Shown here piece by piece: positions 1-64,000 of a stretch of 64,000 nt of DNA. The DNA comes from Escherichia phage ECML-359. Where the stretch lies: the sequence record OL631482.1. The stretch is one strand, 5' to 3'. Both the position numbers and the translations under genes were made by a program. The notes under the pieces were generated by a model, which saw only the letters and a program-made list of their open reading frames with translations, was not told where the DNA came from and made no database searches. Each line of letters starts with the position of its first letter. Position 1 is the stretch's first letter.

Positions 1-249
1 GACACCGTTTTCAACTTCGCCGCCGTTGTTTTCAATTTCATCTTTAAACCACTGGGAGCACTCATAACCGACAGGATAATATGTACGGCCTGAACCATAA
101 TCACCGGTACCGAATTGGATACCATATTCATCTGCGATTTCTTCACAGTGTTTTTCAATTTCAGAGGTCTTATTTAGAAGAGAATAGATAGCTTTTTCTG
201 CAGATTTCTCATCATAATACTTGGGGATAGCAATTTCAATTTTATTCAT
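1..249 (-). CDS. hypothetical protein, N-terminal part only (continues past window start)
   Basis: Hand translation of minus strand from ATG at 249-247 gives MNKIEIAIPKYYDEKSAEKAIYSLLNKTSEIEKHCEEIADEYGIQFG... with no stop to position 1; ATGA overlap with stop of ORF 246..599. Confidence 0.4.
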   Translation of the reverse strand, partial: MNKIEIAIPKYYDEKSAEKAIYSLLNKTSEIEKHCEEIADEYGIQFGTGDYGSGRTYYPVGYECSQWFKDEIENNGGEVENGV

Positions 250-599
250 GATTTACATTCCTTAATAAAGGTTTCAAGGTCATTACGTTTTGTTTTGTCT
301 AGGAACTTATTATACTCAGCCATTGCTGAAGCGTATCTCTTCCGACTAGGAGCATTCAAGGCATTTGTGTGACAGATATCATACACAACAGGGATAAAAT
401 AAGCCACAACAGCCGGAGCGATTATCATAAAGAAGCCCATCTCAATAGGCATGACTCCCTCGATTGCAGCCATAACCGTGGTCATTACCAGACCAACCAA
501 ACCACCAAGCATACCGGTAGCAATCCCTAATAATAAATTGGCACCAATATCATATTCAGCCAATTGATAAACATGTGATGCAAGACTAGGCCGTTCCAT
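246..599 (-). CDS. small membrane protein, unknown function
   Basis: ORF track 246..692 trimmed to ATG (MERPSLASH...) preceded by GGAGG; two hydrophobic helices; C-terminal charged tail ...ETFIKECKS. Confidence 0.55.
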   Translation of the reverse strand: MERPSLASHVYQLAEYDIGANLLLGIATGMLGGLVGLVMTTVMAAIEGVMPIEMGFFMIIAPAVVAYFIPVVYDICHTNALNAPSRKRYASAMAEYNKFLDKTKRNDLETFIKECKS

Positions 600-945
600 T
601 ACGAACCTCCTTAATAAATTCTTCGGCACATTTAATTTTGTGCTCTTCTTGTAGGGAAACACATTTTTGTTCCCACTCTTTAACTCGTCCACGATATCCT
701 TTATTCATATGATTTTGATGCCACACATTTATCAAAATCATACTCAGGACTGTAATAAAAGGAGCTGCAATTATTAGTGCCCAGGCGACTCCAACACTAA
801 TGATACCCATATCTCCACAAACAACCATCATTATAACCCCAACGATGCACATGGACAGCGCCCCAAATGGAGGCATAAGGTCTTTATCAATCTTGTCTGC
901 ATATACAAATTTTTCTGGTTTACTTGGCAGATATAGCGTTCGCAT
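586..945 (-). CDS. small membrane protein, unknown function (paralog-like of 246..599)
   Basis: ORF track 586..981 trimmed to ATG (MRTLYLPSK...) with AAGGGG RBS; two hydrophobic helices; C-terminal ...EEFIKEVRNGTA resembles neighbour. Confidence 0.5.
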   Translation of the reverse strand: MRTLYLPSKPEKFVYADKIDKDLMPPFGALSMCIVGVIMMVVCGDMGIISVGVAWALIIAAPFITVLSMILINVWHQNHMNKGYRGRVKEWEQKCVSLQEEHKIKCAEEFIKEVRNGTA

Positions 946-1474
946 TTTGAACCCCTTTAGCATATTCACGACATTCAGCAATAAAACGATTAAGTTTACG
1001 TTTCCGTTTACGACTTTCTAATGTGTACTCAGCCGCCAAATCAAGAAGCTCATCTTTATCATAATTTTTAATATCCGTATAAGCGGGACGACGGTCAACC
1101 ATTCCAAAGTGGTCACCATTTTCTAACATCAAATAACACACCAAATGGTCATCATCGTCCGCATTAGTAAGCTGTTTATAATCACTTGGTTCGTTTAAAG
1201 CATATACTGAATAACGTAGTCCAGCGAATTCCACTCGTTGAATACCCAGATTTACATCAATAATTTCCAAGGCATCTGCGAAAGAAAGGTCTTCAGCTAA
1301 AGCAAAAATAAAAGGCAATTTGGTAGTATCGCCGCGACTTGTTGTTCTTCTTAAGAAATCATTGGAATAGCCCAAGTCGCGGCGGATTCTATAAAGAACT
1401 GTGTTAGTTTCAGTGGCAAGACCACTACCGCCAAACCATTCCACATTTGATAAAAGATTATCATATAAAGTCAT
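920..1474 (-). CDS. hypothetical protein
   Basis: ORF track 920..1492 trimmed to ATG (MTLYDNLLSN...) preceded by GGAGAGGAG; acidic patch DDDDH; basic RKRKRK segment. Confidence 0.6.
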   Translation of the reverse strand: MTLYDNLLSNVEWFGGSGLATETNTVLYRIRRDLGYSNDFLRRTTSRGDTTKLPFIFALAEDLSFADALEIIDVNLGIQRVEFAGLRYSVYALNEPSDYKQLTNADDDDHLVCYLMLENGDHFGMVDRRPAYTDIKNYDKDELLDLAAEYTLESRKRKRKLNRFIAECREYAKGVQNANAISAK

Positions 1475-1494
1475 AATTTTCTCCTCTCCCAATT

Positions 1495-1514
1495 AAGGGG
1501 GCTTTGCCCCCTTT
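1495..1514 (-). terminator. hairpin terminator
   Basis: aagggggctttgccccc followed by ttt. Confidence 0.45.
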
Positions 1515-1517
1515 ATC

Positions 1518-2111
1518 TTACTTAAGTGAATTGATGTATTCTTCAATGTCAGCGGACGTGGTATCCACACCAACCTGTGGACCTTTGAAGGTTTCAACAC
1601 GCATCAAGGTGTCTTCAATATCAATCTTAGTCAATGCAGCGATTTCAACAACATCATCTGCAGTCGCAATACCCAGGGCAGATACCTTACGGGTTTCGCG
1701 GATGTATTCCAGTTTAACAGCTAGTTCCTGACGAGAATCATCCAGCTCTTTAACTTTCAATTTAATTTCATTACGCATTTCAACATAATCGTCTGCCTTC
1801 TTACGAAGTTGTTTAGCAGTGCGACGATACAGGAGACCCAGTTTAGCATGGACCTGGACATCCGCGCCATCAGCAATCAGTTTGCGGATTTCACGCTCTT
1901 TTGAAGCGGCGAGTTGGTCTTTTTCATTCGCTAACTCGCGGATGCGTTTTTCTTCATTAACAGACTTAACGTGGGCGGTCTGGAGCTCAGTAATCTTGTC
2001 AATCAGGGTAGACGCCGCTTGAGTATATTGGTCTTCAATAGACAGGTTTTTTGCCATTGCAGTACCCAGTTTGGAGCGGATGAATTCAACAAGTTTCTTT
2101 AAAGTATTCAT
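1518..2111 (-). CDS. coiled-coil protein, unknown function (weak PspA/IM30-like heptad pattern)
   Basis: 197-aa ORF, strongly heptad-patterned charged sequence; hairpin terminator downstream at about 1495-1514. Confidence 0.6.
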
Positions 2112-2183
2112 GGTATTTCCTTCAGTTGGTTAATGTTTTATTATCCAGGGAACATACTATCATGTTCCCATTAAAGCACTAAT

Positions 2184-2489
2184 TTAGATTTTGTTTTCCT
2201 GCACACCATAGTAAAGTTCATCAGACACAATATCCAGGATGCGGCGAACATATTCATCATGGTATTGGCAGTCAAAATCAAATGCAACAGTAGTTTCCGC
2301 TTCACGAGTGAATTTAACTTGCACATTCAGGTGATTAACAACGTTAGTTAATTTATCAGTAAAGAACTCTTTTGCTACCGCCTGTTGGACTTGCACTTTA
2401 AACTTGGTGTTACGAATCATATTTTCAGCAGATGCGAAATTACCAGTTTTATCAAAGTCAACAAGCGCCAGGTTGATGATGAATTTCAT
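2184..2489 (-). CDS. hypothetical early protein
   Basis: 101-aa ORF; GGAG RBS; preceded by early-promoter stem-loop cassette 2490-2572. Confidence 0.6.
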   Translation of the reverse strand: MKFIINLALVDFDKTGNFASAENMIRNTKFKVQVQQAVAKEFFTDKLTNVVNHLNVQVKFTREAETTVAFDFDCQYHDEYVRRILDIVSDELYYGVQENKI

Positions 2490-2572
2490 TTTATTCTCCA
2501 GTGTTTTATTTGGTAACTCAGTATGGAATCATTATGCCTTAAAGCAGGGGGCTTGTATACCCCCTTTTTGAA
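2490..2572 (-). promoter_or_regulatory. early promoter with stem-loop and conserved leader
   Basis: hairpin agggggcttgtataccccct; -10 CATAAT; leader shared with copies at 3005-3086, 3513-3600, 41022-41100. Confidence 0.55.
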
Positions 2573-3004
2573 TTAAATTTCAAATTCTTTGCGGAAGTTG
2601 GAAGCATAAGACTGAACTGATGCTTTGTTGAATCCAAACTCACGCACAATCATATCAATAACAGCTCTGCGAGCAGCACCATTAGACATATTAACAGTTT
2701 TGAACATATCATAGCATAAATCTTTGTTGCTCATACCGGAGCGTTTAGGTGCCTTACGTTCAGCTTTAGGAGTAGGTTTAACTTCTGGTTTAACCTGTCC
2801 ATCATTCAGACCTTTAAAAATTTTACCTGCCAGAGTTGCCAGTTTAGCAGCTTCGCCACGAGTGATACCAAATACTGCCGGGTTAAATGAAATACCTTCA
2901 GCTGCCAGACGTTTGAAGAACATACGTGCTGCGGATTGTGCTTCAGCTTCAGAAGAGTTGTTTAATGCCAGCTTAACGTACTTAACCAGTTTTGAAGTTT
3001 TCAT
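2573..3004 (-). CDS. hypothetical early protein with shared C-terminal module
   Basis: 143-aa ORF; C-terminal NGAARRAVIDMIVREFGFNKASVQSYASNFRKEF shared with 3087..3512; own early promoter 3005-3086. Confidence 0.65.
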   Translation of the reverse strand: MKTSKLVKYVKLALNNSSEAEAQSAARMFFKRLAAEGISFNPAVFGITRGEAAKLATLAGKIFKGLNDGQVKPEVKPTPKAERKAPKRSGMSNKDLCYDMFKTVNMSNGAARRAVIDMIVREFGFNKASVQSYASNFRKEFEI

Positions 3005-3086
3005 TTTATTCTCCAGTGTTTTATTTGGTAACTCAGTATGGGATAATTATACACTATCCCACTTGGAAGTAAAACACTTTTCTCAA
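3005..3086 (-). promoter_or_regulatory. early promoter (-35 GTTTTAC, 17-nt spacer, -10 TATAAT) with -10 in the loop of a gggata/tatccc stem-loop
   Basis: minus-strand reading GTTTTACttccaagtgggatagtgTATAATtatccca...GGAG. Confidence 0.6.
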
Positions 3087-3512
3087 TTATTTTTGAGCTT
3101 TGCGGAAGTTGGAAGCATATGACTGAACAACAGTCTTTTTGATATCATGGGTGTTAACCAGAACATCAATCAGGGCGCGGCGAGCTGCACCATCTGCCAT
3201 ATCAATTTCTGCAAATGCCTGGAAGCAAATGTCACGAGCATTACCAGATTTGGACTGGATTTTTTCTTCTTTAACTTCTTCAATTGGGAATTCAATCATT
3301 TCAGCTTGGATTAATTCAATGATAGATTCTTTTGACTGTTTGGTGTTTACCTTCAGTTCAGAATTAAGGGACTTAGCGATGGCAACAATCTGGGTTGAAG
3401 TCAGATGAATAAGTGCATCTTCACGAATGCAGATTTCACATACTTCGTCGGCAACCATTTTGTTAGTGATGCGGGTAACAGAGAATGCAGAAGTCAGGGT
3501 CAGGAAGTTCAT
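3087..3512 (-). CDS. hypothetical early protein with shared C-terminal module
   Basis: ORF track 3087..3593 trimmed to ATG (MNFLTLTS...) with GGAGA RBS; C-terminal DGAARRALIDVLV...VVQSYASNFRKAQK. Confidence 0.6.
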   Translation of the reverse strand: MNFLTLTSAFSVTRITNKMVADEVCEICIREDALIHLTSTQIVAIAKSLNSELKVNTKQSKESIIELIQAEMIEFPIEEVKEEKIQSKSGNARDICFQAFAEIDMADGAARRALIDVLVNTHDIKKTVVQSYASNFRKAQK

Positions 3513-3600
3513 TTTATTTCTCCAAAGTTTTGTTTGATTCAGTGTGTAACTCAGTATGGAATCATTATGCATCCAGTCAATTCGGATGTACACTACTTTT
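3513..3600 (-). promoter_or_regulatory. early promoter (-35 GTGTAC, 17-nt spacer, -10 CATAAT) with conserved leader
   Basis: same leader ccatactgagtta... as neighbouring cassettes. Confidence 0.55.
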
Positions 3601-3617
3601 TGAAGAAATATTAAAAA

Positions 3618-3637
3618 TAAACCCGCCGAAGCGGGTT
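3618..3637 (-). terminator. hairpin terminator
   Basis: aaacccgccgaagcgggttt. Confidence 0.5.
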
Positions 3638-3640
3638 TGA

Positions 3641-4195
3641 TTAGTTCTTATAAAAGCGGAACGGATTTATATGAAAGGCGAGCATAGCCTTAGGGATTGG
3701 TCGGGACAGAAGACTCTTGAGCTTCCAGCCACAATAAACGCGCAGATAAAAGGTGATTCCACCGACCTTGAGATAAGGAACAGAAGCAAAAACACCCCAG
3801 GCATTATCCGTCCACATCCAGAGCCATCCGTGATGAGCTTTATCCGGGGAGCCGGATTCAACATCAGGATTACCTTTATAATGGAATTCTGAATTGCAAT
3901 CACGACCGAGCTTGTGGTAAGCAAAATTGTATGCTTTGTTTCGCCAGAGCCAGGCTACTCGTTGGAAGTAAACACCTAATGGCCATTTTCGGATTTTTGA
4001 CCAACGCTCGACATGACCCCGGTCACCATCAATCGGATTATCATAAGTCATCATCCAATCAAACCCGAACGGAAGTTTACCAGTCTTTTTATTATGGAAT
4101 GGAACTACAAATGGAGCCAGGATAACGGCCAGAATCATGGAGATAAAATCCAGTGGAACTAACAGAATCCAACTCAAATATTTTAACAGTTTCAT
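3641..4195 (-). CDS. membrane-anchored Trp-rich protein, unknown function
   Basis: ORF track 3641..4273 trimmed to ATG (MKLLKYLSWILL...); N-terminal TM helix; hairpin terminators on both sides. Confidence 0.6.
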   Translation of the reverse strand: MKLLKYLSWILLVPLDFISMILAVILAPFVVPFHNKKTGKLPFGFDWMMTYDNPIDGDRGHVERWSKIRKWPLGVYFQRVAWLWRNKAYNFAYHKLGRDCNSEFHYKGNPDVESGSPDKAHHGWLWMWTDNAWGVFASVPYLKVGGITFYLRVYCGWKLKSLLSRPIPKAMLAFHINPFRFYKN

Positions 4196-4223
4196 ACGTT
4201 TCTCTTTAGTTGATTTATAAAAA

Positions 4224-4246
4224 AGCCCCAACCTTTCGGAAGGGGC
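4224..4246 (-). terminator. hairpin terminator after 4285..4668
   Basis: agccccaacctttcggaaggggct. Confidence 0.45.
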
Positions 4247-4284
4247 TATACCTTGTCGGGGTTCCACCTGCAAGGCAAGTGTTC

Positions 4285-4668
4285 TTATCCGCGAGCGAAT
4301 GCCATTGCGGCGCGTTCGTTGGCACGGTCGGTGATGTTCAAGAATTTATCACGAGCGATTTCGATTGGAGCGCCAACCCAGTCAGCAGCACCATTACCTG
4401 GAGACTGTTTAGGGCGAACCATATAAGTTGAAACTTTAGAACCGGCCAGTTTGGCACCTGGTGCCGCGGCATTTTTAACGTCTTTAGCTTTGATGCCAAA
4501 CCCAGTTACGATACCCCAAGAAACACCATTAACTGGTTTCTTGAACATAACACGGTCACCAATTGAAACACCGGCTTTTTCTGGAGCCACTAAAGAAAAT
4601 TTACCAGCTTCAGTCAGTACGGATTCGGTGATGGTATTGCGATTTAAAAATTCTGCATATGTAAGCAT
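4285..4668 (-). CDS. internal-protein-like protein with capsid-targeting-like N-terminus
   Basis: N-terminus MLTYAEFLNRN resembles T4 internal-protein leader MKTYQEFIAEA; TATAAATA late promoter on minus strand just upstream (about 4702-4709). Confidence 0.55.
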   Translation of the reverse strand: MLTYAEFLNRNTITESVLTEAGKFSLVAPEKAGVSIGDRVMFKKPVNGVSWGIVTGFGIKAKDVKNAAAPGAKLAGSKVSTYMVRPKQSPGNGAADWVGAPIEIARDKFLNITDRANERAAMAFARG

Positions 4669-4701
4669 TTTGTTTTTCCATTATTAGGGTTGTTGTTAAT
4701 A

Positions 4702-4709
4702 TTTATATT
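4702..4709 (-). promoter_or_regulatory. late promoter TATAAATA
   Basis: reverse complement of tatttata about 40 nt upstream of ATG of 4285..4668. Confidence 0.5.
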
Positions 4710-4715
4710 CCATAG

Positions 4716-4900
4716 TACCGGATGCACCATCCGCTCGGATTTCTCATACTACCGGACGCACCGTCCGCTCTGGAAAAACTCCGTTAAAAGGGTGCGCCGT
4801 TTCAGCTGTGGTAGTAAAGAACCAGAACACAGTAAAACTGTGGGAGGAACTATACTTCAGGGAACGTCAGTCCGACGACTTACCGGTAGCGACCCGGTTT
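4716..4900 (-). ncRNA. candidate small structured RNA downstream of the tRNA genes (position analogous to T4 stable RNAs C/D)
   Basis: two near-identical short hairpins (ccggatgcaccatccg / ccggacgcaccgtccg) as a direct repeat; no convincing ORF; same strand and just downstream of tRNAs. Confidence 0.25.
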
Positions 4901-5156
4901 CTCATTCAATTGTAATAGCTAATTTGACTTTAACAACCTTATAATTGGAATCAAGGTCATTGAATTCCATAAAATTTGTTGCTAATCTGCGAGTCGGGAA
5001 ACTTAGATATTTATTATGCTCAGGTGGAGCAGTTAATGCAAACCATGGGACTTGTTTATCATTTTCATCAAACTCATCAAAGCTATAAACCAGCTCGTTG
5101 TTGGTTATATCCATAACTGCATATGATTCACTAATAACCATAATATCCTCGGTAAT

Positions 5157-5233
5157 TGGTCGGGGTGGTGGGATTCTAACCCACAACCTACGGTTTAGAA
5201 GACCGTTGCTCTATACAATTGAGCTACACCCCG
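5157..5233 (-). tRNA. tRNA-Arg (anticodon TCT)
   Basis: Hand-folded cloverleaf: acceptor CGGGGTG/CACCCCG, anticodon loop CTTCTAA, T-arm GTGGG-TTAGAAT-CCCAC, encoded CCA. Confidence 0.85.
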
Positions 5234-5309
5234 GGTGGCCCCATCCGGACTTGAACCGGAAACCTGCCAGTTATGAGCCGGATGCTCTAACCAATTGAGC
5301 TACAGGGCC
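5234..5309 (-). tRNA. tRNA with CAT anticodon (Met by anticodon; the T4 counterpart with CAU is tRNA-Ile)
   Basis: acceptor GGCCCTG/TGGGGCC, D-arm GCTCAATTGGTTAGAGC, anticodon loop CTCATAA, T-arm CCGG-TTCAAGT-CCGG; directly abuts tRNA-Arg. Confidence 0.8.
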
Positions 5310-5314
5310 TAAAA

Positions 5315-5584
5315 TTAAATTACAAATCCAGCGGGAGCATTATCATCTTTAACCATATGCTGAATTGTATGATAAGTCATTTCTTCTGGTGCAACCAGAT
5401 AAGCCGCCGTATTAACCAACGGGATTAATTTGACTTTATTGAATGTTGAACAACCAATTGACATAAAGGTTTCACCTGTTGGATGCTGAATTTCACCAAA
5501 TTGGCACTCATACGAAATAGAGCAACGTTTGGTAGTGGTTGTCTTTGTTTTAGGGTCGTAAAAAGCTAATTTTAATACTAACAT
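5315..5584 (-). CDS. hypothetical protein
   Basis: 89-aa ORF immediately upstream of tRNA genes on same strand. Confidence 0.5.
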   Translation of the reverse strand: MLVLKLAFYDPKTKTTTTKRCSISYECQFGEIQHPTGETFMSIGCSTFNKVKLIPLVNTAAYLVAPEEMTYHTIQHMVKDDNAPAGFVI

Positions 5585-5704
5585 AACACCTCAAGTAAAA
5601 TTAAGTAAAGTAAGTTTGATTAATAGCACATGCTATTATGAAAGGTTCTTTGAGGGAAGAACCTTTGGTAATAGAGGGTACTTATTAATAATAACGCGTT
5701 TTTG

Positions 5705-6187
5705 TTAAAGCATATCAAGCGCTTTAACAGATGGGATTTGGATTTCTTCTTCGATTATATATAGCTTAACATAAGAAATTACACGCATGAAATCGCCAGC
5801 ATATTCGCAAGCCATACCAAGGAGCTCAGTAAGGGCTTCATTCAGGTAGTATTCTTCATCATCGCCATTTAGCAATGCATCTAAATCTTCTACACCCAAA
5901 ACCTTACTTAAAAATTCATGGGTTAACTGACCAGATTTTACGCCAGATTCAATGTGGGCGATAACCAAGTGTTTAACCACATCCCATTTTGAATTACCAC
6001 ATTTGTTGTGGTTGTTGCAATGCGAACCATGGAAAAGTTCCAGGATATATTTGTACTGTTGGATTTCTTGTTCTTCTACGCCAAATACCGTTTGGGTTTT
6101 ATAATTATCACCATCATTTTCCCAGGTTTCAATTTCAATCACATAACCTTTAGGGATGGTCTGACCAAATTTGATATTCATAATCAA
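5705..6187 (-). CDS. hypothetical protein with Cys/His cluster
   Basis: 160-aa ORF; HGSHCNNHNKCGNS motif; acidic C-terminal half. Confidence 0.55.
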   Translation of the reverse strand: MIMNIKFGQTIPKGYVIEIETWENDGDNYKTQTVFGVEEQEIQQYKYILELFHGSHCNNHNKCGNSKWDVVKHLVIAHIESGVKSGQLTHEFLSKVLGVEDLDALLNGDDEEYYLNEALTELLGMACEYAGDFMRVISYVKLYIIEEEIQIPSVKALDML

Positions 6188-6564
6188 CCTTCATCAACAA
6201 TAGTATGTGTATTAGCATTAACAATCTGCCACCAGTCAAAACGGTTGGAACCATAACAAGGCTTCTTCTCGTTTTCTTTAATGATATCACGCAGTTCATC
6301 TTCAGTCGCAGCTTTTGCAATTAAGTCAGCATAACCGCCACGAGGATAATAGCTATCACCTGCAAAGAGCAAAAAGTTTGTTTTGATATTCTTGAATTCT
6401 TCAAGTGTAATAACTGTTCCATTGGGTTGAACAATATCCACATAACTATACCCTAATTCCTGGGCTTTATCTACCGCCTCAAGCAGGGTGTCGTGTGCCC
6501 ACCCAATTTGACAATCTGGTTTTTCAGATGGGTTTGCCTGATAATCCGCATACACTTTATACAT
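6184..6564 (-). CDS. hypothetical protein
   Basis: ORF track 6184..6612 trimmed to ATG (MYKVYADYQ...); ATGA overlap with 5705..6187. Confidence 0.55.
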   Translation of the reverse strand: MYKVYADYQANPSEKPDCQIGWAHDTLLEAVDKAQELGYSYVDIVQPNGTVITLEEFKNIKTNFLLFAGDSYYPRGGYADLIAKAATEDELRDIIKENEKKPCYGSNRFDWWQIVNANTHTIVDEG

Positions 6565-6565
6565 T

Positions 6566-6751
6566 TTACTCACCTTTGGAGATTTTATCCATAACGAAAG
6601 AGATTGAACCAATTAAAAATGCAACTACTAAAGAGATTATATTCTCAGAAGTTGAAAGCATATTCAACATAAAGCCAGCAAACATGCTAAAACCAAAAGC
6701 GGTAACAGCAACAAGGGCAGTAACATTTCTAATTAATTCGCAACGTTTCAT
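6566..6751 (-). CDS. small hydrophobic membrane peptide (61 aa)
   Basis: almost entirely hydrophobic; first gene after early promoter cassette 6752-6808; tightly coupled to downstream ORF. Confidence 0.45.
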   Translation of the reverse strand: MKRCELIRNVTALVAVTAFGFSMFAGFMLNMLSTSENIISLVVAFLIGSISFVMDKISKGE

Positions 6752-6808
6752 TTTATTCTCCTCAGTAGTTGATGGGATAATTATACGCTATCCCATTCAA
6801 AAGTACAC
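6752..6808 (-). promoter_or_regulatory. early promoter in stem-loop (tgggata/tatccca) upstream of 6566..6751
   Basis: -10 TATAAT in loop; -35-like GTGTAC 17 nt upstream. Confidence 0.5.
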
Positions 6809-7063
6809 TTATTTTTTAGGGATACGATAGTAACGCATCTCAACATCTTTCTGCTTGTGCCACTTTTTGATAAGGTCTTCAGAACCTTTAATGGTAACGA
6901 TGTCATAGCGACCATCATGCGATACTTCAGCACTTAACTGCATGAAGTTGTCTAGTGAACGGCGCAATTCCTCATTAGAAAAACTACCACGCGGGGAACC
7001 AACATAAGCAAACTCAACTTTTGCATCTGCGGCTTCGTTAATAAATTCTTGATAAGTTTTCAT
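6809..7063 (-). CDS. internal protein (capsid-targeting leader MKTYQEFINEA)
   Basis: N-terminus matches T4 IP capsid-targeting sequence; 84 aa; own promoter cassette. Confidence 0.75.
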   Translation of the reverse strand: MKTYQEFINEAADAKVEFAYVGSPRGSFSNEELRRSLDNFMQLSAEVSHDGRYDIVTIKGSEDLIKKWHKQKDVEMRYYRIPKK

Positions 7064-7119
7064 GTTGTCTCCAGTAGTTGATGAGATAATTATACTGCAG
7101 TTATCCCATCGCGTATACT
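7064..7119 (-). promoter_or_regulatory. early promoter in stem-loop (internal-protein cassette)
   Basis: gatgagataattatactgcagttatcccatc; -10 TATAAT. Confidence 0.5.
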
Positions 7120-7362
7120 TTATTTTAAGTCTTCCAGACGTTTTTTCATCTTGGTGCCGTTCTTAGCAATCTCGCCTGCATCAGAACAAAGAGCAAGGAG
7201 AGCTTTAACTTTACCCTGGTCGCCTTTAAAAGATGATGCATCTACTGAATCAGCAAGTTCTTTGATACGTGCAAACAGGCGCTCTGCTTCAGCAAGGGCT
7301 TGACCAAGTTTAACTTCCATACCATGGGAAGATTCTGTTATAAATGTTTGATAAGTTTTCAT
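7120..7362 (-). CDS. internal protein (leader MKTYQTFITES)
   Basis: capsid-targeting-like N-terminus; 80 aa; own promoter cassette 7363-7407. Confidence 0.7.
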   Translation of the reverse strand: MKTYQTFITESSHGMEVKLGQALAEAERLFARIKELADSVDASSFKGDQGKVKALLALCSDAGEIAKNGTKMKKRLEDLK

Positions 7363-7407
7363 GTTGTCTCCAAGCCATAAAAAGGGGATAATTATCCCCT
7401 TTTGTTA
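7363..7407 (-). promoter_or_regulatory. perfect 24-nt palindrome aaaaggggataattatcccctttt (terminator/promoter cassette)
   Basis: perfect inverted repeat between two internal-protein genes. Confidence 0.5.
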
Positions 7408-7707
7408 TTACATCTTACTACCACGAATTACGCCATAAGCAGCGAAGTCGTCAGTGATATTTTTAGGAGTGTTTTTACCCGTTTCAATGAAAGCGATGCT
7501 TGATTTCTGACTAAAAGAGGTAATTTTGTTATAGTTAGAGTCAAGGAAGGTATAACCATTTTTACGCAGCTGGTCAAAGTCTTCAGCGTCGCCTTTACCT
7601 TTGAAGTCAACCCATTTGTAGGTGTTTTTCTTCTGAAGGCCCAGAGGCCAGGTTTTTGCTTCTGCCAGGTAATTGTTTTCTACCAAAAATTCATGAAAAG
7701 TTTGCAT
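7408..7707 (-). CDS. internal protein (leader MQTFHEFLVEN)
   Basis: capsid-targeting-like N-terminus; 99 aa. Confidence 0.65.
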   Translation of the reverse strand: MQTFHEFLVENNYLAEAKTWPLGLQKKNTYKWVDFKGKGDAEDFDQLRKNGYTFLDSNYNKITSFSQKSSIAFIETGKNTPKNITDDFAAYGVIRGSKM

Positions 7708-7715
7708 TTGAAATC

Positions 7716-7988
7716 CTATTTAAGATAAATTGCGTATTTTTTATAACCAGCCGTCTCATGGCGAAGACCCTTGTCATTGGCAAAACGCTCAATGTTATTA
7801 ATTTGGTTCTGGTCAAGTTCTGAAATGCCAAACGCGAAAAAGTTGCGTTTGTTGCCAATTGTTATATGGTCAGTTAAGTCAATGCTATACAGGTGATTGA
7901 TATTGTCAATCATAGCTTTGACTGCTTTACTAATTTTTACTTCTTCATTTAGTTGTGACTCGTTGAAAAATTCATTGAAAGTTTTCAT
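7716..7988 (-). CDS. internal protein (leader MKTFNEFFNES)
   Basis: capsid-targeting-like N-terminus; 90 aa. Confidence 0.65.
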   Translation of the reverse strand: MKTFNEFFNESQLNEEVKISKAVKAMIDNINHLYSIDLTDHITIGNKRNFFAFGISELDQNQINNIERFANDKGLRHETAGYKKYAIYLK

Positions 7989-7996
7989 AAGAAACC

Positions 7997-8329
7997 TTAT
8001 TTATAAAGTTTTGCTAGTTCTTTACGTCCGCGAGCAGACATAATAAATTGTTCATCGCCAATTTTAAAATAAGCCATACCGCCGTCAACAGCGATACCAA
8101 TTTCTTTAGTACCTTCTTTGCCTTTCCACTTGCCACCAGATTTCAGGACAGCTTCAACTGCAGCTTTGGAATATTTGGACGTTTGAAAACGTTCATTACC
8201 AATCTGAAAGAAAACACCATCTGCATTTTTGGTTAAACCAAATTTCAGGGAGCCTTCACTATCATCAATTGATTTGGTCTCATTGATGGCGGATTCGGCT
8301 AAAAACTCGTTGTAAGTTTTGATGTTCAT
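7997..8329 (-). CDS. internal protein (leader MNIKTYNEFLAES)
   Basis: capsid-targeting-like N-terminus; 110 aa; early promoter stem-loop 8330-8393 upstream. Confidence 0.65.
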   Translation of the reverse strand: MNIKTYNEFLAESAINETKSIDDSEGSLKFGLTKNADGVFFQIGNERFQTSKYSKAAVEAVLKSGGKWKGKEGTKEIGIAVDGGMAYFKIGDEQFIMSARGRKELAKLYK

Positions 8330-8393
8330 ATTAACTCCGTTTGTTCATTCGTTGGTGTAGGAACATAATACTGCACCTACACTTATTTGTACA
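8330..8393 (-). promoter_or_regulatory. early promoter (-35 TGTACA, 17-nt spacer, -10 TATTAT) in stem-loop gtgtagg/cctacac
   Basis: upstream of first internal-protein gene. Confidence 0.5.
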
Positions 8394-9084
<691 letters not shown>

Positions 9085-9085
<1 letters not shown>

Positions 9086-9762
9086 TATATTACCTTATTA
9101 ATTTTATCAAAAAGTTCTTCGAGTGTGCCATCGTTTTTAATAACAATGTCACTAGCTAGTGGTGGAAGTCCAGCTTCCGTAATGTGTGTATCGGTAGAAT
9201 GATTTGCTTCATCGCGTTCTACAAAGATTATTGTAGCACCCATCGCCCGAAGCGAATCAAGTTCGTTCTTTTGACGAACATCTGGGACAACGTAATATTT
9301 ATATCCAGAATAGAGGTTGTCAAGATAATCGCACGCAAAAGTTTTAATCCAAAACATGCTGTCGAACTCTGTACAAACGATGTCAGTTCCAAGGGTCTGC
9401 ATGAAACGTCTAACTGTCCAGGGCTCAACATTATTTAGTGTGTGAAATTCAATGATTTTACGAACCATATCTGGATTCGGAAGGTCAAGATTGTATTGTT
9501 GTTTCAACCATTCAAGAGCATCAACCAGAAGAATATAAGCTTCGGTGTTGTTCATTATCAAGGTTTTTTCACGGTCATAACCTTGTCCATCAAAATTTTC
9601 CAGGGTCAAATTGTGTGGCAGGTCTTGACGAATCCACGCTTTATAAAGCGCTTCTTTAATCGGACCTGCAAGCTGCCACTTTGTTCCGTTTTGACTAATA
9701 ACATAATCAGCAGTCGTATCTTTACCACTGCGTTTTTTACCCACAATCGCAATTAATTTCAT
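9085..9762 (-). CDS. 1: deoxynucleoside monophosphate kinase
   Basis: P-loop GKKRSGKDTTAD, ...THITEAGLP...NDGTLEELF matches T4 gp1. Confidence 0.9.
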
Positions 9763-10358
9763 ACGTTTCTCATAGATGGATGCATTGACTTAGACCTGAT
9801 TTCCTGTTGCATTGCTGCATTACTATCAATCTGTGGTCTACCTTCTATTATTATACCATCAATTTCTACAGCAAAAGACTTAAAGTTAAAAGTTGCTGTT
9901 GCATTGATAGCCGGGTCAGAATCTTCTTTATATGAGTACTGAATCTCTGACAGGTCGGACGGCCATGCTCCATAGTAATGGATTGACATGACAATTTTGT
10001 CCTTGTTGTTATCTAAGATATGAAGCGTGACCGCTTCGGGGCGACCCTTCGGATGCCATGCCTTCGATTCGTGTGTGATGTAGTTGTTGAGCGAGAGCAT
10101 CCATTTATAAATGTCAAGCCATGCTCTTAGGTCTTTGTCACACAGAAAGTTAACAATCAGTGGGTCGAATTCTATTGTACTACCAGGAAGACTGGAGCGA
10201 TTTATACCTTGTGTTCCCCCAGGAACATCTGTCACAGGGATGTGAACACCAGGGAGGGTAACGTCTTGAACGTTGAGTTTAAAGGTCTGTGTGAGGTTTG
10301 AATCGCTTACCTCTAATATAAAGTTAGTCGTGTTAGTTTGATTATATAAACCTGACAT
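9759..10358 (-). CDS. 3: tail completion and sheath stabiliser protein gp3 (by synteny)
   Basis: ORF track 9759..10520 trimmed to internal ATG (MSGLYNQ...); position between genes 1 and 2. Confidence 0.65.
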   Translation of the reverse strand: MSGLYNQTNTTNFILEVSDSNLTQTFKLNVQDVTLPGVHIPVTDVPGGTQGINRSSLPGSTIEFDPLIVNFLCDKDLRAWLDIYKWMLSLNNYITHESKAWHPKGRPEAVTLHILDNNKDKIVMSIHYYGAWPSDLSEIQYSYKEDSDPAINATATFNFKSFAVEIDGIIIEGRPQIDSNAAMQQEIRSKSMHPSMRNV

Positions 10359-10370
10359 AATGCACCTTGT

Positions 10371-10412
10371 TTGCTTTAAAACAATCAGTGTTATAATGGT
10401 TCTAGACCTTTT
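10371..10412 (+). promoter_or_regulatory. MotA-box middle-promoter-like element (TTGCTTTA-N13-TATAAT-GGTTCTAGACC), antisense to flanking genes
   Basis: exact promoter architecture on plus strand in the gap between minus-strand genes 3 and 2. Confidence 0.5.
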
Positions 10413-10443
10413 GTCCTTACCAATAACACTGACCGATAATAGA

Positions 10444-11277
10444 TTATGAATTTCTCCATACTTTCTGGGAAGAGAATCTTTTGCCTTTCGACATAAATTG
10501 TTGCAACGGAAGCATAACAACGTTTGCCCAGTCGCTGGGCTTGATTTCAGTGATAGTACCTTTTATATTGCCAGGTATATATGCTTTAATCATCTGGTCA
10601 GCCCCTTTAAATCCCTTCACCTTTGACCAATCAATCTTCAGATGAGTCTTGTTCGTAATCGTAGGAGTATTAGCATATTGCTTAAGAAGTTCCTCAAGGA
10701 ACTCTTGACGTGCCTTCGGTGGAATATAGTGCAAGTTCAAACCGTACATCAAATTATGCTTACCTAGACCAAGATAAATGATTAACGGATATTTGTCCCA
10801 GTACGGAAGAGTATCCTTATGCTTTGCATCATAGATATAAGCATAAAGTTTGCCTGGTTGAGGTTTAGCCGTTACGTGACCGCGAACTGATTTCTTAATT
10901 GTCTCTGCGAACCATCTGGCGGATTTGGTGTTGCTTGCAGCGCCTTCGTTAGCAATCTTATCTCTTATGCTCTTCCTAAAGCTATTCACCATTATCAGCT
11001 GGCGTTCAGCCTTCGTAAGTTTACCAGCAGGTTTCTTTTTGAGCTTGGATACTTTATAAGCAGTCTGAATTCTTGAATGATACCTCGACATGCTTTTGGT
11101 AAAGGTCGAATAATTGATTCCTTTCTCTTCAGCAAACTTCTTCGAGGTCATTCCCTTTTCTTTTGCTGTATAAAATTCAACCCCTATCTCAACCCATTGT
11201 TGTTCGGATTTACTGGGTTTCGGACCTGGTTTATCTGCAGATTCATTGATAAATGTAAAAATACTCATCCTTTCCAT
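10444..11277 (-). CDS. 2: DNA end protector protein gp2
   Basis: 277 aa basic protein; position and size match T4 gp2. Confidence 0.8.
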
Positions 11278-11714
11278 CCTAATTTTTTCAGTGAGTTTTC
11301 AGTGATTATCCTGAACGTTATACCCATTTTATCTGCGGTAGCTTGCGCAGCTTTCCATTTGTCAGAGTTAACACTCCAGGTGTACATCTCGTTAATAAAT
11401 CTCTTTTTACTCGCGGCTGTATTATTAACCGGTTTGGTTGGAGGTCTTGTTTCTTTTAATGGCTTAACTTCAAAAAAGAACTGTTGTCCTGTATCAAACT
11501 TAACCCAGAAATCCATATAATATCTGCGCTTTTTCCCTTCAGCATTGCAGAAGTATGGAATAATCACAGTCTCAGAACCCCATTGAACAACGTTCGGATG
11601 GTTGTCGAGCCATCTCATCAACCACGCCTCCCAGCTTGACCGGTATTGTATTTTCTTCCAGTCGCCCTTATATTTTTCTATATTAGTGGGCTTAAATTTC
11701 CCGGAGTATGCCAT
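11265..11714 (-). CDS. 4: head completion protein gp4
   Basis: [19 protein letters not shown]...; 149 aa; AGGAGG RBS and TATAAATA late promoter upstream. Confidence 0.85.
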
Positions 11715-11742
11715 ATAGCCTCCTAATAAATATTGATATACT

Positions 11743-11754
11743 TATTTATAAATG
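11743..11754. promoter_or_regulatory. divergent late promoters (TATAAATA for gene 4 on minus; TATAAATG for gene 53 on plus)
   Basis: tatttataaatg between divergent genes 4 and 53. Confidence 0.55.
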
Positions 11755-11762
11755 GAGGCTTT

Positions 11763-12365
11763 ATGCTTTTTTCATTTTTTAACCCAATTGATTATGATGC
11801 TAAAACAATCAGAAAAAACTCGGCATCATTAACGAAAGAAGATGTCTTAAGCATCCCAATGACTGACATCTTCAGAAACTATCGTGCATATTTTGATAAG
11901 GTCGCGGTTAATTATACACCGAAAACATATTACATCGCCGGAGCTCCGAGACCTGAAGAACTTGCATATCAGCTCTATGGTAATACTCAACTCTATTGGG
12001 TTCTCCTTATGCTTAATAATATCTATGACCCGTATTATGGTTGGATATGTTCACAAGAATCATCATATCAGGCATCAATTCAACGCTATTCGAATATAGG
12101 TGGTAATCAGGTCCTTTATCATGTAAATGAAGACGGTGAAAAATTCTGGAATCTTGTTTCTTATCCTGATAATCCATACACATGGTATGATAAAGGTGAT
12201 AAGAACAAATTATACCCACAGTATGAAGGCCCATTAGCTGCAGTGGATATCTACGAAGATGCTATTCGCAAAAATGAATATAAACGAGAAATAAAGATAA
12301 TCGACCCTAATGATATCGAATCATTTATTTCGGCATTAATCCGCGAGATGGAGAAGGCGCTATGA
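11763..12365 (+). CDS. 53: baseplate wedge protein gp53
   Basis: ORF track 11733..12365 trimmed to ATG after GGAGG; size and position match. Confidence 0.85.
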   Translation: MLFSFFNPIDYDAKTIRKNSASLTKEDVLSIPMTDIFRNYRAYFDKVAVNYTPKTYYIAGAPRPEELAYQLYGNTQLYWVLLMLNNIYDPYYGWICSQESSYQASIQRYSNIGGNQVLYHVNEDGEKFWNLVSYPDNPYTWYDKGDKNKLYPQYEGPLAAVDIYEDAIRKNEYKREIKIIDPNDIESFISALIREMEKAL

Positions 12366-14104
12366 TTAATATGTCAGATAGTGTAAGTTGGTTCGTCGGT
12401 GTTGTCGAAGACCGAATGGACCCACTTCAACAAGGTCGTGTTCGGGTTCGGGTATGGGGTATGCATCCATATGAGAAATCACAAGGGCCTGTAAAAGGTA
12501 TCAGAACTGAAGACCTACCATGGATGTCCGTACTGATGCCAACATCATCTGCATCGGTTTCCGGTATTCAAACTGCCATGACTGGTATGGTACCAGGGAC
12601 TCAGGTATATGGTCACTTTTTGGACAAGTGGAAGCTCAATGGATTAGTCCTTGGTACATATGGCTCAGCATCAAGACAGAAGGCAAACACAACAGAAGGT
12701 TTTAGTGACCCCACAGGGCAATATCCACTTTATGTGGGCAATGATGCTGCTGCGCTTAACCGAGGCGGTGAGGTCGGTTATGATGACACTTCAAACGTAA
12801 TACAAGATGCAAACACTGATGTAGGTATTAATCCAGACGGGTTAGATTTAAGCCAAGTTAAGCCTGATGATAATCCTAATTTCACAATAGAAAACATGCT
12901 TCACCGCGATGAAGGTCTTCGTCTGAAAGTATATTGGGACACTGAAGGTTATCCTACTATAGGTATAGGACACTTAATTACACCACAACCTATTAGAGAT
13001 ATGAATCAGATAAACAAAATATTATCTAATCAAATAGGCCGTGAAGTTAAAGGTAACCCTGGTGCAATATCAATGGACGAGGCTTCTAAGTTATTCCAAG
13101 AAGACCTTAAAAAAGTCCAAAATGATATAGGTAGACATAGTGTTGTAGGTCCGGTTTACAATAAAGAAAACCGTTCAAGACAAATGGCTCTTGAAAACAT
13201 GGCTTTCCAAATGGGATTAGGTGGACTTGCTAAATTCCGTGGAATGCTTAGTGCAATGTTAATAGGCGATTATAAAAAGGCATTTGAAGAAGCTCGCAAT
13301 TCAGTATGGTTTAACCAAACTAAAGGACGTGCATCAAGGGTATCAATGATTATCCTCACCGGTAATATGGAATCATACGGTATTATGGCCCCAAAAGAAA
13401 TGGAATTTAATGGGCGTTCTTATAGGATGATTCAAACCTTTGCAGCCCCTACAAATTCCGACCCGGCCGACCCGTGGACTCCAGAAGATACGAGGATTCT
13501 GTTTAAAGAGCCAGAATCAAGTTACAAGGGCGAATATCCTTATGTGCAGACAATGCAAACTGAAGGCGGTCATATTCAGGAATTCGATAATACTCCAGGA
13601 CAAGAACGTTATCGATTGATTCATCCGACTGGTTCCTATGAGGAAGTTGCACCAGATGGTCGTAAGACTTCGAAGACGGTAGCCGATGGCTATTATATGA
13701 CCCAGGGCGATTCAAGCACTTATGTTGGCGGGAATAATAAAGTCAACGTTGGCGGTGATGAAACCTATTACAATATGGCTAACGTTCGTCGTCAGACCGA
13801 TGGAAACGAAACCATCCATATTCGTGGTAACGAAGAGAAAACTGTAGAAGGTAATGGAACACTCAGAGTTAAAGGCAACGTTACTGTTATTGTTGAAGGA
13901 AATGCTGATGTTACTGTTAAGGGTGATGCGACTACCTTAGTAGAAGGTAATGAAACTCGCACGACTAATGGTAATTTAAACTGGACTGTAAATGGTACCG
14001 TATCTTGGACTTGTGCAGGTGCTTGGTCCGAGACTATGGCTTCAATGAGTTCTATTGCATCTGGTCAATATACTATTGATGGTTCGAGGATTGACATTGG
14101 CTAA
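12362..14104 (+). CDS. 5: baseplate hub subunit and tail lysozyme gp5
   Basis: N-terminal VVEDRMDPLQQGRVRVRVWGMHPY; central lysozyme domain (YWDTEGYPTIGIGHL); C-terminal repeated V-x-G-x beta-helix. Confidence 0.95.
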   Translation: MINMSDSVSWFVGVVEDRMDPLQQGRVRVRVWGMHPYEKSQGPVKGIRTEDLPWMSVLMPTSSASVSGIQTAMTGMVPGTQVYGHFLDKWKLNGLVLGTYGSASRQKANTTEGFSDPTGQYPLYVGNDAAALNRGGEVGYDDTSNVIQDANTDVGINPDGLDLSQVKPDDNPNFTIENMLHRDEGLRLKVYWDTEGYPTIGIGHLITPQPIRDMNQINKILSNQIGREVKGNPGAISMDEASKLFQEDLKKVQNDIGRHSVVGPVYNKENRSRQMALENMAFQMGLGGLAKFRGMLSAMLIGDYKKAFEEARNSVWFNQTKGRASRVSMIILTGNMESYGIMAPKEMEFNGRSYRMIQTFAAPTNSDPADPWTPEDTRILFKEPESSYKGEYPYVQTMQTEGGHIQEFDNTPGQERYRLIHPTGSYEEVAPDGRKTSKTVADGYYMTQGDSSTYVGGNNKVNVGGDETYYNMANVRRQTDGNETIHIRGNEEKTVEGNGTLRVKGNVTVIVEGNADVTVKGDATTLVEGNETRTTNGNLNWTVNGTVSWTCAGAWSETMASMSSIASGQYTIDGSRIDIG

Positions 14105-14114
14105 TATACTTCCA

Positions 14115-14636
14115 ATGAGCACTGACCTAGGAGACTCCATGGAAGGAGCCTCAATCGATGTTACGTTTACAGCTCAATTAGAAACAAACGAAACATTAGT
14201 CGAAATAAATATAACTGAATATGAGGCCACCCCTGGCGTTAATGTTGAGGGTAATCATCTTTATGGTGTTTATGAATCCGTGTTCGGATTTGCGGATGAT
14301 GCACTTAAATATCGGCTTAATGACGAATTTAAAACTGCTGGTTCATGGGAAGACCTTCCTACCGATAAGAGTACTCAATTGTATCTCTGGAGGGCCCCAT
14401 CGAGCCTCCAGAAGGTCTTTTCATACACGGTAACCCTAACCTATGACTTTCAAGAAGAGAGCTCTGGCGGAGACACAGGGAACTCTGGTGGCAGTAATAG
14501 CCGTGCAGTTAATGAGACCGACCCACCTCCTGTGCCAGTAAGAAAGACAATGACAAAAGTTTACACAAAAACTATCGTTGGCAACTGGTCAAGATGGGCA
14601 GATAAATTGCGTTCATACGTATACGCGAGGGATTAA
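14115..14636 (+). CDS. 5.1: gp5.1-like protein
   Basis: ORF track 14055..14636 trimmed to ATG after gene 5 stop; synteny. Confidence 0.7.
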
Positions 14637-14929
14637 TGGCTGGATTAAGTTTTAATCAATGTGTTACAGCAGGCCACGAAGCATGGCCGCCGACTGTAAT
14701 TAATGCAACTCAAGGTAAAGTATTCACCGGGGGAATTCCAGTATTAGTTGCCGGAGACCCTATTACCGAGCATACCGAAATTAAAAAACCATATGAAACC
14801 CACGGCGGAGTAACACAACCGCGTACATCAAAGGTATTTGTTACTGGTAAGAAAGCTGTTCAAATGGCAGACCCGATTTCATGTGGTGATACTGTGGCTC
14901 AAGCCTCATCAAAAGTCTTTATAAAATAG
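14636..14929 (+). CDS. 5.4: PAAR-repeat spike tip protein gp5.4
   Basis: 97 aa with PAAR-like motifs; position after 5.1. Confidence 0.85.
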
Positions 14930-14937
14930 GAAATAAA

Positions 14938-16884
14938 ATGGCTACTCCTACGAATTACCAATTAACAAGAACCGTTAACGCTATCCCAAAAGTATTTGTG
15001 GGAGCTACGTTTGAAGAAATTAAAAAGAATATCATCGACTGGTTATCAAGCCAGGATGAATTTAAGGATTATGATTTCGTAGGTTCGCGAATGAATATCC
15101 TGATTGACATGCTTGCATATAATACATTGTATATGCAGCAGTTTGCTAATACAGCGGTTTATGAATCATTTATCGGAACTGCAAACTTAAGGTCTTCAGT
15201 TGTTCAGGCTGCGCAGGATAATGGATATCTTCCATCTTCTCGCTCGGCTGCAAAGACTTCGGTTATGTTGACATGTTCTCATGCTCTGCAACCATCGAAT
15301 ATTGAAATCCCACGAGGAACTAAATTCCTGGCTTATGCTCGTGATACATCAGCTGACCCTTATGTTTTTGTTACCACGGAAAACGTTATCGCGGTTAAAG
15401 ATATTAACAACCAATACCTTCCGATTGTATCTCTGGCACAGGGTCGTATTATTCGTACGGAACTTTTATATGACCCGAAACAACCTATTCTTATCCGCGA
15501 CCCGGATATTGACCGCAAAGAAGTTAAGTTATATGTGAATGGTGTTGAGTGGGATGACTGGACGAACAAATCAATGGTTCACGCTGGTTCGACTTCCACC
15601 ATATTTTATATGCGTGAAACAATCGATGGCTATACCGAATTTTTCTTCGGTGAAGGCGAATCCACCAAATCTGTGGCCGGTGGCGTTATGGAAGCCAACT
15701 ATATTGGCGGTCTTAAACCTGTGCAAGATTCAACAATTGTTATTGAGTATCTTCGTACTTCCGGGGCAGATGCAAACGGCGCTGTTGATTTCAGTTATGC
15801 TGATACGTTGTCTTATATCACAGTGGATAAGATTACTGAAAACTACAATAATGACCCCGATTATGTCGGTGCTGATGGTGGTGGTGACCCAGAAGATATC
15901 GAACGTATCCGTGAACTGGCTGTTGTTAAACGTGAAGCGCAGATGCGTGCTGTCACCGGAACAGATTATGATACCTTCGTATCCGAAAGATTTGGGTCAA
16001 TTGTACAAGCCGTGCAGACGTTTACAGACGCTAATAAACCTGGATATGCGTTTATATCAGTTAAGCCTAAATCGGGCTTGTATCTCACTGCAGTGCAGCG
16101 CGAGGACATCCAGAACTACCTTAGCGAGTTCAACGTATCAACAATTACACCATCGGTAATTTCTCCGGATTATTTGTTCCTTAAACATAATATCAAAGTG
16201 TCTTATGCGCTGAACAAATTGCAAGAATCTGAACAATGGTTGCAAGCACAAATCATTAATCAGATTGACCGTTATTATATTGATGAAGTTGAAATCTTTA
16301 ACAGAAGTTTTGCTAAGTCAAAAATGCTTACATACGTGGATAATACCGACCATAGTATTCTTGGTTCGTCTGCAACCATTTCGATGGTGCGTGAGGTCCT
16401 GAACTTCTTTAAGACTCCAGAATCCGGCATTAAATACTATAACCAGTATGGCAACCGTTCAGTCGAATCAAGCGAATTTGAATTTGTTCCGACTACAGGT
16501 GAAGCCTATAACGTTCGCATTGTTGCAACTGATAAAGATTCTCGTGGTGATGGCAAAATGGTAATTGGTCCATTCCGTCCGGGTGATGTTATCGAAAACG
16601 TAAACATCCAGCCTTACCTACAAGATGACTTTAATAAAATGGAAGCTCCGACTGACCAAACAGTTTATTACGCAATTGGCGAAATTGACTATTACTCTGA
16701 CTATATTTTTTGGGATATCGCCGCGATTGGATTGACATCCGAGCGCTTTGAAGTTCAATCAATCGAACTTTATGCAAGTCCCAACCAAGATAATATATAC
16801 ACGCAAGATGGTTCACTGATTGTATTTGAGAATGACCTTCGTCCGCAATATACAAAGATTGACCTTGAACCGATTACACTATAA
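14938..16884 (+). CDS. 6: baseplate wedge protein gp6
   Basis: 648 aa; synteny and size. Confidence 0.9.
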   Translation: MATPTNYQLTRTVNAIPKVFVGATFEEIKKNIIDWLSSQDEFKDYDFVGSRMNILIDMLAYNTLYMQQFANTAVYESFIGTANLRSSVVQAAQDNGYLPSSRSAAKTSVMLTCSHALQPSNIEIPRGTKFLAYARDTSADPYVFVTTENVIAVKDINNQYLPIVSLAQGRIIRTELLYDPKQPILIRDPDIDRKEVKLYVNGVEWDDWTNKSMVHAGSTSTIFYMRETIDGYTEFFFGEGESTKSVAGGVMEANYIGGLKPVQDSTIVIEYLRTSGADANGAVDFSYADTLSYITVDKITENYNNDPDYVGADGGGDPEDIERIRELAVVKREAQMRAVTGTDYDTFVSERFGSIVQAVQTFTDANKPGYAFISVKPKSGLYLTAVQREDIQNYLSEFNVSTITPSVISPDYLFLKHNIKVSYALNKLQESEQWLQAQIINQIDRYYIDEVEIFNRSFAKSKMLTYVDNTDHSILGSSATISMVREVLNFFKTPESGIKYYNQYGNRSVESSEFEFVPTTGEAYNVRIVATDKDSRGDGKMVIGPFRPGDVIENVNIQPYLQDDFNKMEAPTDQTVYYAIGEIDYYSDYIFWDIAAIGLTSERFEVQSIELYASPNQDNIYTQDGSLIVFENDLRPQYTKIDLEPITL

Positions 16885-16904
16885 GCCTCTTCGGAGGCTT
16901 TTTA
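16885..16904 (+). terminator. hairpin plus T-run after gene 6
   Basis: gcctcttcggaggc followed by ttttt. Confidence 0.5.
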
Positions 16905-16912
16905 AGGAAACC

Positions 16913-19900
16913 ATGATGAGTGTTAAAGCCCCTTATGTAACCAGCTTACGGATTGATAAACTATCTGCTAACCAGGTTAGCATAAAATGGGATAATGTTG
17001 GCGCCAACTTTTATTATTTTGTTGAGATTGCTACGACAAAAGAAAATGGTGTTGCTATTCCAGAAGAAAATCTGTTATGGAGGAATTTAGGTTATACTCC
17101 AGACAATGAATGGTTCGAACAAGATTTTATTCGTCCAGTATCATTTTACAAAATGCGTGTTGCTGTTGCAGCAATGGGTTTTGAACAATCTGATTGGGTT
17201 TATACCGAAGAATTTGAAACCTTTGCAACTAACGCATACACATTTGAGCACATGCGTGAATTTACATTAACAAATAAATTCATCGAAGAAAAATTTACAA
17301 ACAATAACCAAGCTTATATCAACTTTAATAATGATGCAATTATGGCATCGCTGATGTCTGAAGATTTTAGCTTTACTCCTGCGTATTCTCATTTGTCTTC
17401 AATTTCAAACTATGTATTAAAAGAAGACCAATACCACGAAATCCAGGGTAGCATTCAGCCGGTATGTAACGATGTTAATCGTACGATGATTGCTGAACTC
17501 GGTGGCGTACTGTATTTGTTTGAACGATTCCAGACAACTGTCAAAGTCTCCAATGATAAAGGGCAGAACTGGTATTATGTAAAATTGTTTAATGACCGTA
17601 TCGGTAACCCAGTATCGCGCACAATTTATTATCAATCAGATACAACAACTTATGTACTCGGGTATGACCGAATTTTTTACGGTCGCAAATCAAGTGACAT
17701 AAGATGGTCTGCTGATGATGTTCGATTCAGTTCTCAGGACATAACATTTGCAAAAATTGGTTCGGATATCAATCTTGGATTTGATATTGAAATATTTGGC
17801 ACATACGCAAGACTTCCTGCTTATATCTCGACAATTGCCGAAGCAATCACTACGACCGATTCCATGATTTACGTTGCTGGGCGCGACCGCGTGTACAAAG
17901 CTAAATCTTCTGATGCTCCAATTGATAACGACCCCAACTCCCCAACATTCGGTGAAAAATTATTTGAAGCTGGATATAGCACAATAAGTGGTAACCCAAA
18001 AGCTGTTTGTTATAAGATGGATGCAATTGATGGTGAAGTATTTGCATTAATCACGGGGGAAGTAAAAGAAGAGCGACAAGACCCGACTAAACCTGAAAAC
18101 GTTGTCGATTCGTTATCTAAGGGCGTTTATAAATTAAATGCTGACACCGATACATGGACACGAGTTTTTGGTAACACAGAGGATGAACGTCGACGTATTG
18201 AACATGGTTACACAAGCATGTCAACCGACGGAATTGAACTTTTTATCAGTTCAAGTAATTTCCGTTATTCCGTTGAACCAGATACCGAACTCCCTGCTAA
18301 GTATCCTGAAGAAGTTAACGAAGCAGTCAAATATGTGTATGATGAACAATGGATACACGACAAGCATTATTTGATGATGAGTTTTAGGTCGAATAAAGAT
18401 TCAGGTTGGGAAGAGTTTAAACCTGGTCGTATGTCATATTACGCTGAACCGTTCTTTAACTGGTCTCGTCGTGATGATACTCGTTGTTGGATTACCACAT
18501 CAGACAGAGCTCTGGTTGTATATAATGACATGCTATATCAAAAGATTATCGATACCTTTGGTGGTTCATCGCCTGAACGTATTGTACACGAATACTGGAA
18601 TAAAGGCCAAGTAAAAGTTACTTCTCCTAACATCGAATTCAATGGCTTTAAAAAATACGCCTCGGGTATTATGTTACACAAAAATACTGGAGAGCTTATT
18701 GGCTATTTTGAATTTGACTATCGTAGACGTGATGAAGTTAGATTAATCTGGAAACCGAAAGAAGTTATGTTCACTGCAGAATTACAGAACCAGGAACATG
18801 ATATTCCATGGACACCAGATAATGACGAACAAGAGAAAGACCCAGACTTGCGTCCTCTTTTAACAAAGATGGTTCCAGATAGTTATTTGCTCCAGGATAG
18901 CAACTTTGAAAAATTCTGTGAATATTATTTGCAGTTTATCAGTGATGGCTCTGGTACATATTATAACAACCTTTTGAACTTAATTCGCAACCAGTACCCG
19001 CGCGAGGAAGATGCATGGGAATACCTTTGGAGCGAAATGTACAAAAGAAATATATATTTGTCAAAGACCAAGCGTGACGAAGTAGTTCGTTTCTTTGAAG
19101 CAAGACAGTCTGATTTTTGGGCAACTAAGGGGACTGAAGCATCCTATAAATTTTTGTTCAAATTGTTATATAATGAAGACGTTGAAATTGATATTGAATC
19201 CAAGAACGGAACCGAGTATGACATAATCATCGAATCTGATAACATCAGCGAAGATATTGTTGGACAAACAATTTACACACCAACTGGTCGCAGTAACGTT
19301 ACTTATATGGAACGTGACTACAAACAGGGTAAATTGAGATGGCGTATCACGATTCATAACTTACTTGGTCGCTTTATTGTTGGGCAAGAAATTAAATCCG
19401 AAAGGACTTCCTTTGAAGGTATGATTGTTCAGGGTGTTCGTGGGAAAGAATTACTTAGCAACAACATCGATTATATCAACCGAAATCGTTCTTACTATGT
19501 AATGACCATTAAATCAAGTCTCCCAACATCTCGTTATCGTAATGACGTATTGCGATTTGTTCATCCGGTTGGATTTGGATTCGTTGGAATTACATTATTG
19601 ACAATGTTTGTTAATGCTGGTCTGTCATTAAAACATACAGAAACTATTATCAATAAACTGAACAACTATCGTTGGTCGTCTGGTATTCCGTCAGAATGGT
19701 GCGACCGTATCGCAGTTATTGGGGCCGATGGAAACATTGAGCATAGTCCTGTTACAGGTGAAGCAGTATATAATATTGCTCCTAATGCAGGTTTACCATT
19801 CCCATTACCAGCAGATTATGATGCCGAAAACGATTTTTCGGATTTTCATGGAACTCTCCCGTCTGAACGTCGTAAAAAATACAGTCCATTGTTTGACCAG

Positions 19901-20011
19901 TCTGCCGTGACTTTTGCTAACTGGCGCAATTTGGTTAATCAACGTCTTAAGGATGATATTGGTAATCCACGCGACCCGAAAGAACCCACACAGGTAAAGG
20001 TAAATGAATAA
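16913..20011 (+). CDS. 7: baseplate wedge protein gp7
   Basis: ORF track 16820..20011 trimmed to ATG (MMSVKAPY...) giving about 1032 aa. Confidence 0.9.
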   Translation: MMSVKAPYVTSLRIDKLSANQVSIKWDNVGANFYYFVEIATTKENGVAIPEENLLWRNLGYTPDNEWFEQDFIRPVSFYKMRVAVAAMGFEQSDWVYTEEFETFATNAYTFEHMREFTLTNKFIEEKFTNNNQAYINFNNDAIMASLMSEDFSFTPAYSHLSSISNYVLKEDQYHEIQGSIQPVCNDVNRTMIAELGGVLYLFERFQTTVKVSNDKGQNWYYVKLFNDRIGNPVSRTIYYQSDTTTYVLGYDRIFYGRKSSDIRWSADDVRFSSQDITFAKIGSDINLGFDIEIFGTYARLPAYISTIAEAITTTDSMIYVAGRDRVYKAKSSDAPIDNDPNSPTFGEKLFEAGYSTISGNPKAVCYKMDAIDGEVFALITGEVKEERQDPTKPENVVDSLSKGVYKLNADTDTWTRVFGNTEDERRRIEHGYTSMSTDGIELFISSSNFRYSVEPDTELPAKYPEEVNEAVKYVYDEQWIHDKHYLMMSFRSNKDSGWEEFKPGRMSYYAEPFFNWSRRDDTRCWITTSDRALVVYNDMLYQKIIDTFGGSSPERIVHEYWNKGQVKVTSPNIEFNGFKKYASGIMLHKNTGELIGYFEFDYRRRDEVRLIWKPKEVMFTAELQNQEHDIPWTPDNDEQEKDPDLRPLLTKMVPDSYLLQDSNFEKFCEYYLQFISDGSGTYYNNLLNLIRNQYPREEDAWEYLWSEMYKRNIYLSKTKRDEVVRFFEARQSDFWATKGTEASYKFLFKLLYNEDVEIDIESKNGTEYDIIIESDNISEDIVGQTIYTPTGRSNVTYMERDYKQGKLRWRITIHNLLGRFIVGQEIKSERTSFEGMIVQGVRGKELLSNNIDYINRNRSYYVMTIKSSLPTSRYRNDVLRFVHPVGFGFVGITLLTMFVNAGLSLKHTETIINKLNNYRWSSGIPSEWCDRIAVIGADGNIEHSPVTGEAVYNIAPNAGLPFPLPADYDAENDFSDFHGTLPSERRKKYSPLFDQSAVTFANWRNLVNQRLKDDIGNPRDPKEPTQVKVNE

Positions 20012-21008
20012 TTCATCTGTAGTTTATCGTTCGATAATTACCTCGAAATTTCGAACTGAAAAAATGTATAACTTTTATAAAATGATTGGTAACGAGCCCG
20101 ACCAGAATACGATGTATGTAACATTCGGTCGTGCTGAACCCTGGGCTTCGAATGAGAATGACCCGGGGTTCGCCCCTCCTTATCCGGTTGATACAGCACA
20201 AGGTGTTGAAGATACTTGGACCAATATGATGGGGGCAGTCAAAGTTTATAAATCAATGCTTGATTGTGTTGTCCCACGTAAAGACTGGGGCGATATCAGA
20301 TATCCTAATCCGCTTAACTTCCAGGTAGGGGAAATTGTTGTAGCTAACAGTGCTCCATATAACCGAACTGATGTTGGTAAAGGTTGGATGGTTTATCGTT
20401 GTGTAGATGTTCCTGATGTTGGGACTTGCTCCATTTATTCCATTATCAATAAAGAAGAGTGCTTAAAACTCGGTGGTAAATGGACGGCGGAATATAACTC
20501 GACGAGAGCTCCAGCAGGGACTGGCGACACTGAAGGACGAGTTGATATGGGCGATGGTTATCTCTGGGAATATTTGTATGAGATTCCGCCTGATGTATCC
20601 ATCAACCGTTGTACTAACGAATATATTGTTGTTCCATGGCCTGAAGAAATCGAAGAAGACCCGTCACGCTGGGGTTACAAAGACAATATCAGCTGGCAAC
20701 AAGATGATTTTGGTTTAATATATAGAATCAAAGGATATACAATAAGATTTAAAGCATTTATGGATTCCATTTACTTCCCAGAATTCAGTCTCCCGGGAAA
20801 CAAAGGCTTCCGACAGCTGTCAATTATATCCAACCCGCTTGAAGTTAAAGTACATCCTAATGACCCAAATATCAAAGCAATCAAAGAATACTATGATGCA
20901 ATTGATTTGGACCGTCATTCTGGGGAAATGATTTATATGGAAAACCGCCCGCCAATTATTCGTGCAATGGACCAGACAGAAGAAGTTAACATTATTTTTG
21001 AATTCTAA
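20004..21008 (+). CDS. 8: baseplate wedge protein gp8
   Basis: 334 aa; synteny. Confidence 0.9.
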   Translation: MNNSSVVYRSIITSKFRTEKMYNFYKMIGNEPDQNTMYVTFGRAEPWASNENDPGFAPPYPVDTAQGVEDTWTNMMGAVKVYKSMLDCVVPRKDWGDIRYPNPLNFQVGEIVVANSAPYNRTDVGKGWMVYRCVDVPDVGTCSIYSIINKEECLKLGGKWTAEYNSTRAPAGTGDTEGRVDMGDGYLWEYLYEIPPDVSINRCTNEYIVVPWPEEIEEDPSRWGYKDNISWQQDDFGLIYRIKGYTIRFKAFMDSIYFPEFSLPGNKGFRQLSIISNPLEVKVHPNDPNIKAIKEYYDAIDLDRHSGEMIYMENRPPIIRAMDQTEEVNIIFEF

Positions 21009-21010
21009 CT

Positions 21011-21036
21011 AGGGGCCTTCGGGTCCCTTTTTTATT
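21011..21036 (+). terminator. hairpin plus T-run after gene 8
   Basis: aggggccttcgggtccc followed by tttttt. Confidence 0.5.
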
Positions 21037-21037
21037 C

Positions 21038-21045
21038 TATAAATA
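21038..21045 (+). promoter_or_regulatory. late promoter TATAAATA (gene 9)
   Basis: exact TATAAATA about 30 nt upstream of ATG. Confidence 0.6.
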
Positions 21046-21072
21046 TAGCTATATCAATAACGAGGCTTACCT

Positions 21073-21942
21073 ATGATTAATCAAACCCCAAAATTATTAG
21101 TAGACATCGGCGAGATTGGTAACGCCAGCACCGGTGATATTCTATATGAAGGCGGTCGTAAACTGAACGTAGATTTAGACAGTTTGTATAATACATTTGG
21201 CGACCAGCGTCTATACTCCGTGAACAATGGAGAAAACACCCAGGTTCTTCACGCGACTGGGTACTATCAAAAAGCTACAAATATCATCGAATGGAACTCA
21301 ACTGTTGCTCTCGGTTCTATGCGTGATGTCAATACTGCCGAAGGTGTTATCACTGCAAGAATTGCAAAAGGTAAAGCAGGCGAAGGTGTTATCTTTATTA
21401 ACTCCAATGGTTCATTATCCACCTCGATGCCTCTGGAAGTTGAACTACAAGGCACGGATTCATTCCTGACCGCTGCAACGAACAAAATGAAATTTACTCA
21501 GCCTTATACAAAAATTACATTGTGGTGTATTGACGATGCTAACGGCGTAGGGACCTGGGACTACAAAATTGAAAGTATGTTTGGTAACCAATCTGTATTG
21601 CTCGACAAAACATACAATATGAGCTCGGTTGTTCGTGATATTCCAATCGCTTACCGCGCAGATTATAAAACTATCAAATTGATGCTTACGGCTATTTCAA
21701 CAGACGAAACTAAATACAAAGCATCAGAAATGTTACTTTACATCGACCTTAAGGACCGCAAGGTATATAGCACAGAATACGCTGTAATCAGACGTGGACA
21801 AGCTAACGACGATGATGAGATATATGCTATCGATTTTAGAATTGATAACCAGGACATCATACAGGCGGCTATAAGCTCACCCACTGCCATGAAGCTCGCT
21901 ATTAAAGTAATTTCCGCCCAAACAATCGGAGTACCGGTATAA
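21073..21942 (+). CDS. 9: baseplate wedge / long tail fibre socket protein gp9
   Basis: 289 aa; synteny. Confidence 0.9.
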   Translation: MINQTPKLLVDIGEIGNASTGDILYEGGRKLNVDLDSLYNTFGDQRLYSVNNGENTQVLHATGYYQKATNIIEWNSTVALGSMRDVNTAEGVITARIAKGKAGEGVIFINSNGSLSTSMPLEVELQGTDSFLTAATNKMKFTQPYTKITLWCIDDANGVGTWDYKIESMFGNQSVLLDKTYNMSSVVRDIPIAYRADYKTIKLMLTAISTDETKYKASEMLLYIDLKDRKVYSTEYAVIRRGQANDDDEIYAIDFRIDNQDIIQAAISSPTAMKLAIKVISAQTIGVPV

Positions 21943-23753
21943 TGAAACAGAATTTAAAAATTGGCAATATGGTTGATGATGGTACTGGTGATTACCTTCG
22001 TCTCGGCGGTCAAAAAATAAATAATAACTTTGATGACCTTTATTATCAGCTAGGGGACGGTGAAAATCCCCATGCAGCTGGTGCATGGAAAACTTGGACT
22101 ACGCAAGAAGGCACCGAGTTGTCCGCTGTTATGGGTCGAAGCTATACCATCGATACATCAGCCGGTGCAGTTCGAGTTATCCTTCCAAAAGGAACAACTC
22201 AAGAATACAATTATGTAATTCGCTTGCGTGATGTGTTTGCTACCTGGCAAATCAACCCGGTGACAATTGTTCCTGCAGTTGGGGATACGATTAAAGGCTC
22301 ACCGAATCCAGTAGAAATTAAACGCAACTTAGCTGACCTTGAACTTGTATATTGTTCACCAGGTCGTTGGGAATATATCGATAATAAACAAGTCGATAAA
22401 ATTTCAAATAACGACGTTGCTACAGTTGCATCCCAACAGTTTATTGCCACCGAAGGACAAACTGACTTTATCAATGTGTTTGGTGCTATTCCATATAGCA
22501 TATCGAACTTAGAAGTCAAACATCGTGGTAACGACCTGTTTTATGGTAAAGATGATATTTTCGACCCGGTGAATGCTGAATTTGGTTCCCCTGGTGCAAA
22601 CCCTGGTGAAATCGTTGCGCTTGATGGTAAAAGCATCCGTCTGAAAATGCCATGTGCTGAAGGTGATACTGTTATCATCCGAACATTTAATGATGGTATT
22701 GCTCAATGGCGTAGTTCGTATAATCGTCGTGATATACTTGTTCGTAGTCAAGACAGGACCAAAGAAACAACAATTAATGGTTCTTTGATTGTTACAGATT
22801 TGACAACCAAACACACCTTTACAATTGAAGAACTTGGTATTTCTCCGGGTAGCCCAATTAACCCAAACGCATGTCAGGTATTCATTAACAGTATTTTGCA
22901 ACATCAAGCTGGTACTGCGGGAACTCCAGTATTTTATTGTGAAGGTGCACAAGGTTCTACTGCTGCAGAATGTAGTGCAAATGGTGGTAGCTGGTCTGAA
23001 TCAAACCAGGATTATTTGCTGCAATTTGATGATGATAACCGTATCGAAGGCATTAGCATTTACCGTGAATTTGAAGACGGTGATATTCTGTCGGTCATTT
23101 GGTACAATAACGATATCGGCACAACTATGACCATGGATGAAATCCGTGATGAGACTGATACTCTTTATGTTTCTCAGGGAAATACGTTGAGCCTAACCGG
23201 TCGTGTGCGTATTACAGATTTTGATAATCCGTTTGCACCAAACGTTGAACCAGTCGGTCTTCAGGAAGTTGTTCCATCTTCTGTTGGCGCTATCTTTGAA
23301 TTATTCTATCCGGTCGGTACAATTTACGAAAATACGGTTAACCCAAATAACCCGGTTACTTATATGGGATTTGGTTCATGGAAACGTTTGAAAGAACGTG
23401 TAATTGTTGCCTGGTCAGACGACCCTGCCTCAAACTTCCATACAAACAATAATGACCTGGATTCTGGTGGTAACCCACAAGCGACAGCAGGTGGTACAGG
23501 TGGTAGCGTTGAAGTTCATATTAAAGATATAAACGTACCTAAACTTGAAACTGATGAGAAGGTTTTAGTTGTTGATGATAATGGCCCGATTGTTGTCGGT
23601 GGTTGTCAGGTAGACCCGGATGCACAAGGTCCAGCCTATACCAAATACAGAGAAGACAAAGCCACCATTAACCAGGCGCAAGACCCTCAAGCTCAACCGG
23701 TTTATACAATGCCTCCATATTTGATTGCTCATCGCTGGGTAAGGATTGCTTAA
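21942..23753 (+). CDS. 10: baseplate wedge and tail pin protein gp10
   Basis: 603 aa; ATGA overlap with gene 9. Confidence 0.9.
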   Translation: MKQNLKIGNMVDDGTGDYLRLGGQKINNNFDDLYYQLGDGENPHAAGAWKTWTTQEGTELSAVMGRSYTIDTSAGAVRVILPKGTTQEYNYVIRLRDVFATWQINPVTIVPAVGDTIKGSPNPVEIKRNLADLELVYCSPGRWEYIDNKQVDKISNNDVATVASQQFIATEGQTDFINVFGAIPYSISNLEVKHRGNDLFYGKDDIFDPVNAEFGSPGANPGEIVALDGKSIRLKMPCAEGDTVIIRTFNDGIAQWRSSYNRRDILVRSQDRTKETTINGSLIVTDLTTKHTFTIEELGISPGSPINPNACQVFINSILQHQAGTAGTPVFYCEGAQGSTAAECSANGGSWSESNQDYLLQFDDDNRIEGISIYREFEDGDILSVIWYNNDIGTTMTMDEIRDETDTLYVSQGNTLSLTGRVRITDFDNPFAPNVEPVGLQEVVPSSVGAIFELFYPVGTIYENTVNPNNPVTYMGFGSWKRLKERVIVAWSDDPASNFHTNNNDLDSGGNPQATAGGTGGSVEVHIKDINVPKLETDEKVLVVDDNGPIVVGGCQVDPDAQGPAYTKYREDKATINQAQDPQAQPVYTMPPYLIAHRWVRIA

Positions 23754-24418
23754 TGAAAACATTAACGAATAAAAAGGCTGGAGTAATTTCCCGCCTTGCT
23801 AGTTGCTTAGAATTTCAAAATACATCAAAAAATATTACGGCTGTCATGGGTCAACGAGCAATCGGCGGCCCATCTGCAACACAAACAACCGAGGGTATTT
23901 TTTATCCAACAGTTCAGAGCGCAATAGATGATATTGCGTTTCGATATGAGCTTCCGGTTGGCAGTGTAATTACTAATACGAATAACCTTTCTCCTGCGGC
24001 AATCAGTCAGTCGGATAAAATTAAATTTACCGGGTCTATTTCTGGTGCTGGAGTTGGTGATACTGTTTTATTTTTCATTTTTGGTATTCCAGTTGAGGTT
24101 ATTGTCGGGGATTCGGCTGTATTAGTTGCTTCCAAGGTTAACGATGCTTTGTTAGCGGCTGTTGCTGATAGTTTAATTGTGTCAAGCTCTGCAATTGATA
24201 GTGTAGACCAGTCTATATTAAATATTACATATAACGATTATCAAAACCATAATTTTGCACCTTTTGCTCAATATGGTTGTACGCTTAGCCAGACTATTAT
24301 ACAACAACCGCGCGGTGGTTATGGTTCCTGGGAATATCTTGGAACTTCAACCCAGACATTATCAGGTGGCACAGCAGATGGCGCAATTTCACTTTACCAT
24401 TATAAGCGAGTATCGTAA
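23753..24418 (+). CDS. 11: baseplate wedge and tail pin protein gp11
   Basis: 221 aa; synteny. Confidence 0.9.
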   Translation: MKTLTNKKAGVISRLASCLEFQNTSKNITAVMGQRAIGGPSATQTTEGIFYPTVQSAIDDIAFRYELPVGSVITNTNNLSPAAISQSDKIKFTGSISGAGVGDTVLFFIFGIPVEVIVGDSAVLVASKVNDALLAAVADSLIVSSSAIDSVDQSILNITYNDYQNHNFAPFAQYGCTLSQTIIQQPRGGYGSWEYLGTSTQTLSGGTADGAISLYHYKRVS

Positions 24419-25968
24419 TGACAACGACTAACACGCTAAAACACATTAGCGATAAATCCGAATATAAAACATTCGACCCGACGGGAACAGCTTTCCCGTC
24501 GACTGTTACCAACGTGCAAGAGGCTTTAGGGTCTCTTAATAAAATTGCGTTAGATGGATATATCCCAGCCTCATCCGAAACGACCGCAGGACTCATCAGG
24601 CTAGCCACCACACAAGAAGTTATTGATGGTATTAGTCCAGACTCTGCTGTCACCCCAGCGACCTTAAAAGCTCGTTTAGACATTCCTACGCAAGCTACAG
24701 AAACTTATGTAGGTATTACCCGTTATGCAACCAATGCCGAAGCAATTGCCGGGACAGTAACCGATGCAGCTATTGTTCCATCTTCATTAAAAGCAACAAT
24801 TGATAATGTTTTTACTGTTCGTGTTGGTACTGAAAATAACCTGGGTGTTCTTCGTATTAGTACCGAGGATGCAGCTTTAGCTGGCACAGATGACACAACC
24901 GCTATGTCTCCGTTGAAAGTTGCTCTGGCAATTGGCAAAGCAACAGCGGCGCTTCCAACTTATTCAACTGCCACACAAACTGTTTCTGGTTTAGTACGAA
25001 TTGCTACAAATGCTGAAGTGCAAGCAGGAACCCTGGGTGACGGTGTAGCAATTTCTCCAGCAGGTTTAAATGCTCGTACAGCAACACAAGACCGCGCTGG
25101 GATTATTCGTCTTGGTAATCAGTCAGAGATTAATAACAGTGCTGATGGTGTTGCGGTAACTGGCGCAACTCTTAATGGTCGTGGAGCCACAACCGATAAT
25201 CGCGGCGTCGTTAGATTAACTACTCAGGCTGGGGTTGCTCCTGGTGGTGATGGTGCCGGTGCACTGGCTTGGAATGCTGATGTAATCAACACTCGCGGTG
25301 GTCAACGAATTAATGGAAGTCTTTCTTTAGATTATATTTCCACCGGCAATTTTGATTCCAATACAGCTCATATGGGCGGTCAATTACTTTCTACACAGCG
25401 TTATGCTTCTGAACGGGTTCCAGTTGGAACGGTGATGATGTTCGCAGGTGATAGTGCTCCTCCTGGCTGGATTATGTGTCACGGCGGCACCGTTAATGGT
25501 GACCAATTCCCTGACTATCGAAATACTGTTGGAACTCGTTTCGGTGGCGATTGGACCAACGTCGGTATTCCTGATATGCGTGGTTTGTTTGTTCGTGGTG
25601 CTGGTACCGGTGGACATATTCTGAATAACCGCGGTCAAGATGGTTATGGCAAAGACCGTTTGGGTGTTGGTTGTGATGGTTCATGGGTCGGTGGTGTACA
25701 AGCTCAGCAAATGTCATATCATAAACACGCGGGTGGTTGGGGTGAATACCAACGTAACGAAGCTCCATTTGGTGCATCAGTTTATCAAGGTTATCTGGGT
25801 ACAAGAAAATATGCAGACTGGGATAACGCTTCATATTTTACTAACGATGGATTTGAACTCGGTGGCGGCAGAGATGCTTTAGGTACGTTAAACCGTGAAG
25901 GTCTTATTGGTTATGAAACTCGCCCATGGAATATGTCTTTAAACTATATTATCAAAATTCATTACTAA
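24418..25968 (+). CDS. 12: short tail fibre protein gp12
   Basis: 516 aa; repetitive A/T/G-rich shaft; C-terminal globular region. Confidence 0.9.
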   Translation: MTTTNTLKHISDKSEYKTFDPTGTAFPSTVTNVQEALGSLNKIALDGYIPASSETTAGLIRLATTQEVIDGISPDSAVTPATLKARLDIPTQATETYVGITRYATNAEAIAGTVTDAAIVPSSLKATIDNVFTVRVGTENNLGVLRISTEDAALAGTDDTTAMSPLKVALAIGKATAALPTYSTATQTVSGLVRIATNAEVQAGTLGDGVAISPAGLNARTATQDRAGIIRLGNQSEINNSADGVAVTGATLNGRGATTDNRGVVRLTTQAGVAPGGDGAGALAWNADVINTRGGQRINGSLSLDYISTGNFDSNTAHMGGQLLSTQRYASERVPVGTVMMFAGDSAPPGWIMCHGGTVNGDQFPDYRNTVGTRFGGDWTNVGIPDMRGLFVRGAGTGGHILNNRGQDGYGKDRLGVGCDGSWVGGVQAQQMSYHKHAGGWGEYQRNEAPFGASVYQGYLGTRKYADWDNASYFTNDGFELGGGRDALGTLNREGLIGYETRPWNMSLNYIIKIHY

Positions 25969-25976
25969 GGACCAAA

Positions 25977-27602
25977 ATGATTAATAAACTCAGTCTCAAA
26001 GAACTGCCGTATAGCATCGGTATTCCAGACGAAGGTCAACAGAGAATTCGTTGGATACAAAACGGCGATTGTATGACTGCGGCCAGTACCAAATATGGTC
26101 ATGATGGTAATTTGAACGCCGCTGCAGTTGGCGTTCAAACAAACGTAGATACACTCGACGACAACTCAAATGCATCTAAAGAAAAAATAAACGAAATTAT
26201 TGATAACGTCAATAATATTCAGGAAGCTTTGAATATAACAACTAACACGGAAGTTGTTAAACAAATTGAAAAAAACCGTACAGATATTCTTGACCTTGAT
26301 GAACGTCAATTTAATACCGAATTGTTATCAAGCGAAACATCTGAAGACCTTAAAAAGTTAAAAGAAGATGTTGGTGTTTATGACCCGTTAACCGATTCAT
26401 ATTATCGCACAGTTCGTAATGACCTCGTATGGATTAAAAATGAATTAGGCCAGTATGTTGACCAAGATATAAATGGTCTCCAGGTTATCGGCAATCCGTC
26501 AAAAGGCATGAAACGCCGCATCATCGATAACAGTTCGGCTATTGTTGCTCATGGAGTTCGTATTAAGACTCTTGAAGATAACTATCATGATTCTGATGTT
26601 GGTTCTCTTAACGTAAAAGTAATTAAAATTCGTGAAGAATTAGGTGAGTCTACTTTAGCAACAGGTAAACCGGCTGTATTTGTTCGACTGAATATTCTTG
26701 ACGACAAAGTAGTCGAAATTGACGAAGATATTGTCAACATTCAAGAAGCTATTGGTTTTGGTAACGGACTTGCAATTACAACTCGCGTTGAAAATCTTGG
26801 TGGACGTGTTTCGGTCAATGAAACAGATATTGCGGATATCAAACCAAGACTTGTTAAGGTTGAAGCTGATATCGGCACCGCTCTGGAACCATTAACAATT
26901 AATGGTCGAATCAGTGCTTTGCGCTCGGATGTTAATGGCTTACAGGTTGTTGTTGGCCAGGATTCAAGCTCTGGTTTACGTGGTACCACTGCATGGCTTT
27001 CTCAGAGAATCGGTACAGAGCAATCTCCGGAGCCAAACACTATCACGTATAAGTTGAATGCGACCACTACACTGGCTAACGAAACTGCATCAGGCCTTCA
27101 GGATGTACAGGCCGAAATCGGTACAAATAGCACTGGTATGAAAGGCTCTATTTTGACTTTAACTAGCCAGATGAATGGTACAAACCCTAACGGTGCTACC
27201 GTGGCTGAACGTGGTGTTCTTCCGGTTGTAATTAACTTGGATATGCTGATGGCGTCCAAGCTGAACGACGCACCATTGGACAATAAGTTATATGGTCGCA
27301 AGCAAGGAAACTGGACTGAAATTATCGATACCAGAACCGAGATTGATGCAATTAAACTCGATACTGCAAAAATTGCACCATTAACCACTCGCGTGACAAC
27401 CCTTGAAGGTACAGTAACTCCGCTCCCTGGTCGCCTGGATGCGGCCGAGGCGAAGATAACTACTTTAGAAGGTAAAGTATCAGCCTTAGAAACAGAGCTC
27501 GCCAAAAGGCCTCCTGTCGCTCCTGCAGCTGATGGTCTCCCTTATGTGCTCGTTGATAATGCATGGGTTCTTTTGTCTACATTCGTGACTGTTGGACCAT
27601 AA
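25977..27602 (+). CDS. wac: fibritin (neck whiskers)
   Basis: ORF track 25926..27602 trimmed to ATG; long coiled coil; C-terminal ...DGLPYVLVDNAWVLLSTFV foldon-like tail. Confidence 0.9.
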   Translation: MINKLSLKELPYSIGIPDEGQQRIRWIQNGDCMTAASTKYGHDGNLNAAAVGVQTNVDTLDDNSNASKEKINEIIDNVNNIQEALNITTNTEVVKQIEKNRTDILDLDERQFNTELLSSETSEDLKKLKEDVGVYDPLTDSYYRTVRNDLVWIKNELGQYVDQDINGLQVIGNPSKGMKRRIIDNSSAIVAHGVRIKTLEDNYHDSDVGSLNVKVIKIREELGESTLATGKPAVFVRLNILDDKVVEIDEDIVNIQEAIGFGNGLAITTRVENLGGRVSVNETDIADIKPRLVKVEADIGTALEPLTINGRISALRSDVNGLQVVVGQDSSSGLRGTTAWLSQRIGTEQSPEPNTITYKLNATTTLANETASGLQDVQAEIGTNSTGMKGSILTLTSQMNGTNPNGATVAERGVLPVVINLDMLMASKLNDAPLDNKLYGRKQGNWTEIIDTRTEIDAIKLDTAKIAPLTTRVTTLEGTVTPLPGRLDAAEAKITTLEGKVSALETELAKRPPVAPAADGLPYVLVDNAWVLLSTFVTVGP

Positions 27603-27603
27603 C

Positions 27604-27626
27604 AAAAGGGCTTCGGCCCTTTTTTC
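27604..27626 (+). terminator. hairpin plus T-run after wac
   Basis: aagggcttcggccc followed by tttttt. Confidence 0.55.
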
Positions 27627-27627
27627 G

Positions 27628-27635
27628 TATAAATA
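27628..27635 (+). promoter_or_regulatory. late promoter TATAAATA (gene 13)
   Basis: exact TATAAATA then AAGAGGA RBS. Confidence 0.6.
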
Positions 27636-27653
27636 CAGTAAAGAGGAAAACAT

Positions 27654-28592
27654 ATGGCAACTGAATCATACAACCCGAAACAATTAAAAGATGCAATCCT
27701 TCGACGTCTTGGTGCTCCAATTACGAATATCGAAGTTACGACCGAACAGGTCTATGATTGCATCCAGCGTGCATTAGAATTATATGGCGAATATCATTAT
27801 AATGGTTATAACAAAGGTTATCAGGCTTTTTATATCGGTCATGATGACGTTTCACAACAGAAATTTCGCGATGGTGTTTTCGATTTAAAAGGCCGTAATA
27901 TTTTTGCAGTAACGCAGATTATTCGTACTAACGTCGGTTCATTAACTTCGATGGATGGTCAAGCTACATATCCATGGTTCACAGATTTTGTTCTGGGACT
28001 GGCCGGGATTAACGGTGGAATGGGTAGCTCATGTAACAGCTTTGGTCCAAATGCTTTTGGCGCGGACCTTGGTTATTTTACACAGCTTATGCAATACCGT
28101 TCAATGATGCAAGACCTGATGGTTCCGCTGCCAGATTACTGGTATAATGACGATACCGAACAACTTAAAATTATGGGTAACTTCCGCCAGGGAGATGTGA
28201 TTGTAATTGAAGTTTATACAAAATCGTATAACGGCGTGGATTCAATGGTAGGTAATACAGCTGGATATGGTTTTGCTTCGGCCGATTGTGATAATCCGTG
28301 GAATGCTGGCGCACAGTGGGATAACCCGGCGCGCAGAATAAGCGGCATGAGAGCAGGTGAGGACCTTGGACTTCAAGATGGCGCATACAACAACCGTTGG
28401 GTGAAAGACTATGCCACGGCGCTCGTTAAGGAAGTTAACGGCAACGTATTGGCTAAACACCAGGGGATGATGATGCCAGGTGGTACCACGGTTGATGGTG
28501 TTCGTTTAATTGAAGAAGCTCGTATGGAAAAAGAACGTCTCCGCGAAGAACTTGACCTGCTGGATGCACCGACTCCTATATTGGTGGGCTAA
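27654..28592 (+). CDS. 13: neck protein gp13
   Basis: 312 aa; synteny. Confidence 0.9.
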
Positions 28593-29377
28593 TGGCTACT
28601 TATGACGCAAGATTATTCGCCCGGCTCGAAGACGGGACCGGGTATGACAATATCAATGCTACAGAGATATTGAACCCTTATGTAAACTTTATGCATCATG
28701 AAAATACCCAGACTTTAGCCGATGCTATTGTTGCTGAAAGTATTCAGATGCGCGGAATGTCTCTTTATTATATCCCAAGGCAATTCGTTAAACCGGATTT
28801 GTTATTTGGTGAAGACCTCCAGAGTAAATTTGATAAAGCATGGAAATTTGCTGGATATCTGGATACGTTCGATGCATATCAGGGTGACGGTTCTATCTTT
28901 AGTAAATTCGGTATGACTGTGAACGATGAAATTACAATATCGATTAACCCTAACCTGTTTAAACACCAATGTAACGGAACCGAACCTATTGCCGGGGATT
29001 TGATTTATTTCCCTCTCGATAACAGTCTGTTCGAAATTACGTGGGTGCAGCCTTATGACCCATTCTATCAGGTAGGTCAAAACGCCATTCGTAAAATCAC
29101 CGCGAGCAAATACATTTACTCCGGAGAAGAGCTTAAACCTGAATTGCAACGAAATGAAGGTATTAATATTCCAGAATTCAGTGAGCTCGATTTACAACCA
29201 ATCCACAATATCGATGGTCTTACAGATATCAGCGATATCCCTTATGCTGAATCCAATGAGATTAACGCAGAAGCAGCTGAATATGTTAAACCATATTTTG
29301 TGCAGAATGGTCGTGGACTTGAGGCTCCACCTAAGGCAAAACAGGATAGCTTTGACGATAGTTTCTTTGATGAATAA
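28592..29377 (+). CDS. 14: neck protein gp14
   Basis: 261 aa; ATGG overlap with gene 13. Confidence 0.9.
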
Positions 29378-29420
29378 ATACATTTATTAATGCGCCCGAA
29401 CTGGGCGCCTGGAGGTTACT

Positions 29421-30292
29421 TTGTTTGGGCATTTTTATAATTCGTCTCTGCGTCGCTATATCGTTTTAATGGGCGATTTATTTTCCCATGTACAAGTGGC
29501 CAGAACCAGAGAAGACACTGGACTTAAATATATTAAGGTCCCTATTTCTTATGCTTCAAAAGAAAAATTCATGATGCAGCTTGGAAAATGGACCGCTATT
29601 CAGAATACACCGACTCCTGACATGTCACCACAAGAACGTGCTGCTCAGAAGGCTAAAATCGAGACCGTATTGCCCCGTATGAACCTACATATGGTTGACT
29701 TGATGTATAACGGGCAATATAAAACGGCTCTCCAGAATCACACACAGGCGCGATTTGCTAATAACGACCCTCGCAAGCAGATATCTCAATATTCTCCTGT
29801 GCCGGTCAAAATGATTTTCGAGCTTGGAATATATACAAGGCATCAAGATGATATGTTCCAGATTATCGAACAAATCATGCCTTACTTCCAACCACATTTT
29901 AATACAACTATCACCGAACTTTACACGAATGAAATTACATTCGAACGTGATATAAGAATCGTATTGCAGTCCATAGCAATGGATGAGCAAATTGAAGGTG
30001 ATGCAATGACTCGTCGTAGACTCGAATGGTCCATTATGTTCGAAGTTAACGGTTGGTTATATCCACCGGTCAAGGAAGTAGCCGGGGAAATCCGTACTAT
30101 CTATCTTGACTTCTTTGCAAATTCCAGAGAGCTTGCACCGGAGGGCAATTTCGAATCTGTTGACTCGGAAGCTGTTCCACGAGACGTCGACCAAGAAGAC
30201 TGGCAAGGTGAATCTGTTCAAACATATTCGCAGGATATTCCTGTACCGGTTGACCCAGCGCCGCCAGCCCCAAGAAAAAATAGGGTACCACT

Positions 30293-30296
<4 letters not shown>
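29421..30296 (+). CDS. 15: tail sheath stabiliser/completion protein gp15
   Basis: [13 protein letters not shown]...; 291 aa. Confidence 0.9.
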
Positions 30297-32603
<2,307 letters not shown>

Positions 32604-32632
32604 AAGTAAAGCAAACTATTAGAGGACTCAAA

Positions 32633-34612
32633 ATGGCTTTATTATCCCCGGGCATTGAGCTCAAAGAAACAACGGTACAAAGCACTGTTGTTCGTAACGC
32701 GACGGGTCGTGCGGCGCTGGTTGGTAAATTCCAGTGGGGCCCAGCTTTCCAGGTAACTCAAATTACAAACGAAGTTGAACTTGTTGATTTGTTTGGTGGT
32801 CCGAATAATGAAACAGCAGATTACTTTATGAGTGGGATGAACTTCCTGCAATATGGTAACGACCTCCGTACTGTACGTGTTGTTAACCGTGACGAAGCTA
32901 AAAACGCATCCCCTATTGCTGGCAATATTGAAACTACCATCGTAACTGCTGGTACAAACTATGCTGTCGGTGATGTTATTCAGGTTAAACACAACCAGAC
33001 TGTTGTTGAACCGGCTGGCCGTGTGACCAAGGTCGACGTTGATGGTAAAATTCAGGCAATCTTTATTCCTACCGATAAGATTATTGCATTTGCCAAAACT
33101 ATTAACCAGTATCCTAATTTAGGTAGTGCATGGACTGCAGAAGTTACGACCACTTCTTCCGGTGTATCTGGTACCATTACTGTTGGGAAAATTGTTACCG
33201 ATTCTGGCATTCTGTTGACTGAAGCAGAAAACAGTGAAGAAGCAATTACTTCCCTGGAATTCCAGGCATCACTGGCAAAATATGCAATGCCGGGTGTTGT
33301 TGCTCTTTACCCAGGCGAAATCGGTTCGACTCTGGAAGTTGAAATCGTATCTAAAGCTGAATTTGAAAAAGGCGCAGCTGCAAATCTGAATATTTTCCCG
33401 GGCGGCGGAACGCGTGCTTCTGTGGCTCGTGCCGTGTTTAACTATGGCCCTCAGTCTGAAAACCAATATGCAATTATCGTTCGCCGCGATGGTGCAATCG
33501 TCGAAAACGTTGTTTTGTCTACCAAGCAGGGCGAAAAAGATGTTTACGGTAATAACATTTATCTGGATGACTACTTTGCAAAAGGTACTTCCAACTACAT
33601 CTATGCAACATCTCGCAACTGGCCTGTAGGCTTCAGTGGTATCATCAATCTGTCTGGTGGTATTTCTGCAAACGATAAGATTACCGCTGGTGATTTGATG
33701 CAAGGTTGGGACCTGTTTGCTGACCGTGAAGCACTGCATATTAACCTGCTTATCGCTGGTGCAGTAGCTGGTGAAGGTGATGCGACTGCTTCCACTGTTC
33801 AGAAACACGTGGTTTCTATTGCTGACGAACGTCAGGATTGTCTGGCATTTATTTCCCCGCCGAAAGGTCTGTTGGTTAACGTTCCTCTGACCCGTGCAGT
33901 GGATAACCTGATTGACTGGCGTACAGGTGCTGGCGCATTTGATACTGATAACATGAATATCAGCACGACTTATGCAGCGATTGATGGCAACTATAAATAT
34001 CAGTATGATAAATATAATGACGTTAACCGTTGGGTTCCTCTGGCAGCTGATATGGCTGGTCTGTGTGCTCGTACTGATGACGTTTCTCAGCCTTGGATGT
34101 CTCCGGCCGGTTATAACCGCGGTCAGATTCTGAACGTTCTGAAATTGGCTGTTGAACCACGTCAGACCCAACGTGACCGCATGTATCAAGAAGCTATCAA
34201 CCCGGTTGTTGGTTTCGCAGGTGGTGATGGTTTTGTTCTGTATGGTGATAAGACTGCAACTAAAGTTCCATCTCCGATGGACCATATTAACGTTCGTCGT
34301 CTTACGAATATGCTGAAGAAAAATATCGGTGATGCATCTAAATATAAACTGTTTGAGCTTAACGATAACTTCACTCGTGCATCATTCCGTATGGAAACTT
34401 CTCAATACTTGGATGGTATTCGTGCACTTGGTGGCATTTATGAAGGTCGTGTAGTTTGTGATACTACTAACAACACCCCGTCGGTCATAGACCGAAATGA
34501 GTTTGTTGCTAGCATTTATTTTAAACCTGCACGCAGCATCAACTACATCACTCTTAACTTCGTAGCCACTAGCACTGGTGCTGATTTTGATGAGCTGATT
34601 GGGCCACAATAA
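32633..34612 (+). CDS. 18: tail sheath protein gp18
   Basis: MALLSPGIELKET...; 659 aa. Confidence 0.95.
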   Translation: MALLSPGIELKETTVQSTVVRNATGRAALVGKFQWGPAFQVTQITNEVELVDLFGGPNNETADYFMSGMNFLQYGNDLRTVRVVNRDEAKNASPIAGNIETTIVTAGTNYAVGDVIQVKHNQTVVEPAGRVTKVDVDGKIQAIFIPTDKIIAFAKTINQYPNLGSAWTAEVTTTSSGVSGTITVGKIVTDSGILLTEAENSEEAITSLEFQASLAKYAMPGVVALYPGEIGSTLEVEIVSKAEFEKGAAANLNIFPGGGTRASVARAVFNYGPQSENQYAIIVRRDGAIVENVVLSTKQGEKDVYGNNIYLDDYFAKGTSNYIYATSRNWPVGFSGIINLSGGISANDKITAGDLMQGWDLFADREALHINLLIAGAVAGEGDATASTVQKHVVSIADERQDCLAFISPPKGLLVNVPLTRAVDNLIDWRTGAGAFDTDNMNISTTYAAIDGNYKYQYDKYNDVNRWVPLAADMAGLCARTDDVSQPWMSPAGYNRGQILNVLKLAVEPRQTQRDRMYQEAINPVVGFAGGDGFVLYGDKTATKVPSPMDHINVRRLTNMLKKNIGDASKYKLFELNDNFTRASFRMETSQYLDGIRALGGIYEGRVVCDTTNNTPSVIDRNEFVASIYFKPARSINYITLNFVATSTGADFDELIGPQ

Positions 34613-34636
34613 TTATCATCGCTTAGAATGAATTAA

Positions 34637-34688
34637 TCAGTTAGAAACCGTAGAACCATTATACAGTGGTATAAATAAAAGCATAATC
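34637..34688 (-). promoter_or_regulatory. middle-promoter-like element inside a stem-loop, antisense to gene 18
   Basis: minus-strand reading: TGCTTTTA-N12-TATAAT-GGTTCTACGG; inverted repeat accgtagaacc / ggttctacgg. Confidence 0.45.
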
Positions 34689-34756
34689 GGTTCTACGGGC
34701 TCCTGTGGTTGATTCTGGGAAGCCATTATCTTGAGATGATGAATCATATTACCTAG

Positions 34757-34764
34757 TATAAATA
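34757..34764 (+). promoter_or_regulatory. late promoter TATAAATA (gene 19)
   Basis: exact TATAAATA; AAAGAGGA RBS before ATG at 34817. Confidence 0.6.
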
Positions 34765-34816
34765 CATGCATCAGGGACGCGTTCGCGCGACCTGTGTCTA
34801 TAAAGAGGATTCCTTA

Positions 34817-35308
34817 ATGGAGTTGACCGATATCACACGCGCTTTCGAATCCGGCGACTTTGCTCGCCCTAACCTGTTCGAAGTCGAAATCCCATTCCTG
34901 GGTAAAAACTTTGCTTTCCATTGTAAAGCAGCCCCGATGCCTGCTGGCATTGTAGAAAAAGTTCCTGTCGGTTACATGAACCGTAAAATCAACGTTGCGG
35001 GCGACCGTACATTTGATGACTGGACTATTACGATTTATAACGACGATGCTCATAAAGTTCGTCAAGCAATTGTTGATTGGCAAAACCTGTGTCACGGTAT
35101 GACTAACGAAATCACCGGTGCAGCTCCTGCTGATTATAAGAAAACTGCTACTGTCCGCCAGTTCCATCGTGATGGCAAGACCGTTACGAAAGAAGTTGTT
35201 ATTACCGGCATGTGGCCAACCAACGTTGGGGAAGTCCAGATGGATTGGGACAGTAACAACGAAATTGAAACGTTCGAAGCAACGTTTGCAATTGACTGGT
35301 GGGAATAA
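34817..35308 (+). CDS. 19: tail tube protein gp19
   Basis: ORF track 34766..35308 trimmed to MELTDITRAFESGDFARPNLFEVEI...; 163 aa. Confidence 0.95.
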   Translation: MELTDITRAFESGDFARPNLFEVEIPFLGKNFAFHCKAAPMPAGIVEKVPVGYMNRKINVAGDRTFDDWTITIYNDDAHKVRQAIVDWQNLCHGMTNEITGAAPADYKKTATVRQFHRDGKTVTKEVVITGMWPTNVGEVQMDWDSNNEIETFEATFAIDWWE

Positions 35309-35309
35309 G

Positions 35310-35317
35310 TATAAATA
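35310..35317 (+). promoter_or_regulatory. late promoter TATAAATA (gene 20)
   Basis: exact TATAAATA just after gene 19 stop; hairpin gaggcttcggcctc follows. Confidence 0.55.
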
Positions 35318-35365
35318 AAGTTATTATGAGGCTTCGGCCTCATTTCCCAAACTTCGGAGACTCTA

Positions 35366-36940
35366 ATGGCAGGTTTTAACACAATACTAAATTTTCTTAA
35401 GCCTTGGGCTAAAGAAGATGAACAAGAATATAAGCAACAAGAAAAAAATAATTTAGAGTCAATGACCGGGCCGAAGTTTGACGATGGGGCTCGCGAAATT
35501 GAGTCACAAGAACAAAACGTCCCGTATAATGCATTGATGCAACAGATGTTCGGGAGTAATGAACCTGAAGTAAAAAATACCAGGGAATTAATTGACACAT
35601 ACCGCAACTTACTAAATAATTATGAAGTTGATAACGCGGTGCAAGAAATTGTGTCTGATGCTATCGTTTTTGAAGACGGTAAAGATGTTGTAGCTCTTAA
35701 CCTTGATGCTACCGAATTTAGTCAGAAAATTAAAGACCGAATCCTCGAAGAATTCACGGAAGTTAATAACCTCCTCAATTTCGAGCGTAAAGGTTCTGAC
35801 CACTTTAAACGTTGGTATGTGGATTCTCGAATTTTCTTCCACAAAATTATCAACCCAGCAAAACTTAAAGATGGAGTTCAAGAACTTCGTCGCCTTGACC
35901 CAAGACAAATCCAGTTCATCCGTGAAATCGTTACACGCATGGAAAATGGCACAAAAATTGTCGACGGTTACAGAGAATATTTTGTATACGATACTGGCCA
36001 TGAAAGTTATTGTGCCGATGGTCGTATATATGAAGCAGGTACTAAAATAAAAATTCCTCGTGCGGCGATTGTATATGCGCATTCTGGATTACTCGATTGC
36101 TGTGGCAAGAATATCATCGGATACTTACAACGAGCAATTAAACCTGCAAACCAATTAAAACTATTAGAAGATGCTTTAGTCATTTATCGTATAACTCGTG
36201 CCCCAGACCGCCGAGTCTTTTATATCGATACTGGGAATATGCCGTCTCGTAAAGCAGCAGCACACATGCAACATATTATGAATACGATGAAAAACCGTGT
36301 CGTATATGATGCAACCACGGGTAAAATCAAAAACCAACAGCACAACATGTCTATGACCGAAGACTATTGGTTGCAACGTCGTGATGGTAAAGCAGTCACC
36401 GAAGTTGATACTCTCCCAGGCGCGCAAGGCATGTCGGATATGGACGATGTTCGCTGGTTTAAGAACAACCTATATCAGGCTCTCCGAATTCCATTATCTC
36501 GTATCCCTAATGACCAAAACAGCGGCGTTATGTTTGATGCGGGCGCGACAATTACTCGCGATGAATTGAATTTCTCTAAATGGATTAGGCAGCTACAGAA
36601 TAAATTTGAAGAAGTTTTCCTCGACCCGCTTAAAACCAACCTTATCCTGAAAAAAATTATTTCAGAAGAGGAATGGGAAAAGGAACTAAATAATATTAAA
36701 GTTACGTTCAACCGTGATAGCTATTTCACCGAAATGAAAGACGCAGAAATCATGGAACGCAGAATCAATATGCTAACGATGGCTGAACCGTTTATCGGTA
36801 AATATATTTCGCATCAAACGGCTATGAAGGACTTCCTCCAGATGTCTGATGAAGAAATTAATCAAGAAGCTAAGCAAATTGAATTGGAGTCCAAAGAGGC
36901 TCGTTTCCAAAACCCTGAAGAAGAAGAAGAGGATTTCTAA
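35366..36940 (+). CDS. 20: portal vertex protein gp20
   Basis: 524 aa; synteny; acidic C-terminus. Confidence 0.95.
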
Positions 36941-37191
36941 TGGATGATTTATTTGAAGCCATTAAATCAAACGACCTCGTAGCCGTTCGCAAATATTTTG
37001 CTGAAAACATTGGCCCAGTATGCGGTAGTTTGATTGAAGAACGTAAGATTGAAATTGCACGTTCCATCATGATTGAAGGCGAAGAGCCTAAAGAAGATGA
37101 TGAAGACGGTAAAGCAGAAAAGAAAGACAAAAAAGAATCTGATGACGCTGACGAAGGCGACGATGATGAAGATGATGAGGACGATGAATAA
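36940..37191 (+). CDS. 67: prohead core protein gp67
   Basis: 83 aa, acidic C-terminal tail; ATGG overlap. Confidence 0.85.
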
Positions 37192-37619
37192 TGTTTATTA
37201 TCCCTGATGATTACGAATTAACTCTTGAAAACATTGAAAGTGTTTCCGAAGAAGCTCAGGGACAATTTGATTCATTATCTGAAGCTTTAGAAAAAGACGA
37301 TATAAATATTATTGTAGAAAACATGTTTGCAGCTGGTGAATATGAAAAAGCAACGGTTATCGGCGCGCTGAATGAAGGTGTTCAGCTTAACGAATTTATC
37401 GTTAAACATGTATCGTCTCGCGGTGAGTTAACCCGCACAAAAGACCTAGCTACTCGTAAGCGTAATGCTTTCCAAACAACTGGTCTTTCTAAAGCTAAAC
37501 GTCGTCAAATTGCCCGTCTGGCTACTAAAACAAAAAGAGCAAACCCATCTACGCAAATCAGAGCAGAGCGCAAGCGCAAAAAAGCTCGAGCTAAGCGTAA
37601 AGCATTCGGACTTGATTAA
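37191..37619 (+). CDS. 68: prohead core protein gp68
   Basis: 142 aa, basic C-terminus; synteny. Confidence 0.85.
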
Positions 37620-38257
37620 TGGAACAGAAACCAGAGTTACTAATCGAACACTGGGGTCAACCGGGCGAAATTAAAGATGGTGTACCGATGTTGGAATCTC
37701 ATGATGGTTCCAGCACCGGTTTAAAGCCAGGACTTTATATTGAAGGTATTTTCCTACAAGCTGAAGTTGTTAACCGTAATAAACGACTTTATCCTAAACA
37801 TATTTTGGAAAAAGCCGTTGCTGATTATATGACAGAACAGGTTGCTACTAAACAAGCTTTAGGAGAATTAAATCATCCGCCCCGTGCTAACGTCGACCCT
37901 ATGCAAGCCGCTATTATTATTGAAGATATGTGGTGGAAAGGTAATGATGTATATGGCCGCGCGCGTATTATCGAAGGCGACCATGGCCCAGGTGATAAAC
38001 TTGCTGCAAATATAAGAGCAGGTTGGATTCCAGGTGTATCTAGTCGTGGACTTGGTTCCTTGACTAAATCAGCAAAAGGTTATAGCATCGTTAATGAAGG
38101 TTTTAAATTGACGGTTGGAGTAGATGCAGTATGGGGGCCAAGTGCTCCGGACGCTTGGGTCAAACCAAAGCAGATTACAGAATCACAAACGGCAGTTGCC
38201 GATACCAGTGCCGATGACGCCTTTATGGCTCTCGCAGAGGCTTTAAAGACGTTATAA
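37619..38257 (+). CDS. 21: prohead core scaffold protein and protease gp21
   Basis: 212 aa; synteny. Confidence 0.9.
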   Translation: MEQKPELLIEHWGQPGEIKDGVPMLESHDGSSTGLKPGLYIEGIFLQAEVVNRNKRLYPKHILEKAVADYMTEQVATKQALGELNHPPRANVDPMQAAIIIEDMWWKGNDVYGRARIIEGDHGPGDKLAANIRAGWIPGVSSRGLGSLTKSAKGYSIVNEGFKLTVGVDAVWGPSAPDAWVKPKQITESQTAVADTSADDAFMALAEALKTL

Positions 38258-38260
38258 ATA
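38253..38260 (+). promoter_or_regulatory. late promoter TATAAATA (gene 22)
   Basis: exact TATAAATA overlapping gene 21 stop. Confidence 0.55.
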
Positions 38261-38289
38261 AATGTATATCTTAACAACAGGACTACAAA

Positions 38290-39108
38290 ATGCTTAAAGA
38301 ACAACTCATTTCTGAAGCTCAGAATATCGATGCTTCCGTTGCTCTCGATAGTATTTTCGAATCAGTTAATTTGTCCCCGGAAGCGAAAGCTACCTTCGGC
38401 ACTGTATTCGAAGCTACCGTCAAGCAACACGCCATCAAACTGGCAGAATCTCACATTCACGCCATCGCTGAAAAAGCTGAAGAAGAAGTCGAAAAGAATA
38501 AAGAAGAAGCCGACGAAAAAGCAGAGAAAAAACTGAAAGAATCTGCCGCTAAATTCCTGGACCACGTTGCTAAAGAATGGCTCGCTGAAAATAAACTGGC
38601 TGTCGACCGTGGCATTAAAGCTGACCTGTTCGAATCCATGTTCACCGGCATGAAAGAACTGTTCGTTGAGCACAACGTTGTTGTTCCAGAAGAATCTGTC
38701 GATGTTGTTGCAGAAATGCAGGAAGAACTGGCTGAACAGAAAGAAGAAACCGCTAATCTGTTCGAAGAAGTTGCTAAGCGTGATGCTTATATCAATTATG
38801 TCCAACGTGAAGTTGCGTTGACTGAAGCGACTAAAGACCTGACTGAATCTCAAAAAGAAAAAGTTGGTTCTCTGGTAGAAGGCATGGAATACTCTGATGC
38901 ATTCGGTACCAAAATTGGCGCTATCGTTGAAATGGTTAAAGGTCAGGTAGAACCCACCAACAAACCAATCACCGAAGCCGCTATAAATAAAAATGTAGAC
39001 GATGCTGCGGCACTGAATTACATTTCAGAAGCAGTTGAAGAAAAAGGCGCCAAGCCTACCCTGTCCTTCGCGGACTTGTCTGCTCTCGCAGCATCACGAA
39101 TTTCTTAA
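38290..39108 (+). CDS. 22: prohead core scaffold protein gp22
   Basis: 272 aa, highly charged E/K-rich. Confidence 0.9.
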   Translation: MLKEQLISEAQNIDASVALDSIFESVNLSPEAKATFGTVFEATVKQHAIKLAESHIHAIAEKAEEEVEKNKEEADEKAEKKLKESAAKFLDHVAKEWLAENKLAVDRGIKADLFESMFTGMKELFVEHNVVVPEESVDVVAEMQEELAEQKEETANLFEEVAKRDAYINYVQREVALTEATKDLTESQKEKVGSLVEGMEYSDAFGTKIGAIVEMVKGQVEPTNKPITEAAINKNVDDAAALNYISEAVEEKGAKPTLSFADLSALAASRIS

Positions 39109-39129
39109 TTTAATAAGGTTATACAACAC

Positions 39130-40689
39130 ATGAAAAAGAATGCATTAGTTCAAAAATGGTCCGCTCTGCTGGAAAACGAAGCTCTTCCGGAAATCGTTGG
39201 TGCTTCTAAACAAGCTATCATCGCTAAAATCTTTGAAAACCAGGAACAAGATATTCTGACCGCTCCTGAATACCGTGACGAAAAAATCTCCGAAGCATTT
39301 GGTTCTTTCCTGACCGAAGCTGAAATCGGTGGTGACCATGGTTATGATGCTACCAATATCGCTGCTGGCCAGACCTCTGGTGCAGTAACTCAGATTGGGC
39401 CGGCAGTTATGGGTATGGTTCGTCGTGCTATCCCGCATCTGATTGCGTTTGATATTTGTGGCGTACAGCCTCTGAACAACCCGACTGGCCAGGTATTTGC
39501 CCTGCGTGCAGTTTACGGTAAAGACCCTGTAGCTGCTGGTGCTAAAGAAGCTTTCCACCCGATGTATGCTCCAAATGCTATGTTCTCTGGTCAGGGCGCT
39601 GCTGAAGCTTTCGAAGCTCTGGCTGCAAGCAAAGTTCTTACCGTTGGTAAAATTTATTCTCACTTCTTCGAAGCAACCGGTGCCGCGCACTTCCAGGCTG
39701 TTGAAGCTGTAACCGTTGATGCTGCTGCTACTGATGCCGCTAAACTTGACGCCGAAGTTACCAAACTGCTCGAAGCTGGTAAGCTGGCCGAAATCGCTGA
39801 AGGTATGGCTACCTCTATCGCCGAATTGCAGGAAGGCTTCAACGGTTCTACTGATAACCCGTGGAACGAAATGGGCTTCCGTATCGATAAACAAGTTATC
39901 GAAGCTAAATCTCGTCAGCTGAAAGCAAGTTACTCCATCGAACTGGCACAGGACCTGCGCGCTGTTCACGGTATGGATGCTGATGCCGAATTGAGTGGTA
40001 TTCTGGCTACCGAAATTATGTTGGAAATCAACCGCGAAGTTATCGATTGGATTAACTACTCCGCACAGGTTGGTAAATCTGGTATGACCAACACCGTTGG
40101 CGCTAAAGCTGGTGTGTTTGACTTCCAGGACCCGATTGATATCCGTGGCGCTCGTTGGGCTGGTGAAAGCTTCAAAGCTTTACTGTTCCAGATTGATAAA
40201 GAAGCCGCTGAAATCGCTCGTCAGACTGGCCGTGGTGCAGGTAACTTCATCATCGCTTCCCGTAACGTAGTTAACGTACTGGCTGCAGTTGATACCTCCG
40301 TATCTTATGCTGCTCAGGGTCTGGGTAAAGGTTTCAACGTTGACACCACTAAAGCTGTGTTCGCTGGTGTTCTGGGTGGCAAATACCGTGTATACATCGA
40401 CCAGTATGCTCGTGCAGACTATTTCACCATCGGTTACAAAGGCGCTAACGAAATGGATGCTGGTATCTACTACGCACCATATGTTGCACTGACCCCGCTG
40501 CGTGGCTCTGACCCGAAAAACTTCCAGCCGGTTATGGGCTTCAAAACCCGTTACGGTATCGGTATTAACCCGTTCGCTGACCCGGTAGCTCAGGCTCCGA
40601 CTAAGCGCATTCAGAACGGCATGCCAGACATCGTTAACAGCCTCGGCTTGAACGGTTACTTCCGCCGCGTATATGTTAAAGGAATTTAA
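39130..40689 (+). CDS. 23: major capsid protein gp23
   Basis: 519 aa; protease-site-containing N-terminal region ...LTEAEIGG; strong codon bias. Confidence 0.95.
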   Translation: MKKNALVQKWSALLENEALPEIVGASKQAIIAKIFENQEQDILTAPEYRDEKISEAFGSFLTEAEIGGDHGYDATNIAAGQTSGAVTQIGPAVMGMVRRAIPHLIAFDICGVQPLNNPTGQVFALRAVYGKDPVAAGAKEAFHPMYAPNAMFSGQGAAEAFEALAASKVLTVGKIYSHFFEATGAAHFQAVEAVTVDAAATDAAKLDAEVTKLLEAGKLAEIAEGMATSIAELQEGFNGSTDNPWNEMGFRIDKQVIEAKSRQLKASYSIELAQDLRAVHGMDADAELSGILATEIMLEINREVIDWINYSAQVGKSGMTNTVGAKAGVFDFQDPIDIRGARWAGESFKALLFQIDKEAAEIARQTGRGAGNFIIASRNVVNVLAAVDTSVSYAAQGLGKGFNVDTTKAVFAGVLGGKYRVYIDQYARADYFTIGYKGANEMDAGIYYAPYVALTPLRGSDPKNFQPVMGFKTRYGIGINPFADPVAQAPTKRIQNGMPDIVNSLGLNGYFRRVYVKGI

Positions 40690-40707
40690 TCCTAGATTAA
40701 GTTAAAT

Positions 40708-40740
40708 AAAAAGGGACCCTTGAGGTCCCTTTCTTGTTTT
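40708..40740. terminator. bidirectional hairpin terminator between gene 23 and the minus-strand 93-aa ORF
   Basis: aaaagggacccttgaggtccctttc flanked by A-run and T-run. Confidence 0.6.
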
Positions 40741-41021
40741 CATACCATACCATTTAAATGAACTTCTACCCGGCGCTTGATGAGGTCTCTGAAGTTAACA
40801 TTGTTTTCTTGAAGTTTCAACCAGTTACCATTTTTATCTTTAGTGTGAGTAGAATAATTACCATTCCACCAGAAATCAGTGTCATATGCTAAGTTTTCAT
40901 ATTTTTTAACTAGTTTGTTCAGAGCATTACCATTAACACCATTTGGGTATTTGTTGACCAATGCAATAACTTCAATTTCCAATTTTTTAAAGGTGTTCAG
41001 AAGGAAAGTTGCTTTGTTCAT
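40740..41021 (-). CDS. hypothetical early protein (93 aa) in the gene 23-24 intergenic slot
   Basis: clean ORF; GGAG RBS; strong early promoter cassette 41022-41100 upstream. Confidence 0.6.
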   Translation of the reverse strand: MNKATFLLNTFKKLEIEVIALVNKYPNGVNGNALNKLVKKYENLAYDTDFWWNGNYSTHTKDKNGNWLKLQENNVNFRDLIKRRVEVHLNGMV

Positions 41022-41100
41022 TTTTAAACTCCAGGTTTTGTTTGTTAACTCAGTATGGAATCATTATGTCTTATCTTAATCTGGTTGTAAACAACTTTTA
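41022..41100 (-). promoter_or_regulatory. early promoter cassette (-35 GTTTAC, 18-nt spacer, -10 CATAAT, conserved leader)
   Basis: leader matches copies at about 2521, 3021 and 3541. Confidence 0.6.
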
Positions 41101-41106
41101 TAAATA
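41099..41106 (+). promoter_or_regulatory. late promoter TATAAATA (gene 24)
   Basis: exact TATAAATA about 25 nt upstream of ATG at 41133. Confidence 0.6.
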
Positions 41107-41132
41107 AAGTATATCACAAAAGGAAAGCGCAA

Positions 41133-42413
41133 ATGGCAAAGATTAACAAATTACTGCGCGAGTCAACTATTACTACCAGCAACTCCTTGGGCCGCCCGAA
41201 TCTTGTTGCTTTGACCCGCGCTACGACTAAATTGATTTACCGCGATATCATCGCTGAACAACGTACTAACCAACCTGTTGCTGCACTGTATGGTGTTAAA
41301 TATCTTACTCCTGATAACGAATTCAGTTTCCAGACGGGCGCTACTTATGGAGGTGAAGTCGGTTCTAAAGACCGTACAACTATTCCAGAATTAGCTACAG
41401 CCACTCAGCCTGTTGCTAAAGGCGAATATGTAAAATACCAAAATATCGTTTACAAAGCTCTGGTTGATAATCCATTTGCATCGACCACAGAAACAGTGTT
41501 ATCTGATGTTCTGCAAGAAGGTCTTATTGCATCGACTATTCGTTTAGTTCCTGATGCTGCACACACCGAAAAATTCGAAGCTGGTGATGTTGAAATTAGC
41601 AATGCTGTATTCCAGGTTAATAAATGGAATGCTCCGGTTAAAACACGTAAATTGAAAACTGCATTAACTGTTGAACTTGCTCAGGATATGGAAGCAAATG
41701 GTTTTAACGCTCCTGCATTCTTGGAAGACCTGCTTGCCACTATTATGGCAGATGAAATTAACAAAGATGTTCTTCAGTCTCTTATTACCGTTTCCAAGCG
41801 TTATAAAGTAACTGGTGTTTCTGACAATGGCACCATCGATTTAACATACGATGCAGCCCCAGAAGGTGCACGTAAACTGTACGAACTGGTTTGCGAAATG
41901 AACTCCGAAATTCAGAAAACTACATCTTATTCCGGTACCTTTGTTGTTGCCTCTAGCCGTGTTGCTGCTATGTTGGCCGGTTCTGGTTGGTTGAAACACA
42001 GGCCAGAAGACGAACAGTGGCTCCCCGAAACAGCGTACGGTTATTTGATTAATGGCCTCCCTGTATTCTGTGATGTTAACAGTCCATTGGATTATGTAAC
42101 TGTTGGTGTTAAAGAAAATTACGGCGGAAACGAAGTCGTAGGCTCAATTTTCTATGCTCCTTATACCGAAGGCCTGGACTTGGATGATGAAGAGCACGTT
42201 GGTGCGTTTAAGGTCATTGTGGACCCAGACAGCTTGCAGCCATCTATCTCTCTGATGGTTCGTTACGCACTTTCAGCTAACCCGTACACCGTTGCTAAAG
42301 ACGATAAAGAAGCTCGTATTATCGATGCAACCAATATGGATTTAATGGCCGGTCAGAGCAATATGTCTTATCTGCTCGGTGTTAAACTTCCGCCAATCAT
42401 TTATGAGGCGTAA
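41133..42413 (+). CDS. 24: capsid vertex protein gp24
   Basis: MAKINKLLRESTITTSNSLGRPNLVALTRATTKLIY...; 426 aa; gp23-fold vertex protein. Confidence 0.9.
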   Translation: MAKINKLLRESTITTSNSLGRPNLVALTRATTKLIYRDIIAEQRTNQPVAALYGVKYLTPDNEFSFQTGATYGGEVGSKDRTTIPELATATQPVAKGEYVKYQNIVYKALVDNPFASTTETVLSDVLQEGLIASTIRLVPDAAHTEKFEAGDVEISNAVFQVNKWNAPVKTRKLKTALTVELAQDMEANGFNAPAFLEDLLATIMADEINKDVLQSLITVSKRYKVTGVSDNGTIDLTYDAAPEGARKLYELVCEMNSEIQKTTSYSGTFVVASSRVAAMLAGSGWLKHRPEDEQWLPETAYGYLINGLPVFCDVNSPLDYVTVGVKENYGGNEVVGSIFYAPYTEGLDLDDEEHVGAFKVIVDPDSLQPSISLMVRYALSANPYTVAKDDKEARIIDATNMDLMAGQSNMSYLLGVKLPPIIYEA

Positions 42414-43697
42414 ATGCAAAAGATTAATGCACTAATTCACGAATCAACATTAACGGCGGCCAACCAGGTCGCCCGTCCTAATTTGCTTTCTTATACCCAG
42501 GCTACGAATAAACGAATTTTTAAAGCACTCGTGGCCGAACAGAAAACTACCCAGCCTGTTGCAGCCCTGTATGGTGTTCGTGTTCTGAACCCAGATGATA
42601 AAATGACTTATCTCGGTGGAGCAACATTTGCAGGTCAGATTGGTATGTTCGAGCGTAAGAATATTCCAGAATTTACAAACAAAGACGAAGCTTATGCAGT
42701 CGGCGATATGTTCCAGTTTGAAAGTGTTGTGTTCAAAGTTTTGGAAGCATCCCCATTCGCCGGTACACTCGAAACTGATTTAGGTGAAGTTATTTCTGAA
42801 GCCATTGCTGCTGGGCATATAAGAATGATGTCAGATGCTGCTTTCACTGATAAATTTGAAAAGGGGCATCCTGAAATTGCTGAAGCTGGTTTTCGTATCG
42901 ATAAATGGCAGACTGAAGTTAAATCCAGAAAGTTGAAAACTTCTTTAACTGTCGAGCTTGCCCAGGACCTGGAAGCAAACGGTTTTGATGCAACAGACTT
43001 CATCGATAATATTCTCGGCATTCAAATGGCAGAGGAAATTAATAAGGATGTACTGCAATCTCTTATTACTGTTAGTTCCCGTTTCAAGGTGCAAGGTGTT
43101 TCTGAAAAAGGTGTATTGAATCTTACTGACCCGAAATATGATAACGCACAGGACCGCGCACGAACCCTGTATTATTATATGTGTGAAATGAATTCTGCAG
43201 TTCAACGTCAGACTTCGTTTGCTGGTACATATGCAGTTGCTTCTTCCCGTTGTGCAGCTATTTTAGCCGCTTCTGGCTGGGTTGAGAAAAAGGAAGACCA
43301 GGATGAATTGGCCTATGGTGTTCTGAAGAACGGTTTGCCTCTTTACGCTGATATGAATAGTCCATGCGATTATGTTATTGTTGGTGTAAATGCAGATATG
43401 GGTGAAGGTCAGACGGTCGCATCTTTATATTATGCGCCTTATACGGAAGGACTTAGCGAAGTTGATGATGAGGGGGATACCTCGGTTGGGGAATTCAAGG
43501 TTATTGTTGACCCTGAAAGCTTACAGCCTACGGTTGCACTGTTAGCTCGTTATGCTTTGACTGCAAACCCTTACACCGTTGCTAAAGATGATAAAGAAGC
43601 TCGCCTTATTGATGGAGCTGATATGGATAAGATGGCTAACCAAAGCCAATTGAGTTCTTATCTTGGCGTTAAACTTCCACCGCTGGAAAAAGAATAA
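42414..43697 (+). CDS. capsid vertex protein gp24 paralog (diverged second copy)
   Basis: 427 aa colinear with preceding gene; roughly 55-60% identical by eye over the N-terminal 60 residues. Confidence 0.85.
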   Translation: MQKINALIHESTLTAANQVARPNLLSYTQATNKRIFKALVAEQKTTQPVAALYGVRVLNPDDKMTYLGGATFAGQIGMFERKNIPEFTNKDEAYAVGDMFQFESVVFKVLEASPFAGTLETDLGEVISEAIAAGHIRMMSDAAFTDKFEKGHPEIAEAGFRIDKWQTEVKSRKLKTSLTVELAQDLEANGFDATDFIDNILGIQMAEEINKDVLQSLITVSSRFKVQGVSEKGVLNLTDPKYDNAQDRARTLYYYMCEMNSAVQRQTSFAGTYAVASSRCAAILAASGWVEKKEDQDELAYGVLKNGLPLYADMNSPCDYVIVGVNADMGEGQTVASLYYAPYTEGLSEVDDEGDTSVGEFKVIVDPESLQPTVALLARYALTANPYTVAKDDKEARLIDGADMDKMANQSQLSSYLGVKLPPLEKE

Positions 43698-43717
43698 GGG
43701 CCTTGCGGCCCTTTTTT
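43696..43717. terminator. bidirectional hairpin terminator (second gene 24 copy / rnlB)
   Basis: aagggccttgcggccc followed by tttttt. Confidence 0.6.
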
Positions 43718-44723
43718 ATTCACTAATTAATGCAATCCATACATGTCTTAATGTTTCTTTTACATTTGCGATAAGTTGCTTTTTAACTTCAACAGGATTT
43801 TCTGTCTGGGTTAATTCAAGTCCTTCACGACCCGCTTCTTCCAGGATATCCTGAACAGTCAAACCCATTACCTTCCCAAAATCCTTCGGCGATACTTCCC
43901 CAATCTTACTGATAACATTGTTAATACGGTTGACAGTCACATAATCAGTAAACTTCCATAAAACATCCAGGTCTTCCTGGGACAACACAACAGCAGCCTT
44001 AATAGGCTTATCAGACTTTTTCTTTTCGCTGAATTTAGAGTTCTTACATTTAATCGCTACACGCTCGCCGTTAGGTAACCATGCAGGAACATCAGGTTTT
44101 AATACAAATCCTTCAGCAGTGAATACTTTACCTTCCACCTTTGCATCAAAATCAGTGGTATTTGCTGTAGTCAATCCTGCGTTATCCACTGTAAAATTGT
44201 AATCAGGGACCACAGAATCCAGGTCATTAGGGAGCTTAATCAAGTCTTCAAAGCTTCCGGTAGCCAGGCGCGGAGCAACTTTAAACTTATGAATAATACA
44301 AAAGGCTTCCATCAGTGTGTCAGTCAGGACGGATTCAGTTCCATCTTCTTTAGTAACGCGAATATCAAACACATAAAAATCTTTATCACCGTAATCCACA
44401 TTCTTCTGGATACCTGCCCCGGCAAACTCACCATAAATCTGATATGCCTGGTAATTAATATCCTGCAAAAGTTTCTGCACAGATTTAATAGAATCTGCGT
44501 AGTTCTTTAATACAATTTCATAACCATAGAAATCTTCTGCAGGTAGGATAGGTCCAGTGCGTTTCGCGCATGTCACATTGTCTTGTTCAATGATTAATGA
44601 AAAGTTGGTACCATGAATTTTCTCACGAGCTACCCATTCACCGCTGGTGAAGCCTTGCAGGCGAATCTTTTCAATGAACTTGTTATTATAGTGATTTTCA
44701 AGGCTGTTGTATTTCTTAAACAT
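43716..44723 (-). CDS. rnlB: RNA ligase 2
   Basis: [19 protein letters not shown]...[13 protein letters not shown] (nucleotidyltransferase lysine motif KxHG); 335 aa. Confidence 0.93.
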
Positions 44724-44808
44724 AATCTCTCACTTTTGATGTTATAAATATCATTATAAATTAGACCCGCTATACTTTCTTTCTTTGAAAGGAATTAATA
44801 GTCACAAA

Positions 44809-44847
44809 GGGTCTAGAACCATTATACCGCATTTTTATTTGAAGCAA
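44809..44847 (-). promoter_or_regulatory. MotA-box middle promoter (TTGCTTCA-N13-TATAAT-GGTTCTAGACCC) for rnlB
   Basis: motif upstream of rnlB in sense orientation. Confidence 0.55.
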
Positions 44848-44853
44848 AAAGGG

Positions 44854-45117
44854 TCAGAATTTTACATACAGCATTGGCTTGGATTCTTGCCAATCATAAT
44901 TCCAGGTAAAAGATGTAAATTTTTCTGCTCGCAGAAATTCAGATATCTTTGCGCGGTTTCCTTCTTCATACTCTTTTTCAGAAACTGCCATATTAACAGC
45001 ATCTTTGCCGTTCTCGGCGGCGGCAATAGCCACTTTGCGAAATATAGAAATAAAGTCATTTGCAACTTTATCTTGTGACTCTTTGGCTATTTGGCGTAGT
45101 TCTTCTGCGAATGTCAT
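44854..45117 (-). CDS. gp24.2-like hypothetical protein
   Basis: 87-aa ORF; position matches T4 24.2. Confidence 0.6.
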   Translation of the reverse strand: MTFAEELRQIAKESQDKVANDFISIFRKVAIAAAENGKDAVNMAVSEKEYEEGNRAKISEFLRAEKFTSFTWNYDWQESKPMLYVKF

Positions 45118-45317
45118 TTCTTCACCTTTTTGTTATTCAAACGTTTACGATAAACAATCTTTTCTTTCGCTTTAAATTTAGCTTTGGCTTGTTCTACATC
45201 AACCCAGGCCTTTGCCATCTCTTTAGCAGTCCCGCCTAATACCTTGGCGATTTCAATAAATGTCATACCAGATTCATGCAGAAAATGTACTTTAACCTTA
45301 TCCATAATGATTCTCAT
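45114..45317 (-). CDS. gp24.3-like small protein, possible helix-turn-helix
   Basis: 67 aa; MTFIEIAKVLGGTAKEMAKAW HTH-like segment; basic C-terminus. Confidence 0.55.
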   Translation of the reverse strand: MRIIMDKVKVHFLHESGMTFIEIAKVLGGTAKEMAKAWVDVEQAKAKFKAKEKIVYRKRLNNKKVKK

Positions 45318-45457
45318 GTTGAGTTAGTGAAGCTATCTTAACATGGAATTTTTAACTTGTAAACATGATTTTTATGCCAGATGAACAATTGCATGGTATG
45401 GTCACAAAGACTCACTAGAGAAGGGTCCAGGTAACATTTGCCCAGTACCATAAAAAT

Positions 45458-45480
45458 AAAGGGACCAAAGGTCCCTTTTT
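45458..45480. terminator. hairpin terminator downstream of hoc
   Basis: aaagggaccaaaggtccc followed by ttttt. Confidence 0.55.
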
Positions 45481-45482
45481 AA

Positions 45483-46616
45483 TTAATAAACGTAATCGTA
45501 TATAATACCAGTTTCTAAAGCGGTGCGATGAATAACTCGACCATTACGAGATTCTTGTACATCAACCTCTGGATAGTCGGTAATCATTTTTTGAAGTGTG
45601 TATCGGTGCAAATAATACGGGCTATCCGGGTCATCAGTTTTCCAGTCTTGGCCGGCAAGAGTCATTTTCTGAATTTCATCCATAACCCACCAACCACACC
45701 AGATATAAGCTGAATTACGTACTGGCAATGGGTGAATATATGGTAATTCGCCATCTGGAACTGGTGCGACTTTAGCCGTGACTGTTACATTACCAGTTTT
45801 GGTAACGGTTACAGGGTTATAATCTGTAGCAGATACAACAACAGAAACTTCAATTAACTGGGAACCTTCGGCGCTTGTATCGATTGCTAAAGTATCCGTG
45901 GTACCAGCGACTGGTGAACCATCTTTCTTCCAAGAATAGGCAAAAGTAGCACCAGCAGGCGCACCGGCTACAGTAGCTTTAAAAGAAGCCGGAGTTCCTT
46001 CAGGAACATTAATAGAGGTCGGTGCTAAAGTAACAGAAACACCCGACATAGTTTTCTTAACAAAAGTTACCGCAGCTCCTTTAGATGCGGTGCCATTATT
46101 ATAATCGGGTGCAGAAACAGTAACTTCACAGTTCAATGTATAATTTGCTTCTGCTGATTCGGTGACGGTAATAGTTTTACCAGTTTGACCTGCGATTACG
46201 CTAGTGTTACGTTTCCAAACGTAAGCGATTGTTGCACCAGAAGGAGCGCCTGTCACGTTAGCAGTAACAACTTGAGATTGCCCCACTTCTTTAGTAACAG
46301 AGGCAGGGTCTAAAGTCAATGTAATAGCAGGCATTGTTTTATTCTGGATAGTTAAAGTTGTCTCAGCCTCAGCAGTTTCCGGTTCACCGTCTGCCGGAGT
46401 GGTAGTTGCAACAACTTTAATAGTCTTACTGCCTGCTGGGCCAACAGCGACATAAGTCATTGCTGCAGTCACAGAAGATTGAGGAACGCCATCAACGGTC
46501 CATACAAATGATTCAACACCTTCAGCTGCAGCGCCAGACCCGGTTGCAGTGAAATTGGTTGTTGCTCCAATAACGGCCGTAGCCGCCAAAGGAGCAATAG
46601 CTACGGTATAAGCCAT
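45483..46616 (-). CDS. hoc: outer capsid decoration protein Hoc (Ig-like domains)
   Basis: MAYTVAIAPLAATAVIGATTNFTATGSG...; repeated Ig-like segments; 377 aa. Confidence 0.9.
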   Translation of the reverse strand: MAYTVAIAPLAATAVIGATTNFTATGSGAAAEGVESFVWTVDGVPQSSVTAAMTYVAVGPAGSKTIKVVATTTPADGEPETAEAETTLTIQNKTMPAITLTLDPASVTKEVGQSQVVTANVTGAPSGATIAYVWKRNTSVIAGQTGKTITVTESAEANYTLNCEVTVSAPDYNNGTASKGAAVTFVKKTMSGVSVTLAPTSINVPEGTPASFKATVAGAPAGATFAYSWKKDGSPVAGTTDTLAIDTSAEGSQLIEVSVVVSATDYNPVTVTKTGNVTVTAKVAPVPDGELPYIHPLPVRNSAYIWCGWWVMDEIQKMTLAGQDWKTDDPDSPYYLHRYTLQKMITDYPEVDVQESRNGRVIHRTALETGIIYDYVY

Positions 46617-46625
46617 AATAAACCC

Positions 46626-47291
46626 TTATTTTAAAGTGACAAAAGATGAGTTACGAGTTTCTCGTACTAGAACAGACCCATTACGATTGATGTAATAAAT
46701 CAAACTGAATAGGGTTTGATGCGCGGTGGGATGTGGGAAAGCAGTTGGACGTTCTTTCCAATCCGGAGTCTCAGAAATCCACTGATAAATCCACCATGGA
46801 ACAGTACAGAATCCAGGGTTCTTGCCAATAAGCATAAGATTTGGACTAAAGTTTTTTGGTAGAGCAAATACAGGTTTTTCAGATTCGATAACCTTAGCAA
46901 CAGCTGCTTCGAACTTTTCTTCGATAAAAGGAACATCTTCTTCGACCAAAACAACTGGTTCTTCGATTTCAACAACTTCAACCTTTGCTTCGGTTAGAGC
47001 ATCAAATAAGAGTTTAGCTTCTTCTTTAGCTGACTCATCGCCATCAAATTTAGCACCTGACAATTCATCGTCAGCATCAATAAGGTCGGTGATGCTCAGG
47101 CCTTCATTATCATCAGGCATAGGCATGTCAGCAAATGCTTTAAGTCCTGCTTCCAGGTCAGCCAACATATTATCAAAGGTTTTTGTTTTCTTAACATCAA
47201 CGCCAAGTGATGCTGCGTATTCGGCTAATTTTTCTTTGGCTTCTTTTTTCTCGAGGACACGAATTTCCTCAATGTAGTTCTTGTCAATCAT
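46626..47291 (-). CDS. inh: inhibitor of prohead protease
   Basis: 221 aa; position between hoc and uvsW. Confidence 0.75.
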   Translation of the reverse strand: MIDKNYIEEIRVLEKKEAKEKLAEYAASLGVDVKKTKTFDNMLADLEAGLKAFADMPMPDDNEGLSITDLIDADDELSGAKFDGDESAKEEAKLLFDALTEAKVEVVEIEEPVVLVEEDVPFIEEKFEAAVAKVIESEKPVFALPKNFSPNLMLIGKNPGFCTVPWWIYQWISETPDWKERPTAFPHPTAHQTLFSLIYYINRNGSVLVRETRNSSFVTLK

Positions 47292-47309
47292 GATGAACCT
47301 CGGTTAGTG

Positions 47310-47317
47310 TATAAATA
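47310..47317 (+). promoter_or_regulatory. late promoter TATAAATA (uvsW)
   Basis: exact TATAAATA about 30 nt upstream of ATG at 47346. Confidence 0.6.
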
Positions 47318-47345
47318 TAGATATATTTATTACCTTGGAATCATC

Positions 47346-48845
47346 ATGGATATTAAAATCAACTTTCTAAATTTTAGTCACGTGCATGTTGAATGTGAAG
47401 ATGGAATCTTCTACGAACTCCGTGATTACTTCAGCTTCGAAGCTGAAAACTATCGCTTCAATCCAAAATTCAAGCAGGGAGTTTGGGACGGACGAATCCG
47501 CCTCCTGGATTACAATCGTAAATTACCATACGGTTTGGTTAATCAAATTAAAAAGTTCGCTGACCAGTTTGGCTATTCATTCTGGATTGACCCACAAATC
47601 ACCGAGAAAGAAGAAATCTCTCGCGAAGAATTCGACAAATGGGTCGAGTCAAAAGAAATCTATTCAGGCAATACTAAGATAACGCCCCATTGGTATCAAT
47701 CTGACGCCGTATATGATGGTCTGGTCAACAGAAGAAAGATTCTGAACTTACCTACGTCTGCGGGTAAAAGCCTCATCCAGGCGCTTCTGGCGCGATATTA
47801 TCTCGAGAACTATGAAGGCAAGGTGCTTATCCTTGTTCCTACAACCGCGCTTGTTGACCAGATGATTAATGACTTTGTTGATTATCGGCTTTTCCCTCGT
47901 GAAGCTTGTCTGGGTATTCGTTCCGGGACTAAACGCGATTCTGATGCGATGATTTATGTATCGACTTATCAGACGGCTGTAAAACAACCTAAAGAATGGT
48001 TTGAACAGTTCGGCCAGTTTATGAATGACGAATGTCACATGGCTACAGGTAAATCAATTTCGACGGTTATCGAAGGCCTTACGAATTGTATGTTTAAATT
48101 TGGTCTGTCAGGCTCACTCCGTGACGGCAAAGCCAACCTTATGCAATATATGGGTCTGTTTGGTGATATCTTTAAACCAGTATCAACATCTAAATTGATG
48201 GAAGACGGTCAGGTCACCGACCTTAAAATAAATAGTATTTTCCTTCGTTATCCTGATGAATTTACCGTTAAAATGAAAGGTAAAACTTATCAGGATGAAA
48301 TTAAGGTAATTACAAAAGCTACACGCCGAAATAAATGGGTAACAAATCTTGCTCTCAAGCTTGCTAAAAAAGATGAAAACGTCTTTTTGATGTTTAAGAA
48401 TATCGAGCATGGCAAATCGATGTTTGAAATGCTTAAGGAAGCTGGTCATGAGAAAGCGTATTATGTTTCCGGGGAAGTTGATACCGAAACCCGTAATGCT
48501 CTGAAGGTCATGGCAGAGAATGGAAAAGGAATTATCGTTGTAGCTTCATATGGTGTATTCTCGACGGGGATTTCCGTTAAAAACCTCCATCACATTATTT
48601 TCGCCCACCCGGTCAAGTCAAAGGTAATTGTACTTCAGACAATTGGTCGTGTACTTCGAAAACATGAATCTAAATCGACCGCAAACGTGTGGGACATTGT
48701 GGATGATATGGGGGTCAAACCCAAATCAGCAAACGCTAAAAAGAAATATGTTCATATTAACTTTGCGCTTAAACATGCATTAGAACGTATTCAGCGGTAT
48801 GCAGACGAACAATTCAATTATGTAATTAAACAGGTGGAAATATAA
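47346..48845 (+). CDS. uvsW: UvsW DNA/RNA helicase (SF2)
   Basis: ORF track 47307..48845 trimmed to MDIKINFLNFSHVHVECEDG...; Walker A PTSAGKS; DECH box. Confidence 0.93.
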   Translation: MDIKINFLNFSHVHVECEDGIFYELRDYFSFEAENYRFNPKFKQGVWDGRIRLLDYNRKLPYGLVNQIKKFADQFGYSFWIDPQITEKEEISREEFDKWVESKEIYSGNTKITPHWYQSDAVYDGLVNRRKILNLPTSAGKSLIQALLARYYLENYEGKVLILVPTTALVDQMINDFVDYRLFPREACLGIRSGTKRDSDAMIYVSTYQTAVKQPKEWFEQFGQFMNDECHMATGKSISTVIEGLTNCMFKFGLSGSLRDGKANLMQYMGLFGDIFKPVSTSKLMEDGQVTDLKINSIFLRYPDEFTVKMKGKTYQDEIKVITKATRRNKWVTNLALKLAKKDENVFLMFKNIEHGKSMFEMLKEAGHEKAYYVSGEVDTETRNALKVMAENGKGIIVVASYGVFSTGISVKNLHHIIFAHPVKSKVIVLQTIGRVLRKHESKSTANVWDIVDDMGVKPKSANAKKKYVHINFALKHALERIQRYADEQFNYVIKQVEI

Positions 48846-49078
48846 TGAAATCCTTTGAAGAAATTATGTACGAAGCATCAATTGAAGGCTTTATGGCTAA
48901 GATTGGTTCCTGTCAGACCATGGACGGTCTGAAGGAGTTGGAAGGCTATTATAAAAAACGCAGCAAAGAAGCTGAACTAAAAGATTCCGATGATATCAGT
49001 GTTCGTGATGCTCTTGCCGGTAAACGCGCCGAGCTTGAGGATATGGACGAAGACGAAGACGAAGACGAAGATTTCTAA
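48845..49078 (+). CDS. uvsW.1: UvsW.1 small acidic protein
   Basis: 77 aa; ATGA overlap with uvsW; acidic DEDEDEDEDF tail. Confidence 0.8.
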   Translation: MKSFEEIMYEASIEGFMAKIGSCQTMDGLKELEGYYKKRSKEAELKDSDDISVRDALAGKRAELEDMDEDEDEDEDF

Positions 49079-49080
49079 AT

Positions 49081-49112
49081 AAAAAGGCCCCAACCAAAAG
49101 GAAGGGGCAAAA
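49081..49112. terminator. hairpin between uvsW.1 and minus-strand small ORFs
   Basis: aggcccc...ggggc stem with flanking A-runs. Confidence 0.4.
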
Positions 49113-49131
49113 CCAAAAAATGGTTAACAAC

Positions 49132-49305
49132 ACTAGCTAAATTAAAAGTTGGGTCTCGTTCAGTTGCTCTTCTGTATTTTCCGTAACTGGCAAACTCTGA
49201 ACATAATTATAACAGGCGCCCGGATGCACCGGACCTTGGTCTGTATCCACAACCAATGCAGAATCGATTGGAGTTTTACAGACAACACAAATCTTATCTG
49301 ACATG
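49132..49305 (-). CDS. small Cys-containing protein (57 aa)
   Basis: Hand translation MSDKICVVCKTPIDSALVVDTDQGPVHPGACYNYV...; GGAGA RBS; below ORF-track size cutoff. Confidence 0.4.
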
Positions 49306-49332
49306 ATTGTCTCCTCAGTTAAACTTACATAT

Positions 49333-49443
49333 CTATTTAGTGCTCTTCATAATAGCAGCACGAGCTTTCATCTCATTAACAATTTCAGTTATTCGGTTTG
49401 CAGAGATAACCATCTCGTCGAGAATCTTACTAATATTTTTCAT
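49333..49443 (-). CDS. small ORF (36 aa)
   Basis: Hand translation MKNISKILDEMVISANRITEIVNEMKARAAIMKSTK; tightly packed between neighbours. Confidence 0.3.
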   Translation of the reverse strand: MKNISKILDEMVISANRITEIVNEMKARAAIMKSTK

Positions 49444-49677
49444 TTAATTTTCCTTAAAGTATCTCATACCAGTATCTATCCCCATATTGTGAGAATAGAA
49501 CGCATCATCGATGTATCCTGCAAATTTACCTTTAACATAGATAACATCTTCACCGCAAGGGTGGTCAGCGCAGATACGAATATCTGCACGATTCAATTTC
49601 CATTCCTTCATCATATACTTAATTTCTTCTTCGAACTCTTCGTCTTGGTTAAACGCATCGTCGATAGAATATCGCAT
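49444..49677 (-). CDS. uvsY.-1-like small protein
   Basis: 77-aa ORF immediately downstream of uvsY; synteny. Confidence 0.65.
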   Translation of the reverse strand: MRYSIDDAFNQDEEFEEEIKYMMKEWKLNRADIRICADHPCGEDVIYVKGKFAGYIDDAFYSHNMGIDTGMRYFKEN

Positions 49678-50111
49678 TATTTGCCTGCCTCGAATTGTCT
49701 TATTTCTAACATATGTTTAAGTGCGAAACTTCGCGACTTAACACCATCTAATGCAGCGCTACAGAAGTCCTGGAGTAGTGCCCAATACTGAATTGAAGTA
49801 TCAATCTTCAGTATGTTTGAATCTGCTGCCATGACTGTTTTCAATTCCGACTTCTCGTATACATCCATGCATACTTCTTCCCCTGGGTCACCTCTTCCCG
49901 TATAATGGTCTAGTCGTTTTTTCAGTGCAGTTTTCTTCTGAATCTCAAGACGCATTATTTCTTTCTTGCAGTTGGTATACAATCTCAACCATTTGCTATG
50001 CAACAAAACGTTGTTTTGTGTTTCATATTGAAGTTGCGTACCATCAATTTTTAAATCTGCATCTAACTCATCCTGAAAGACTTCTAACTTATATTCAATC
50101 TCTGTTTTCAT
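49677..50111 (-). CDS. uvsY: recombination mediator UvsY
   Basis: ORF track 49677..50141 trimmed to MKTEIEYKLEVFQDELDADLKIDGTQLQYE...KSRSFALKHMLEIRQFEAGK; the extended N-terminus lies in the promoter element. Confidence 0.9.
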   Translation of the reverse strand: MKTEIEYKLEVFQDELDADLKIDGTQLQYETQNNVLLHSKWLRLYTNCKKEIMRLEIQKKTALKKRLDHYTGRGDPGEEVCMDVYEKSELKTVMAADSNILKIDTSIQYWALLQDFCSAALDGVKSRSFALKHMLEIRQFEAGK

Positions 50112-50127
50112 AATGTATCCAATGTAA

Positions 50128-50166
50128 GGGTCTAGAACCATTATACAGCCATAAAATTAAAGCATT
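50128..50166 (-). promoter_or_regulatory. MotA-box middle promoter upstream of uvsY (oriF-like position)
   Basis: minus-strand reading AATGCTTTTA-N12-TATAAT-GGTTCTAGACCC. Confidence 0.55.
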
Positions 50167-50554
50167 AACCGTTTTGACTTAACTGAATCCTAATTTGTTC
50201 GAGGGTATCAGGGTCATCAACAATGCTGAACTGAACCGTTACGATAATGGAGTTATCATCATACATAGGGACAACTGCAACCTGTAGATTACTTATTCTT
50301 GGTTCGAAGTTCCGCACCGCGGAGACGATGTTGCGTTTAATGGTATCTGTAATTAACGGTGTGATATTCTCAAAAAGCTGATTACTTATATCACATCCAA
50401 ATTCGGGCATAAAAGGCCGTGACCCTTTTCTTGTGGTGATTATTCCCAGAAGACTGTTCTTAACAGACCTTGCACCAGTTACTTTAGCAACGTCTTTATC
50501 CCAACTTGTAGATAAGTTGGGAGATACATCGCTATACATTTTGTTTATATTCAT
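50165..50554 (-). CDS. 25: baseplate wedge protein gp25
   Basis: MNINKMYSD...LLGIITTRKGSRPFMPEFGCD...; 129 aa. Confidence 0.93.
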   Translation of the reverse strand: MNINKMYSDVSPNLSTSWDKDVAKVTGARSVKNSLLGIITTRKGSRPFMPEFGCDISNQLFENITPLITDTIKRNIVSAVRNFEPRISNLQVAVVPMYDDNSIIVTVQFSIVDDPDTLEQIRIQLSQNG

Positions 50555-51178
50555 TTACATAAACTTAAAGAATTCTTTAAGCCCCTTAATTACATGGACA
50601 GAATGCGCTCCGCACTCGCAAGAGATAGGAATAGCCATTTGGACCTGTGGCTTGAGAAGTTCTTCGGTTAGTGCATTTATATCATCGAGGGTAATTGCGT
50701 TGTATAGGTCCTCGATTTCGGCTTCATTTAAGTCATCAACAACGATGCGCTCGCCACCTTCCGTGATAATATATTCGATACAACAAGCAATCATTTTACC
50801 TTTATCGCCGTCTTCAAACAACCCAGGATAACGGAATTTAATTTTAAATGCCCCGAAATCACGAATAACTTCAGACTCATCCACGATGCTTGCACGACTT
50901 ATAGTCACAGGAATATCTTGTTCCTTTCCACATTCGCATACCCATGTATGTTCGACATTAACAACCCCAAGACTATTTGCCCAGAGAATAATAAGAAGCA
51001 GCTCAGCTTCCTGTTTGTTTAACCCTTTAGCATCAGTGCATTTATTAAGCAGTTCAATTATTGCAGGTTCCATACGCTTTTCTAATTTTGCCTGAAGCAA
51101 ATCTTTGTATTCGCGCAATGTAAAAGCCCTACAATTTATAGTTTTATTTTTAATTTGGACAATAAATTCATAAGTCAT
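50555..51178 (-). CDS. 26: baseplate hub protein gp26
   Basis: ORF track 50555..51211 trimmed to ATG with AAGGAG RBS (MTYEFIVQ...); about 207 aa. Confidence 0.85.
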   Translation of the reverse strand: MTYEFIVQIKNKTINCRAFTLREYKDLLQAKLEKRMEPAIIELLNKCTDAKGLNKQEAELLLIILWANSLGVVNVEHTWVCECGKEQDIPVTISRASIVDESEVIRDFGAFKIKFRYPGLFEDGDKGKMIACCIEYIITEGGERIVVDDLNEAEIEDLYNAITLDDINALTEELLKPQVQMAIPISCECGAHSVHVIKGLKEFFKFM

Positions 51179-51195
51179 AATTTGCTCCTTTACTG

Positions 51196-51207
51196 TATTT
51201 ATAAATA
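51196..51207. promoter_or_regulatory. divergent overlapping late promoters (TATAAATA on both strands) for genes 26 and 51
   Basis: tatttataaata reads TATAAATA in both directions. Confidence 0.55.
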
Positions 51208-51231
51208 TCAATAAAGATAAAAGGGGATTCT

Positions 51232-51984
51232 ATGGCCAATATCGTAAGATGTGAAATGCCAGACGGAGTTCATCGTTTCAAACCGTTTACAGTCGCTGAT
51301 TACCGTGATTTACTGCTTGTGCGAAACGACATGAACAACAAACCCGTCGAAGAACAAAAACAATTATTAGACGAACTGTTGGAAGATTATTTTGGAGAGT
51401 ATCCAAAAGCATGGAGGCCTTACATATTCCTGAAGGTATTCACTTCCTCTATCGGTAAGACAAAAGTCCCGGTAGCGTTTGAATGTCAAAAATGTAAAAA
51501 GACAAAGCAGACTTTGTTTAATATGAGTCAAGGTCCATTGACAAATCCAACAATGGAAACCGCGGGGATAAAAATACAATTTAAGTTCCCTGAAGTAGAA
51601 TATAAAGATAAGTCGGAGCTTGTTCTAAACACCATCCAGACTGTCGAAGACTCAGAACAAAAATACAATTGGGAAGACCTTCCTGAAGAAACGAAGATGC
51701 AGGTTATTGATGCAATTGATATAGAGAGTCTCGAAGAGCTCCTTAAGAAAATGCATTCAGTTTATATTCCATTTACATATGGTTGCTGCGAAAAACACAA
51801 AACCGAATATACAGACTTGATTGATGTCTTTAAGCTTATCCTTAACCCGGATGAAGTCTTTGTATTTTATCAAATTAACCACTTACTGGTAAAGAATCAA
51901 TATACACTGGATAGCATCATGCACATGATTCCTATCGAACGAGGTATTGCTTTATCGTTAGTTGAGAAGGACTTGAAGAAATGA
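51232..51984 (+). CDS. 51: baseplate hub assembly catalyst gp51
   Basis: 250 aa; synteny; Cys pairs. Confidence 0.85.
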
Positions 51985-53150
51985 CAGCTAAATCTATGCA
52001 GCGTGAAGGCTTTCCTAATATCAGTATACGCCTTTACGAAGATTATGATGCCTGGCTCGAACACCGTTTTGTAGAACTGGCTGCGACATTTACAACCATG
52101 ACCATGCGTGATTCCCTTTACGGAAGAAACGAAGGTCTGTTGCAATTCTACGACACAAAGAACTTACATACAAAAATGAACGGTGAACAAATTATACAAG
52201 TCTCCGTTAAGAATGCCAACTCAGACCGAACCCAATCCAGAATATATGGAAGCAAACACTTTGCAGTTTCTGTGGATTCAAAAGGCGATAATATAATTAC
52301 AATTCAGCTGGCTCCTATTCACGAAATTGAAGACCTGAAATTTAGTCGTATGTTTTACCCGAGTGTACAGGAAACATTAGTCGAAATGACCGGGGTAATT
52401 TATCAGGATAGACCGTTGCTTTCTCCACCAATAAACGGCATAAACGTTTATGCTCCTAACGTTCCATGGTGTGATTCGATGAACCGATATATGGAATTCA
52501 TAAGGGAAGTTGGTCTGGCAGTAGAAACTGATAAATTTGTTTTTGTATGGGAAGATATTGATGGAATAAGTATCCAGGATTATGAATGGTTAACATCACA
52601 AGAGCCAATTAATTTCGTGGTGGGTGAACCTCGATTGGTTGGCCAGTTTGTACAAAACCTCGAGACTCCATTGGCCTTCGATTTTGAATGGTTAACAAAG
52701 GCGAACCAACACACAAGAAAACCATACGAAAACGCAACCGTGTATGCACATTCATTCCTTGACAAGAACGCAACCAGAATAACTTTTGGGGAAGGACAAA
52801 ACAGCATTCTGGTATCTCGTTCAGGCGGCTATTCGGATTATACATACCGAAACGGTTTCGAAGAAGCGCAACGATTAATAACCATGTCTCAATATGATGG
52901 TTACGCGCATTGCAAAACATACGGGAACTTTGAATTAACCCCGGGTGATAAGATAAATTTCTATGACCCGAAGAACCAATTCAAATATGATTTTTACGTA
53001 GACGAAGTTATTCATGAAGTGAGTAACAATACATCAATTACAAACCTCTATATGTTTACCAATGGTAAGCCTATTGAAGTTGAAGAGCCACCAAAGGTTA
53101 AAAATGAACTTAAAACTGATTCTGCCGACGAAGAAAATACAGCTGGGTGA
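51981..53150 (+). CDS. 27: baseplate hub protein gp27
   Basis: 389 aa; ATGA overlap with gene 51. Confidence 0.9.
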
Positions 53151-53622
53151 TAAAGAGATTCACATTCCTAAGCTGGGTCTTAAACATCACAATCTGATTA
53201 AAAACGAACCTAACCCATACGCTGCCTTAAAAAAGATTATGCAATCGATATTCCCTAATCTTACAGCAGCTGAATCCGACTTTGTATCTTTACATCTTCT
53301 GGAATTTAATGGTAAGCTAAAAGACAAACGCGAGATTGATGGGTTTACATATAAGCTGGATGATGTTTATATCTGTCAGCGCCTTGAATTCTCTTATCAA
53401 GGAAAAACATTTAAATTCCGCTCTAATAAACCGTATGAAGAATTCGGACCAGTAGACAATCTCCTGGAGACCCTTTATCTCGGGGAAGACGTTCCAGACT
53501 TTCTGGATATGCCTGCTTTTGTTGCTAAGTGGGCAGACGATATCACAAGCACATTAGCAATCCCGGGACCGAATGGTCCTGTTAAGGGGTTACTGAAAAT
53601 AATGGAACTCCTAAATGAATAA
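53104..53622 (+). CDS. 28: baseplate distal hub protein gp28
   Basis: ORF track 53062..53622 trimmed to ATG with AAGG RBS; overlaps gene 27 3' end. Confidence 0.75.
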
Positions 53623-55360
53623 GAACTCCGAACAAACAAGCTTCAGACGCGGTGGACCGAATAAAAAGCTTATTGAAGAATTAGCACCACAAAGGAGGGC
53701 GGAAGCCCTCTCTGCCGAACAGAATGACGAACTATCGAATCTGAATACAACTCTTACAAATACACAAGCTGCAACCGAACTTGTGTCGGAAGCTATTGAG
53801 GATAAGGGTAATCAGATTATCGAGAATATCCAAACCAATAATGGAGTCCTCCAGGATATCAGTGCTGGGGTCGAACTGACGGCCGAAGCCACCGAGAAGA
53901 CTCAACAAGGGATTAAAAACCTCACGGATATTCTCTCGGATAAACTCGACAAACTCAGTGCAATGATAAGTGGTAAACTAGGTGTCACGTCTCCTGTAGC
54001 TGGTTCTGAAAGCCTTAAACCTGTGGAGGATGCATTACCAGAGCCTGAAGAGAATAAGCCCACGGCGAGCGTTCCAGAGCTCATACCGCCAGAAGAACAA
54101 AAGCCAGACGCAGACTTCATTCCAGAACCAGAACAACCAAAAAACGATGCAGAAGGCAAAGAGACTAATACCTGGTCACTTAGCGATAAGCTTGACACCC
54201 TTTCAAAGATAACCGAAAAAGGATTTAAGGCATCGATTTCTGTTGCTGACCGAATCTCTGGGATGTTGTTCAAATACACAATTACGGCCGCTGCCGAAGC
54301 AGCCAAGCTTATTGGTGGATTATTGCTGTTGGTATTTGGTATCGATGCGATACGAGTTTATTTTCAATATTTCATGAAACAATTCGAAAAAGGATGGGCC
54401 GAATTTAATGACAAGTTCAAAGAATGGGGGCCATTACTCGAAGGACTAATGACTTGGGCTAAGAATGCTGAAGCGATGTTTAGTGAAAGGAACTGGTTGG
54501 GATTAGCTGAAGCTATTATCCGTGGGATGGTTAACTTAACGAAGAACATGGCTCAACTTCTTATGCTTGGGATTTCGAAACTGATTTCAGCTATCTTAAG
54601 CAAAATCCCTGGGATGGGTGATTTAGCAGATAATGTGGAAGCCTCGGCTTTGATGTCTTATCAGCAAAATACAGGGGCAACTCTGGATGATGAAGACCAA
54701 ACCAAGATAGCAAAATATCATGACAAACGTTCGGCTGAAGCAATGAAAGCTGCAGAGAAGATGAATAAGAAGTATAAGGATAAGCCTGAACTAATTAATC
54801 AAGCCGAAAAATATGGTAACCTTACCAAGGAACAAGCTGACCAGCTTCGCGCGGGTGGTATTGACACAAGCTTCAGAGACCTTCCAGAAGAAGAACGTCT
54901 GGACTATTTCAAGAAGCGTGACAAAGCACAGGCTGATATTATTCGTTTGACCCAAACTGCTGACAACCTAATGAAGCCAGATGCGACCGATAAAAAGAAT
55001 GCGCTGGAAATGAGAGCTAACATTGAAAAACAATTAGCTGACCCTGCTATGGCAAAAGGTGGAGCTCCGAAAGACTTGAATATGCGTGCTCTCCTGGAAA
55101 AACTTGATAAGTCTCTTGAGAAGTTCAAAGATGAACCAAAGGTTAAACCGCCAGACATTAAGACTTCTCCGGATGCGCAACAAGCCGCGAAGGTTGATGA
55201 AGGCATGAAGGCCAAAGAAAATAAATACAAGGATGTACCAGCTCAGGCCCAAATTAACACGGTCAATAATATTCAGAAGACTTCCAGGACGCACTACAAT
55301 ATGCCTCCCCAAAGTTCAACCCCTGCCCCTGGCATGAGACAGGCTACGAGAATTAACTAA
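53615..55360 (+). CDS. 29: baseplate hub / tail length determinant gp29
   Basis: 581 aa; long alpha-helical protein; synteny. Confidence 0.9.
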   Translation: MNKNSEQTSFRRGGPNKKLIEELAPQRRAEALSAEQNDELSNLNTTLTNTQAATELVSEAIEDKGNQIIENIQTNNGVLQDISAGVELTAEATEKTQQGIKNLTDILSDKLDKLSAMISGKLGVTSPVAGSESLKPVEDALPEPEENKPTASVPELIPPEEQKPDADFIPEPEQPKNDAEGKETNTWSLSDKLDTLSKITEKGFKASISVADRISGMLFKYTITAAAEAAKLIGGLLLLVFGIDAIRVYFQYFMKQFEKGWAEFNDKFKEWGPLLEGLMTWAKNAEAMFSERNWLGLAEAIIRGMVNLTKNMAQLLMLGISKLISAILSKIPGMGDLADNVEASALMSYQQNTGATLDDEDQTKIAKYHDKRSAEAMKAAEKMNKKYKDKPELINQAEKYGNLTKEQADQLRAGGIDTSFRDLPEEERLDYFKKRDKAQADIIRLTQTADNLMKPDATDKKNALEMRANIEKQLADPAMAKGGAPKDLNMRALLEKLDKSLEKFKDEPKVKPPDIKTSPDAQQAAKVDEGMKAKENKYKDVPAQAQINTVNNIQKTSRTHYNMPPQSSTPAPGMRQATRIN

Positions 55361-55368
55361 GGAATAAT

Positions 55369-56463
55369 ATGAAAGTAAAAGAACTCGATATTGATATTGC
55401 GGGTTTGTTTAACGGAGGTTCTAAGACCTCCGCGGGGCAGTCAAAAGCTGCCCCGACTCAAGCTACTATTGTGGCGCAATATCCAGCAGAACGAGCTTCC
55501 GGTAATGATTCTTCAGATGATATGCGAGTTAATGACCTTTATAAAAATGGTCTGTTATTCACGGCATACAATTTCAGTTCAAGAACATCTCCGGAATTAC
55601 GCTCAGATAGGTCAAGCCAATTGACTTCATTAAAGAACGTTTCAAATGGTGCTTCATTTAACCCGGTTAAAAGTTTAACATCTTTTGCTAAATCGAAATT
55701 AACCGGGGCTGGCTCAACAGGTAAAAGTTTTGATTCAAATGCTGTTGCAAATATCCTGTTGCCTCGTTCGAAGTCTGATGTAGAATCCGTGTCGCATCGA
55801 TTCAATGATGTTGGTGAATCTCTTATTACGAAAGGGGGTGGCTCAGCCACCGGTATTCTTAGTAACATCGCATCGACTGCAGTTTTCGGCGCACTCGAAT
55901 CAGTTACAAACGGTGTAATGGCCGACCACGGTGAACAGATTTACACAACCGCACGAAGCATGTATGCTGGCCCGGACAACAGGACAAAAGTTTATACCTG
56001 GGAAATGACTCCACGTTCGGCCCAGGACTTAATCCAGATAGTGAAGATATACGAGATTTTTAACTATTACTCCTATGGGGAAACAGGTAAAAGTTCGTTT
56101 GCTTCCGAGTTGAAAGATAAAATCGACACATGGTATAAATCCACCTTCAAAAAAGAAGCAATCGATAACTTTGATGGTAAGTTACTCGGTGAAGAGATAA
56201 CAAGCTTCCTAACGAACGTTCTGGTGGTCTCTAACCCTACTATCTGGTATATCCGCAACTTCGGTGATACAAGCTCGTATGATGGTCGTGGGGAGCTATT
56301 TGGGCCATGCCAGATTCAGAGCATAAGATTTGATAAATCTCCGGATGGTCATTTCGGTGGATTAGCTATTGCTCCTAACCTGCCATCGACTTTTGTACTT
56401 GAAATCACTTTCCGTGAAATCATTACGCTTAACCGTGGCTCGTTATATGCGGAGGGTTTCTAA
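55369..56463 (+). CDS. 48: baseplate tail tube cap gp48
   Basis: 364 aa; synteny. Confidence 0.9.
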   Translation: MKVKELDIDIAGLFNGGSKTSAGQSKAAPTQATIVAQYPAERASGNDSSDDMRVNDLYKNGLLFTAYNFSSRTSPELRSDRSSQLTSLKNVSNGASFNPVKSLTSFAKSKLTGAGSTGKSFDSNAVANILLPRSKSDVESVSHRFNDVGESLITKGGGSATGILSNIASTAVFGALESVTNGVMADHGEQIYTTARSMYAGPDNRTKVYTWEMTPRSAQDLIQIVKIYEIFNYYSYGETGKSSFASELKDKIDTWYKSTFKKEAIDNFDGKLLGEEITSFLTNVLVVSNPTIWYIRNFGDTSSYDGRGELFGPCQIQSIRFDKSPDGHFGGLAIAPNLPSTFVLEITFREIITLNRGSLYAEGF

Positions 56464-57422
56464 TGTTTACTTTACAAGAATTCCAAACGCAGGCGATTAA
56501 TATCGACTTACAAAGGAATAACCTTTTTAGTGTGGTCTTCGCGACCACACCTTCCTCCAAATCTCAGAATCTTCTGGACCAGTTTGGTGGCGCATTATTC
56601 AGCAACCTTCCTGTTAACTCAGATTGGTTTGGTTTAACGCAAGGCGACTTAACTCAAGGGATAACAACTCTTGTTACTGCTGGGACACAAAAGCTTATTC
56701 GCAAATCAGGGATAAGCAAATATCTTATCGGGGCAATGAGTAACCGTGTTGTGCAATCATTATTGGGGGAATTCGAGGTTGGTACTTACCTGCTTGATTT
56801 CTTTAATATGGCCTATCCAACGGCTGGTCTATTGGTCCACTCTGTTAAGCTTCCGGATAACACGTTGAACTACGAAATGGACCTCAACCATAACGCACCA
56901 AATATCAAGATAACAGGAAGAGAATATTCTCCATTGGTATTGAGCTTTAGAATGGATTCAGAGGCAGGGAACTACAGAGCATTTAACGATTGGGTTAACT
57001 CTGTGCAAGACCCAGTTACCCAGCTAAGGGCCTTGCCTGAAGACGTTGAAGCTGATATTCAGGTTAACCTTCACTCACGTAATGGATTGCCGCATACGGT
57101 TGTTATGCTAACTGGTTGTGTTCCTGTAAGTGTATCAGCGCCTGAATTGAGTTATGAAGGGGATAATCAGATAGCTACATTTGATGTGACTTTTGCTTAT
57201 CGCGTTATGTCAACTGGTGCGGTGGGAAGAGCTGCTGCATTGGAATGGTTAGAAGATAAGGTTATTAAGGGTGTATCTGGTATTAGTTCAGATAATAACT
57301 TGAACGCCGAAGTTGCCAAATTGAGTCGCTTGTCTGGTGCTCAATCTGGATTAACAAGTCTATACAATACGTTCACTGGTTCTGGGAGAACAATCTCCGG
57401 TGGAAGTCAACGTATATTATAA
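56463..57422 (+). CDS. 54: baseplate tail tube initiator gp54
   Basis: 319 aa; synteny. Confidence 0.9.
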   Translation: MFTLQEFQTQAINIDLQRNNLFSVVFATTPSSKSQNLLDQFGGALFSNLPVNSDWFGLTQGDLTQGITTLVTAGTQKLIRKSGISKYLIGAMSNRVVQSLLGEFEVGTYLLDFFNMAYPTAGLLVHSVKLPDNTLNYEMDLNHNAPNIKITGREYSPLVLSFRMDSEAGNYRAFNDWVNSVQDPVTQLRALPEDVEADIQVNLHSRNGLPHTVVMLTGCVPVSVSAPELSYEGDNQIATFDVTFAYRVMSTGAVGRAAALEWLEDKVIKGVSGISSDNNLNAEVAKLSRLSGAQSGLTSLYNTFTGSGRTISGGSQRIL

Positions 57423-57426
57423 AAAG

Positions 57427-57450
57427 AAAGGGACCCGAAGGTCCCTTTTT
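57427..57450. terminator. bidirectional hairpin terminator after gene 54
   Basis: aaagggacccgaaggtccc followed by tttttt. Confidence 0.6.
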
Positions 57451-57772
57451 ATTTGCGGAATGAAATGAAACCTGCTGCAGTCATTACAGCTTCTTTCTTA
57501 GCAAAGACTGTAATTGCAATTGGTGCTTCAGATTCAAGTTGTCCAGTTACTACACCATTAAAAATATTTTCTGTTTGTTCAGAATTTACAAAGTTTTCAA
57601 CAGGGCGAAGGTCAAACTTCTTATCTTCACCAAATACACGGCGCAATTCATTACCCACCGCGCTGTCAAACTCTTCTGAAGCCGGGATAACATTCTCAAC
57701 TACCAGTTCCTGACCGTTAAAGCGAAAAGATGATTTCATTTTGTTTTCCTCATGTGTAATTGATATGAACAT
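57449..57772 (-). CDS. hypothetical protein (alt.-x position)
   Basis: 107-aa ORF downstream of alt on same strand. Confidence 0.55.
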   Translation of the reverse strand: MFISITHEENKMKSSFRFNGQELVVENVIPASEEFDSAVGNELRRVFGEDKKFDLRPVENFVNSEQTENIFNGVVTGQLESEAPIAITVFAKKEAVMTAAGFISFRK

Positions 57773-57802
57773 TGTATCGCACTTCCTTGTGCTTGTAAAC
57801 CC

Positions 57803-59863
57803 CTATGAAAGGAATTTAGGAGGAATAGCTTCCAAATTAATACAACTAGCAAGAATACCAAGCCCTTGATTGACTTTCTTCGTTACCCCAGAGGATGCAA
57901 ACGATGCAAAGTCAACAGATTCTACTGGCTCTTCTGTTTCCTCGCCCTGATAAACGACAAGCTCACCAGTTTCTATCAACACATCACCATCATAGATAAC
58001 TGCATTTTCATCCAGTTGGTCCGTGGTCTGGATATCAGCTTCCAGCATTTTGACGTTCGCGTTTCCTTGATACGAAGCATCAGTAATTTTGGTAATCTTA
58101 ACTACAGTCCCACGAGGAAGAATAACTTCCTGCTCGGATGGGTTGCTTGACAATTCCCCAGGAACAATTACGTTAATTAAGTCCGCCCCAGAAATTTTCC
58201 AACCAACATGCATCATTACGTGGTCGCGGCGTGCTTCCGGCATATCTGGTAAAACAATTTCGTCATCAGCCTGGAAAGATGTCCCATCACGATAGTCCTG
58301 ATGAACTGCAGCCATAGCAACGTTCGCCACCCAGCCACCAAAGATAATCGGTTTAAACGACGTTGATACATAGTTCCTGAAATAAAATAATTTAGATTTC
58401 TTAATTTTATCAAATGTAGGAACGTTTAAATATTGACCACGCCAAAGAGTTGTATTAGGCGGCAACTTATGTCCAATTTCAAAGGCCGAATCCAATTCCT
58501 TAATTGTTTCGACAACTCTGTCTAGATTTAGGAATTCAGCTTCTTCTTCATAATATTTGCCCATCAAATAATTATTAATATCGGCATAGTTTGCTCCACA
58601 ATAATCTGCAATTGCTTCTCGCTGACCATAATGGAAACGGTTGTCAGTATACCCTGCTGTGAAATTAAGAGTATTTTCTGATGCTTCTTCAGCAAAGTCT
58701 TTAACTGCAACACGAATGGCGCTTGTGTATTCTTTTTCCCAGAGCGAGGCTGCATAAGTGGCTGCATCCACATTAGGAGGAGCATCATTCATTTTTCTTT
58801 CGATAAATGCGGCTTTGCGAAGGTTAAGAATCTCTGCGCATGATTCGGCAAAAATCTGCATCTGCTTCATACTACCAACTGGAGCACGTTTAAGTTCGCG
58901 ATGCATACGGTTAAAAATTGGGTCAGAGTCTTCAACACGAATTTCTTCTTTCCAAACACCATTTGCTCGCATAGCCGTATCTGCTGCGCGCATACGAGCC
59001 ATAGTATTCGTTTCGGAAGGTCGAACAAAAATTTCCAGTTCTTCATAATCATCGATAAGTTCTGCCGTAGCCGGTCGACTAAACTTAGCAGCTTCTGCAT
59101 CAATTTCGTCCCAACCTTCTGGCACGGAATCCATTGGGGCGTACTGGGCTTGTGCAATAGCTCGGCGACTGATTTTAGTTTTCTGGGCAACAGCAGCATC
59201 GGTCTTTTTGTTTGCTGCGTCAATCAGAATCTCGGCTGCAATTTCTTGTTTGGATACTTGTGCACCATTATCTTTATTGGTGAATACATCACCAACTTTA
59301 GTTTCGACTTTTTTATATTTCTCAGGGACTGGTGGCATACCATCGACTGAAAGCAGGTCAACACCCCTTTTGTACATAATTACATAAGCGTTCTTTTTAC
59401 CAAGGCCAGAAGCATTCGGAAGAACATGATAACGTCCGCTGGTTTTCATTTGAATCAGTCGATTCATAATACGAATAATAGCTTGGTCTTGTCCTTTCAT
59501 CTTTTTGGATGGGAAACGGAACAAGACTACATCAGGTTTGCCTAGTTTAATGCTTTCCCAGACTGTAGTAAAAATCAAGTTAATTGCATCAAGAGGTTTT
59601 TCACCTAAACCACCCTTCAGAGGAACAGCATGGCCATGTGAAGTCCCGGATAACAGAAATACCTCGGCAATTGCATCACCGCGTTTATATTGTTTAACTG
59701 TTTCTTTGCCCGTGAATTGCATCAAACGGGCCATAAGAGAATTGGTCCCAGGAACACCGAATTGCCAAACCTGTGGGACCTTGTATTTTGGATTCATATT
59801 AATGACAGGATAACCGAAGGTTTCGATATATTTGTCAAAGAGTTCATTTAATTGTTCAGACAT
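57803..59863 (-). CDS. alt: ADP-ribosyltransferase Alt (virion-packaged)
   Basis: 686 aa; MSEQLNELFDKYIETFGYPVINMNPKYKVPQVWQFG...; late promoter upstream. Confidence 0.9.
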   Translation of the reverse strand: MSEQLNELFDKYIETFGYPVINMNPKYKVPQVWQFGVPGTNSLMARLMQFTGKETVKQYKRGDAIAEVFLLSGTSHGHAVPLKGGLGEKPLDAINLIFTTVWESIKLGKPDVVLFRFPSKKMKGQDQAIIRIMNRLIQMKTSGRYHVLPNASGLGKKNAYVIMYKRGVDLLSVDGMPPVPEKYKKVETKVGDVFTNKDNGAQVSKQEIAAEILIDAANKKTDAAVAQKTKISRRAIAQAQYAPMDSVPEGWDEIDAEAAKFSRPATAELIDDYEELEIFVRPSETNTMARMRAADTAMRANGVWKEEIRVEDSDPIFNRMHRELKRAPVGSMKQMQIFAESCAEILNLRKAAFIERKMNDAPPNVDAATYAASLWEKEYTSAIRVAVKDFAEEASENTLNFTAGYTDNRFHYGQREAIADYCGANYADINNYLMGKYYEEEAEFLNLDRVVETIKELDSAFEIGHKLPPNTTLWRGQYLNVPTFDKIKKSKLFYFRNYVSTSFKPIIFGGWVANVAMAAVHQDYRDGTSFQADDEIVLPDMPEARRDHVMMHVGWKISGADLINVIVPGELSSNPSEQEVILPRGTVVKITKITDASYQGNANVKMLEADIQTTDQLDENAVIYDGDVLIETGELVVYQGEETEEPVESVDFASFASSGVTKKVNQGLGILASCINLEAIPPKFLS

Positions 59864-59888
59864 AATAGGTTCCTTATAAAATATGATG

Positions 59889-59896
59889 TATTTATA
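59889..59896 (-). promoter_or_regulatory. late promoter TATAAATA (alt)
   Basis: reverse complement of tatttata about 25 nt upstream of alt ATG. Confidence 0.55.
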
Positions 59897-59900
59897 CTAA

Positions 59901-59920
59901 AAAAGGGCCGAAGCCCTTTT
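59901..59920 (-). terminator. hairpin terminator after gene 30
   Basis: aaaagggccgaagccc followed by tttt. Confidence 0.55.
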
Positions 59921-59921
59921 G

Positions 59922-61454
59922 TTATTTTAATCCAGTCTTTGACCAGTCGCCAAATACATCTTCGAATGTGTCTGCATGGTCTTTATCAAAACGGAACCCT
60001 TTGATAATCGACAGGAACAATGCAACCGTATTATCTTTACGAGTCTCGGAAGTCAACCAACCATTGCATTCACAGTCGGCAATCATTCCAACCAATTCAC
60101 CTTTACGTGCTTTAACCATCAAGGCTTCACGGTCCATTTCATGACGCTCCTCAATCGGAATAGTAACCCATTTTTTGGTTTTCTTATCTTTGACTTGAGT
60201 TGTGTCTTTAAAACCAGAACCACAGTTATTTGTAATCTTACCACAAGAAGAACGAAGCACCACACCGCCAATCTTATTCGGGTCTTTATCGTGCTCGTAA
60301 TATCCAATGATTTCCATTGCAATGTCAATTACTTCTTTGAACTTATACAGGTTCTTTGAGCGCTTGTTTTCCCAAATCGATGCCATGTTCTTAAGGATAA
60401 TACCTTCAAGGCCTTCATCCACGTATTTCTTATAGATAACTTTCGCTTCATCAAGATTGTTAACAACATGGTTTTCAATCAGAATCATGCGGTCAAAACC
60501 ATGCAGCACCACGTTATCTGCAATCATCTTTTCCAGAACAGCAAAACGCACATCGTATTTCAACGGATTGAGAATCTTAACATCAGAATAGACTTCAATC
60601 AGCGGAACATAATCCCAAACCTGGAATTTCATACAAGAAGCTTCTGCTGCAGAAATAGTTCCTTTCAATGATTTGTTTGCCATACCATTTGAAAAGGTTC
60701 TTGATTCAGCAGTTTCTTTTGCAGGAGCAATCTCATCTGAATCGTCAAAAAGGAAGCCCAAACCGTCATTCTGGGGAGCTATTTTCTGTTCATGGTATAC
60801 TAACTCGCCATCAATTAAAACGCCCTCAGGATGTCTCTCGCGCGCTTCACGAGTAGCTTCAATCAATTCCTTTTTAAGGAGGTCAAGCTTGAGGTACTCA
60901 TTTCCGGCTCGGGATAACAATCGAACATCATCCAACTCATCGCCGCGAACTTCTGCAAAACACCGAGCGCCATCGGCTTTCAATTGTGCAAAGGCCGGGA
61001 ACTTAATGTTCTTAGCAATACCAGCTTCATCATAAGAAGAAGCGAGCATCTGCGGTTGTTCAGGAATTAAACCTTTCCAAACCTTATTCGCAATTGATAC
61101 AGATGCACCACATTCCAGGTCACGCATCATCACACGCCGCAAGACTTCAACATCGGCCTTTTTACCATCTGCAATATAACCAGATAATTCCTCGATTGCC
61201 GCATTACCTGTTAATTTGCGAGAGGCTAATGTGAATTCGATAAAGTCAAGCATATCATCGATATTCAACATACCAAAGCTTTGAGTCGTTGCCCCAGGTT
61301 TTGGCCATTTCTTTATATAGAACTGGATGCCTTTGGAATATGTCAAACGATACACGCGTTTAAGGGTTTCATTATCAGAATACGATTCTAAGATAGCTTG
61401 TTTCTCTTTAGTAGAATCGGTTGCAGCAATTTCATTTAAAATATCTAAAATCAT
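59922..61454 (-). CDS. 30: ATP-dependent DNA ligase gp30
   Basis: MILDILNEIAATDSTKEKQAILES...; adenylation motif KADGAR; 510 aa. Confidence 0.95.
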   Translation of the reverse strand: MILDILNEIAATDSTKEKQAILESYSDNETLKRVYRLTYSKGIQFYIKKWPKPGATTQSFGMLNIDDMLDFIEFTLASRKLTGNAAIEELSGYIADGKKADVEVLRRVMMRDLECGASVSIANKVWKGLIPEQPQMLASSYDEAGIAKNIKFPAFAQLKADGARCFAEVRGDELDDVRLLSRAGNEYLKLDLLKKELIEATREARERHPEGVLIDGELVYHEQKIAPQNDGLGFLFDDSDEIAPAKETAESRTFSNGMANKSLKGTISAAEASCMKFQVWDYVPLIEVYSDVKILNPLKYDVRFAVLEKMIADNVVLHGFDRMILIENHVVNNLDEAKVIYKKYVDEGLEGIILKNMASIWENKRSKNLYKFKEVIDIAMEIIGYYEHDKDPNKIGGVVLRSSCGKITNNCGSGFKDTTQVKDKKTKKWVTIPIEERHEMDREALMVKARKGELVGMIADCECNGWLTSETRKDNTVALFLSIIKGFRFDKDHADTFEDVFGDWSKTGLK

Positions 61455-61464
61455 TAATCACCTC

Positions 61465-61746
61465 TTAGTCGTTGACTCTATTATATGCCACGTCTTCCAA
61501 AAGCAAATCCAGCCGCTTATGATAAGTGAACACAAATTTAGTTGCCCCGTCTGGTTTCATTTTGGTCATGAAGTGAATATAGATAAATCCTTGCTCAACG
61601 CATTCACGCCAAACGGGGTTATCTTTAGCCGGATTAATATCAAACGAGTAATTATGATTCACATGACGAATAAACTGATTAACATGACCGTAATCCATCG
61701 TGGTAGTTGGACCATGGTCAGAAATAGTATGAACGACAAACATCAA
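61465..61746 (-). CDS. gp30.1-like hypothetical protein
   Basis: 93-aa ORF; ATGA overlap with upstream gene. Confidence 0.6.
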   Translation of the reverse strand: MMFVVHTISDHGPTTTMDYGHVNQFIRHVNHNYSFDINPAKDNPVWRECVEQGFIYIHFMTKMKPDGATKFVFTYHKRLDLLLEDVAYNRVND

Positions 61747-62567
61747 TTACCCCCTTGGCCACCGGTCGGTTGATTGTACCAGTATTCAATACCAGTACCT
61801 ACACGCTGGCCATATTGATATGGATATGCTGGATTATATCCAGGAGTCCACGGTTGACCAGGCTGCCAGCCTTGCTGCATTTGTTGTTGAAGGCGTCGAG
61901 TTTCACGAAACAGCTCTTCCAGTTTACGGAGTTCATCTGGAGTGAATTCTGGTTTGACTGGTTCATCTTTGTGTTTCAGTTTAAGCTGTCCAGCAACATC
62001 GTCCCAATTAAAAACTTTGGAAGCTGTTTTAGGAATAGCATCACGTTCGCCGCGGGCCATCCAATAAACCGGAACCTCAAGAATTTCACTCGCATGGTCG
62101 CAATGGTGTGCAAGGTCATCAATATAACAAATGACATTATATTTGTCTTTTGCCTTCTGAAACAAATCCTCTTTAGAGGCTGTATGGCCACACATCATCA
62201 CTTCTTTAAACGCTCCAGGGAACAAAGCATTCAGGTTAAATTGACGATTCAAGCGTGCGTCAATGGAATCACCCAGGGCTGTAACAGCCACAAAATCATA
62301 TTGCTCTTTGAGGTTATTGATAACCCTTAATGCATCCGCATAAGGAGACAAATAGCGAATAAAGTCTGAACAGTTATATTTTTCAATTAACTGCGCGCCT
62401 AACTCTTCATCACAATTGAAAAGTTTACCAGGGGTCACAAATTTTTCGTCCTGAATCATCTTAAGGATATGTTCCAGGGGTAAATTATATTTTTGAGCGA
62501 AATAAGGTAAGCCAGACTGCCATGACAAACATACGCCATCAATATCTGTTAAAATAACGGGTTTCAT
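61743..62567 (-). CDS. HAD-superfamily phosphatase-like protein with Q/P/Y/G-rich C-terminal tail (30.2 position)
   Basis: N-terminal MKPVILTDIDGVCLSW (HAD motif I); low-complexity C-terminal 60 residues. Confidence 0.65.
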   Translation of the reverse strand: MKPVILTDIDGVCLSWQSGLPYFAQKYNLPLEHILKMIQDEKFVTPGKLFNCDEELGAQLIEKYNCSDFIRYLSPYADALRVINNLKEQYDFVAVTALGDSIDARLNRQFNLNALFPGAFKEVMMCGHTASKEDLFQKAKDKYNVICYIDDLAHHCDHASEILEVPVYWMARGERDAIPKTASKVFNWDDVAGQLKLKHKDEPVKPEFTPDELRKLEELFRETRRLQQQMQQGWQPGQPWTPGYNPAYPYQYGQRVGTGIEYWYNQPTGGQGGN

Positions 62568-63031
62568 AATGCATCTCTCAATTGGTTAAGTATGTCAATA
62601 AATTCTTGTTCAGTCAATATTGTATCATGAACAGTAAGGTGGCTCGCCATCGAATGCTTTAAAACTTTGCCTTTTGTGGATTGTAACGCATTGCGGAATC
62701 CTTGGTTCTGGAGCGCTGCTTCAAAATATGCATTTGTATACAGCTCTTTCCATGCTGCAGAGTATCTTGAAAAGGGAATTCCAAGCCAGAAAAGCGTCCC
62801 ACGGTCCGCAGCTCTTGCATAAGCTCTTCCACTTTGCTGGGCGGCCAATCCGGACATCCCAAATATACGTTTTTGTTGTTCATGATTTCTCACCTTGCAC
62901 CCTTGTAGGAAGCCTTCAAGACCTCCAAACTGGATACCCTCCATAACAAAAGGCCATTTAGCAAAGTTACTTAATGCACATGATGGCCATGGGAAATTGC
63001 TTCTGATTTCTAACTCAGACATTTTTGACAC
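62564..63031 (-). CDS. NADAR/YbiA (DUF1768)-like protein (30.3 position)
   Basis: SNFAKWPF...EGFLQGCKV resembles the YbiA-family SNFAAWP...EHYFQAQKF core. Confidence 0.55.
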   Translation of the reverse strand: MSKMSELEIRSNFPWPSCALSNFAKWPFVMEGIQFGGLEGFLQGCKVRNHEQQKRIFGMSGLAAQQSGRAYARAADRGTLFWLGIPFSRYSAAWKELYTNAYFEAALQNQGFRNALQSTKGKVLKHSMASHLTVHDTILTEQEFIDILNQLRDAL

Positions 63032-63227
63032 TGATAATCTCTACATCAGCCCAATGACCATAACCAGGTAAACGGTCTTTAATAGATAATCCGCCGTCAG
63101 ATTTCAGCATTTTAATTGTTTTAGTATATGGTTCAATATTTCGGGCCCATGGACTTACGTCAGTCACGCGATAAGTAACTTCAACCATTTCTGTTCCCAA
63201 AATTTTCTGAATCAGTTTCTTAAACAT
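63015..63227 (-). CDS. hypothetical small protein
   Basis: 70-aa ORF overlapping neighbours by a few codons. Confidence 0.5.
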   Translation of the reverse strand: MFKKLIQKILGTEMVEVTYRVTDVSPWARNIEPYTKTIKMLKSDGGLSIKDRLPGYGHWADVEIISVKNV

Positions 63228-63228
63228 A

Positions 63229-63423
63229 TTATCCTCGCTTTAAACATTTGATTACAGACAACTCACCACCCATGCGAACGTCTTCAGTTCCATCAACCCA
63301 CAAGACTGCATATGCTTCTTTAATTTGGGTATTGCCTAATTTAAACGCAGGCAGGACCTTTGAAATCATTCCAGGAATACCCACACCTTTTAACTGAACA
63401 GTTTGTGATAAGAATAATTTCAT
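63229..63423 (-). CDS. hypothetical small protein
   Basis: 64-aa ORF. Confidence 0.5.
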   Translation of the reverse strand: MKLFLSQTVQLKGVGIPGMISKVLPAFKLGNTQIKEAYAVLWVDGTEDVRMGGELSVIKCLKRG

Positions 63424-63710
63424 TAGAACCTCATCTGGAAACCGTGTGATTTAACATTACCGCCATTAATATCAGATGAATTAATTTCACGTGCTGCAAT
63501 TGGGGCAATATCAATGTCGCGTCTAAGCTTGGTGATTGCCAGAGTATCGCGTCCATTAACAGTCCGGAATTCTAGTGGGCAAACTACATCAACATAGTTC
63601 TTAATGGAATCACGTGTTGGTTCACACCCAGCAGGAACATTAGGGCCTTTTTTAGAGAAAACAACTTCACAGAAATTTTTACGTGTATCAAAGTAAGTAG
63701 TCATAAACAT
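63423..63710 (-). CDS. hypothetical protein
   Basis: ORF track 63423..63764 trimmed to ATG with GAGGAAA RBS (MFMTTYFDTRK...). Confidence 0.5.
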   Translation of the reverse strand: MFMTTYFDTRKNFCEVVFSKKGPNVPAGCEPTRDSIKNYVDVVCPLEFRTVNGRDTLAITKLRRDIDIAPIAAREINSSDINGGNVKSHGFQMRF

Positions 63711-63747
63711 AGTATTTTCCTCAAGGGGCTTTCGCCCCCATTTAAGA

Positions 63748-63999
63748 TTAGATATCAAATTCATTAAGAACTACATCAAAGATTGCTTCCAGGTGTTCAG
63801 GTTTTGCTTTGTTGCTCAGGATGTGACGAATCCAAGTTTTAACCAGAAGCTTGCGATTAACACCATTCCAGCAAGGATGAGTCCCTAAATCACGTTCACG
63901 GAAATCATCATCTAATGCGATTTTGAATACCGAACCTTCCATCGTGATTGAAAGAGTGATACCATTTTCAAATCGCATATAAACGTAGTTAGGAGTCAT
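63748..63999 (-). CDS. hypothetical protein (start at window edge, may extend further)
   Basis: 83-aa ORF; RBS would lie outside window. Confidence 0.45.
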   Translation of the reverse strand: MTPNYVYMRFENGITLSITMEGSVFKIALDDDFRERDLGTHPCWNGVNRKLLVKTWIRHILSNKAKPEHLEAIFDVVLNEFDI

Positions 64000-64000
64000 A

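Follow-up and report, generated by a model that had tools for sequence, protein, structure and literature searches.

The locus considered here raises the question of whether a T4-like phage encodes its own relative of PspA/IM30 (Vipp1) and, if so, what such a protein would do in the infected cell. PspA, Vipp1, and ESCRT-III form the universal membrane-repair and -remodelling machinery of cells. The window, i.e., the whole stretch of 64,000 nucleotides of Escherichia phage ECML-359 (OL631482.1) that was analysed, contains an open reading frame (ORF) which a sequence-only reading had described as an early, highly charged coiled-coil protein of 197 amino acids, reminiscent of the PspA/IM30/ESCRT-III-like family.

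The window belongs to a genome of the T4-like (Tevenvirinae) type; over the first 6 kb it shares 98% identity with Escherichia phage pEC-M719-6WT.2, and this stretch also matches hundreds of Tequatrovirus relatives. The gene order is that of T4, running from a variable e.7-like gene through e.6, e.5, e.4, and e.3 towards nudE and e, with the gene in question as the e.6 ortholog:

1518-2111, minus strand: coding sequence of the e.6 ortholog, very probably a divergent PspA/IM30-family protein (ORF, 75% identity to T4 e.6, PHROG 1203, hhalign).

The ORF starts with an ATG at 2111-2109, has a GAAGGA ribosome-binding site 6 nt 5′ of this codon, and ends at a stop codon at 1520-1518, which gives 197 amino acids plus the stop. 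The window protein shares 75% identity with T4 e.6 (NP_049742, "conserved hypothetical protein") and matches PHROG 1203 (E 2e-84), which bears no function label, and a full-length e.6 protein is carried by 1,110 phage records (tblastn); together with the T4 proteomics described below, these data establish the ORF as a real gene. The size and high charge that had been read from the sequence hold (36% D/E/K/R, with 35 acidic and 35 basic residues, one Pro, and neither Trp nor Cys); the strand, which had gone unstated, is minus, and the peptide quoted at that time corresponds to residues 36-78. In GenBank/UniRef, several e.6 homologs are named "host specificity protein", a label that comes without supporting evidence, looks like a propagated mis-annotation, and was rejected.

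Routine searches did not link the window protein to PspA. In Pfam, the window protein had no hit, and PspA_IM30 (PF04012) was not matched even at E <= 10; in NCBIfam, both the window protein and T4 e.6 were unmatched; and no solved structure was matched when the e.6 family profile was compared with PDB sequences (phmmer/hmmsearch). With E. coli PspA as the tblastn query, T4-like phages were likewise unmatched, the only hits being two unverified metagenomic "Bacteriophage sp." contigs with ordinary PspA genes. For profile comparison, 73 e.6-family sequences were set against 16 PspA/IM30 sequences, comprising the E. coli clade, Aeromonas, Synechocystis Vipp1 (PDB alignments), an actinobacterial plasmid copy, and the two gut contigs, whose PspA genes were used as profile members only. 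Two wider collections of PspA homologs had yielded close Enterobacterales relatives only, and this smaller, more diverse set was built from plasmid/phage tblastn and PDB Vipp1.

The two profiles were aligned by hhalign with a probability of 92.3-92.6% (P 5e-7, score 50; a second run was concordant), the alignment beginning at the first residue of each family and staying in register for ~200 columns. Decoys that preserve composition and helicity scored far lower, namely 17 for the reversed profile, 12.7±1.7 (max 17) for shuffled columns, and 15.7±2.5 (max 23) for shuffled 7-column blocks. About half of the score stems from the N-terminal helix α0, which on its own aligns residues 1-22 to PspA 1-22 with a score of 21.7 and P 1.5e-6 (reversed control 7.7); the hairpin without α0 gives a weak match (P about 1e-3) in an unchanged register, and for the C-terminal third of the e.6 profile, aligned alone, significance was not reached (P 0.1). 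Identity to E. coli PspA is only 8-12% in these alignments, and relative to PspA, e.6 lacks ~11 residues of α2/3 and ~12-20 residues of the α4-α5 region.

Divergent members of the family provide a second route to PspA. When 38 e.6-family members were scanned one by one against 24,736 Pfam families, PspA_IM30 was the sole strongly matched family (best E 8.9e-10), and the runner-up reached 5e-5 in one member only. Two members, both of Ackermannviridae phages, lie above the PspA_IM30 gathering cut-off of 33.9 bits, P0073 with 39.0 bits (E 8.9e-10) and P0067 with 35.1 bits (E 1.4e-8), and a third, P0068, falls below it with 22.3 bits; all three align to profile positions 2-143. The same proteins all match the e.6 profile over their full length, P0073 and P0067 with E-values of 9e-18 and 2e-20, respectively, and the three together within a range of 1e-17 to 1e-20; all three are encoded in phage genomes. 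Moreover, P0073 has full-length BLAST matches to the annotated e.6 proteins of Aeromonas phage 65, PEi20, and Klebsiella T4-likes, and P0073-like genes were located in Ackermannviridae genomes (Kuttervirus, Taipeivirus). At the sequence level, P0073 and P0067 link the e.6 family to PF04012 by transitive homology. The PspA signature can be recognized by eye in the divergent members (EANVNSLVQKMTDYEK vs NANINALLEKAEDPQK in PspA), and their C-terminal end reads EIEEYINSL as compared with VEDELAALK in PspA. When 1.8 billion representatives were searched exhaustively (hmmsearch) with the e.6 family, only 46 clusters were returned, the full-length ones of ~195-209 amino acids and the rest fragments of the e.6 family, and PspA-like proteins were absent among them; as judged from this search, the family is closed and phage-restricted. 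It spans Straboviridae and Ackermannviridae, and the hosts of its phages include Aeromonas, Serratia, Edwardsiella, and Providencia.

Structure prediction agrees with the profile alignment. Two AlphaFold2 runs, one based on an alignment of 23 sequences (A1; pLDDT 70.8) and the other on 38 sequences (pLDDT 83.6, pTM 0.67), gave models of the same topology, with helices at residues 2-22, 25-80, and 86-145 (pLDDT 80-98 across these three) followed by short helices at 151-160, 165-170, and 186-196. The PspA helix layout is thus reproduced up to the hairpin (α0, α1, α2/3), including the long α1/α2-3 helical hairpin that is a hallmark of PspA/IM30. The segments are as follows:

2046-2108, minus strand: N-terminal amphipathic helix, residues 2-22, equivalent of PspA/Vipp1 α0, net charge +4 (models, α0-α0 alignment).
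1872-2039, minus strand: first long hairpin helix, residues 25-80, equivalent of PspA α1 (pLDDT 80-98, in register with PspA 25-80, 3.5-residue periodicity).
1857-1871, minus strand: hairpin tip DGADV, residues 81-85 (models, alignments).
1677-1856, minus strand: second long helix, residues 86-145, equivalent of PspA α2/α3 and ~11 residues shorter than in PspA (models, alignment, periodicity).
1521-1676, minus strand: C-terminal region, residues 146-197, with short helices 151-160, 165-170, and 186-196 (models, pLDDT 52-85).

In both models, α0 is separated from α1 by a break at residues 23-24. Its hydrophobic moment (µH) in the e.6 ortholog, 0.35 as compared with 0.40 in PspA and 0.50 in Vipp1, is not significantly above that of shuffled sequences (p = 0.15); within alignment A1, F10 is invariant and K5 and K14 are nearly so. 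Directly after the hairpin tip, a conserved 10-residue motif aligns with DLARAALIEK of PspA and NLAREALARK of Vipp1, and K90, L91, L94, and R96 are invariant among the 23 sequences of A1. The hydrophobic periodicity of the two long helices, tested against shuffles, has its best period at 3.50 (p = 0.012) and 3.45 (p = 0.039), which bears out the heptad pattern seen in the sequence-only reading, although "almost entirely" heptad overstated it: the heptad-like stretch covers residues 25-145 only, flanked by the separate amphipathic helix of residues 1-22 and by the short helices and loops of residues 146-197. This last region may be the counterpart of PspA α4/α5; it is included in the full-length hhalign alignment but gives no significant match (P 0.1) when the segment is aligned alone; the terminal e.6 motif D-[VI]-E-E-Y-[IL]-x-S-L-K is similar to D-E-L-A-A-L-K of PspA/Vipp1.

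When the models were compared with the PDB by Foldseek, Vipp1 accounted for the top 8 matches of the first model (E from 3e-3) and for all of the top 10 of the better one (E from 3.5e-4); unrelated proteins followed only at E >= 0.1, and CdvB2 and PspA rods ranked lower. A published comparison points in the same direction: gp163 of Klebsiella phage Metamorpho, a T4 e.6 homolog, was matched by HHpred at 99.9% to E. coli PspA (4WHE_A) in a 2021 genome announcement (PMC7862958). Over the full 197 residues, gp163 and the window protein share 64% identity; gp163 lies in the same gene neighbourhood and still has the GenBank product name "hypothetical protein". Taken together, the profile match above decoys, the two members past the Pfam threshold, Vipp1 as the first Foldseek match with two models, and the published HHpred result make it very probable that e.6 is a genuine, though very divergent, PspA/IM30 (Vipp1) homolog that represents a phage branch of the PspA/IM30/ESCRT-III superfamily. 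The kinship proposed from pattern alone in the sequence-only reading is thereby borne out; that reading had suggested profile and structure searches and had named the lack of any detectable relationship to PspA-like folds as the outcome that would count against it, and both searches detected such a relationship.

The timing of expression can be approached through T4, where the RNA of e.6 (UniProt P39224) is classed as early and the protein, which has been detected by proteomics, as middle (PMC9697503). The earlier description of the gene as "early" is therefore roughly right for the RNA, whereas the T4 protein is of the middle class. Three signals on the minus strand flank the e.6 ortholog:

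2154-2178, minus strand: candidate MotA-type middle promoter, TGCTTTA (2172-2178), a 12-nt spacer, and a -10-like TAGTAT (2154-2159) (consensus match only).
2148-2169, minus strand: 9-bp stem-loop GGGAACAUG/CAUGUUCCC overlapping the -10-like element, -12.2 kcal/mol, z = -2.9 (folding).
1495-1513, minus strand: GC-rich stem-loop between e.6 and e.5, -14.7 kcal/mol, z = -2.5 (terminator-like scan, folding).

A sigma-70 scan of the window did not call the promoter-like signal at 2154-2178; the T4 counterpart at the same place upstream of e.6 is a canonical early promoter, GTTTAC-N17-TATTAT. Because the stem-loop at 1495-1513 has no U-run, it is probably an RNA-stabilising or attenuating element and not a strong terminator. 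In T4, CRISPRi-ART knock-down of e.6 was scored "Not Fit", which denotes no fitness defect in a laboratory host, and the knock-downs of e.3 to e.8 likewise gave no fitness defect in this host (PMC11879866), so the function of e.6 would be accessory or conditional.

Downstream of e.6, three co-directional genes complete the conserved neighbourhood, none of whose products (e.5, e.4, and e.3 orthologs) matched a Pfam family:

920-1474, minus strand: e.5 ortholog, 184 amino acids, soluble, ending in FIAECR; candidate e.6 partner (PHROG 8788).
586-945, minus strand: e.4 ortholog, 119 amino acids, with a C-terminal cytoplasmic helix ending in FIKEVR; candidate membrane anchor (PHROG 2604).
246-599, minus strand: e.3 ortholog, 117 amino acids, a membrane protein with at least two hydrophobic segments, ending in FIKECK; candidate anchor (PHROG 2330).

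The e.4 ortholog is 30% identical to T4 e.4 (E 2e-14), with one transmembrane segment predicted from the hydrophobicity window as compared with two in T4 e.4, and the e.3 ortholog matches both T4 e.3 (E 2e-8) and the e.4 ortholog of the window (E 3e-5); the e.3/e.4 proteins are small, with one to three predicted hydrophobic segments. An FVKECR-like C-terminal motif, [FYW]-[IV]-x-x-C-[RK], was observed on genes downstream of e.6 in every one of the ten phage genomes covered, the window and nine further lineages:

Window: e.5 FIAECR, e.4 FIKEVR, e.3 FIKECK.
T4: FVKECR, FVKESR, FVIDCR.
Aeromonas phage 65: FIKECR, FVNECR.
Aeromonas phage P19: FINYCI, FVEYCI (degenerate, with no R/K at the last position).
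PEi20: FVEQCR.
CfP1: FIHSCK.
Providencia PSTRCR_127: on five genes.
Metamorpho: FVKMCR, WIRSCRK.
Kuttervirus and Taipeivirus: IVD[KR]AR.

Near the C-terminus, the strict motif occurs in two of the 206 ORFs of the window, which are e.5 and e.3. A description of F-[IV]-x-x-C-[RK] as a targeting motif was not found in the literature searched. In T4, PEi20, Aeromonas phages 65 and P19, CfP1, and Metamorpho, e.6 is followed by an e.5-like gene, and across Straboviridae and Ackermannviridae e.6 and its motif-bearing neighbours stay paired in differing surroundings. In T4 these are the tRNA-e region, in CfP1 nrdD/nrdG, in Aeromonas phage 65 the gp31 region, and in Kuttervirus the helicase-ligase region. 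No sequence similarity was seen between the e.3/e.4 proteins and PspB/PspC, so what speaks for partnership is adjacency and the short motif; by analogy with PspB/C or LiaI, these suggest that e.5, e.4, and e.3 could serve as partners or anchors of e.6.

What, then, would such a protein do? The explanation that we consider best overall, with reasonable rather than strong confidence, is that the phage makes its own PspA-like protein, e.6, which binds the inner membrane and stabilises it. The sequence-only reading had likewise suggested that the protein could stabilise this membrane or interfere with membrane-disrupting defence effectors, such as pore-forming ones. As in PspA, LiaH, and Vipp1, the cationic α0 helix would bind the cytoplasmic face of the inner membrane where the membrane is stressed and anionic, and the hairpins would self-assemble into ESCRT-III-like polymers; such a polymer could seal or stabilise the stressed membrane, limit proton leakage, and preserve the proton-motive force on which the phage depends. 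Because T4 shuts off host transcription, the σ54/PspF-dependent host psp operon is not inducible after infection; a phage-encoded PspA copy could replace the lost host response. Possible occasions for its action include damage on DNA injection, superinfection, holin build-up, lysis inhibition, and membrane-depolarising abortive-infection effectors. Additionally, e.5, together with the membrane proteins e.4 and e.3, may bring e.6 to the membrane or regulate it there in the manner of PspB/PspC or LiaI. It is thus probable that T4-like phages encode a membrane-protecting protein of their own. A more far-reaching version, which we regard as rather unlikely in its entirety, envisages a self-contained "Psp-like" module in T4-like and ViI-like phages, in which the e.6 polymer would be recruited by e.5/e.4/e.3 and their paralogs, acting as variable small membrane or soluble adaptors, via the F-[IV]-x-x-C-[RK] peptide; this module would keep the cell energised after host shut-off and neutralise membrane-depolarising abortive-infection effectors, i.e., act as an anti-defence system by membrane repair.

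Several other readings of the same data have to be weighed. In the most sceptical of them, e.6 is a generic coiled coil whose similarity to PspA arose by convergence from an amphipathic N-terminal helix and charged helices. We consider this very unlikely, given that decoys of the same composition and helicity, whether reversed or shuffled, score far lower, that the register is exact from residue 1 through the hairpin tip, that two members pass the Pfam threshold for PspA_IM30 with hundreds of Pfam coiled-coil families nowhere near, and that the published HHpred match points to PspA itself. A role for e.6 as a protein of the virion or of "host specificity" is scarcely credible, its sole support being the label on several homologs: the T4 timing is early for RNA and middle for protein, not late, no similarity to tail-fibre or adhesin families is seen, and the gene lies within the pre-late e.x block.

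Two further readings accept the homology and differ in what the protein is for. The PspF-binding part of E. coli PspA falls in the region conserved with e.6 (residues 1-100), and the C-terminal part of PspA/Vipp1 mediates polymer contacts. A true PspA homolog could thus act as a decoy or regulator that binds PspF, PspB/C, or, by co-polymerisation, host PspA, and thereby silences or subverts the envelope-stress response or tunes lysis timing; the conserved region of e.6 covers the PspF-binding part, and its C-terminal part, the most divergent and shortened one, would fit a capping or dominant-negative subunit. This is nevertheless unlikely, because the best-conserved segment is α0, the membrane-binding element, which points to membrane contact; the shut-off of host transcription by T4 leaves little gain from blocking PspF; and the occurrence of the family in phages of many hosts (Aeromonas, Serratia, Edwardsiella, and Providencia, as well as in Ackermannviridae) indicates a generic function and not one specific to a host regulator. 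Alternatively, e.6 may be the soluble scaffold of a phage membrane module with e.5, e.4, and e.3 that serves a purpose other than repair, such as superinfection exclusion, control of the DNA-injection channel, or a membrane-attached site of replication or assembly. In favour of a scaffold are the pairing of e.6 with motif genes, which persists through rearrangements in Straboviridae and Ackermannviridae, the specificity of the motif (2 of 206 window ORFs), and the small membrane proteins encoded by several motif genes. However, the motif spans some six residues only and the interaction is a candidate one, the genes are tandem paralogs, so that shared ancestry alone accounts for part of their similarity, and the knock-downs of e.3 to e.8 gave no fitness defect; on balance, a role of this kind appears improbable. 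Stabilisation of the inner membrane by a PspA-like protein thus remains our preferred reading of e.6.

The link between e.6 and PspA had already been published (PMC7862958), so the homology itself is not a new discovery. The earlier report consists of one sentence and gives no distribution, architecture, partner genes, or function, and apart from it the literature searched yielded nothing on e.6, NP_049742, phage-encoded PspA, or phage-encoded ESCRT-III. What is new here is a controlled demonstration of homology, the extension to Ackermannviridae, a map of the conserved and lost parts, and a candidate partner motif. A dedicated PspA relative in T4 and more than 1,100 sequenced relatives has been essentially overlooked, being "hypothetical" in T4, PHROGs, Pfam, and GenBank. 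If e.6 is PspA-like in action, it would explain how membrane potential is kept after host stress responses are switched off, and could bear on lysis inhibition, on resistance to lysis from without, and on the escape of T4-like phages from membrane-depolarising defence systems. It would also offer a small, genetically tractable, non-essential ESCRT-III-superfamily protein for mechanistic work, and the FVKECR-type motif on neighbouring genes would give a concrete handle on the targeting of such polymers.

Compared with known systems, e.6 resembles eukaryotic and archaeal ESCRT-III at the fold level only, via the PspA branch. Neither a Vps4-type ATPase nor an MIM motif of the ESCRT-III (Snf7/CHMP/CdvB) type was identified, no AAA+ gene is adjacent, and Snf7 was not among the 25 most frequent of the 180 Pfam families matched by the 38 members scanned. 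The bacterial Psp and Lia systems are closer. PspA pairs with PspB/C, and LiaH with the anchor LiaI; like pspA-pspB-pspC and liaI-liaH, e.6 adjoins co-directional genes for small inner-membrane proteins, e.4 and e.3, with cytoplasmic C-terminal helices. Unlike these operons, the phage locus has an extra soluble gene, e.5, and lacks pspBC, pspF, and liaI homologs; PspF/σ54 control and PspB/PspC partners, which define Psp at the operon level, were not found at e.6, and we know of no counterpart of the FVKECR-like C-terminal motif in Psp or Lia systems. The gene is phage-encoded and accompanied by phage pre-late promoter signals, in place of σ54/PspF or LiaRS. At the protein level, e.6 is ~20-25 residues shorter than PspA/IM30 owing to the residues missing from α2/3 and from the α4-α5 region, its α0 is more cationic (+4 vs 0 or +2), and the KAEDP motif is absent, with KNLSIED in its place. 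Shared with PspA/IM30 (Vipp1)/LiaH are α0, the break at about residue 23, the long α1/α2-3 hairpin, whose tip lies near residue 82, and a nearly equal content of charged residues (36% in the e.6 ortholog vs 37%), along with motifs in register, namely an xANxN-like α0 in divergent members, A-x-x-A/G-L at the hairpin tip, and, as a resemblance in motif, a D-E-L-x-x-L-K-like C-terminal end.

The genes lying directly downstream of e.6, which encodes the PspA-like protein (197 aa; T4 e.6 ortholog), share a common C-terminal motif, [FYW]-[IV]-x-x-C-[RK], across positions 246-1474 of the minus strand:

920-1474, minus strand: e.5 ortholog, C-terminal FIAECR
586-945, minus strand: e.4 ortholog, C-terminal FIKEVR
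246-599, minus strand: e.3 ortholog, C-terminal FIKECK

In its strict form, the motif is found near the C-terminus of only two of the 206 ORFs in the window, both belonging to this downstream group (e.5 and e.3). When the window was compared with nine other phage genomes (L002, L088-L094, and L096), the corresponding genes of all nine were also found to carry this C-terminal motif; a degenerate form is present in Aeromonas phage P19, and the Ackermannviridae version reads IVD[KR]AR. The motif-bearing e.5, e.4, and e.3 proteins may be partners or anchors of the PspA-like e.6 product.

Two stem-loops flank e.6, and further features are located upstream of the e.6 block:

1495-1513: GC-rich 8-bp stem-loop between e.6 and the e.5 ortholog (-14.7 kcal/mol, z = -2.5)
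2148-2169, minus strand: 9-bp stem-loop GGGAACAUG/CAUGUUCCC (-12.2 kcal/mol, z = -2.9)
2573-3004 and 3087-3593, both minus strand: neighbouring ORF pair
5157-5309, minus strand: tRNA-Arg(TCT) and tRNA-Met(CAT), side by side

The stem-loop at 1495-1513 received a terminator-like call in the scan, which falls on the plus strand, and it lacks a U-run; in the orientation of the coding strand, a role in attenuation or RNA stability seems to fit it better. The 9-bp stem-loop overlaps a -10-like TAGTAT upstream of e.6. The neighbouring ORFs encode paralogous C-terminal domains, which match at 48% identity across 58 aa and have the sequence ...GAARRAxIDxxV...VQSYASNFRK in common, and ORFs of this stretch (2573-3593) are annotated as H15 or Rho-N domain-containing in the near-identical phage EAWsc9.

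Several GenBank/UniRef records label e.6 homologs as 'host specificity protein', while others use 'gp33' or 'putative 22.0 kDa protein'. A host-specificity role is without any support, and the label looks like a propagated mis-annotation. Separately, two contigs of human faecal origin that are labelled 'UNVERIFIED Bacteriophage sp.', MT835668.1 (L084) and MT839532.1 (L085), each encode an ordinary full-length PspA (31% and 28% identity to E. coli PspA, respectively), which may represent bacterial contamination or canonical PspA genes carried by other phages.

Compared with T4, in which a tRNA cluster is located upstream of the e.x genes, the window has a reduced form of this cluster, the Arg/Met pair. 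T4 lacks the two paralogous ORFs at the position they occupy here (2573-3593), and where the window has the 9-bp stem-loop, T4 carries a different sequence, an early promoter.

Follow-up and report, generated by a model that had tools for sequence, protein, structure and literature searches.

Cassettes of about 80 nt that precede several small early genes of this phage are, in our judgment, quite probably elements of the PeSL (promoter early stem-loop) type: in each, a strong early promoter for host sigma70 would be joined to a standard 5′ leader with its ribosome-binding site, and the cassette would double as a patch of homology for recombination. Their sequences support the PeSL reading, which extends the idea that a regulatory cassette can be a recombination joint to another T4-like genus. 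The evidence from sequence is unusually clean, with chimeric cassettes at junctions and two independent types of junction for one gene. The current understanding of T4-type genome evolution is unchanged; gene gain and loss at PeSLs has already been described in other T4-type phages.

Four copies of one cassette

The source phage belongs to Gaprivervirus (the SP18/VR7 group of T4-like phages). In the 64,000-nt stretch of DNA that was analysed (the window), the cassette is present in four copies (repeat families D2/D3), c1 to c4. The first three sit within the e.6-tRNA variable region. The fourth lies in the structural module, antisense between gp23 (39130-40689, plus strand) and gp24 (41133-42413, plus strand), and this locus is itself variable (in TH15, see below). 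The cassettes and their genes are:

2490-2572, minus strand: c1, between the ORF143 stop and the ORF101 start; −35 GTATAC 2560-2555, −10 CATAAT 2536-2531, CATACTGAGTTA 2525-2514, GGAG 2499-2496; hairpin GGGGGTA..TGCCCCC (about 2565-2546) enclosing the −35
2184-2489, minus strand: ORF101 (F16; phrog_7474), downstream of c1
3005-3086, minus strand: c2, between the ORF141 stop and the ORF143 start; −35 TTTTAC/TTTACT 3074-3068, −10 TATAAT 3051-3046, 12-mer 3040-3029, GGAG 3014-3011; 10-bp hairpin (3062-3038) enclosing the −10
2573-3004, minus strand: ORF143 (F15; phrog_18416), between c2 and c1
3513-3600 (to 3640 with the terminator), minus strand: c3, upstream of ORF141; A-tract, −35 GTGTAC 3593-3588, −10 CATAAT 3569-3564, 12-mer 3558-3547, GGAG 3523-3520; bidirectional terminator 3638-3619 and 6-bp spacer hairpin 3588-3570
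3087-3512, minus strand: ORF141 (F14; phrog_9997), between c3 and c2
2587-2617, minus strand: 3′-terminal patch of ORF143, 31 nt, with 97% identity to its counterpart in ORF141 (3098-3128, also 3′-terminal; D17)
41022-41099, minus strand: c4, upstream of the 93-aa ORF; −35 GTTTAC 41092-41087, −10 CATAAT 41068-41063, 12-mer 41057-41046, GGAG 41032-41029
40740-41021, minus strand: 93-aa ORF (phrog_6003), between gp23 and gp24
40708-40734, no strand assigned: bidirectional terminator hairpin that closes the 93-aa ORF module

The 23-mer CATAATGATTCCATACTGAGTTA has four matches at up to 3 mismatches, versus 0.00 expected, and these are upstream of ORF101, ORF143, ORF141, and the 93-aa ORF. The 13-mer CCATACTGAGTTA has four exact matches, every one within a cassette. 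From 5′ to 3′, the cassette consists of an A-tract, a −35 of the form GT(G/T/A)TAC, a spacer of 17-18 nt, a −10 of the form (C/T)ATAAT, the invariant 12-mer CATACTGAGTTA at the predicted transcription start, an A-rich leader, GGAG, and the ATG; in 4/4 copies the GGAG lies 7 nt 5′ of the ATG. All four copies scored 9-10 out of 12 in a consensus scan for promoters or matched GT(G/T/A)TAC-N17/18-(C/T)ATAAT, and the sigma70-type −35 and −10 proposed in an earlier note on this DNA are present in each copy as a T4-early-type pair. We detected no extended −10 (TGn) in the four copies. When we aligned 13 cassettes from upstream of 13 different genes (alignment A1), the invariant parts were T-TAC of the −35, ATAAT of the −10, and CATACTGAGTTA (13/13), while the spacer was variable; the A-tract (consensus AAAAAGTAG) lies directly 5′ of the −35. 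In an Rfam scan of the whole window, only two tRNAs reached the gathering score, and the leaders belong to no known RNA family.

The earlier note placed such a cassette before each small early gene. This is correct for ORF101, ORF143, ORF141, and the 93-aa ORF but not for e.6 (start at 2111), which has a different element. Similarly, the near-identical leader ending in GGAG is common to the four copies, which share CCATACTGAGTTA, but the internal-protein genes at 6.7-8.4 kb carry a related leader of another sequence, CCCATCAACTACTG(A)GGAG.

As PeSL-type elements, the cassettes would make each small early gene a self-contained expression unit. The predicted start of transcription by host RNA polymerase is the A of CCATACTG, some 7 nt past the −10. 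The leader is rich in A and unstructured, and with its GGAG 7 nt from the ATG it should allow efficient early translation. By analogy to T4, these mRNAs would be shut off by the RegB endoribonuclease, for which the GGAG is a candidate site. Directly oriented stretches of 22-49 identical nucleotides are common to the copies, and the genome comparisons below indicate that they act as portable patches of homology, where the phage recombination system deletes, inserts, or swaps a gene between or next to them and leaves chimeric cassettes at the junctions. Annotators can take the true starts of several small early genes from the cassettes. (Longer GTG/ATG extensions of the ORF141 frame are not credible and would run into the promoter.)

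Hairpins and terminators

Hairpins are present in three of the four copies and in three positions: around the −35 in c1 (7-bp stem, z = −2.3), around the −10 in c2 (10-bp stem, z = −3.5), and in the spacer in c3 (6-bp stem). c4 has no significant hairpin (z = +0.3). Across 15 genomes, 94% of the cells of the c3 stem are paired, with one compensatory pair, and covariation is no better than in shuffles (134/500). In a terminator pattern scan, the gene strand gave no intrinsic terminator within any cassette: the c1 hairpin scores as one on the opposite strand only, and the only true terminator at c1-c3 is the separate hairpin at 3619-3638. So the idea that each cassette contains a terminator-like hairpin, often with the promoter in its loop, survives in part (there are hairpins in 3/4 copies, around the −35 of c1 or the −10 of c2), but c4 lacks one and none is a canonical gene-strand terminator. 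Hairpins in or beside the promoter may reduce the transcription that continues into a cassette from the unit upstream. We dropped a role for RNA structure in the leader itself, as the leader folds gave no consistent structure.

Comparison with known PeSLs and early promoters

PeSLs have been described by Arbiol et al. (2010, PMC2839356) and Comeau et al. (2014, PMC4122927). A published PeSL combines an AT-rich tract and a sigma70-like early promoter with a stem-loop whose position varies, and it has a 3′ Shine-Dalgarno sequence with a start codon; the anatomy of the window cassettes fits this description, as the earlier note had suggested. In the RB49 and phi1 PeSLs (Arbiol et al.), as in c1 to c3 here, the stem-loop is variably around the −35, around the −10, or in the spacer. 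There are also several differences. The −35 is TTGACA in RB49/phi1 and GT(G/T)TAC here; the best-conserved part here runs from the −10 through the transcribed leader (12 nt of it invariant) and is not a polyG/polyC stem; and one window copy (c4) has no stem-loop, unlike the RB49/phi1 elements. Also, promoter activity, terminator activity, and mini-circles are experimental results in RB49/phi1, whereas promoter activity, termination, and recombination are predicted from sequence for the window cassettes. In Comeau et al., the T4/PST consensus TTTACW-N17-TAYWAT fits the window copies, and 'half' or degraded elements are described near indels, like the one at 7363-7407 in the window. The KVP40/nt-1 PmSL (MotA box, −10, and stem-loop) in the same paper resembles the e.6 element at 2112-2183. 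As far as we read them, these papers contain no description of the amplified leader family CCATACTGAGTTAC, which here is in a different genus. We found no description of PeSLs in Gaprivervirus, VR7, or SP18 in the literature that we searched, which did not include the VR7 and SP18 genome papers, so an earlier mention is possible.

The 'uber' early promoters of T4, with UP, −35, TGn, and −10 elements, likewise have very good sigma70 elements, an A-rich upstream tract, and extra conserved positions (Hinton, 2010, PMC2988021). In contrast to these, no TGn was detected in the window copies, and conserved sequence continues across their entire 5′ untranslated region, as far as the ATG.

Gene gain and loss at the cassettes

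We compared the window to 14 relatives (15 genomes in all) with no outgroup, so each indel can be read as an insertion or a deletion. As the earlier note had anticipated, the cassettes are conserved in the 14 relatives, the genes between them vary, and junctions lie inside cassettes. For c3, the mean column identity is about 98% across the 15 genomes; the A-tract is invariant, and the variation is confined to the spacer hairpin and two columns of the leader. Besides the four cassettes, five other elements of the window are relevant:

2112-2183, minus strand: element upstream of e.6, not of the first family; MotA-box-like TGCTTTA, 12 nt, TAGTAT
6753-6816, minus strand: cassette of a second family, upstream of the trna.4-like ORF61; GTGTAC, leader CATCAACTACTGAGGAGAATAAAATG
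7065-7121, minus strand: cassette of the second family, upstream of an internal-protein-like ORF (MKTYQEFINEA); GTATAC, hairpin around TATAAT, leader CATCAACTACTGGAGACAACATG
7363-7407, minus strand: degenerate cassette upstream of the internal-protein-like ORF80; palindrome GGGGATAATTATCCCC and T-run (terminator-like), then GGAGACAACATG
8330-8394, minus strand: early-type promoter upstream of ORF110; GTGTAC-18-TATTAT, hairpin GTGTAGG..CCTACAC around the −10

The 98-aa gene F44, which is flanked by cassettes that we term A and B, is present in 10/15 genomes and absent from 5/15. In SP18, P479, and RZ, which lack it, there is a single cassette made of the 5′ half of A and the 3′ half of B, with the switch inside the shared CCATACTGAGTTACCAAATAAA. 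In the window and in EAWsc9, which also lack it, the junction retains the entire A up to AATAAAATG. The two junction types are on two different ORF141 haplotypes, which points to at least two events.

ORF101 is absent from three genomes (RZ, DK-13, and VR7). In RZ and DK-13, c1 is joined to the e.6 leader at TGGA(G/T)AATAAAA, and the leader of the e.6 element (TGGATAATAAAA) is the right-hand crossover point. The e.6 element, which has a 9-bp hairpin around its −10, is also the insertion point of the 132-aa gene F49 (present in 3 genomes). In the same two genomes, the second-family cassette at 6753-6816 is the site of the F46 indel, with a chimeric junction and a 47-nt overlap; BLAST alignments to the left and right of an insertion have 47-49 nt in common, as duplicated homology. 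Loss of the DUF7338 gene involved a crossover in GGGCTTTTTTATA, which is common to two terminators. At the gp23/gp24 locus, the sequences of the window, TH15, and JS10 agree exactly up to and including the −35 (GTTTACA), beyond which they diverge. TH15 has a gene for a SegE-like GIY-YIG endonuclease instead of the 93-aa ORF, and the terminator at 40708-40734 lies at the gp23-side end of the stretch that holds it (the exact junction is unaligned). JS10 retains the 93-aa ORF (62% amino-acid identity) with another −10 and leader.

Thus, the junctions of the F44, ORF101, F49, F46, and gp23/gp24 events lie within cassettes, and three of these events leave chimeric cassettes. Not all events do so. 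In VR7, one of about 13 distinct events is a deletion (window 913 to 2815) with both ends in coding sequence, away from cassettes, and several other events (ORF127, tRNAs, ORF160) end in intergenic sequence that is not cassette. Breakpoints at gene boundaries are also expected from selection alone, by any mechanism. The earlier note had described the cassettes as likely recombination-active boundaries of novel cargo: the junctions agree with this, but nearly all relatives have ORF141, ORF143, and the 93-aa ORF in synteny, which means that a gene next to a cassette need not be a recent acquisition. We saw no genome without ORF143 among the window and the 14 relatives, despite the 46-nt identity between c1 and c2, the longest one.

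The accessory genes of the genus include F44, ORF101, F49, the DUF7338 gene, and the internal-protein genes, and for phage engineering the cassettes mark places that apparently tolerate the addition or removal of genes. Searches of the cargo proteins against Pfam and PHROGs gave no function, and the sole Pfam match was DUF7338 (in a 184-aa gene). The product names 'rho-N', 'H15', 'amidase-6', and 'holin' in the EAWsc9 record were not supported by these searches. The other homologs of ORF101 are found only in Krischvirus (RB49 ORF198, 46% identity), and ORF198 is preceded by a typical RB49 PeSL (TTGACA-17-CATAAT, with GGGGATAT..ATATCCCC around the −10) whose architecture is nearly the same as that of c2. 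ORF143 contains a PKAE repeat that differs in length between relatives.

Spread of the leader

Gaprivervirus genomes have 9-13 cassette places each. In SP18, the leader is at 12 loci in the sequenced parts (counted without the gp23/gp24 region), and the significant copies are all on the early-gene strand, in early regions, and mostly before small hypothetical ORFs. The same core also precedes syntenic conserved genes such as srd, nrdC.8, 30.8, and frd.1. In Dhakavirus, the leader is at a single orthologous locus, frd.1. A Morganella phage record has three matches, and the one copy that we examined is at frd.1. The frd.1 protein of Morganella phage MP1 has only 50% identity to that of SP18 or IME341, but the promoter-leader of the gene has about 85%. 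Apparently, frd.1 is the ancestral site of the leader, and amplification took it to at least 12 loci in Gaprivervirus; as judged from these comparisons, the leader is under selection and has spread to new loci.

A stronger version would be that CATACTGAGTTA, which contains the −10-like hexamer CATACT, is a signal in its own right and that a promoter-leader module moved from frd.1 to at least 12 Gaprivervirus loci. We regard this as unlikely. If CATACTGAGTTA were such a signal, it could for example be a sigma70-dependent promoter-proximal pause, a promoter-escape element, or a binding site for a phage factor. If the module did move, then the resident −10 and leader were replaced at gp23/gp24 with the gene kept, and this would be transposition of a regulatory module by gene conversion, distinct from the shuffling of cargo.

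Alternative explanations

The most serious alternative to PeSL-type elements that also recombine is that the cassettes are only highly constrained early promoters and leaders: one optimal sequence is selected, indels end there for viability, and recombination is not promoted. T4 early promoters do carry a consensus well past the −35 and −10 (PMC2988021), the core precedes syntenic genes such as srd and frd.1, the 93-aa ORF is syntenic in two genera (Gaprivervirus and Dhakavirus), the conservation of the frd.1 leader across genera indicates selection, and some indels end outside cassettes. Points against it are the chimeric junction cassettes that switch within 9-22 nt common to both parental cassettes, the duplicated homology across insertions, the two independent junction types at F44, and the replacement of the −10 and leader at gp23/gp24 with the ORF kept. 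Furthermore, c1 and c2 share 43-46 nt of identical leader ahead of unrelated genes, which exceeds any known promoter requirement. We consider a promoter-only account quite unlikely.

A second possibility is that a dedicated recombinase or homing-type nuclease acts site-specifically, with CATACTGAGTTA as its core site, and that the cassettes are strictly mobile elements. Its invariance in 13/13 cassettes with variable flanks would fit, as would the GIY-YIG endonuclease gene at one cassette locus in TH15, and Arbiol et al. did not decide between homologous and site-specific recombination. But the crossovers are scattered (the 22-nt leader block, AATAAAATG, TGGA.AATAAAA, terminator T-runs, and the 5′ ends of internal-protein genes at the MKTYQ-type signal), there are no inverted termini or target duplications, and no recombinase is linked to the cassettes. 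As CATACTGAGTTA is at the predicted start, a role in transcription is simpler, and a site-specific system seems very improbable.

Third, the three copies at 2.5-3.6 kb could be remnants of a local tandem duplication of a gene and its flank, with no dispersed family. The C-terminal domains of ORF143 and ORF141 are indeed paralogous (48% identity over 58 aa), and the 31-nt patch of 97% identity is just upstream of c2 and c1, but the fourth copy is 38 kb away before an unrelated ORF, there are 12 copies in the sequenced parts of the SP18 early regions, and the most similar pair (c1/c2) precedes unrelated genes. As the sole origin, tandem duplication is contradicted by the dispersed copies and has hardly any chance of being right; it could be only a partial account of ORF141 and ORF143. 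Because the domain around the 31-nt patch is only about 55% identical, we read the patch as one further patch of homology, probably a conversion tract.

Finally, a transposon or MITE was rejected, as the four copies and their flanks have no terminal inverted repeats, target-site duplication, or linked transposase. All copies also have the same orientation relative to early transcription.

Other cassettes and the internal-protein region

On its sequence, c2 is a mosaic of a second-family promoter and a first-family leader: its promoter half resembles the cassette at 6753-6816 (D15), which has the hairpin GGGATAGCG..TTATCCC around TATAAT, and its leader half is identical to that of c1 (D2). The degenerate cassette at 7363-7407 has no −35, and the element at 8330-8394 looks PeSL-like with a different leader.

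The internal-protein region shows the same gene turnover at cassettes with the second leader family. The internal-protein-like genes at 6.7-8.4 kb share an N-terminal MKT(Y/F)QEF targeting sequence, and they are exchanged between the conserved 5′ coding stretch and the next cassette. The internal-protein locus of T4 shows similar shuffling (Repoila et al., 1994, cited in PMC4122927), a parallel that concerns the second cassette family only and not the copies at 2.5-3.6 kb. The second-family cassette is conserved at the internal-protein locus in T6/T4-type phages.

Repeated cassettes with a probable early promoter

The window carries four copies (c1 to c4; repeat families D2 and D3) of a cassette with a predicted early promoter and a leader:

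2490-2572, minus strand: c1, precedes ORF101 (2184-2489)
3005-3086, minus strand: c2, precedes ORF143 (2573-3004)
3513-3640, minus strand: c3, precedes ORF141 (3087-3512)
41022-41099, minus strand: c4, precedes a 93-aa ORF (40740-41021)

In each copy the order of parts is an A-tract, a -35 of GT(G/T/A)TAC, a spacer of 17-18 nt, a -10 of (C/T)ATAAT, GATTCCATACTGAGTTAC, an A-rich leader, GGAG, 7 nt, and ATG. Thus, the sigma70-type -35/-10 and the near-identical leader with GGAG that the earlier note described were found in all four. The 23-mer CATAATGATTCCATACTGAGTTA has 4 matches (0.00 expected), and the 13-mer CCATACTGAGTTA has 4 exact matches, every one inside a cassette. When c1 to c4 were aligned with nine copies from phage SP18 (13 cassettes, preceding 13 different genes), T-TAC, ATAAT, and the 12-mer CATACTGAGTTA were invariant and the spacer was variable. 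Across 15 genomes, c3 has a mean column identity of 98%, and its variation is confined to the spacer hairpin and two leader columns. The cassette is a conserved repeat, always in the orientation of early transcription.

Window positions 1500-4300 have matches in Gaprivervirus genomes (T4-like Straboviridae, including SP18, VR7, VR20, and EAWsc9), at 93-98% identity. Judging from annotated relatives, c1 to c3 lie between e.6 and the tRNA genes, where every gene is on the minus strand; this interval is a classical variable region in T4-type genomes. ARAGORN and Rfam identified tRNA-Arg and tRNA-Met at 5157-5309 and nothing more. The 93-aa ORF is antisense, with gp23 and gp24 on either side.

A cassette had been claimed for each small early gene and for the internal-protein genes. 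This is true of ORF101, ORF143, ORF141, and the 93-aa ORF, but e.6 (start 2111) has a different element (2112-2183, minus strand; TGCTTTA, 12 nt, TAGTAT), whose -10 is enclosed by a 9-bp hairpin. This element fits the MotA-box middle-promoter consensus (PMC2988021) and resembles the middle-promoter stem-loop (PmSL) elements that have been described for phage nt-1. (Relatives have variants with a GTGTAC or GTTTAC -35 at this position.) The internal-protein genes (6.7-8.4 kb) do have cassettes, but with a second family of leader, CCCATCAACTACTG(A)GGAG. This family 2 is conserved at the corresponding locus of T6/T4-type phages, and its leader half is found throughout T4-like phages. c2 is mosaic, with a promoter and hairpin like those of the family-2 cassette at 6753-6816 (85% identity, repeat family D15) and the leader of c1, identical across 46 nt.

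The hairpins are genuine in three of the four copies, at differing positions. The supposed placing of the -35/-10 within the hairpin applies to c1 (7-bp stem around the -35) and c2 (10-bp stem around the -10), but the 6-bp stem of c3 is in the spacer and folding found no hairpin in c4 (z = +0.3). The c3 stem is paired in 94% of cells across 15 genomes, with one compensatory pair, no better than shuffled controls. Nor did the hairpins score as terminators, although they had been described as terminator-like: in a scan of the gene strand for intrinsic terminators, no cassette hairpin qualified, and the sole true terminator at the cassettes is a separate hairpin at 3619-3638.

We propose a transcription start near the A of CCATACTG, and the GGAG ribosome-binding site as a candidate target of RegB, which cuts GGAG; SP18 encodes regB. 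The hairpins may attenuate read-through. Given their sequence and established T4 biology, the cassettes are probably strong early promoters (PMC2988021).

Cassettes at the junctions of gained and lost genes

We compared the region of c1 to c3 with its counterparts in 14 Gaprivervirus genomes, sorted the ORFs by family, and inspected all intergenic sequences. As the earlier note predicted, the cassettes are conserved and the cargo between them varies. Along transcription, the order is the DUF7338 gene, ORF141, [F44], ORF143, [ORF101], [F49], and e.6 (bracketed genes are variable). F44 (a 98-aa gene with homologues only in Gaprivervirus) occurs in 10 of the 15 genomes, with cassette A before it and cassette B after it. 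In SP18, P479, and RZ, one cassette remains between ORF141 and ORF143, made up of the 5' half of A and the 3' half of B, which switch over within the common CCATACTGAGTTACCAAATAAA. In the window and EAWsc9, the F44-less junction is the whole of A as far as AATAAAATG. As these junction types occur on different ORF141 haplotypes, at least two events are needed.

Other genes vary similarly. ORF101 is absent from RZ and DK-13, where c1 is joined to the e.6 leader at TGGA(G/T)AATAAAA. F49 (132 aa; TH54, VR20, and P479 only) sits within the e.6 promoter and carries its own GTTTAC -35. The DUF7338 gene is missing in TH54, with the crossover in GGGCTTTTTTATA, which is common to two terminators, and in SP18, TH57, and VR25, within larger replacements that also take out ORF127. 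In the internal-protein region, an indel of family F46 left a chimeric family-2 cassette, and other swaps terminate at the 5' end of the internal-protein genes, in conserved coding sequence. At the gp23/gp24 locus, the window, TH15, and Dhakavirus JS10 are identical as far as the -35 GTTTACA and divergent beyond. JS10 retains the 93-aa ORF (62% amino-acid identity) with a different -10 and leader. In its place, TH15 has a 219-aa SegE-like GIY-YIG endonuclease with a C-terminal helix-turn-helix (L015 829-1488), which is predicted to be driven from the same -35 element.

Overall, the cassettes are placed at the junctions of gene-sized indels, and chimeric cassettes are left behind. A clear exception is a deletion of ~1.9 kb in VR7 (window 913 to 2815; L009 3974-4190), which involves no cassette: it extends from within the ORF143 homologue as far as e.4, takes out ORF101, e.6, and the next gene, and has a junction overlap of ~10 nt.

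A single site-specific cut could be invoked for these exchanges, but the crossover points are scattered, contrary to that model. Recurrent breakpoints in the window, from BLAST, are at 3002/3050, 2147/2488, 2170/2182, 3616/4216, 6730/6776, 6822/7017, and 7362/7694, and the flanking alignments at insertions share 47-49 nt of duplicated homology. Exchange would proceed by phage homologous recombination on 9-49 nt of identity.

Some relatives differ in other ways. Among them, the central part of the ORF143 protein has a variable count of PKAE-type repeat units (143, 147, or 155 aa). In Yersinia phage P8 (L003 4677-4949), the ORF141 homologue is in two ORFs (60 + 70 aa), which would be due to a frameshift (pseudogene) or to an error in sequencing. 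The EAWsc9 record (L001) gives names such as 'malate synthase', 'VirB3', 'holin', 'amidase-6', and 'rho-N' to ORFs of 60-180 aa; many of these look like over-assigned automatic annotation, and the ORFs tested had no support from Pfam or PHROGs.

Distribution and possible origin of the leader

The earlier note correctly recognised a promoter-early stem-loop (PeSL). The sequence-level features of PeSLs in two reports (PMC2839356, PMC4122927) are all present here, apart from the stem-loop, which is missing in one copy. The literature that we searched had no description of PeSL-type elements in Gaprivervirus, so the element is of a known kind, in a genus for which we found no earlier description. 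With it come clean junction evidence and the possible amplification of a regulatory module.

The cassette occurs at 9-13 places per Gaprivervirus genome, versus a single place in Dhakavirus records. In SP18, the core of the family-1 leader (that of c1 to c4) precedes srd, nrdC.8, 30.8, frd.1, and several hypothetical ORFs, on the early strand in every case. The sole Dhakavirus copy (IME341) is at frd.1, as is the one examined of three matches in Morganella phage MP1. The frd.1 promoter-leader of MP1 (L022) is ~85% identical in nucleotides to those of IME341 (L023) and SP18 (L020), but the MP1 protein is just 50% identical; this better conservation shows selection on the leader itself. The distribution suggests that the module was ancestral at frd.1 and may then have been amplified in Gaprivervirus. 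Outside Gaprivervirus, ORF101 has homologues only in Krischvirus (RB49 ORF198, 46% identity), and RB49 ORF198 has a textbook RB49 PeSL upstream.

Other motifs in the window

Three matches to MotA-type middle promoters, with an initial transcribed block in common, lie within the structural-gene region:

34651-34692, 44814-44855, and 50133-50174, minus strand: repeat family D5, TGCTT(T/C)(T/A)A, 12 nt, (G)TATAATGGTTCTA

One copy has no obvious downstream ORF; of the other two, one precedes an RNA-ligase-2-like ORF (start 44723) and one a UvsY-like ORF (start 50111). The long intergenic region at 4669-4901 has two tandem copies of GAGCGGA.GGTGC.TCCGGTA.TATG (a hairpin and a -10-like motif) and a late-promoter motif, TATAAATA, ahead of ORF127. 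At the equivalent position, several relatives without ORF127 have a tRNA-like remnant, GGTTCGAATCCCGG, instead.

Follow-up and report, generated by a model that had tools for sequence, protein, structure and literature searches.

A candidate internal head protein precursor gene in place of the stable RNA C gene in a T4-type Escherichia phage

Gene content of the locus

The window, by which we mean the whole 64,000-nt stretch of Escherichia phage ECML-359 that was analysed (OL631482.1), contained an open reading frame (ORF) for a protein of 127 aa between a homologue of the T4 stable RNA D gene and a double-hairpin terminator. Its features, together with the related genes elsewhere in the window, are listed below.

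4285..4668, minus strand: candidate internal head protein precursor gene, 127 aa (ORF list, codon pattern, native GC3)
4609..4668, minus strand: leader resembling a capsid-targeting sequence, codons 1-20 (MLTYAEF LNRNT ITE/S V LTE/A)
4677..4679, minus strand: weak Shine-Dalgarno sequence GGA, read from the sequence, with 8 nt spacing to the ATG
4700..4707, minus strand: T4-type late promoter octamer TATAAATA, an exact match, invariant in 9 phages
4716..4770, minus strand: two tandem 21-nt repeats GAGCGGRYGGTGCRYCCGGTA (4716-4736 and 4750-4770), just 5′ of the promoter
4219..4277, minus strand: double hairpin and U6 intrinsic terminator, common to the tRNA/stable-RNA operon
4284..4790, minus strand: 507-nt segment in place of rnaC (two hairpin repeats, late promoter and gene)
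4791..4906, minus strand: homologue of T4 stable RNA D (species 2 RNA), kept (blastn to T4 rnaD)
5157..5309, minus strand: tRNA-Arg(TCT) and tRNA-Met/Ile2(CAT) (ARAGORN, Rfam)
6809..8329, minus strand: five leader-bearing internal-protein genes (N-termini; PHROG matches for four)
37619..39108, plus strand: gp21 prohead protease and gp22 scaffold (Pfam Peptidase_S77, 4.9e-102; T4_CASP, 3.8e-91)

The gene order followed that of T4, with an e.6-like gene, the tRNA genes, the internal-protein (IP) genes, 57B, 57A, gene 1 and gene 3. The preliminary description had called the product of ORF 4285..4668 a sixth leader-bearing protein across the tRNA genes, and the two tRNA genes (tRNA-Arg, 5157..5233; tRNA-Met/Ile2-CAT, 5234..5309) do lie between it and the five ORFs at 6809..8329. 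The parallel it drew with T4, where IP genes flank the tRNA cluster, holds as well: ipI lies on one side, and ipII and ipIII on the other, about 4.5 kb away beyond e and e.1-e.8. ARAGORN classified the tRNA with anticodon CAT (5234-5309, minus strand) as tRNA-Met, while the EAWsc9 annotation gives tRNA-Ile2 of the lysidine type; it is probably an isoleucine tRNA, because the T4 cluster has a tRNA-Ile.

The five ORFs at 6809..8329 start with MKTYQEFINE, MKTYQTFITE, MQTFHEFLVE, MKTFNEFFNE and MNIKTYNEFLAE. They matched PHROGs 8111, 3499, 2667, 7673 and 3966, four of the five being “internal head/virion protein” families. In the ORF starting with MNIKTYNEFLAE (7997-8329, minus strand) the targeting motif is shifted by two residues, and its family, PHROG 3966, is of unknown function. 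The candidate shares strand, leader class and similar size with these genes. Unlike them it had no PHROG match, and it is separated from them by the two tRNA genes, three ORFs and rnaD.

The T4 head module was also found in the window, comprising gp20, gp67, gp21, gp22, gp23 and gp24. Pfam matches to Peptidase_S77, T4_CASP, Portal_T4, GP67 and Gp23 (twice) indicate that a prohead core is encoded there.

Replacement of rnaC

The replacement of rnaC was recognised from BLAST breakpoints against phages RZ and SP18 and from sequence comparison with T4 rnaD and rnaC. RZ and SP18 lack the candidate gene, and between the rnaD 3′ end and the terminator they are 94% identical to T4 rnaC. The rnaD homologue was retained in the window, matching T4 rnaD by blastn at 52 of 55 positions at the 5′ end and 24 of 27 at the 3′ end. 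RNA C itself was missing from 4284-4906 (minus strand), and in the comparison with loci L009, L010 and L014 the hairpins, promoter and gene of the window took exactly the place that rnaC has in RZ, SP18 and T4. As judged from these alignments, an RNA gene and a protein gene replace one another at the rnaC position, where the tRNA operon ends. Neither RNA C nor RNA D of T4 has an assigned role in the literature (PMC3014915, PMC12685909).

Coding evidence and distribution

The protein has the N-terminus MLTYAEFLNRN and opens with MLTYAEFLNRNTITESVLTEAGKF. The triplets in frame before its ATG are TAA TAA TGG AAA AAC AAA, and the two TAA codons, five and six codons upstream, fix the N-terminus. 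Across nine aligned Gaprivervirus genomes (Straboviridae, Tevenvirinae) the gene had 43 variable nucleotides, 42 of them at codon position 3. The sole amino-acid change was the conservative V17I, although pairwise divergence reached about 0.27 per synonymous site. One of 42 variable codons thus changed an amino acid, against 3/35, 4/15 and 3/13 in three neighbouring genes, making the candidate the most constrained of the four genes compared in the same genomes. On this substitution pattern, ORF 4285..4668 is a real gene under strong purifying selection.

One could argue that the ORF is spurious, a chance-open piece of non-coding spacer in the tRNA/stable-RNA operon, given that the same region is non-coding (rnaC) in T4 and that the protein lacks any family match. 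The ratio of 42:1 in favour of third positions effectively refutes this. Homologues detected at the protein level (E = 1e-13 to 1e-14, see below) and a native GC3 also speak against it, and we assign it a negligible probability. GC3 was 0.35, a value inside the range seen for genes native to the phage, and for this reason a recent foreign acquisition was also rejected. The raised overall GC content of the gene follows from its Gly/Ala-rich composition.

The candidate protein was found in 15 phage records, 14 of which encode the identical 127 residues. Identity of the protein is not due to identity of the DNA, since 43 sites vary among the nine genomes. The region 4100-5000 was 96-99% identical to Gaprivervirus Escherichia phages (among them pEC-M719-6WT.2, EAWsc9 and UPEC07). 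The gene is nevertheless rare: it was present in only 15 of the 590 phage records matching its flanks, and was missing from most Gaprivervirus and other Tevenvirinae genomes. Neither virion proteomics nor transcript maps of the 15 carrier phages came to light in a literature search.

Leader and predicted cleavage sites

The N-terminus fits the T4 capsid-targeting motif M-x-T-[YF]-x-E-F, which is common to IPI, IPII and IPIII. The corresponding pattern, M.T[YF].EF, had four occurrences in the 64 kb, all six frames counted, and every one was at the start of an ORF, compared with a mean of 0.01 in 100 shuffled sequences. These four ORFs were three known internal-protein genes and the candidate. 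The proposal that MLTYAEFLNRN resembles a capsid-targeting leader was therefore borne out, both by these counts and by alignment with the T4 internal proteins. In BLASTP comparisons with the internal proteins of T4 and of the window, the candidate aligned over its leader only: the leader could be aligned with those of IPI, IPII and IPIII, and the bodies could not.

The best leader alignment was with T4 IPI and spanned 23 columns (MLTYAEFLNR----NTITESVLT against MKTFKEFTSTTTPVSTITEATLT). The pattern TITE-x-x-LT is common to the two leaders. In the T4 record the IPI precursor starts with MKTFKEFTSTTTPVSTITE/ATLT..., and IPII and IPIII both start with MKTYQEFIAE/A.... The propeptides of IPs have 10-19 residues; leader residues 4 and 7 are the main determinants of targeting, and processing is governed by residues 8 and 10, an Asp at position 10 blocking processing and not targeting (PMC9026906). 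Both Tyr4 and Phe7 are kept in the candidate, whereas position 10 is Arg and not Glu. Because Glu10, the processing residue of IPII and IPIII, has been replaced, processing must use a site further downstream, and the leader belongs to the longer, IPI type.

The prohead protease gp21 cuts after L/I-X-E (PMC9026906). Only two such motifs were present in the candidate, ITE (13-15) and LTE (18-20), and with the predicted cuts the leader reads MLTYAEFLNRNTITE/SVLTE/A. A leader of 20 residues, with the cut after Glu20, exceeds the quoted range of 10-19 by one residue. Mature T4 IPI has 76 residues (PMC3012670) and its precursor 95 aa, which places the cleavage after ITE19. Residues 1-21 of the candidate were disordered in an AlphaFold model, consistent with a removable propeptide.

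Transcription signals and upstream repeats

An exact late promoter octamer had been described about 40 nt upstream on the same strand, and this was confirmed: TATAAATA occupies 4707..4700 (minus strand), with its start 39 nt and its end 32 nt upstream of the candidate's ATG. The octamer was enriched 4.5-fold in the window, with 21 instances against 4.6 ± 2.1 in shuffled sequences. Among the six leader-bearing genes only two, the candidate and the IP gene 7716..7988, had an exact TATAAATA within 90 nt upstream. The copy belonging to the latter lies at 7998..8005, within the last codons of ORF 7997-8329, and would drive 7716..7988.

The promoter was found throughout the family. In all four members, that is, the candidate and the three distant homologues described below, a NATAAATA box starts 36-42 nt 5′ of the ATG. 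The octamers in the four loci were, window first, TATAAATA, GATAAATA, AATAAATA and AATAAATA; T4 late promoters tolerate variation at the first position. In two of the loci, L011 (8.9 kb) and L012 (1.8 kb), the promoter copy was the sole NATAAATA on its strand. At the level of sequence, this signal and its conserved position fit a gene expressed at the time of head assembly. The GGA of the candidate is weaker than the GGAG and AGGA sites of the neighbouring IP genes.

Each of the two GAGCGGRYGGTGCRYCCGGTA copies upstream of the promoter forms a 6-bp hairpin with a GUG loop, and these were the only copies in the window (none expected). In the first copy three phages had a compensatory A>G / T>C change, and in the second one phage had a G-U change. 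A match of 17 out of 18 nt to the repeat, TTCCAGAGCGGGCGGTGC, was found 5′ of the distant homologue in L013. The upstream region as a whole folded no better than shuffled sequences (z = -0.7), and no Rfam family matched either the hairpin region or the terminator. We considered whether the hairpin and GGTAsTAT repeats could be promoter/stem-loop recombination elements of the PeSL type, but no acceptable -35 element was found at the right spacing, and we do not adopt this reading. A “YGGTG” motif common to the four loci, 5′ of the late promoter, was also set aside as too short to interpret; in L012 it lies within coding sequence.

The double-hairpin terminator had a folding energy of -27.6 kcal/mol (z = -2.7). 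In T4, RZ and SP18, rnaC is followed by this same sequence, which thus represents the ancestral end of the tRNA/stable-RNA operon. Besides being transcribed late, the candidate may be reached by read-through from that operon. A GC-rich hairpin and a T-run followed the gene in every family member.

Distant homologues

Full-length distant homologues numbered only three among about 15 billion proteins, with identities to the candidate of 38-47%. Two diverged proteins and one fragment (E = 1e-13 to 1e-14) came from an exhaustive HMMER search of 1.84 billion representatives, and a further profile search recovered one more full-length homologue. A word-indexed search of 5.8 billion clusters detected nothing beyond near-identical copies, scans of IMG/VR and of JGI metagenomes returned only identical copies of the candidate, and a tblastn search of 50,697 phage records with the distant homologues as queries returned only the same 15 phages. 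The N-termini of the three homologues were as follows.

P0003: MYTFKEFLVE SELDL ITE AKK
P0004: MKSFKEFM LSE K
P0005: MLTYNEFLEE KSGNN LTE A

All three possessed a leader, an [LI]-x-E site, a NATAAATA box and a terminator. The leader, the cleavage motifs and the promoter are thus present in the candidate and conserved in its distant relatives. The body of P0003 carries an extra insert of about 90 residues, and P0003 and P0004 have an additional internal LKE site. The fragment, P0002, was 88% identical to the candidate, and its most conserved part was the leader together with the rest of the first 24 residues.

Judged by their neighbouring genes, the contigs of all three homologues were T4-like. 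In L011 and L013 the family gene directly follows the tRNA cluster, as it does in the window. In L012 the gene 3′ of P0004 (1121-1564) is a homologue of the window ORF 2573..3004, which indicates that the neighbourhood is conserved across distant T4-like phages. In the window itself, ORFs 2573-3004 and 3087-3593 (minus strand) are adjacent paralogues with a common C-terminal domain ending ...VQSYASNFRK.

These homologues bear on the possibility that the candidate is a late cytoplasmic protein that is not packaged, its IP-like N-terminus being a scar of recombination among IP genes with no targeting role. Recombination at conserved flanking and leader sequences is known to reshuffle IP loci (PMC4122927), the candidate gene sits at an indel junction, and Glu10 is missing. 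A scar, however, would be expected to decay. The leader was instead kept in three homologues with bodies only 38-47% identical and with different leader-coding DNA; it was the best conserved part even in P0002, and protease motifs follow it in every member. Retention of the leader and of L/I-x-E across such wide divergence of the body argues for selection on the leader and not for a recent recombination scar, and we consider an unpackaged cytoplasmic protein with such a scar improbable.

Body and predicted structure

Behind Glu15 the body comprises 112 aa, including 13 Gly, 18 Ala and 11 Lys (37% Gly, Ala and Lys combined), with a pI of 10.1. Depending on the cleavage site, the predicted mature protein (107-112 aa) has a mass of 11.1-11.7 kDa and a pI of 10.1-10.3, and so is small and basic. 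The candidate had no family match in Pfam, PHROG or NCBIfam, in keeping with the earlier impression of a Gly/Ala/Lys-rich body with no obvious enzymatic motif. Searches of Pfam, PHROGs and NCBIfam with the homologues returned nothing usable. A match of P0003 to an NCBIfam muramidase model was dismissed, as it scored 19 bits against a cut-off of 701 and covered a low-complexity linker. A profile search of PDB sequences gave only matches with E of at least 0.5 (a designed double-psi barrel and beta-lactamases), which were likewise dismissed. When the body was compared by BLASTP with T4 IPI, IPII and IPIII and with the five internal proteins of the window, E-values were at least 0.45, and homology to these families was not detected.

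AlphaFold gave a pLDDT of 36 from the single sequence, and 70.6 with a pTM of 0.63 from an alignment of five sequences. The five-sequence model, of moderate confidence, consists of a small, putatively SH3-like beta-barrel followed by a C-terminal helix. A structure search of BFVD found only the identical protein of VR20, and Foldseek found nothing significant in the PDB, including no fold match to IPI*, the mature form of IPI. Compared with the SH3-like small beta-barrels (KOW, Tudor/chromo/PWWP and the N-terminal barrel of Hpy99I), the model showed no sequence similarity and no specific best match; with a pLDDT of 70.6 from five sequences, the fold class alone assigns no function. A basic barrel of this kind nonetheless suggests DNA or RNA binding, and the small basic body of the model fits a cargo that would bind nucleic acid or protein.

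Comparison with known internal proteins

Internal proteins are a cargo that reaches the host before the genes of a T4-like phage are expressed. To our knowledge, the internal protein whose function is known is IPI*, an inhibitor of the type IV restriction enzyme GmrSD. The candidate resembles T4 IPI in having M-x-T-[YF]-x-E-F without Glu10, followed by a spacer and then T-I-T-E / x-x-L-T. Both proteins are small, dispensable and patchily distributed, and both occur in a T4-type phage with gp21 and gp22. They differ in that their bodies are unrelated by BLAST, in leader length (15 or 20 residues in the candidate and 19 in T4 IPI) and in gene position, the candidate lying in the rnaC slot, past the tRNA genes, and T4 ipI beside 57B. 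The candidate also has an exact late promoter, whereas an early-type promoter lies upstream of T4 ipI.

With T4 IPII and IPIII, which have a 10-residue capsid-targeting sequence (CTS; MKTYQEFIAE), the candidate shares the core T-Y-x-E-F-[IL], including identical Tyr4 and Phe7, and a small, basic and Lys-rich mature protein. The genes for IPII and IPIII also lie beyond the tRNA cluster as seen from ipI. Unlike IPII and IPIII, the candidate has Arg in place of Glu10, and hence no 10-residue processing site, and its body is unrelated to theirs.

T-even phages have been known since the 1990s to carry diverse CTS-bearing proteins, and a new family is not surprising in kind. What is unusual in this case is the replacement of rnaC together with the extreme conservation. 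The literature describes internal proteins that diversify rapidly, and the near-absolute conservation of the candidate is unlike that. It suggests an invariant partner.

Proposed role of the gene product

We regard it as likely, from the features of the gene and its relatives, that the candidate represents a new family of T4-type internal head protein, expressed late, equipped with an IPI-type leader, trimmed by gp21 after Glu15 and/or Glu20, packed into the head and ejected. Late transcription, packaging, cleavage, ejection and a function after ejection are all steps that we infer for it. Late in infection, the gene would be transcribed from its own gp55-type TATAAATA promoter, with transcripts ending at the double-hairpin terminator of the operon; earlier transcripts may also arise by read-through from the tRNA/rnaD operon. 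The 127-aa precursor would then be drawn into the gp22 scaffolding core of the prohead by way of MLTYAEF, in which Tyr4 and Phe7 are kept. There gp21 is predicted to remove the leader after Glu15 (I-T-E) and/or Glu20 (L-T-E), comparable to I-T-E19 in T4 IPI. The resulting product of 107-112 aa, about 11 kDa and a pI of about 10, would stay in the head with the DNA and be ejected into the next host. Its most likely activity in that host would be the binding of nucleic acid or of a host factor, protecting or establishing the incoming genome.

Several observations count against a packaged internal protein. Position 10 is Arg, and the GGA is weak; the gene lies outside the IP locus between 57B and the tRNA genes, and its body is not homologous to that of any characterised internal protein. 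We also count the near-absolute conservation against it, and the model comes from only five sequences and is of moderate confidence.

Conservation of this degree (1/42 variable codons non-synonymous) fits contact with conserved phage structures better than an arms race, and raises the alternative that the protein is an accessory of the prohead core or of its assembly, targeted to the scaffold by its leader, which acts in head assembly or is expelled or degraded at maturation, and would not be ejected as an effector. Mutants of T4 IPIII are defective in head assembly (PMC9026906), and an assembly role has been proposed in part for that protein. The extra internal LKE in P0003 and P0004 also counts in favour of this alternative. 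The window protein, however, has no L/I-x-E past residue 20, and its body should therefore survive maturation as those of the internal proteins do. Moreover, a gene present in only 15 of 590 flank-matching records cannot be needed for assembly. We give a role confined to the head a low probability and prefer the packaged and ejected internal protein.

For such an ejected protein, the IPI* precedent suggests, by analogy, inhibition of a host defence. Taken together with that precedent, its rarity, near-invariance and unrelated fold make this IP family a concrete candidate for a new function after injection, in counter-defence or DNA binding. A bolder version makes the mature protein a new effector with an SH3-like fold, injected to counter defences or to protect the genome, and sees in the strict either/or with rnaC two alternative cargoes of one adaptive slot. 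We hold this to be unlikely. If true, it would for the first time open a way to the function of T4 RNA C, which has gone unexplained for decades. The family would also be an instance of the long, IPI-type leader in use outside the classical IP locus.

Adjacent genes

The 57B homologue (8394-8849, minus strand) is annotated in EAWsc9 as the anti-CBASS protein Acb1, by which annotation a known counter-defence gene borders the IP cluster. On the other side, 3′ of the terminator, lies a gene (3641-4198, minus strand) for a DUF7338 membrane protein (phrog_2143), named “holin” or “amidase-6 domain” in relatives. It is missing in P896, TH54 and SP18 and constitutes another indel adjoining the cassette. 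A 7/8 match to the late promoter, TATAAATC, was found at 4212-4219 (minus strand), 13 nt 5′ of the start of this gene (4198) and overlapping the terminator U-tract, and the DUF7338 gene may thus also have a late start.

Follow-up and report, generated by a model that had tools for sequence, protein, structure and literature searches.

Two small stable RNAs of bacteriophage T4, rnaC ("species 1 RNA") and rnaD ("small, stable RNA; species 2 RNA"), arise by processing of a long precursor. The function of both is still unknown (PMC3014915, PMC9697503, PMC12685909). At the T4 genes e, soc, 49 and I-TevI, early read-through RNA sequesters the ribosome site, and the late promoter lies inside the sequestering structure, leaving the late mRNA translatable (PMC3014915); the consensus of the T4 late promoter itself is established knowledge (PMC3014915). 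A third kind of element is found at the ends of exchangeable genes in T4-type phages: PeSLs, in which a terminator-like stem-loop and an early promoter recur together in many dispersed copies, and the related elements of internal-protein (IP) loci (Arbiol 2010; Comeau 2014; Repoila 1994 as cited there), which are flanked by PeSL-like combinations of promoter and stem-loop (PMC2839356).

A locus of Escherichia phage ECML-359 (record OL631482.1) can be set beside all three. The window, by which we mean the whole 64,000-nucleotide stretch of DNA that was analysed, comes from a T-even-type phage of the genus Gaprivervirus, whose best match is Escherichia phage pEC-M719-6WT.2 (99.5%) and whose near relatives are VR20, TH40-55, UPEC01, MN01 and DK-13. 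Our comparisons indicate that its stable-RNA locus has kept rnaD, and that the place of rnaC is taken by a cassette in which two hairpins precede a late promoter and a gene of internal-protein type. The minus strand carries every gene around the hairpins, the tRNAs included. A preliminary description of this DNA had assigned the hairpin letters to the tRNA strand; since the tRNAs lie on the minus strand, the letters that it quoted are the antisense of the tRNA-strand RNA. The upstream portion of the transcription unit consists of tRNA-Met and tRNA-Arg, and the unit ends at a 3' element with a terminator (4282..4218, minus strand). The features of the locus, in the direction of transcription, are the following.

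5309..5234, minus strand: tRNA-Met (ARAGORN; Rfam tRNA model, the two tRNAs scoring 73.7 and 62.2 bits).
5233..5157, minus strand: tRNA-Arg(TCT) (ARAGORN; Rfam tRNA model, as above).
5141..4902, minus strand: 79-aa gene in the interval between tRNA-Arg and rnaD (list of open reading frames; phrog_33509, E = 4.5e-57).
4905..4791, minus strand: rnaD orthologue (nhmmer, blastn, alignment with T4).
4790..4283, minus strand: cassette of 508 bp replacing rnaC (alignment with P479, SP18 and T4).
4779..4771, minus strand: candidate anti-Shine-Dalgarno arm GUUUUUCCA, just 5' of hairpin 1 and complementary to 4680..4672.
4767..4753, minus strand: hairpin 1, CGGACG-GUG-CGUCCG, in repeat unit 4745-4774 (repeat, fold, covariation, covariance model 44 bits).
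4733..4719, minus strand: hairpin 2, CGGAUG-GUG-CAUCCG, in repeat unit 4711-4740 (repeat, fold, covariance model 43.6 bits).
4707..4700, minus strand: -10 element of a T4-type late promoter, TATAAATA (motif; expected start near 4694).
4680..4672, minus strand: UGGAAAAAC with a GGA Shine-Dalgarno sequence, the GGA lying 8 nt ahead of the ATG at 4668.
4668..4285, minus strand: 127-aa gene (list of open reading frames).
4282..4218, minus strand: T4-like 3' element ACACTTGCCTTGCAGGTGGAACCCCGACAAGG and intrinsic terminator, the latter at 4247..4218 (alignment with T4, P479 and SP18).

A search with T4 rnaD placed model positions 1-118 of 119 onto 4905..4792 (nhmmer, E = 1.7e-13), and blastn found 48 of 50 positions identical at the 5' end and 19 of 20 at the 3' end. 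The first 44 nt past the common AATGAG are those of T4 and the last ~20 nt (CACAGCnGAAACGGCGCACC) are conserved; the central ~50 nt are allelic, with three unrelated versions among nine near-identical Gapriverviruses. Homologues of rnaD are present in 745 phage records. From these alignments it is close to certain that 4905..4791 on the minus strand is this Gaprivervirus's copy of T4 stable RNA D. Folding of five rnaD alleles with RNAalifold returned a 5' hairpin (ACCGG/CCGGU) and a closing helix (GUCGUCG/CGGCGC), a weak consensus (-8 kcal/mol) in which one row is incomplete. T4 rnaD (NC_000866 71053-71171) has the same strand and the same order relative to tRNA-Arg; it measures 119 nt, as against 115 nt in the window, and differs from the window's copy in that the latter carries another allele of the central ~50 nt and is separated from tRNA-Arg by the inserted 79-aa gene. 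The order on the minus strand is tRNA-Arg, the interposed gene, rnaD and then the terminator of the unit at 4247..4218.

The preliminary description had placed a candidate stable RNA in the interval 4716-4900, formed by the hairpins and lying just downstream of tRNA-Arg, as at the T4 stable-RNA locus. The comparison with that locus was apt in so far as the interval holds most of rnaD, in its right-hand two thirds, and since rnaD is a known stable RNA, a stable RNA is probably encoded in the interval, namely rnaD and not the hairpins. The likeness to T4 rnaD is confined to this right-hand part and leaves out the hairpins, which are neither rnaD nor rnaC and are parted from tRNA-Arg by the 79-aa gene and rnaD. 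Of the two T4 RNAs named there as possible matches, rnaD is found from end to end, whereas T4 rnaC compared with the whole window (blastn with word size 7, nhmmer) gave chance matches only, with E at least 3.4.

Two open reading frames had been set aside in the same account as lacking a ribosome-binding site and overlapping the tRNA. The one on the minus strand proves to be a real gene, 5141..4902, with an ATG start, a GAGGA ribosome site ahead of it and deposited CDS counterparts in relatives; only its TTG extension overlaps the tRNA. Its TGA stop falls within the first four nucleotides of rnaD, the gap from this gene to the 127-aa gene is 233 nt, and the gene is missing from TH40. The plus-strand frame 4690..4944, which runs antisense to rnaD and the hairpins and has been deposited as a CDS in one relative, is almost certainly spurious.

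What lies where rnaC is expected? In T4, P479 and SP18, rnaC sits between the 3' end of rnaD (..GGCGCACC) and a conserved element (ACACTTGCC / ACACTTGCCTTGCAGG..) with its terminator. Aligned with these three phages, the window block 4790..4283 fills exactly the ..GGCGCACC / ACACTTGCC.. junctions, and it consists, in order, of a 20-nt spacer that holds the anti-Shine-Dalgarno segment, hairpin 1, hairpin 2, TATAAATA, a 5'UTR and the 127-aa gene. A tRNA-like 3' domain (a T-arm GGTTCGAATCC with an acceptor-like stem) is absent from 4700-4790 by ARAGORN and by Rfam at E <= 10. The alignments indicate that rnaC is replaced, not diverged; the idea that the hairpins are an rnaC homologue was discarded, no rnaC-like sequence being present anywhere in the window. 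The cassette thus shares with T4 rnaC the slot between the rnaD 3' end and the ACACTTGCC element with its terminator, and differs from it in having no sequence similarity, no T-arm-like GGTTCGAATCC and another architecture.

The 127-aa gene begins MLTYAEFL..ITESVLTEAG, an N-terminus that, as judged from its residues, is of the internal-protein (capsid-targeting) type; the protein has no Pfam or PHROG match. The hairpin region occurs in 15 phage records, all Gapriverviruses, and the 127-aa protein in exactly those 15, with 100% amino-acid identity in 14 and 99.2% in one.

The near-identical direct repeat that first drew attention to the hairpins is borne out. On plus-strand coordinates it comprises 4711-4736 and 4745-4770, two stretches of 26 nt, 34 nt apart, that match at 23 of 26 positions (88%), and the 64 kb contain just two copies of its 21-nt core GAGCGGAYGGTGCRTCCGGTA, where 0.00 copies are expected (100 shuffles). 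Each copy also folds as had been proposed, into a 6-bp stem with a 3-nt loop that reads CAC on the plus strand and GUG on the minus strand. As minus-strand RNA the two copies have predicted stabilities of -9.3 and -7.9 kcal/mol, and as plus-strand RNA -8.0 and -6.6 kcal/mol. Two of the three differences between the copies make up one compensatory stem pair (GGATG..CATCC versus GGACG..CGTCC).

The same pattern extends across phages. Among six distinct two-hairpin sequences drawn from both genera in which the pair occurs, Gaprivervirus and Kanagawavirus, all 72 of 72 stem-pair cells hold standard pairs, and five of the 12 stem pairs carry compensatory changes on both sides; none of 500 shuffles did as well, and controls in which the alignment was slid were 14-56% paired. 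Within the nine Gapriverviruses, pair 4764/4756 of hairpin 1 is G-C in six genomes and A-U in three, and between Kanagawavirus and Gaprivervirus versions of hairpin 1 up to three of the six pairs differ, all of them compensated. The one-sided changes are informative as to strand. In hairpin 2, TH40 and TH44 have G in place of A at 4730, and the resulting G·U pair exists on the minus strand only; the predicted stability of their version is -7.3 kcal/mol there, compared with -1.9 on the plus strand. A metagenomic contig of Kanagawavirus type has a U·G pair, again on the gene strand only. Both such wobbles (two of two) are thus sense-only, which would fit, with weak statistical support, a sense-strand RNA passing from A-U through G·U to G-C.

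Constraint was gauged against the neighbouring gene. In the nine aligned genomes, 9 of 122 leader positions vary, as against 36 of 128 third-codon positions of the 127-aa gene (Fisher p = 1.5e-5), so that leader variation lies about four times below that of synonymous sites; all 36 variable columns of the gene fall in one codon phase. The GUG loop and the GAG..G flanks are invariant across genera. These figures argue for purifying selection on the hairpin region.

A covariance model of the repeat unit found the two copies only in the 64-kb window (next best hit 9.6 bits, E = 3.9) and no further copies at the T4, JS98, JS09 and PG7 loci. A dispersed or PeSL identity was rejected on this result, which shows a single locus, and a host origin as a REP/BIME-type palindrome was likewise rejected, blastn giving no match in 5,426 E. 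coli genomes at E <= 10 and the element being confined to one locus. The hairpin region has no similarity to plasmids, and neither the other internal-protein-type genes of the window (6809-8000) nor T4 ipI have such hairpins upstream. Searches for known RNA classes were also negative: Rfam over 4500-5400, at gathering thresholds and at E <= 10, returned the two tRNAs and noise, and ARAGORN found no tRNA-like element at the hairpins. Taken together, the single copy, the covariation, the strand bias, the constraint and the lack of E. coli similarity argue that the hairpins are a constrained, strand-biased structure selected at a single locus, neither a dispersed repeat nor host-derived.

At the RNA level, the fold of the whole intergenic region is not more stable than that of shuffled sequences (z = -0.15) and so does not point to a single large structured RNA. 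The sequences after the stems are GUAGUAUGAG and GUACUAUGGA, neither of them a U-tract, a terminator scan calls neither hairpin, and a promoter scan finds no promoter-like site adjoining the hairpins, whether early or their own; they have no terminator of their own either.

The same pair of hairpins occurs in a second genus. Its Kanagawavirus carriers are Kosakonia phage 305 and Enterobacter phages IME523, CIP9 and Q7622, in which the hairpins GAGCAAGCG-GUG-CGCUUGG and GAG(C/U)GGACG-GUG-CGUCC(G/A)G stand 35 nt apart, directly 5' of a late promoter (ATAAATA) and a gene of ~208-218 aa. The 218-aa protein of the Kosakonia phage resembles the 127-aa protein in the first ~25 residues only, ML.(Y/F).EF..ITESV..TEAG, a start that we read as the signature of the capsid-targeting leaders of T4 internal-protein type; the genes are otherwise unrelated. 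A 23-nt block, TCCAGAGCGGACGGTGCGTCCGG, is identical in the Gapriverviruses and Kosakonia phage 305, and the genes that follow it differ. The Kanagawavirus block is flanked by a strong intrinsic terminator just upstream and by an early promoter, and the pair there coexists with rnaC- and rnaD-like RNAs, beyond the terminator of those RNAs. In comparison with Kosakonia 305 and IME523, none of this block is present in the sister Kanagawaviruses ZX14, KLB31 and PEi20.

A late promoter stands in the same place ahead of related genes in Kanagawa-, Mosig-, Dhaka-, Karam- and Tequatro-type phages. In other genera, EcS1, CHI14 and Vettismorki have a homologue of the ~208-aa gene, the promoter and a similar 5'UTR with a single degenerate, non-pairing unit; JS09, JS98, PG7 and fHe-Yen9-01 have the gene, the late promoter and a similar 5'UTR without the hairpins, and an intrinsic terminator hairpin lies directly 5' of the promoter. 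Wider searches added little. An exact scan for the hairpins in IMG/VR returned VR20 only, plus two chance matches in GC-rich coding regions; a loose two-hairpin pattern was swamped there by collagen-like GGNGCN repeats and gave nothing new after a complementarity filter; protein-anchored searches of IMG/VR found four loci, three for the Kosakonia 218-aa gene and one (VR20) for the 127-aa gene; and a metagenome scan for the loop together with a Kanagawavirus-type promoter gave one informative new variant. Because related genes in other genera keep the promoter without intact hairpins, the hairpins are best described, on this distribution, as an optional addition to an exchangeable late-gene cassette, one that the gene family can do without.

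The position of the late promoter constrains what the hairpins could do. Since it lies 3' of them, they are missing from late mRNAs, whose start is expected near 4694; and since the hairpins have no promoter or terminator of their own, any RNA-level role, in both genera, has to be played on read-through transcripts from upstream. On balance we favour the view that they act in cis as an RNA structure on such transcripts, a view broad enough to include the insulating function considered below. Within it, we propose a more specific model tentatively, holding it at somewhat less than even confidence: on read-through RNA, the hairpins would give the leader a masked form that hides the ribosome site of the 127-aa gene. 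Read-through RNA from the tRNA and rnaD unit would carry the hairpins, and late mRNA would not; read-through from rnaD into the cassette is itself an assumption of the model. The two hairpins would fold first into a compact leader, acting as staples that shorten what would otherwise be a loop of ~90 nt, and this compaction would let GUUUUUCCA (4779..4771) pair with UGGAAAAAC (4680..4672), masking the Shine-Dalgarno sequence of the 127-aa gene. Translation of that gene would then be confined to transcripts made from the late promoter, in which the 5' arm would be missing. The hairpins may in addition shield the 3' side of the rnaD precursor.

The promoter TATAAATA (4707..4700) indeed sits between the 5' arm (4779..4771) and the 3' arm that bears the Shine-Dalgarno sequence (4680..4672), and the arms form nine contiguous Watson-Crick pairs; a complement of at least 9 nt arose in 44 of 5000 dinucleotide shuffles (0.9%) of the upstream 106 nt. 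In a 127-nt local fold, the masking helix has a probability of about 0.98, and the helix and both hairpins all reach about 0.95-0.99. In read-through RNAs of 170-540 nt, its probability is 0.7-0.93 when both hairpins are enforced, and in unconstrained long RNAs it is 0.02-0.04, hairpin 2 being lost to pairing with the 3' end of rnaD. The competing fold of the long RNAs is favoured by 1.6-2 kcal/mol, and in it the translation initiation region (TIR) is paired to no greater extent than in the late transcript. Across nine genomes, the GUUUUUCCA arm is invariant, and the UGGAAAAAC arm is invariant save for a deletion of one A in MN01 and TH55; with both arms so conserved, the masking helix shows no covariation. 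The promoter of the Kanagawaviruses is enclosed by another helix, GAAUAUGA/UCAUAUUC, with the hairpins outside this helix and downstream of the intrinsic terminator, so that a single mechanism shared by the two genera is not evident. An inverted repeat, 4950..4932 with 4694..4676, was tried as another TIR-masking helix and rejected: it formed in one fold context only, and its 5' arm lies in the 79-aa gene and is absent from TH40.

Masking of the ribosome site is not the only role that stable stems could play on a read-through transcript. The pair might instead be a passive insulator or protector of 3' ends, a pause, a termination signal or a barrier to 3' exonucleases, marking the end of the tRNA and rnaD unit in the stead of the lost rnaC and masking no Shine-Dalgarno sequence. 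The stems are stable and covary; the structured, tRNA-like RNA that is the 3' neighbour of rnaD elsewhere, rnaC, is missing here; and in JS09, JS98, PG7 and fHe-Yen9-01 the hairpins' slot 5' of the homologous late promoter is filled by an intrinsic terminator hairpin. The lack of a U-tract at either hairpin, neither of which is called terminator-like, tells against termination, however, and the Kanagawavirus pair already has a strong terminator immediately before it. A plain barrier would also leave the invariance of the GUG loop and GAG..G flanks across genera unexplained, and we regard this alternative as unlikely.

Alternatively, the palindromes might act as DNA, either as recombination joints at the cassette end or as protein sites acting at the late promoter, by analogy with the promoter and stem-loop modules that flank shuffled genes of T4-type phages and with the PeSL-like flanks of IP loci. 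In both genera, the pair coincides exactly with the 5' limit of an inserted or replaced block, the identity of the 23-nt block despite different genes behind it could be read as the trace of such a joint, and the Kanagawavirus pair is situated past a terminator, where transcription should be low. The covariation points the other way: stem sequences change and pairing is kept, which argues against sequence-specific recognition of a duplex, and each of the two one-sided changes leaves a wobble pair that exists on the sense strand alone. Unlike the dispersed PeSLs, moreover, the pair has no other copy in 64 kb, and an early promoter next to it is absent. A DNA-level role accordingly seems to us improbable, to about the same degree as simple insulation.

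The proposal of the preliminary description, that the hairpins themselves are a stable small RNA, would now take the form of a processed RNA of about 60-90 nt standing in for rnaC. The pair does lie where rnaC would be, next to rnaD on its 3' side and sharing its strand, with two stable, covarying hairpins whose loops are conserved and a region that appears to be under purifying selection, and a precursor-processing origin would match that of the T4 RNAs. Processing would in fact be the only route, since the pair lacks both a promoter and a terminator of its own, and the present results give it no support: there is no rnaC homology and no tRNA-like domain to direct RNase P. The pair always travels with the late promoter and gene, it is degenerate or absent in most phages with the gene, and in the Kanagawaviruses it is found together with rnaC- and rnaD-like RNAs, past their terminator. 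We judge it quite unlikely that the pair is a stable RNA of this kind. Still less likely is that the GUG-loop pair is a new portable RNA module, either a processed stable RNA, or a platform for an RNA-binding protein of phage or host, that would take over the function of rnaC, or a two-state leader, alternating between the hairpins and pairing with the 3' end of rnaD, that would couple translation of an injected protein to the processing of the stable RNA.

The locus calls for a correction of annotation in a group of coliphages, in which rnaD is unannotated, a spurious antisense CDS lies over it and rnaC is absent. The RNA rnaD was already known; the hairpin pair appears to be undescribed. Natural T-even relatives that have swapped rnaC for a late-gene cassette and kept rnaD indicate that rnaC is dispensable, and the swap offers a natural comparison that is useful for the functions of rnaC and rnaD. 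The hairpins in turn are a testable cis-RNA element ahead of an internal-protein-type gene. If the masking model is true, the gene e-type restriction of translation to products of the late promoter would extend to exchangeable virion-protein cassettes, and the locus would show how such a cassette can enter an early or middle transcription unit without being mis-expressed.

How, then, does the locus compare with the systems that it most resembles? The leaders of T4 e, soc, 49 and I-TevI have in common with the window a late promoter placed between a 5' arm and a 3' arm bearing the Shine-Dalgarno sequence, late transcripts that would be without the 5' arm, and a late, virion-type gene downstream of an earlier transcription unit. 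They differ in forming one local stem-loop, whereas the arms in the window are ~90 nt apart and bridged by two autonomous hairpins, and the masking helix predicted here is short, A/U-rich and without covariation. PeSLs and the elements of IP loci likewise set a stem-loop and a promoter at the boundary of an exchangeable internal-protein-type gene, and, as with them, presence varies between close relatives (the window versus P479 and SP18; Kosakonia 305 and IME523 versus ZX14, KLB31 and PEi20). In contrast to the terminator-like stem-loops, early promoters and many dispersed copies of PeSLs, the window has a late promoter at a single locus and two GC-rich, GUG-loop hairpins without U-tracts. 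By analogy, then, the hairpin pair would work most like the known T4 leader devices and the promoter and stem-loop ends of exchangeable cassettes.

Our alignments (A2 and A3) revealed a mosaic structure in rnaD, the orthologue of T4 stable RNA D (4791-4905, minus strand). The 5' 44 nt and the ~20 nt at the 3' end hardly vary across T4 and the Gapriverviruses. The central ~50 nt between them has four or more unrelated alleles, and nine otherwise near-identical phages alone account for three. An allelic centre between conserved ends suggests a cassette-like exchange inside this small RNA.

The 3' boundary of the stable-RNA unit is marked by a further shared feature:
4218-4282, minus strand: ACACTTGCCTTGCAGGTGGAACCCCGACAAGG element with a terminator after it, kept from T4 to ECML-359
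In the alignments, this pair always ends the unit, behind either rnaC (T4 stable RNA C) or the cassette, the block of two hairpins, late promoter and 127-aa gene that replaces it here. The 127-aa protein (4285-4668, minus strand) is an orphan that matched no Pfam or PHROG family. Across the 15 records carrying it with the hairpin region, its identity is 100% in 14 and 99.2% in the other, even though the nine aligned genomes differ at 36 columns of its gene, every one of which falls in a single codon phase. This combination indicates very strong purifying selection on the protein.

No rnaD annotation exists in any close relative inspected. In the closest one, a deposited 'hypothetical protein' CDS (OQ845958 83157-83411) corresponds to 4690-4944 (plus strand) of the window, antisense to rnaD and the hairpins, and is almost certainly an annotation artefact.

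The late promoter of the ~208-aa internal-protein-like gene in Kanagawa-, Kagamiyama- and Winkler-type phages is predicted to be bracketed by an 8-bp helix, GAAUAUGA / UCAUAUUC:
L003, 1525-1570
L134, 1000-1050
L137/L138, ~950-1010
The helix terminates 2 nt 5' of this gene's SD and, as modeled, is a second, different instance in which a late promoter lies within a leader helix. The window itself has a run of small genes with capsid-targeting-like N-termini (MKTYQEF-, MQTFHEF- and MKTFNEF-type), probably a hypervariable internal-protein locus, and none of the four is preceded by GUG hairpins:
6809-7063, minus strand
7120-7362, minus strand
7408-7707, minus strand
7726-7987, minus strand

The entire rnaD and hairpin region is enclosed by the arms of a 19-nt inverted repeat (4676-4694 / 4932-4950, 79% complementary), which in predicted folding is paired in one fold context, with TIR accessibility down to 0.41 there. 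Its 5' arm lies inside a small gene that is absent from TH40:
4902-5141, minus strand: 79-aa gene (phrog_33509), inserted between tRNA-Arg and rnaD
The TGA stop of this gene falls in the first four nucleotides of rnaD, and a sigma70-like TTGTTA-16-TACAAT (4936..4909), a kind of match occurring at chance frequency, ends 4 nt 5' of the rnaD start. Whereas a gap of only 1 nt separates tRNA-Arg from rnaD in T4, the 79-aa gene is interposed here.
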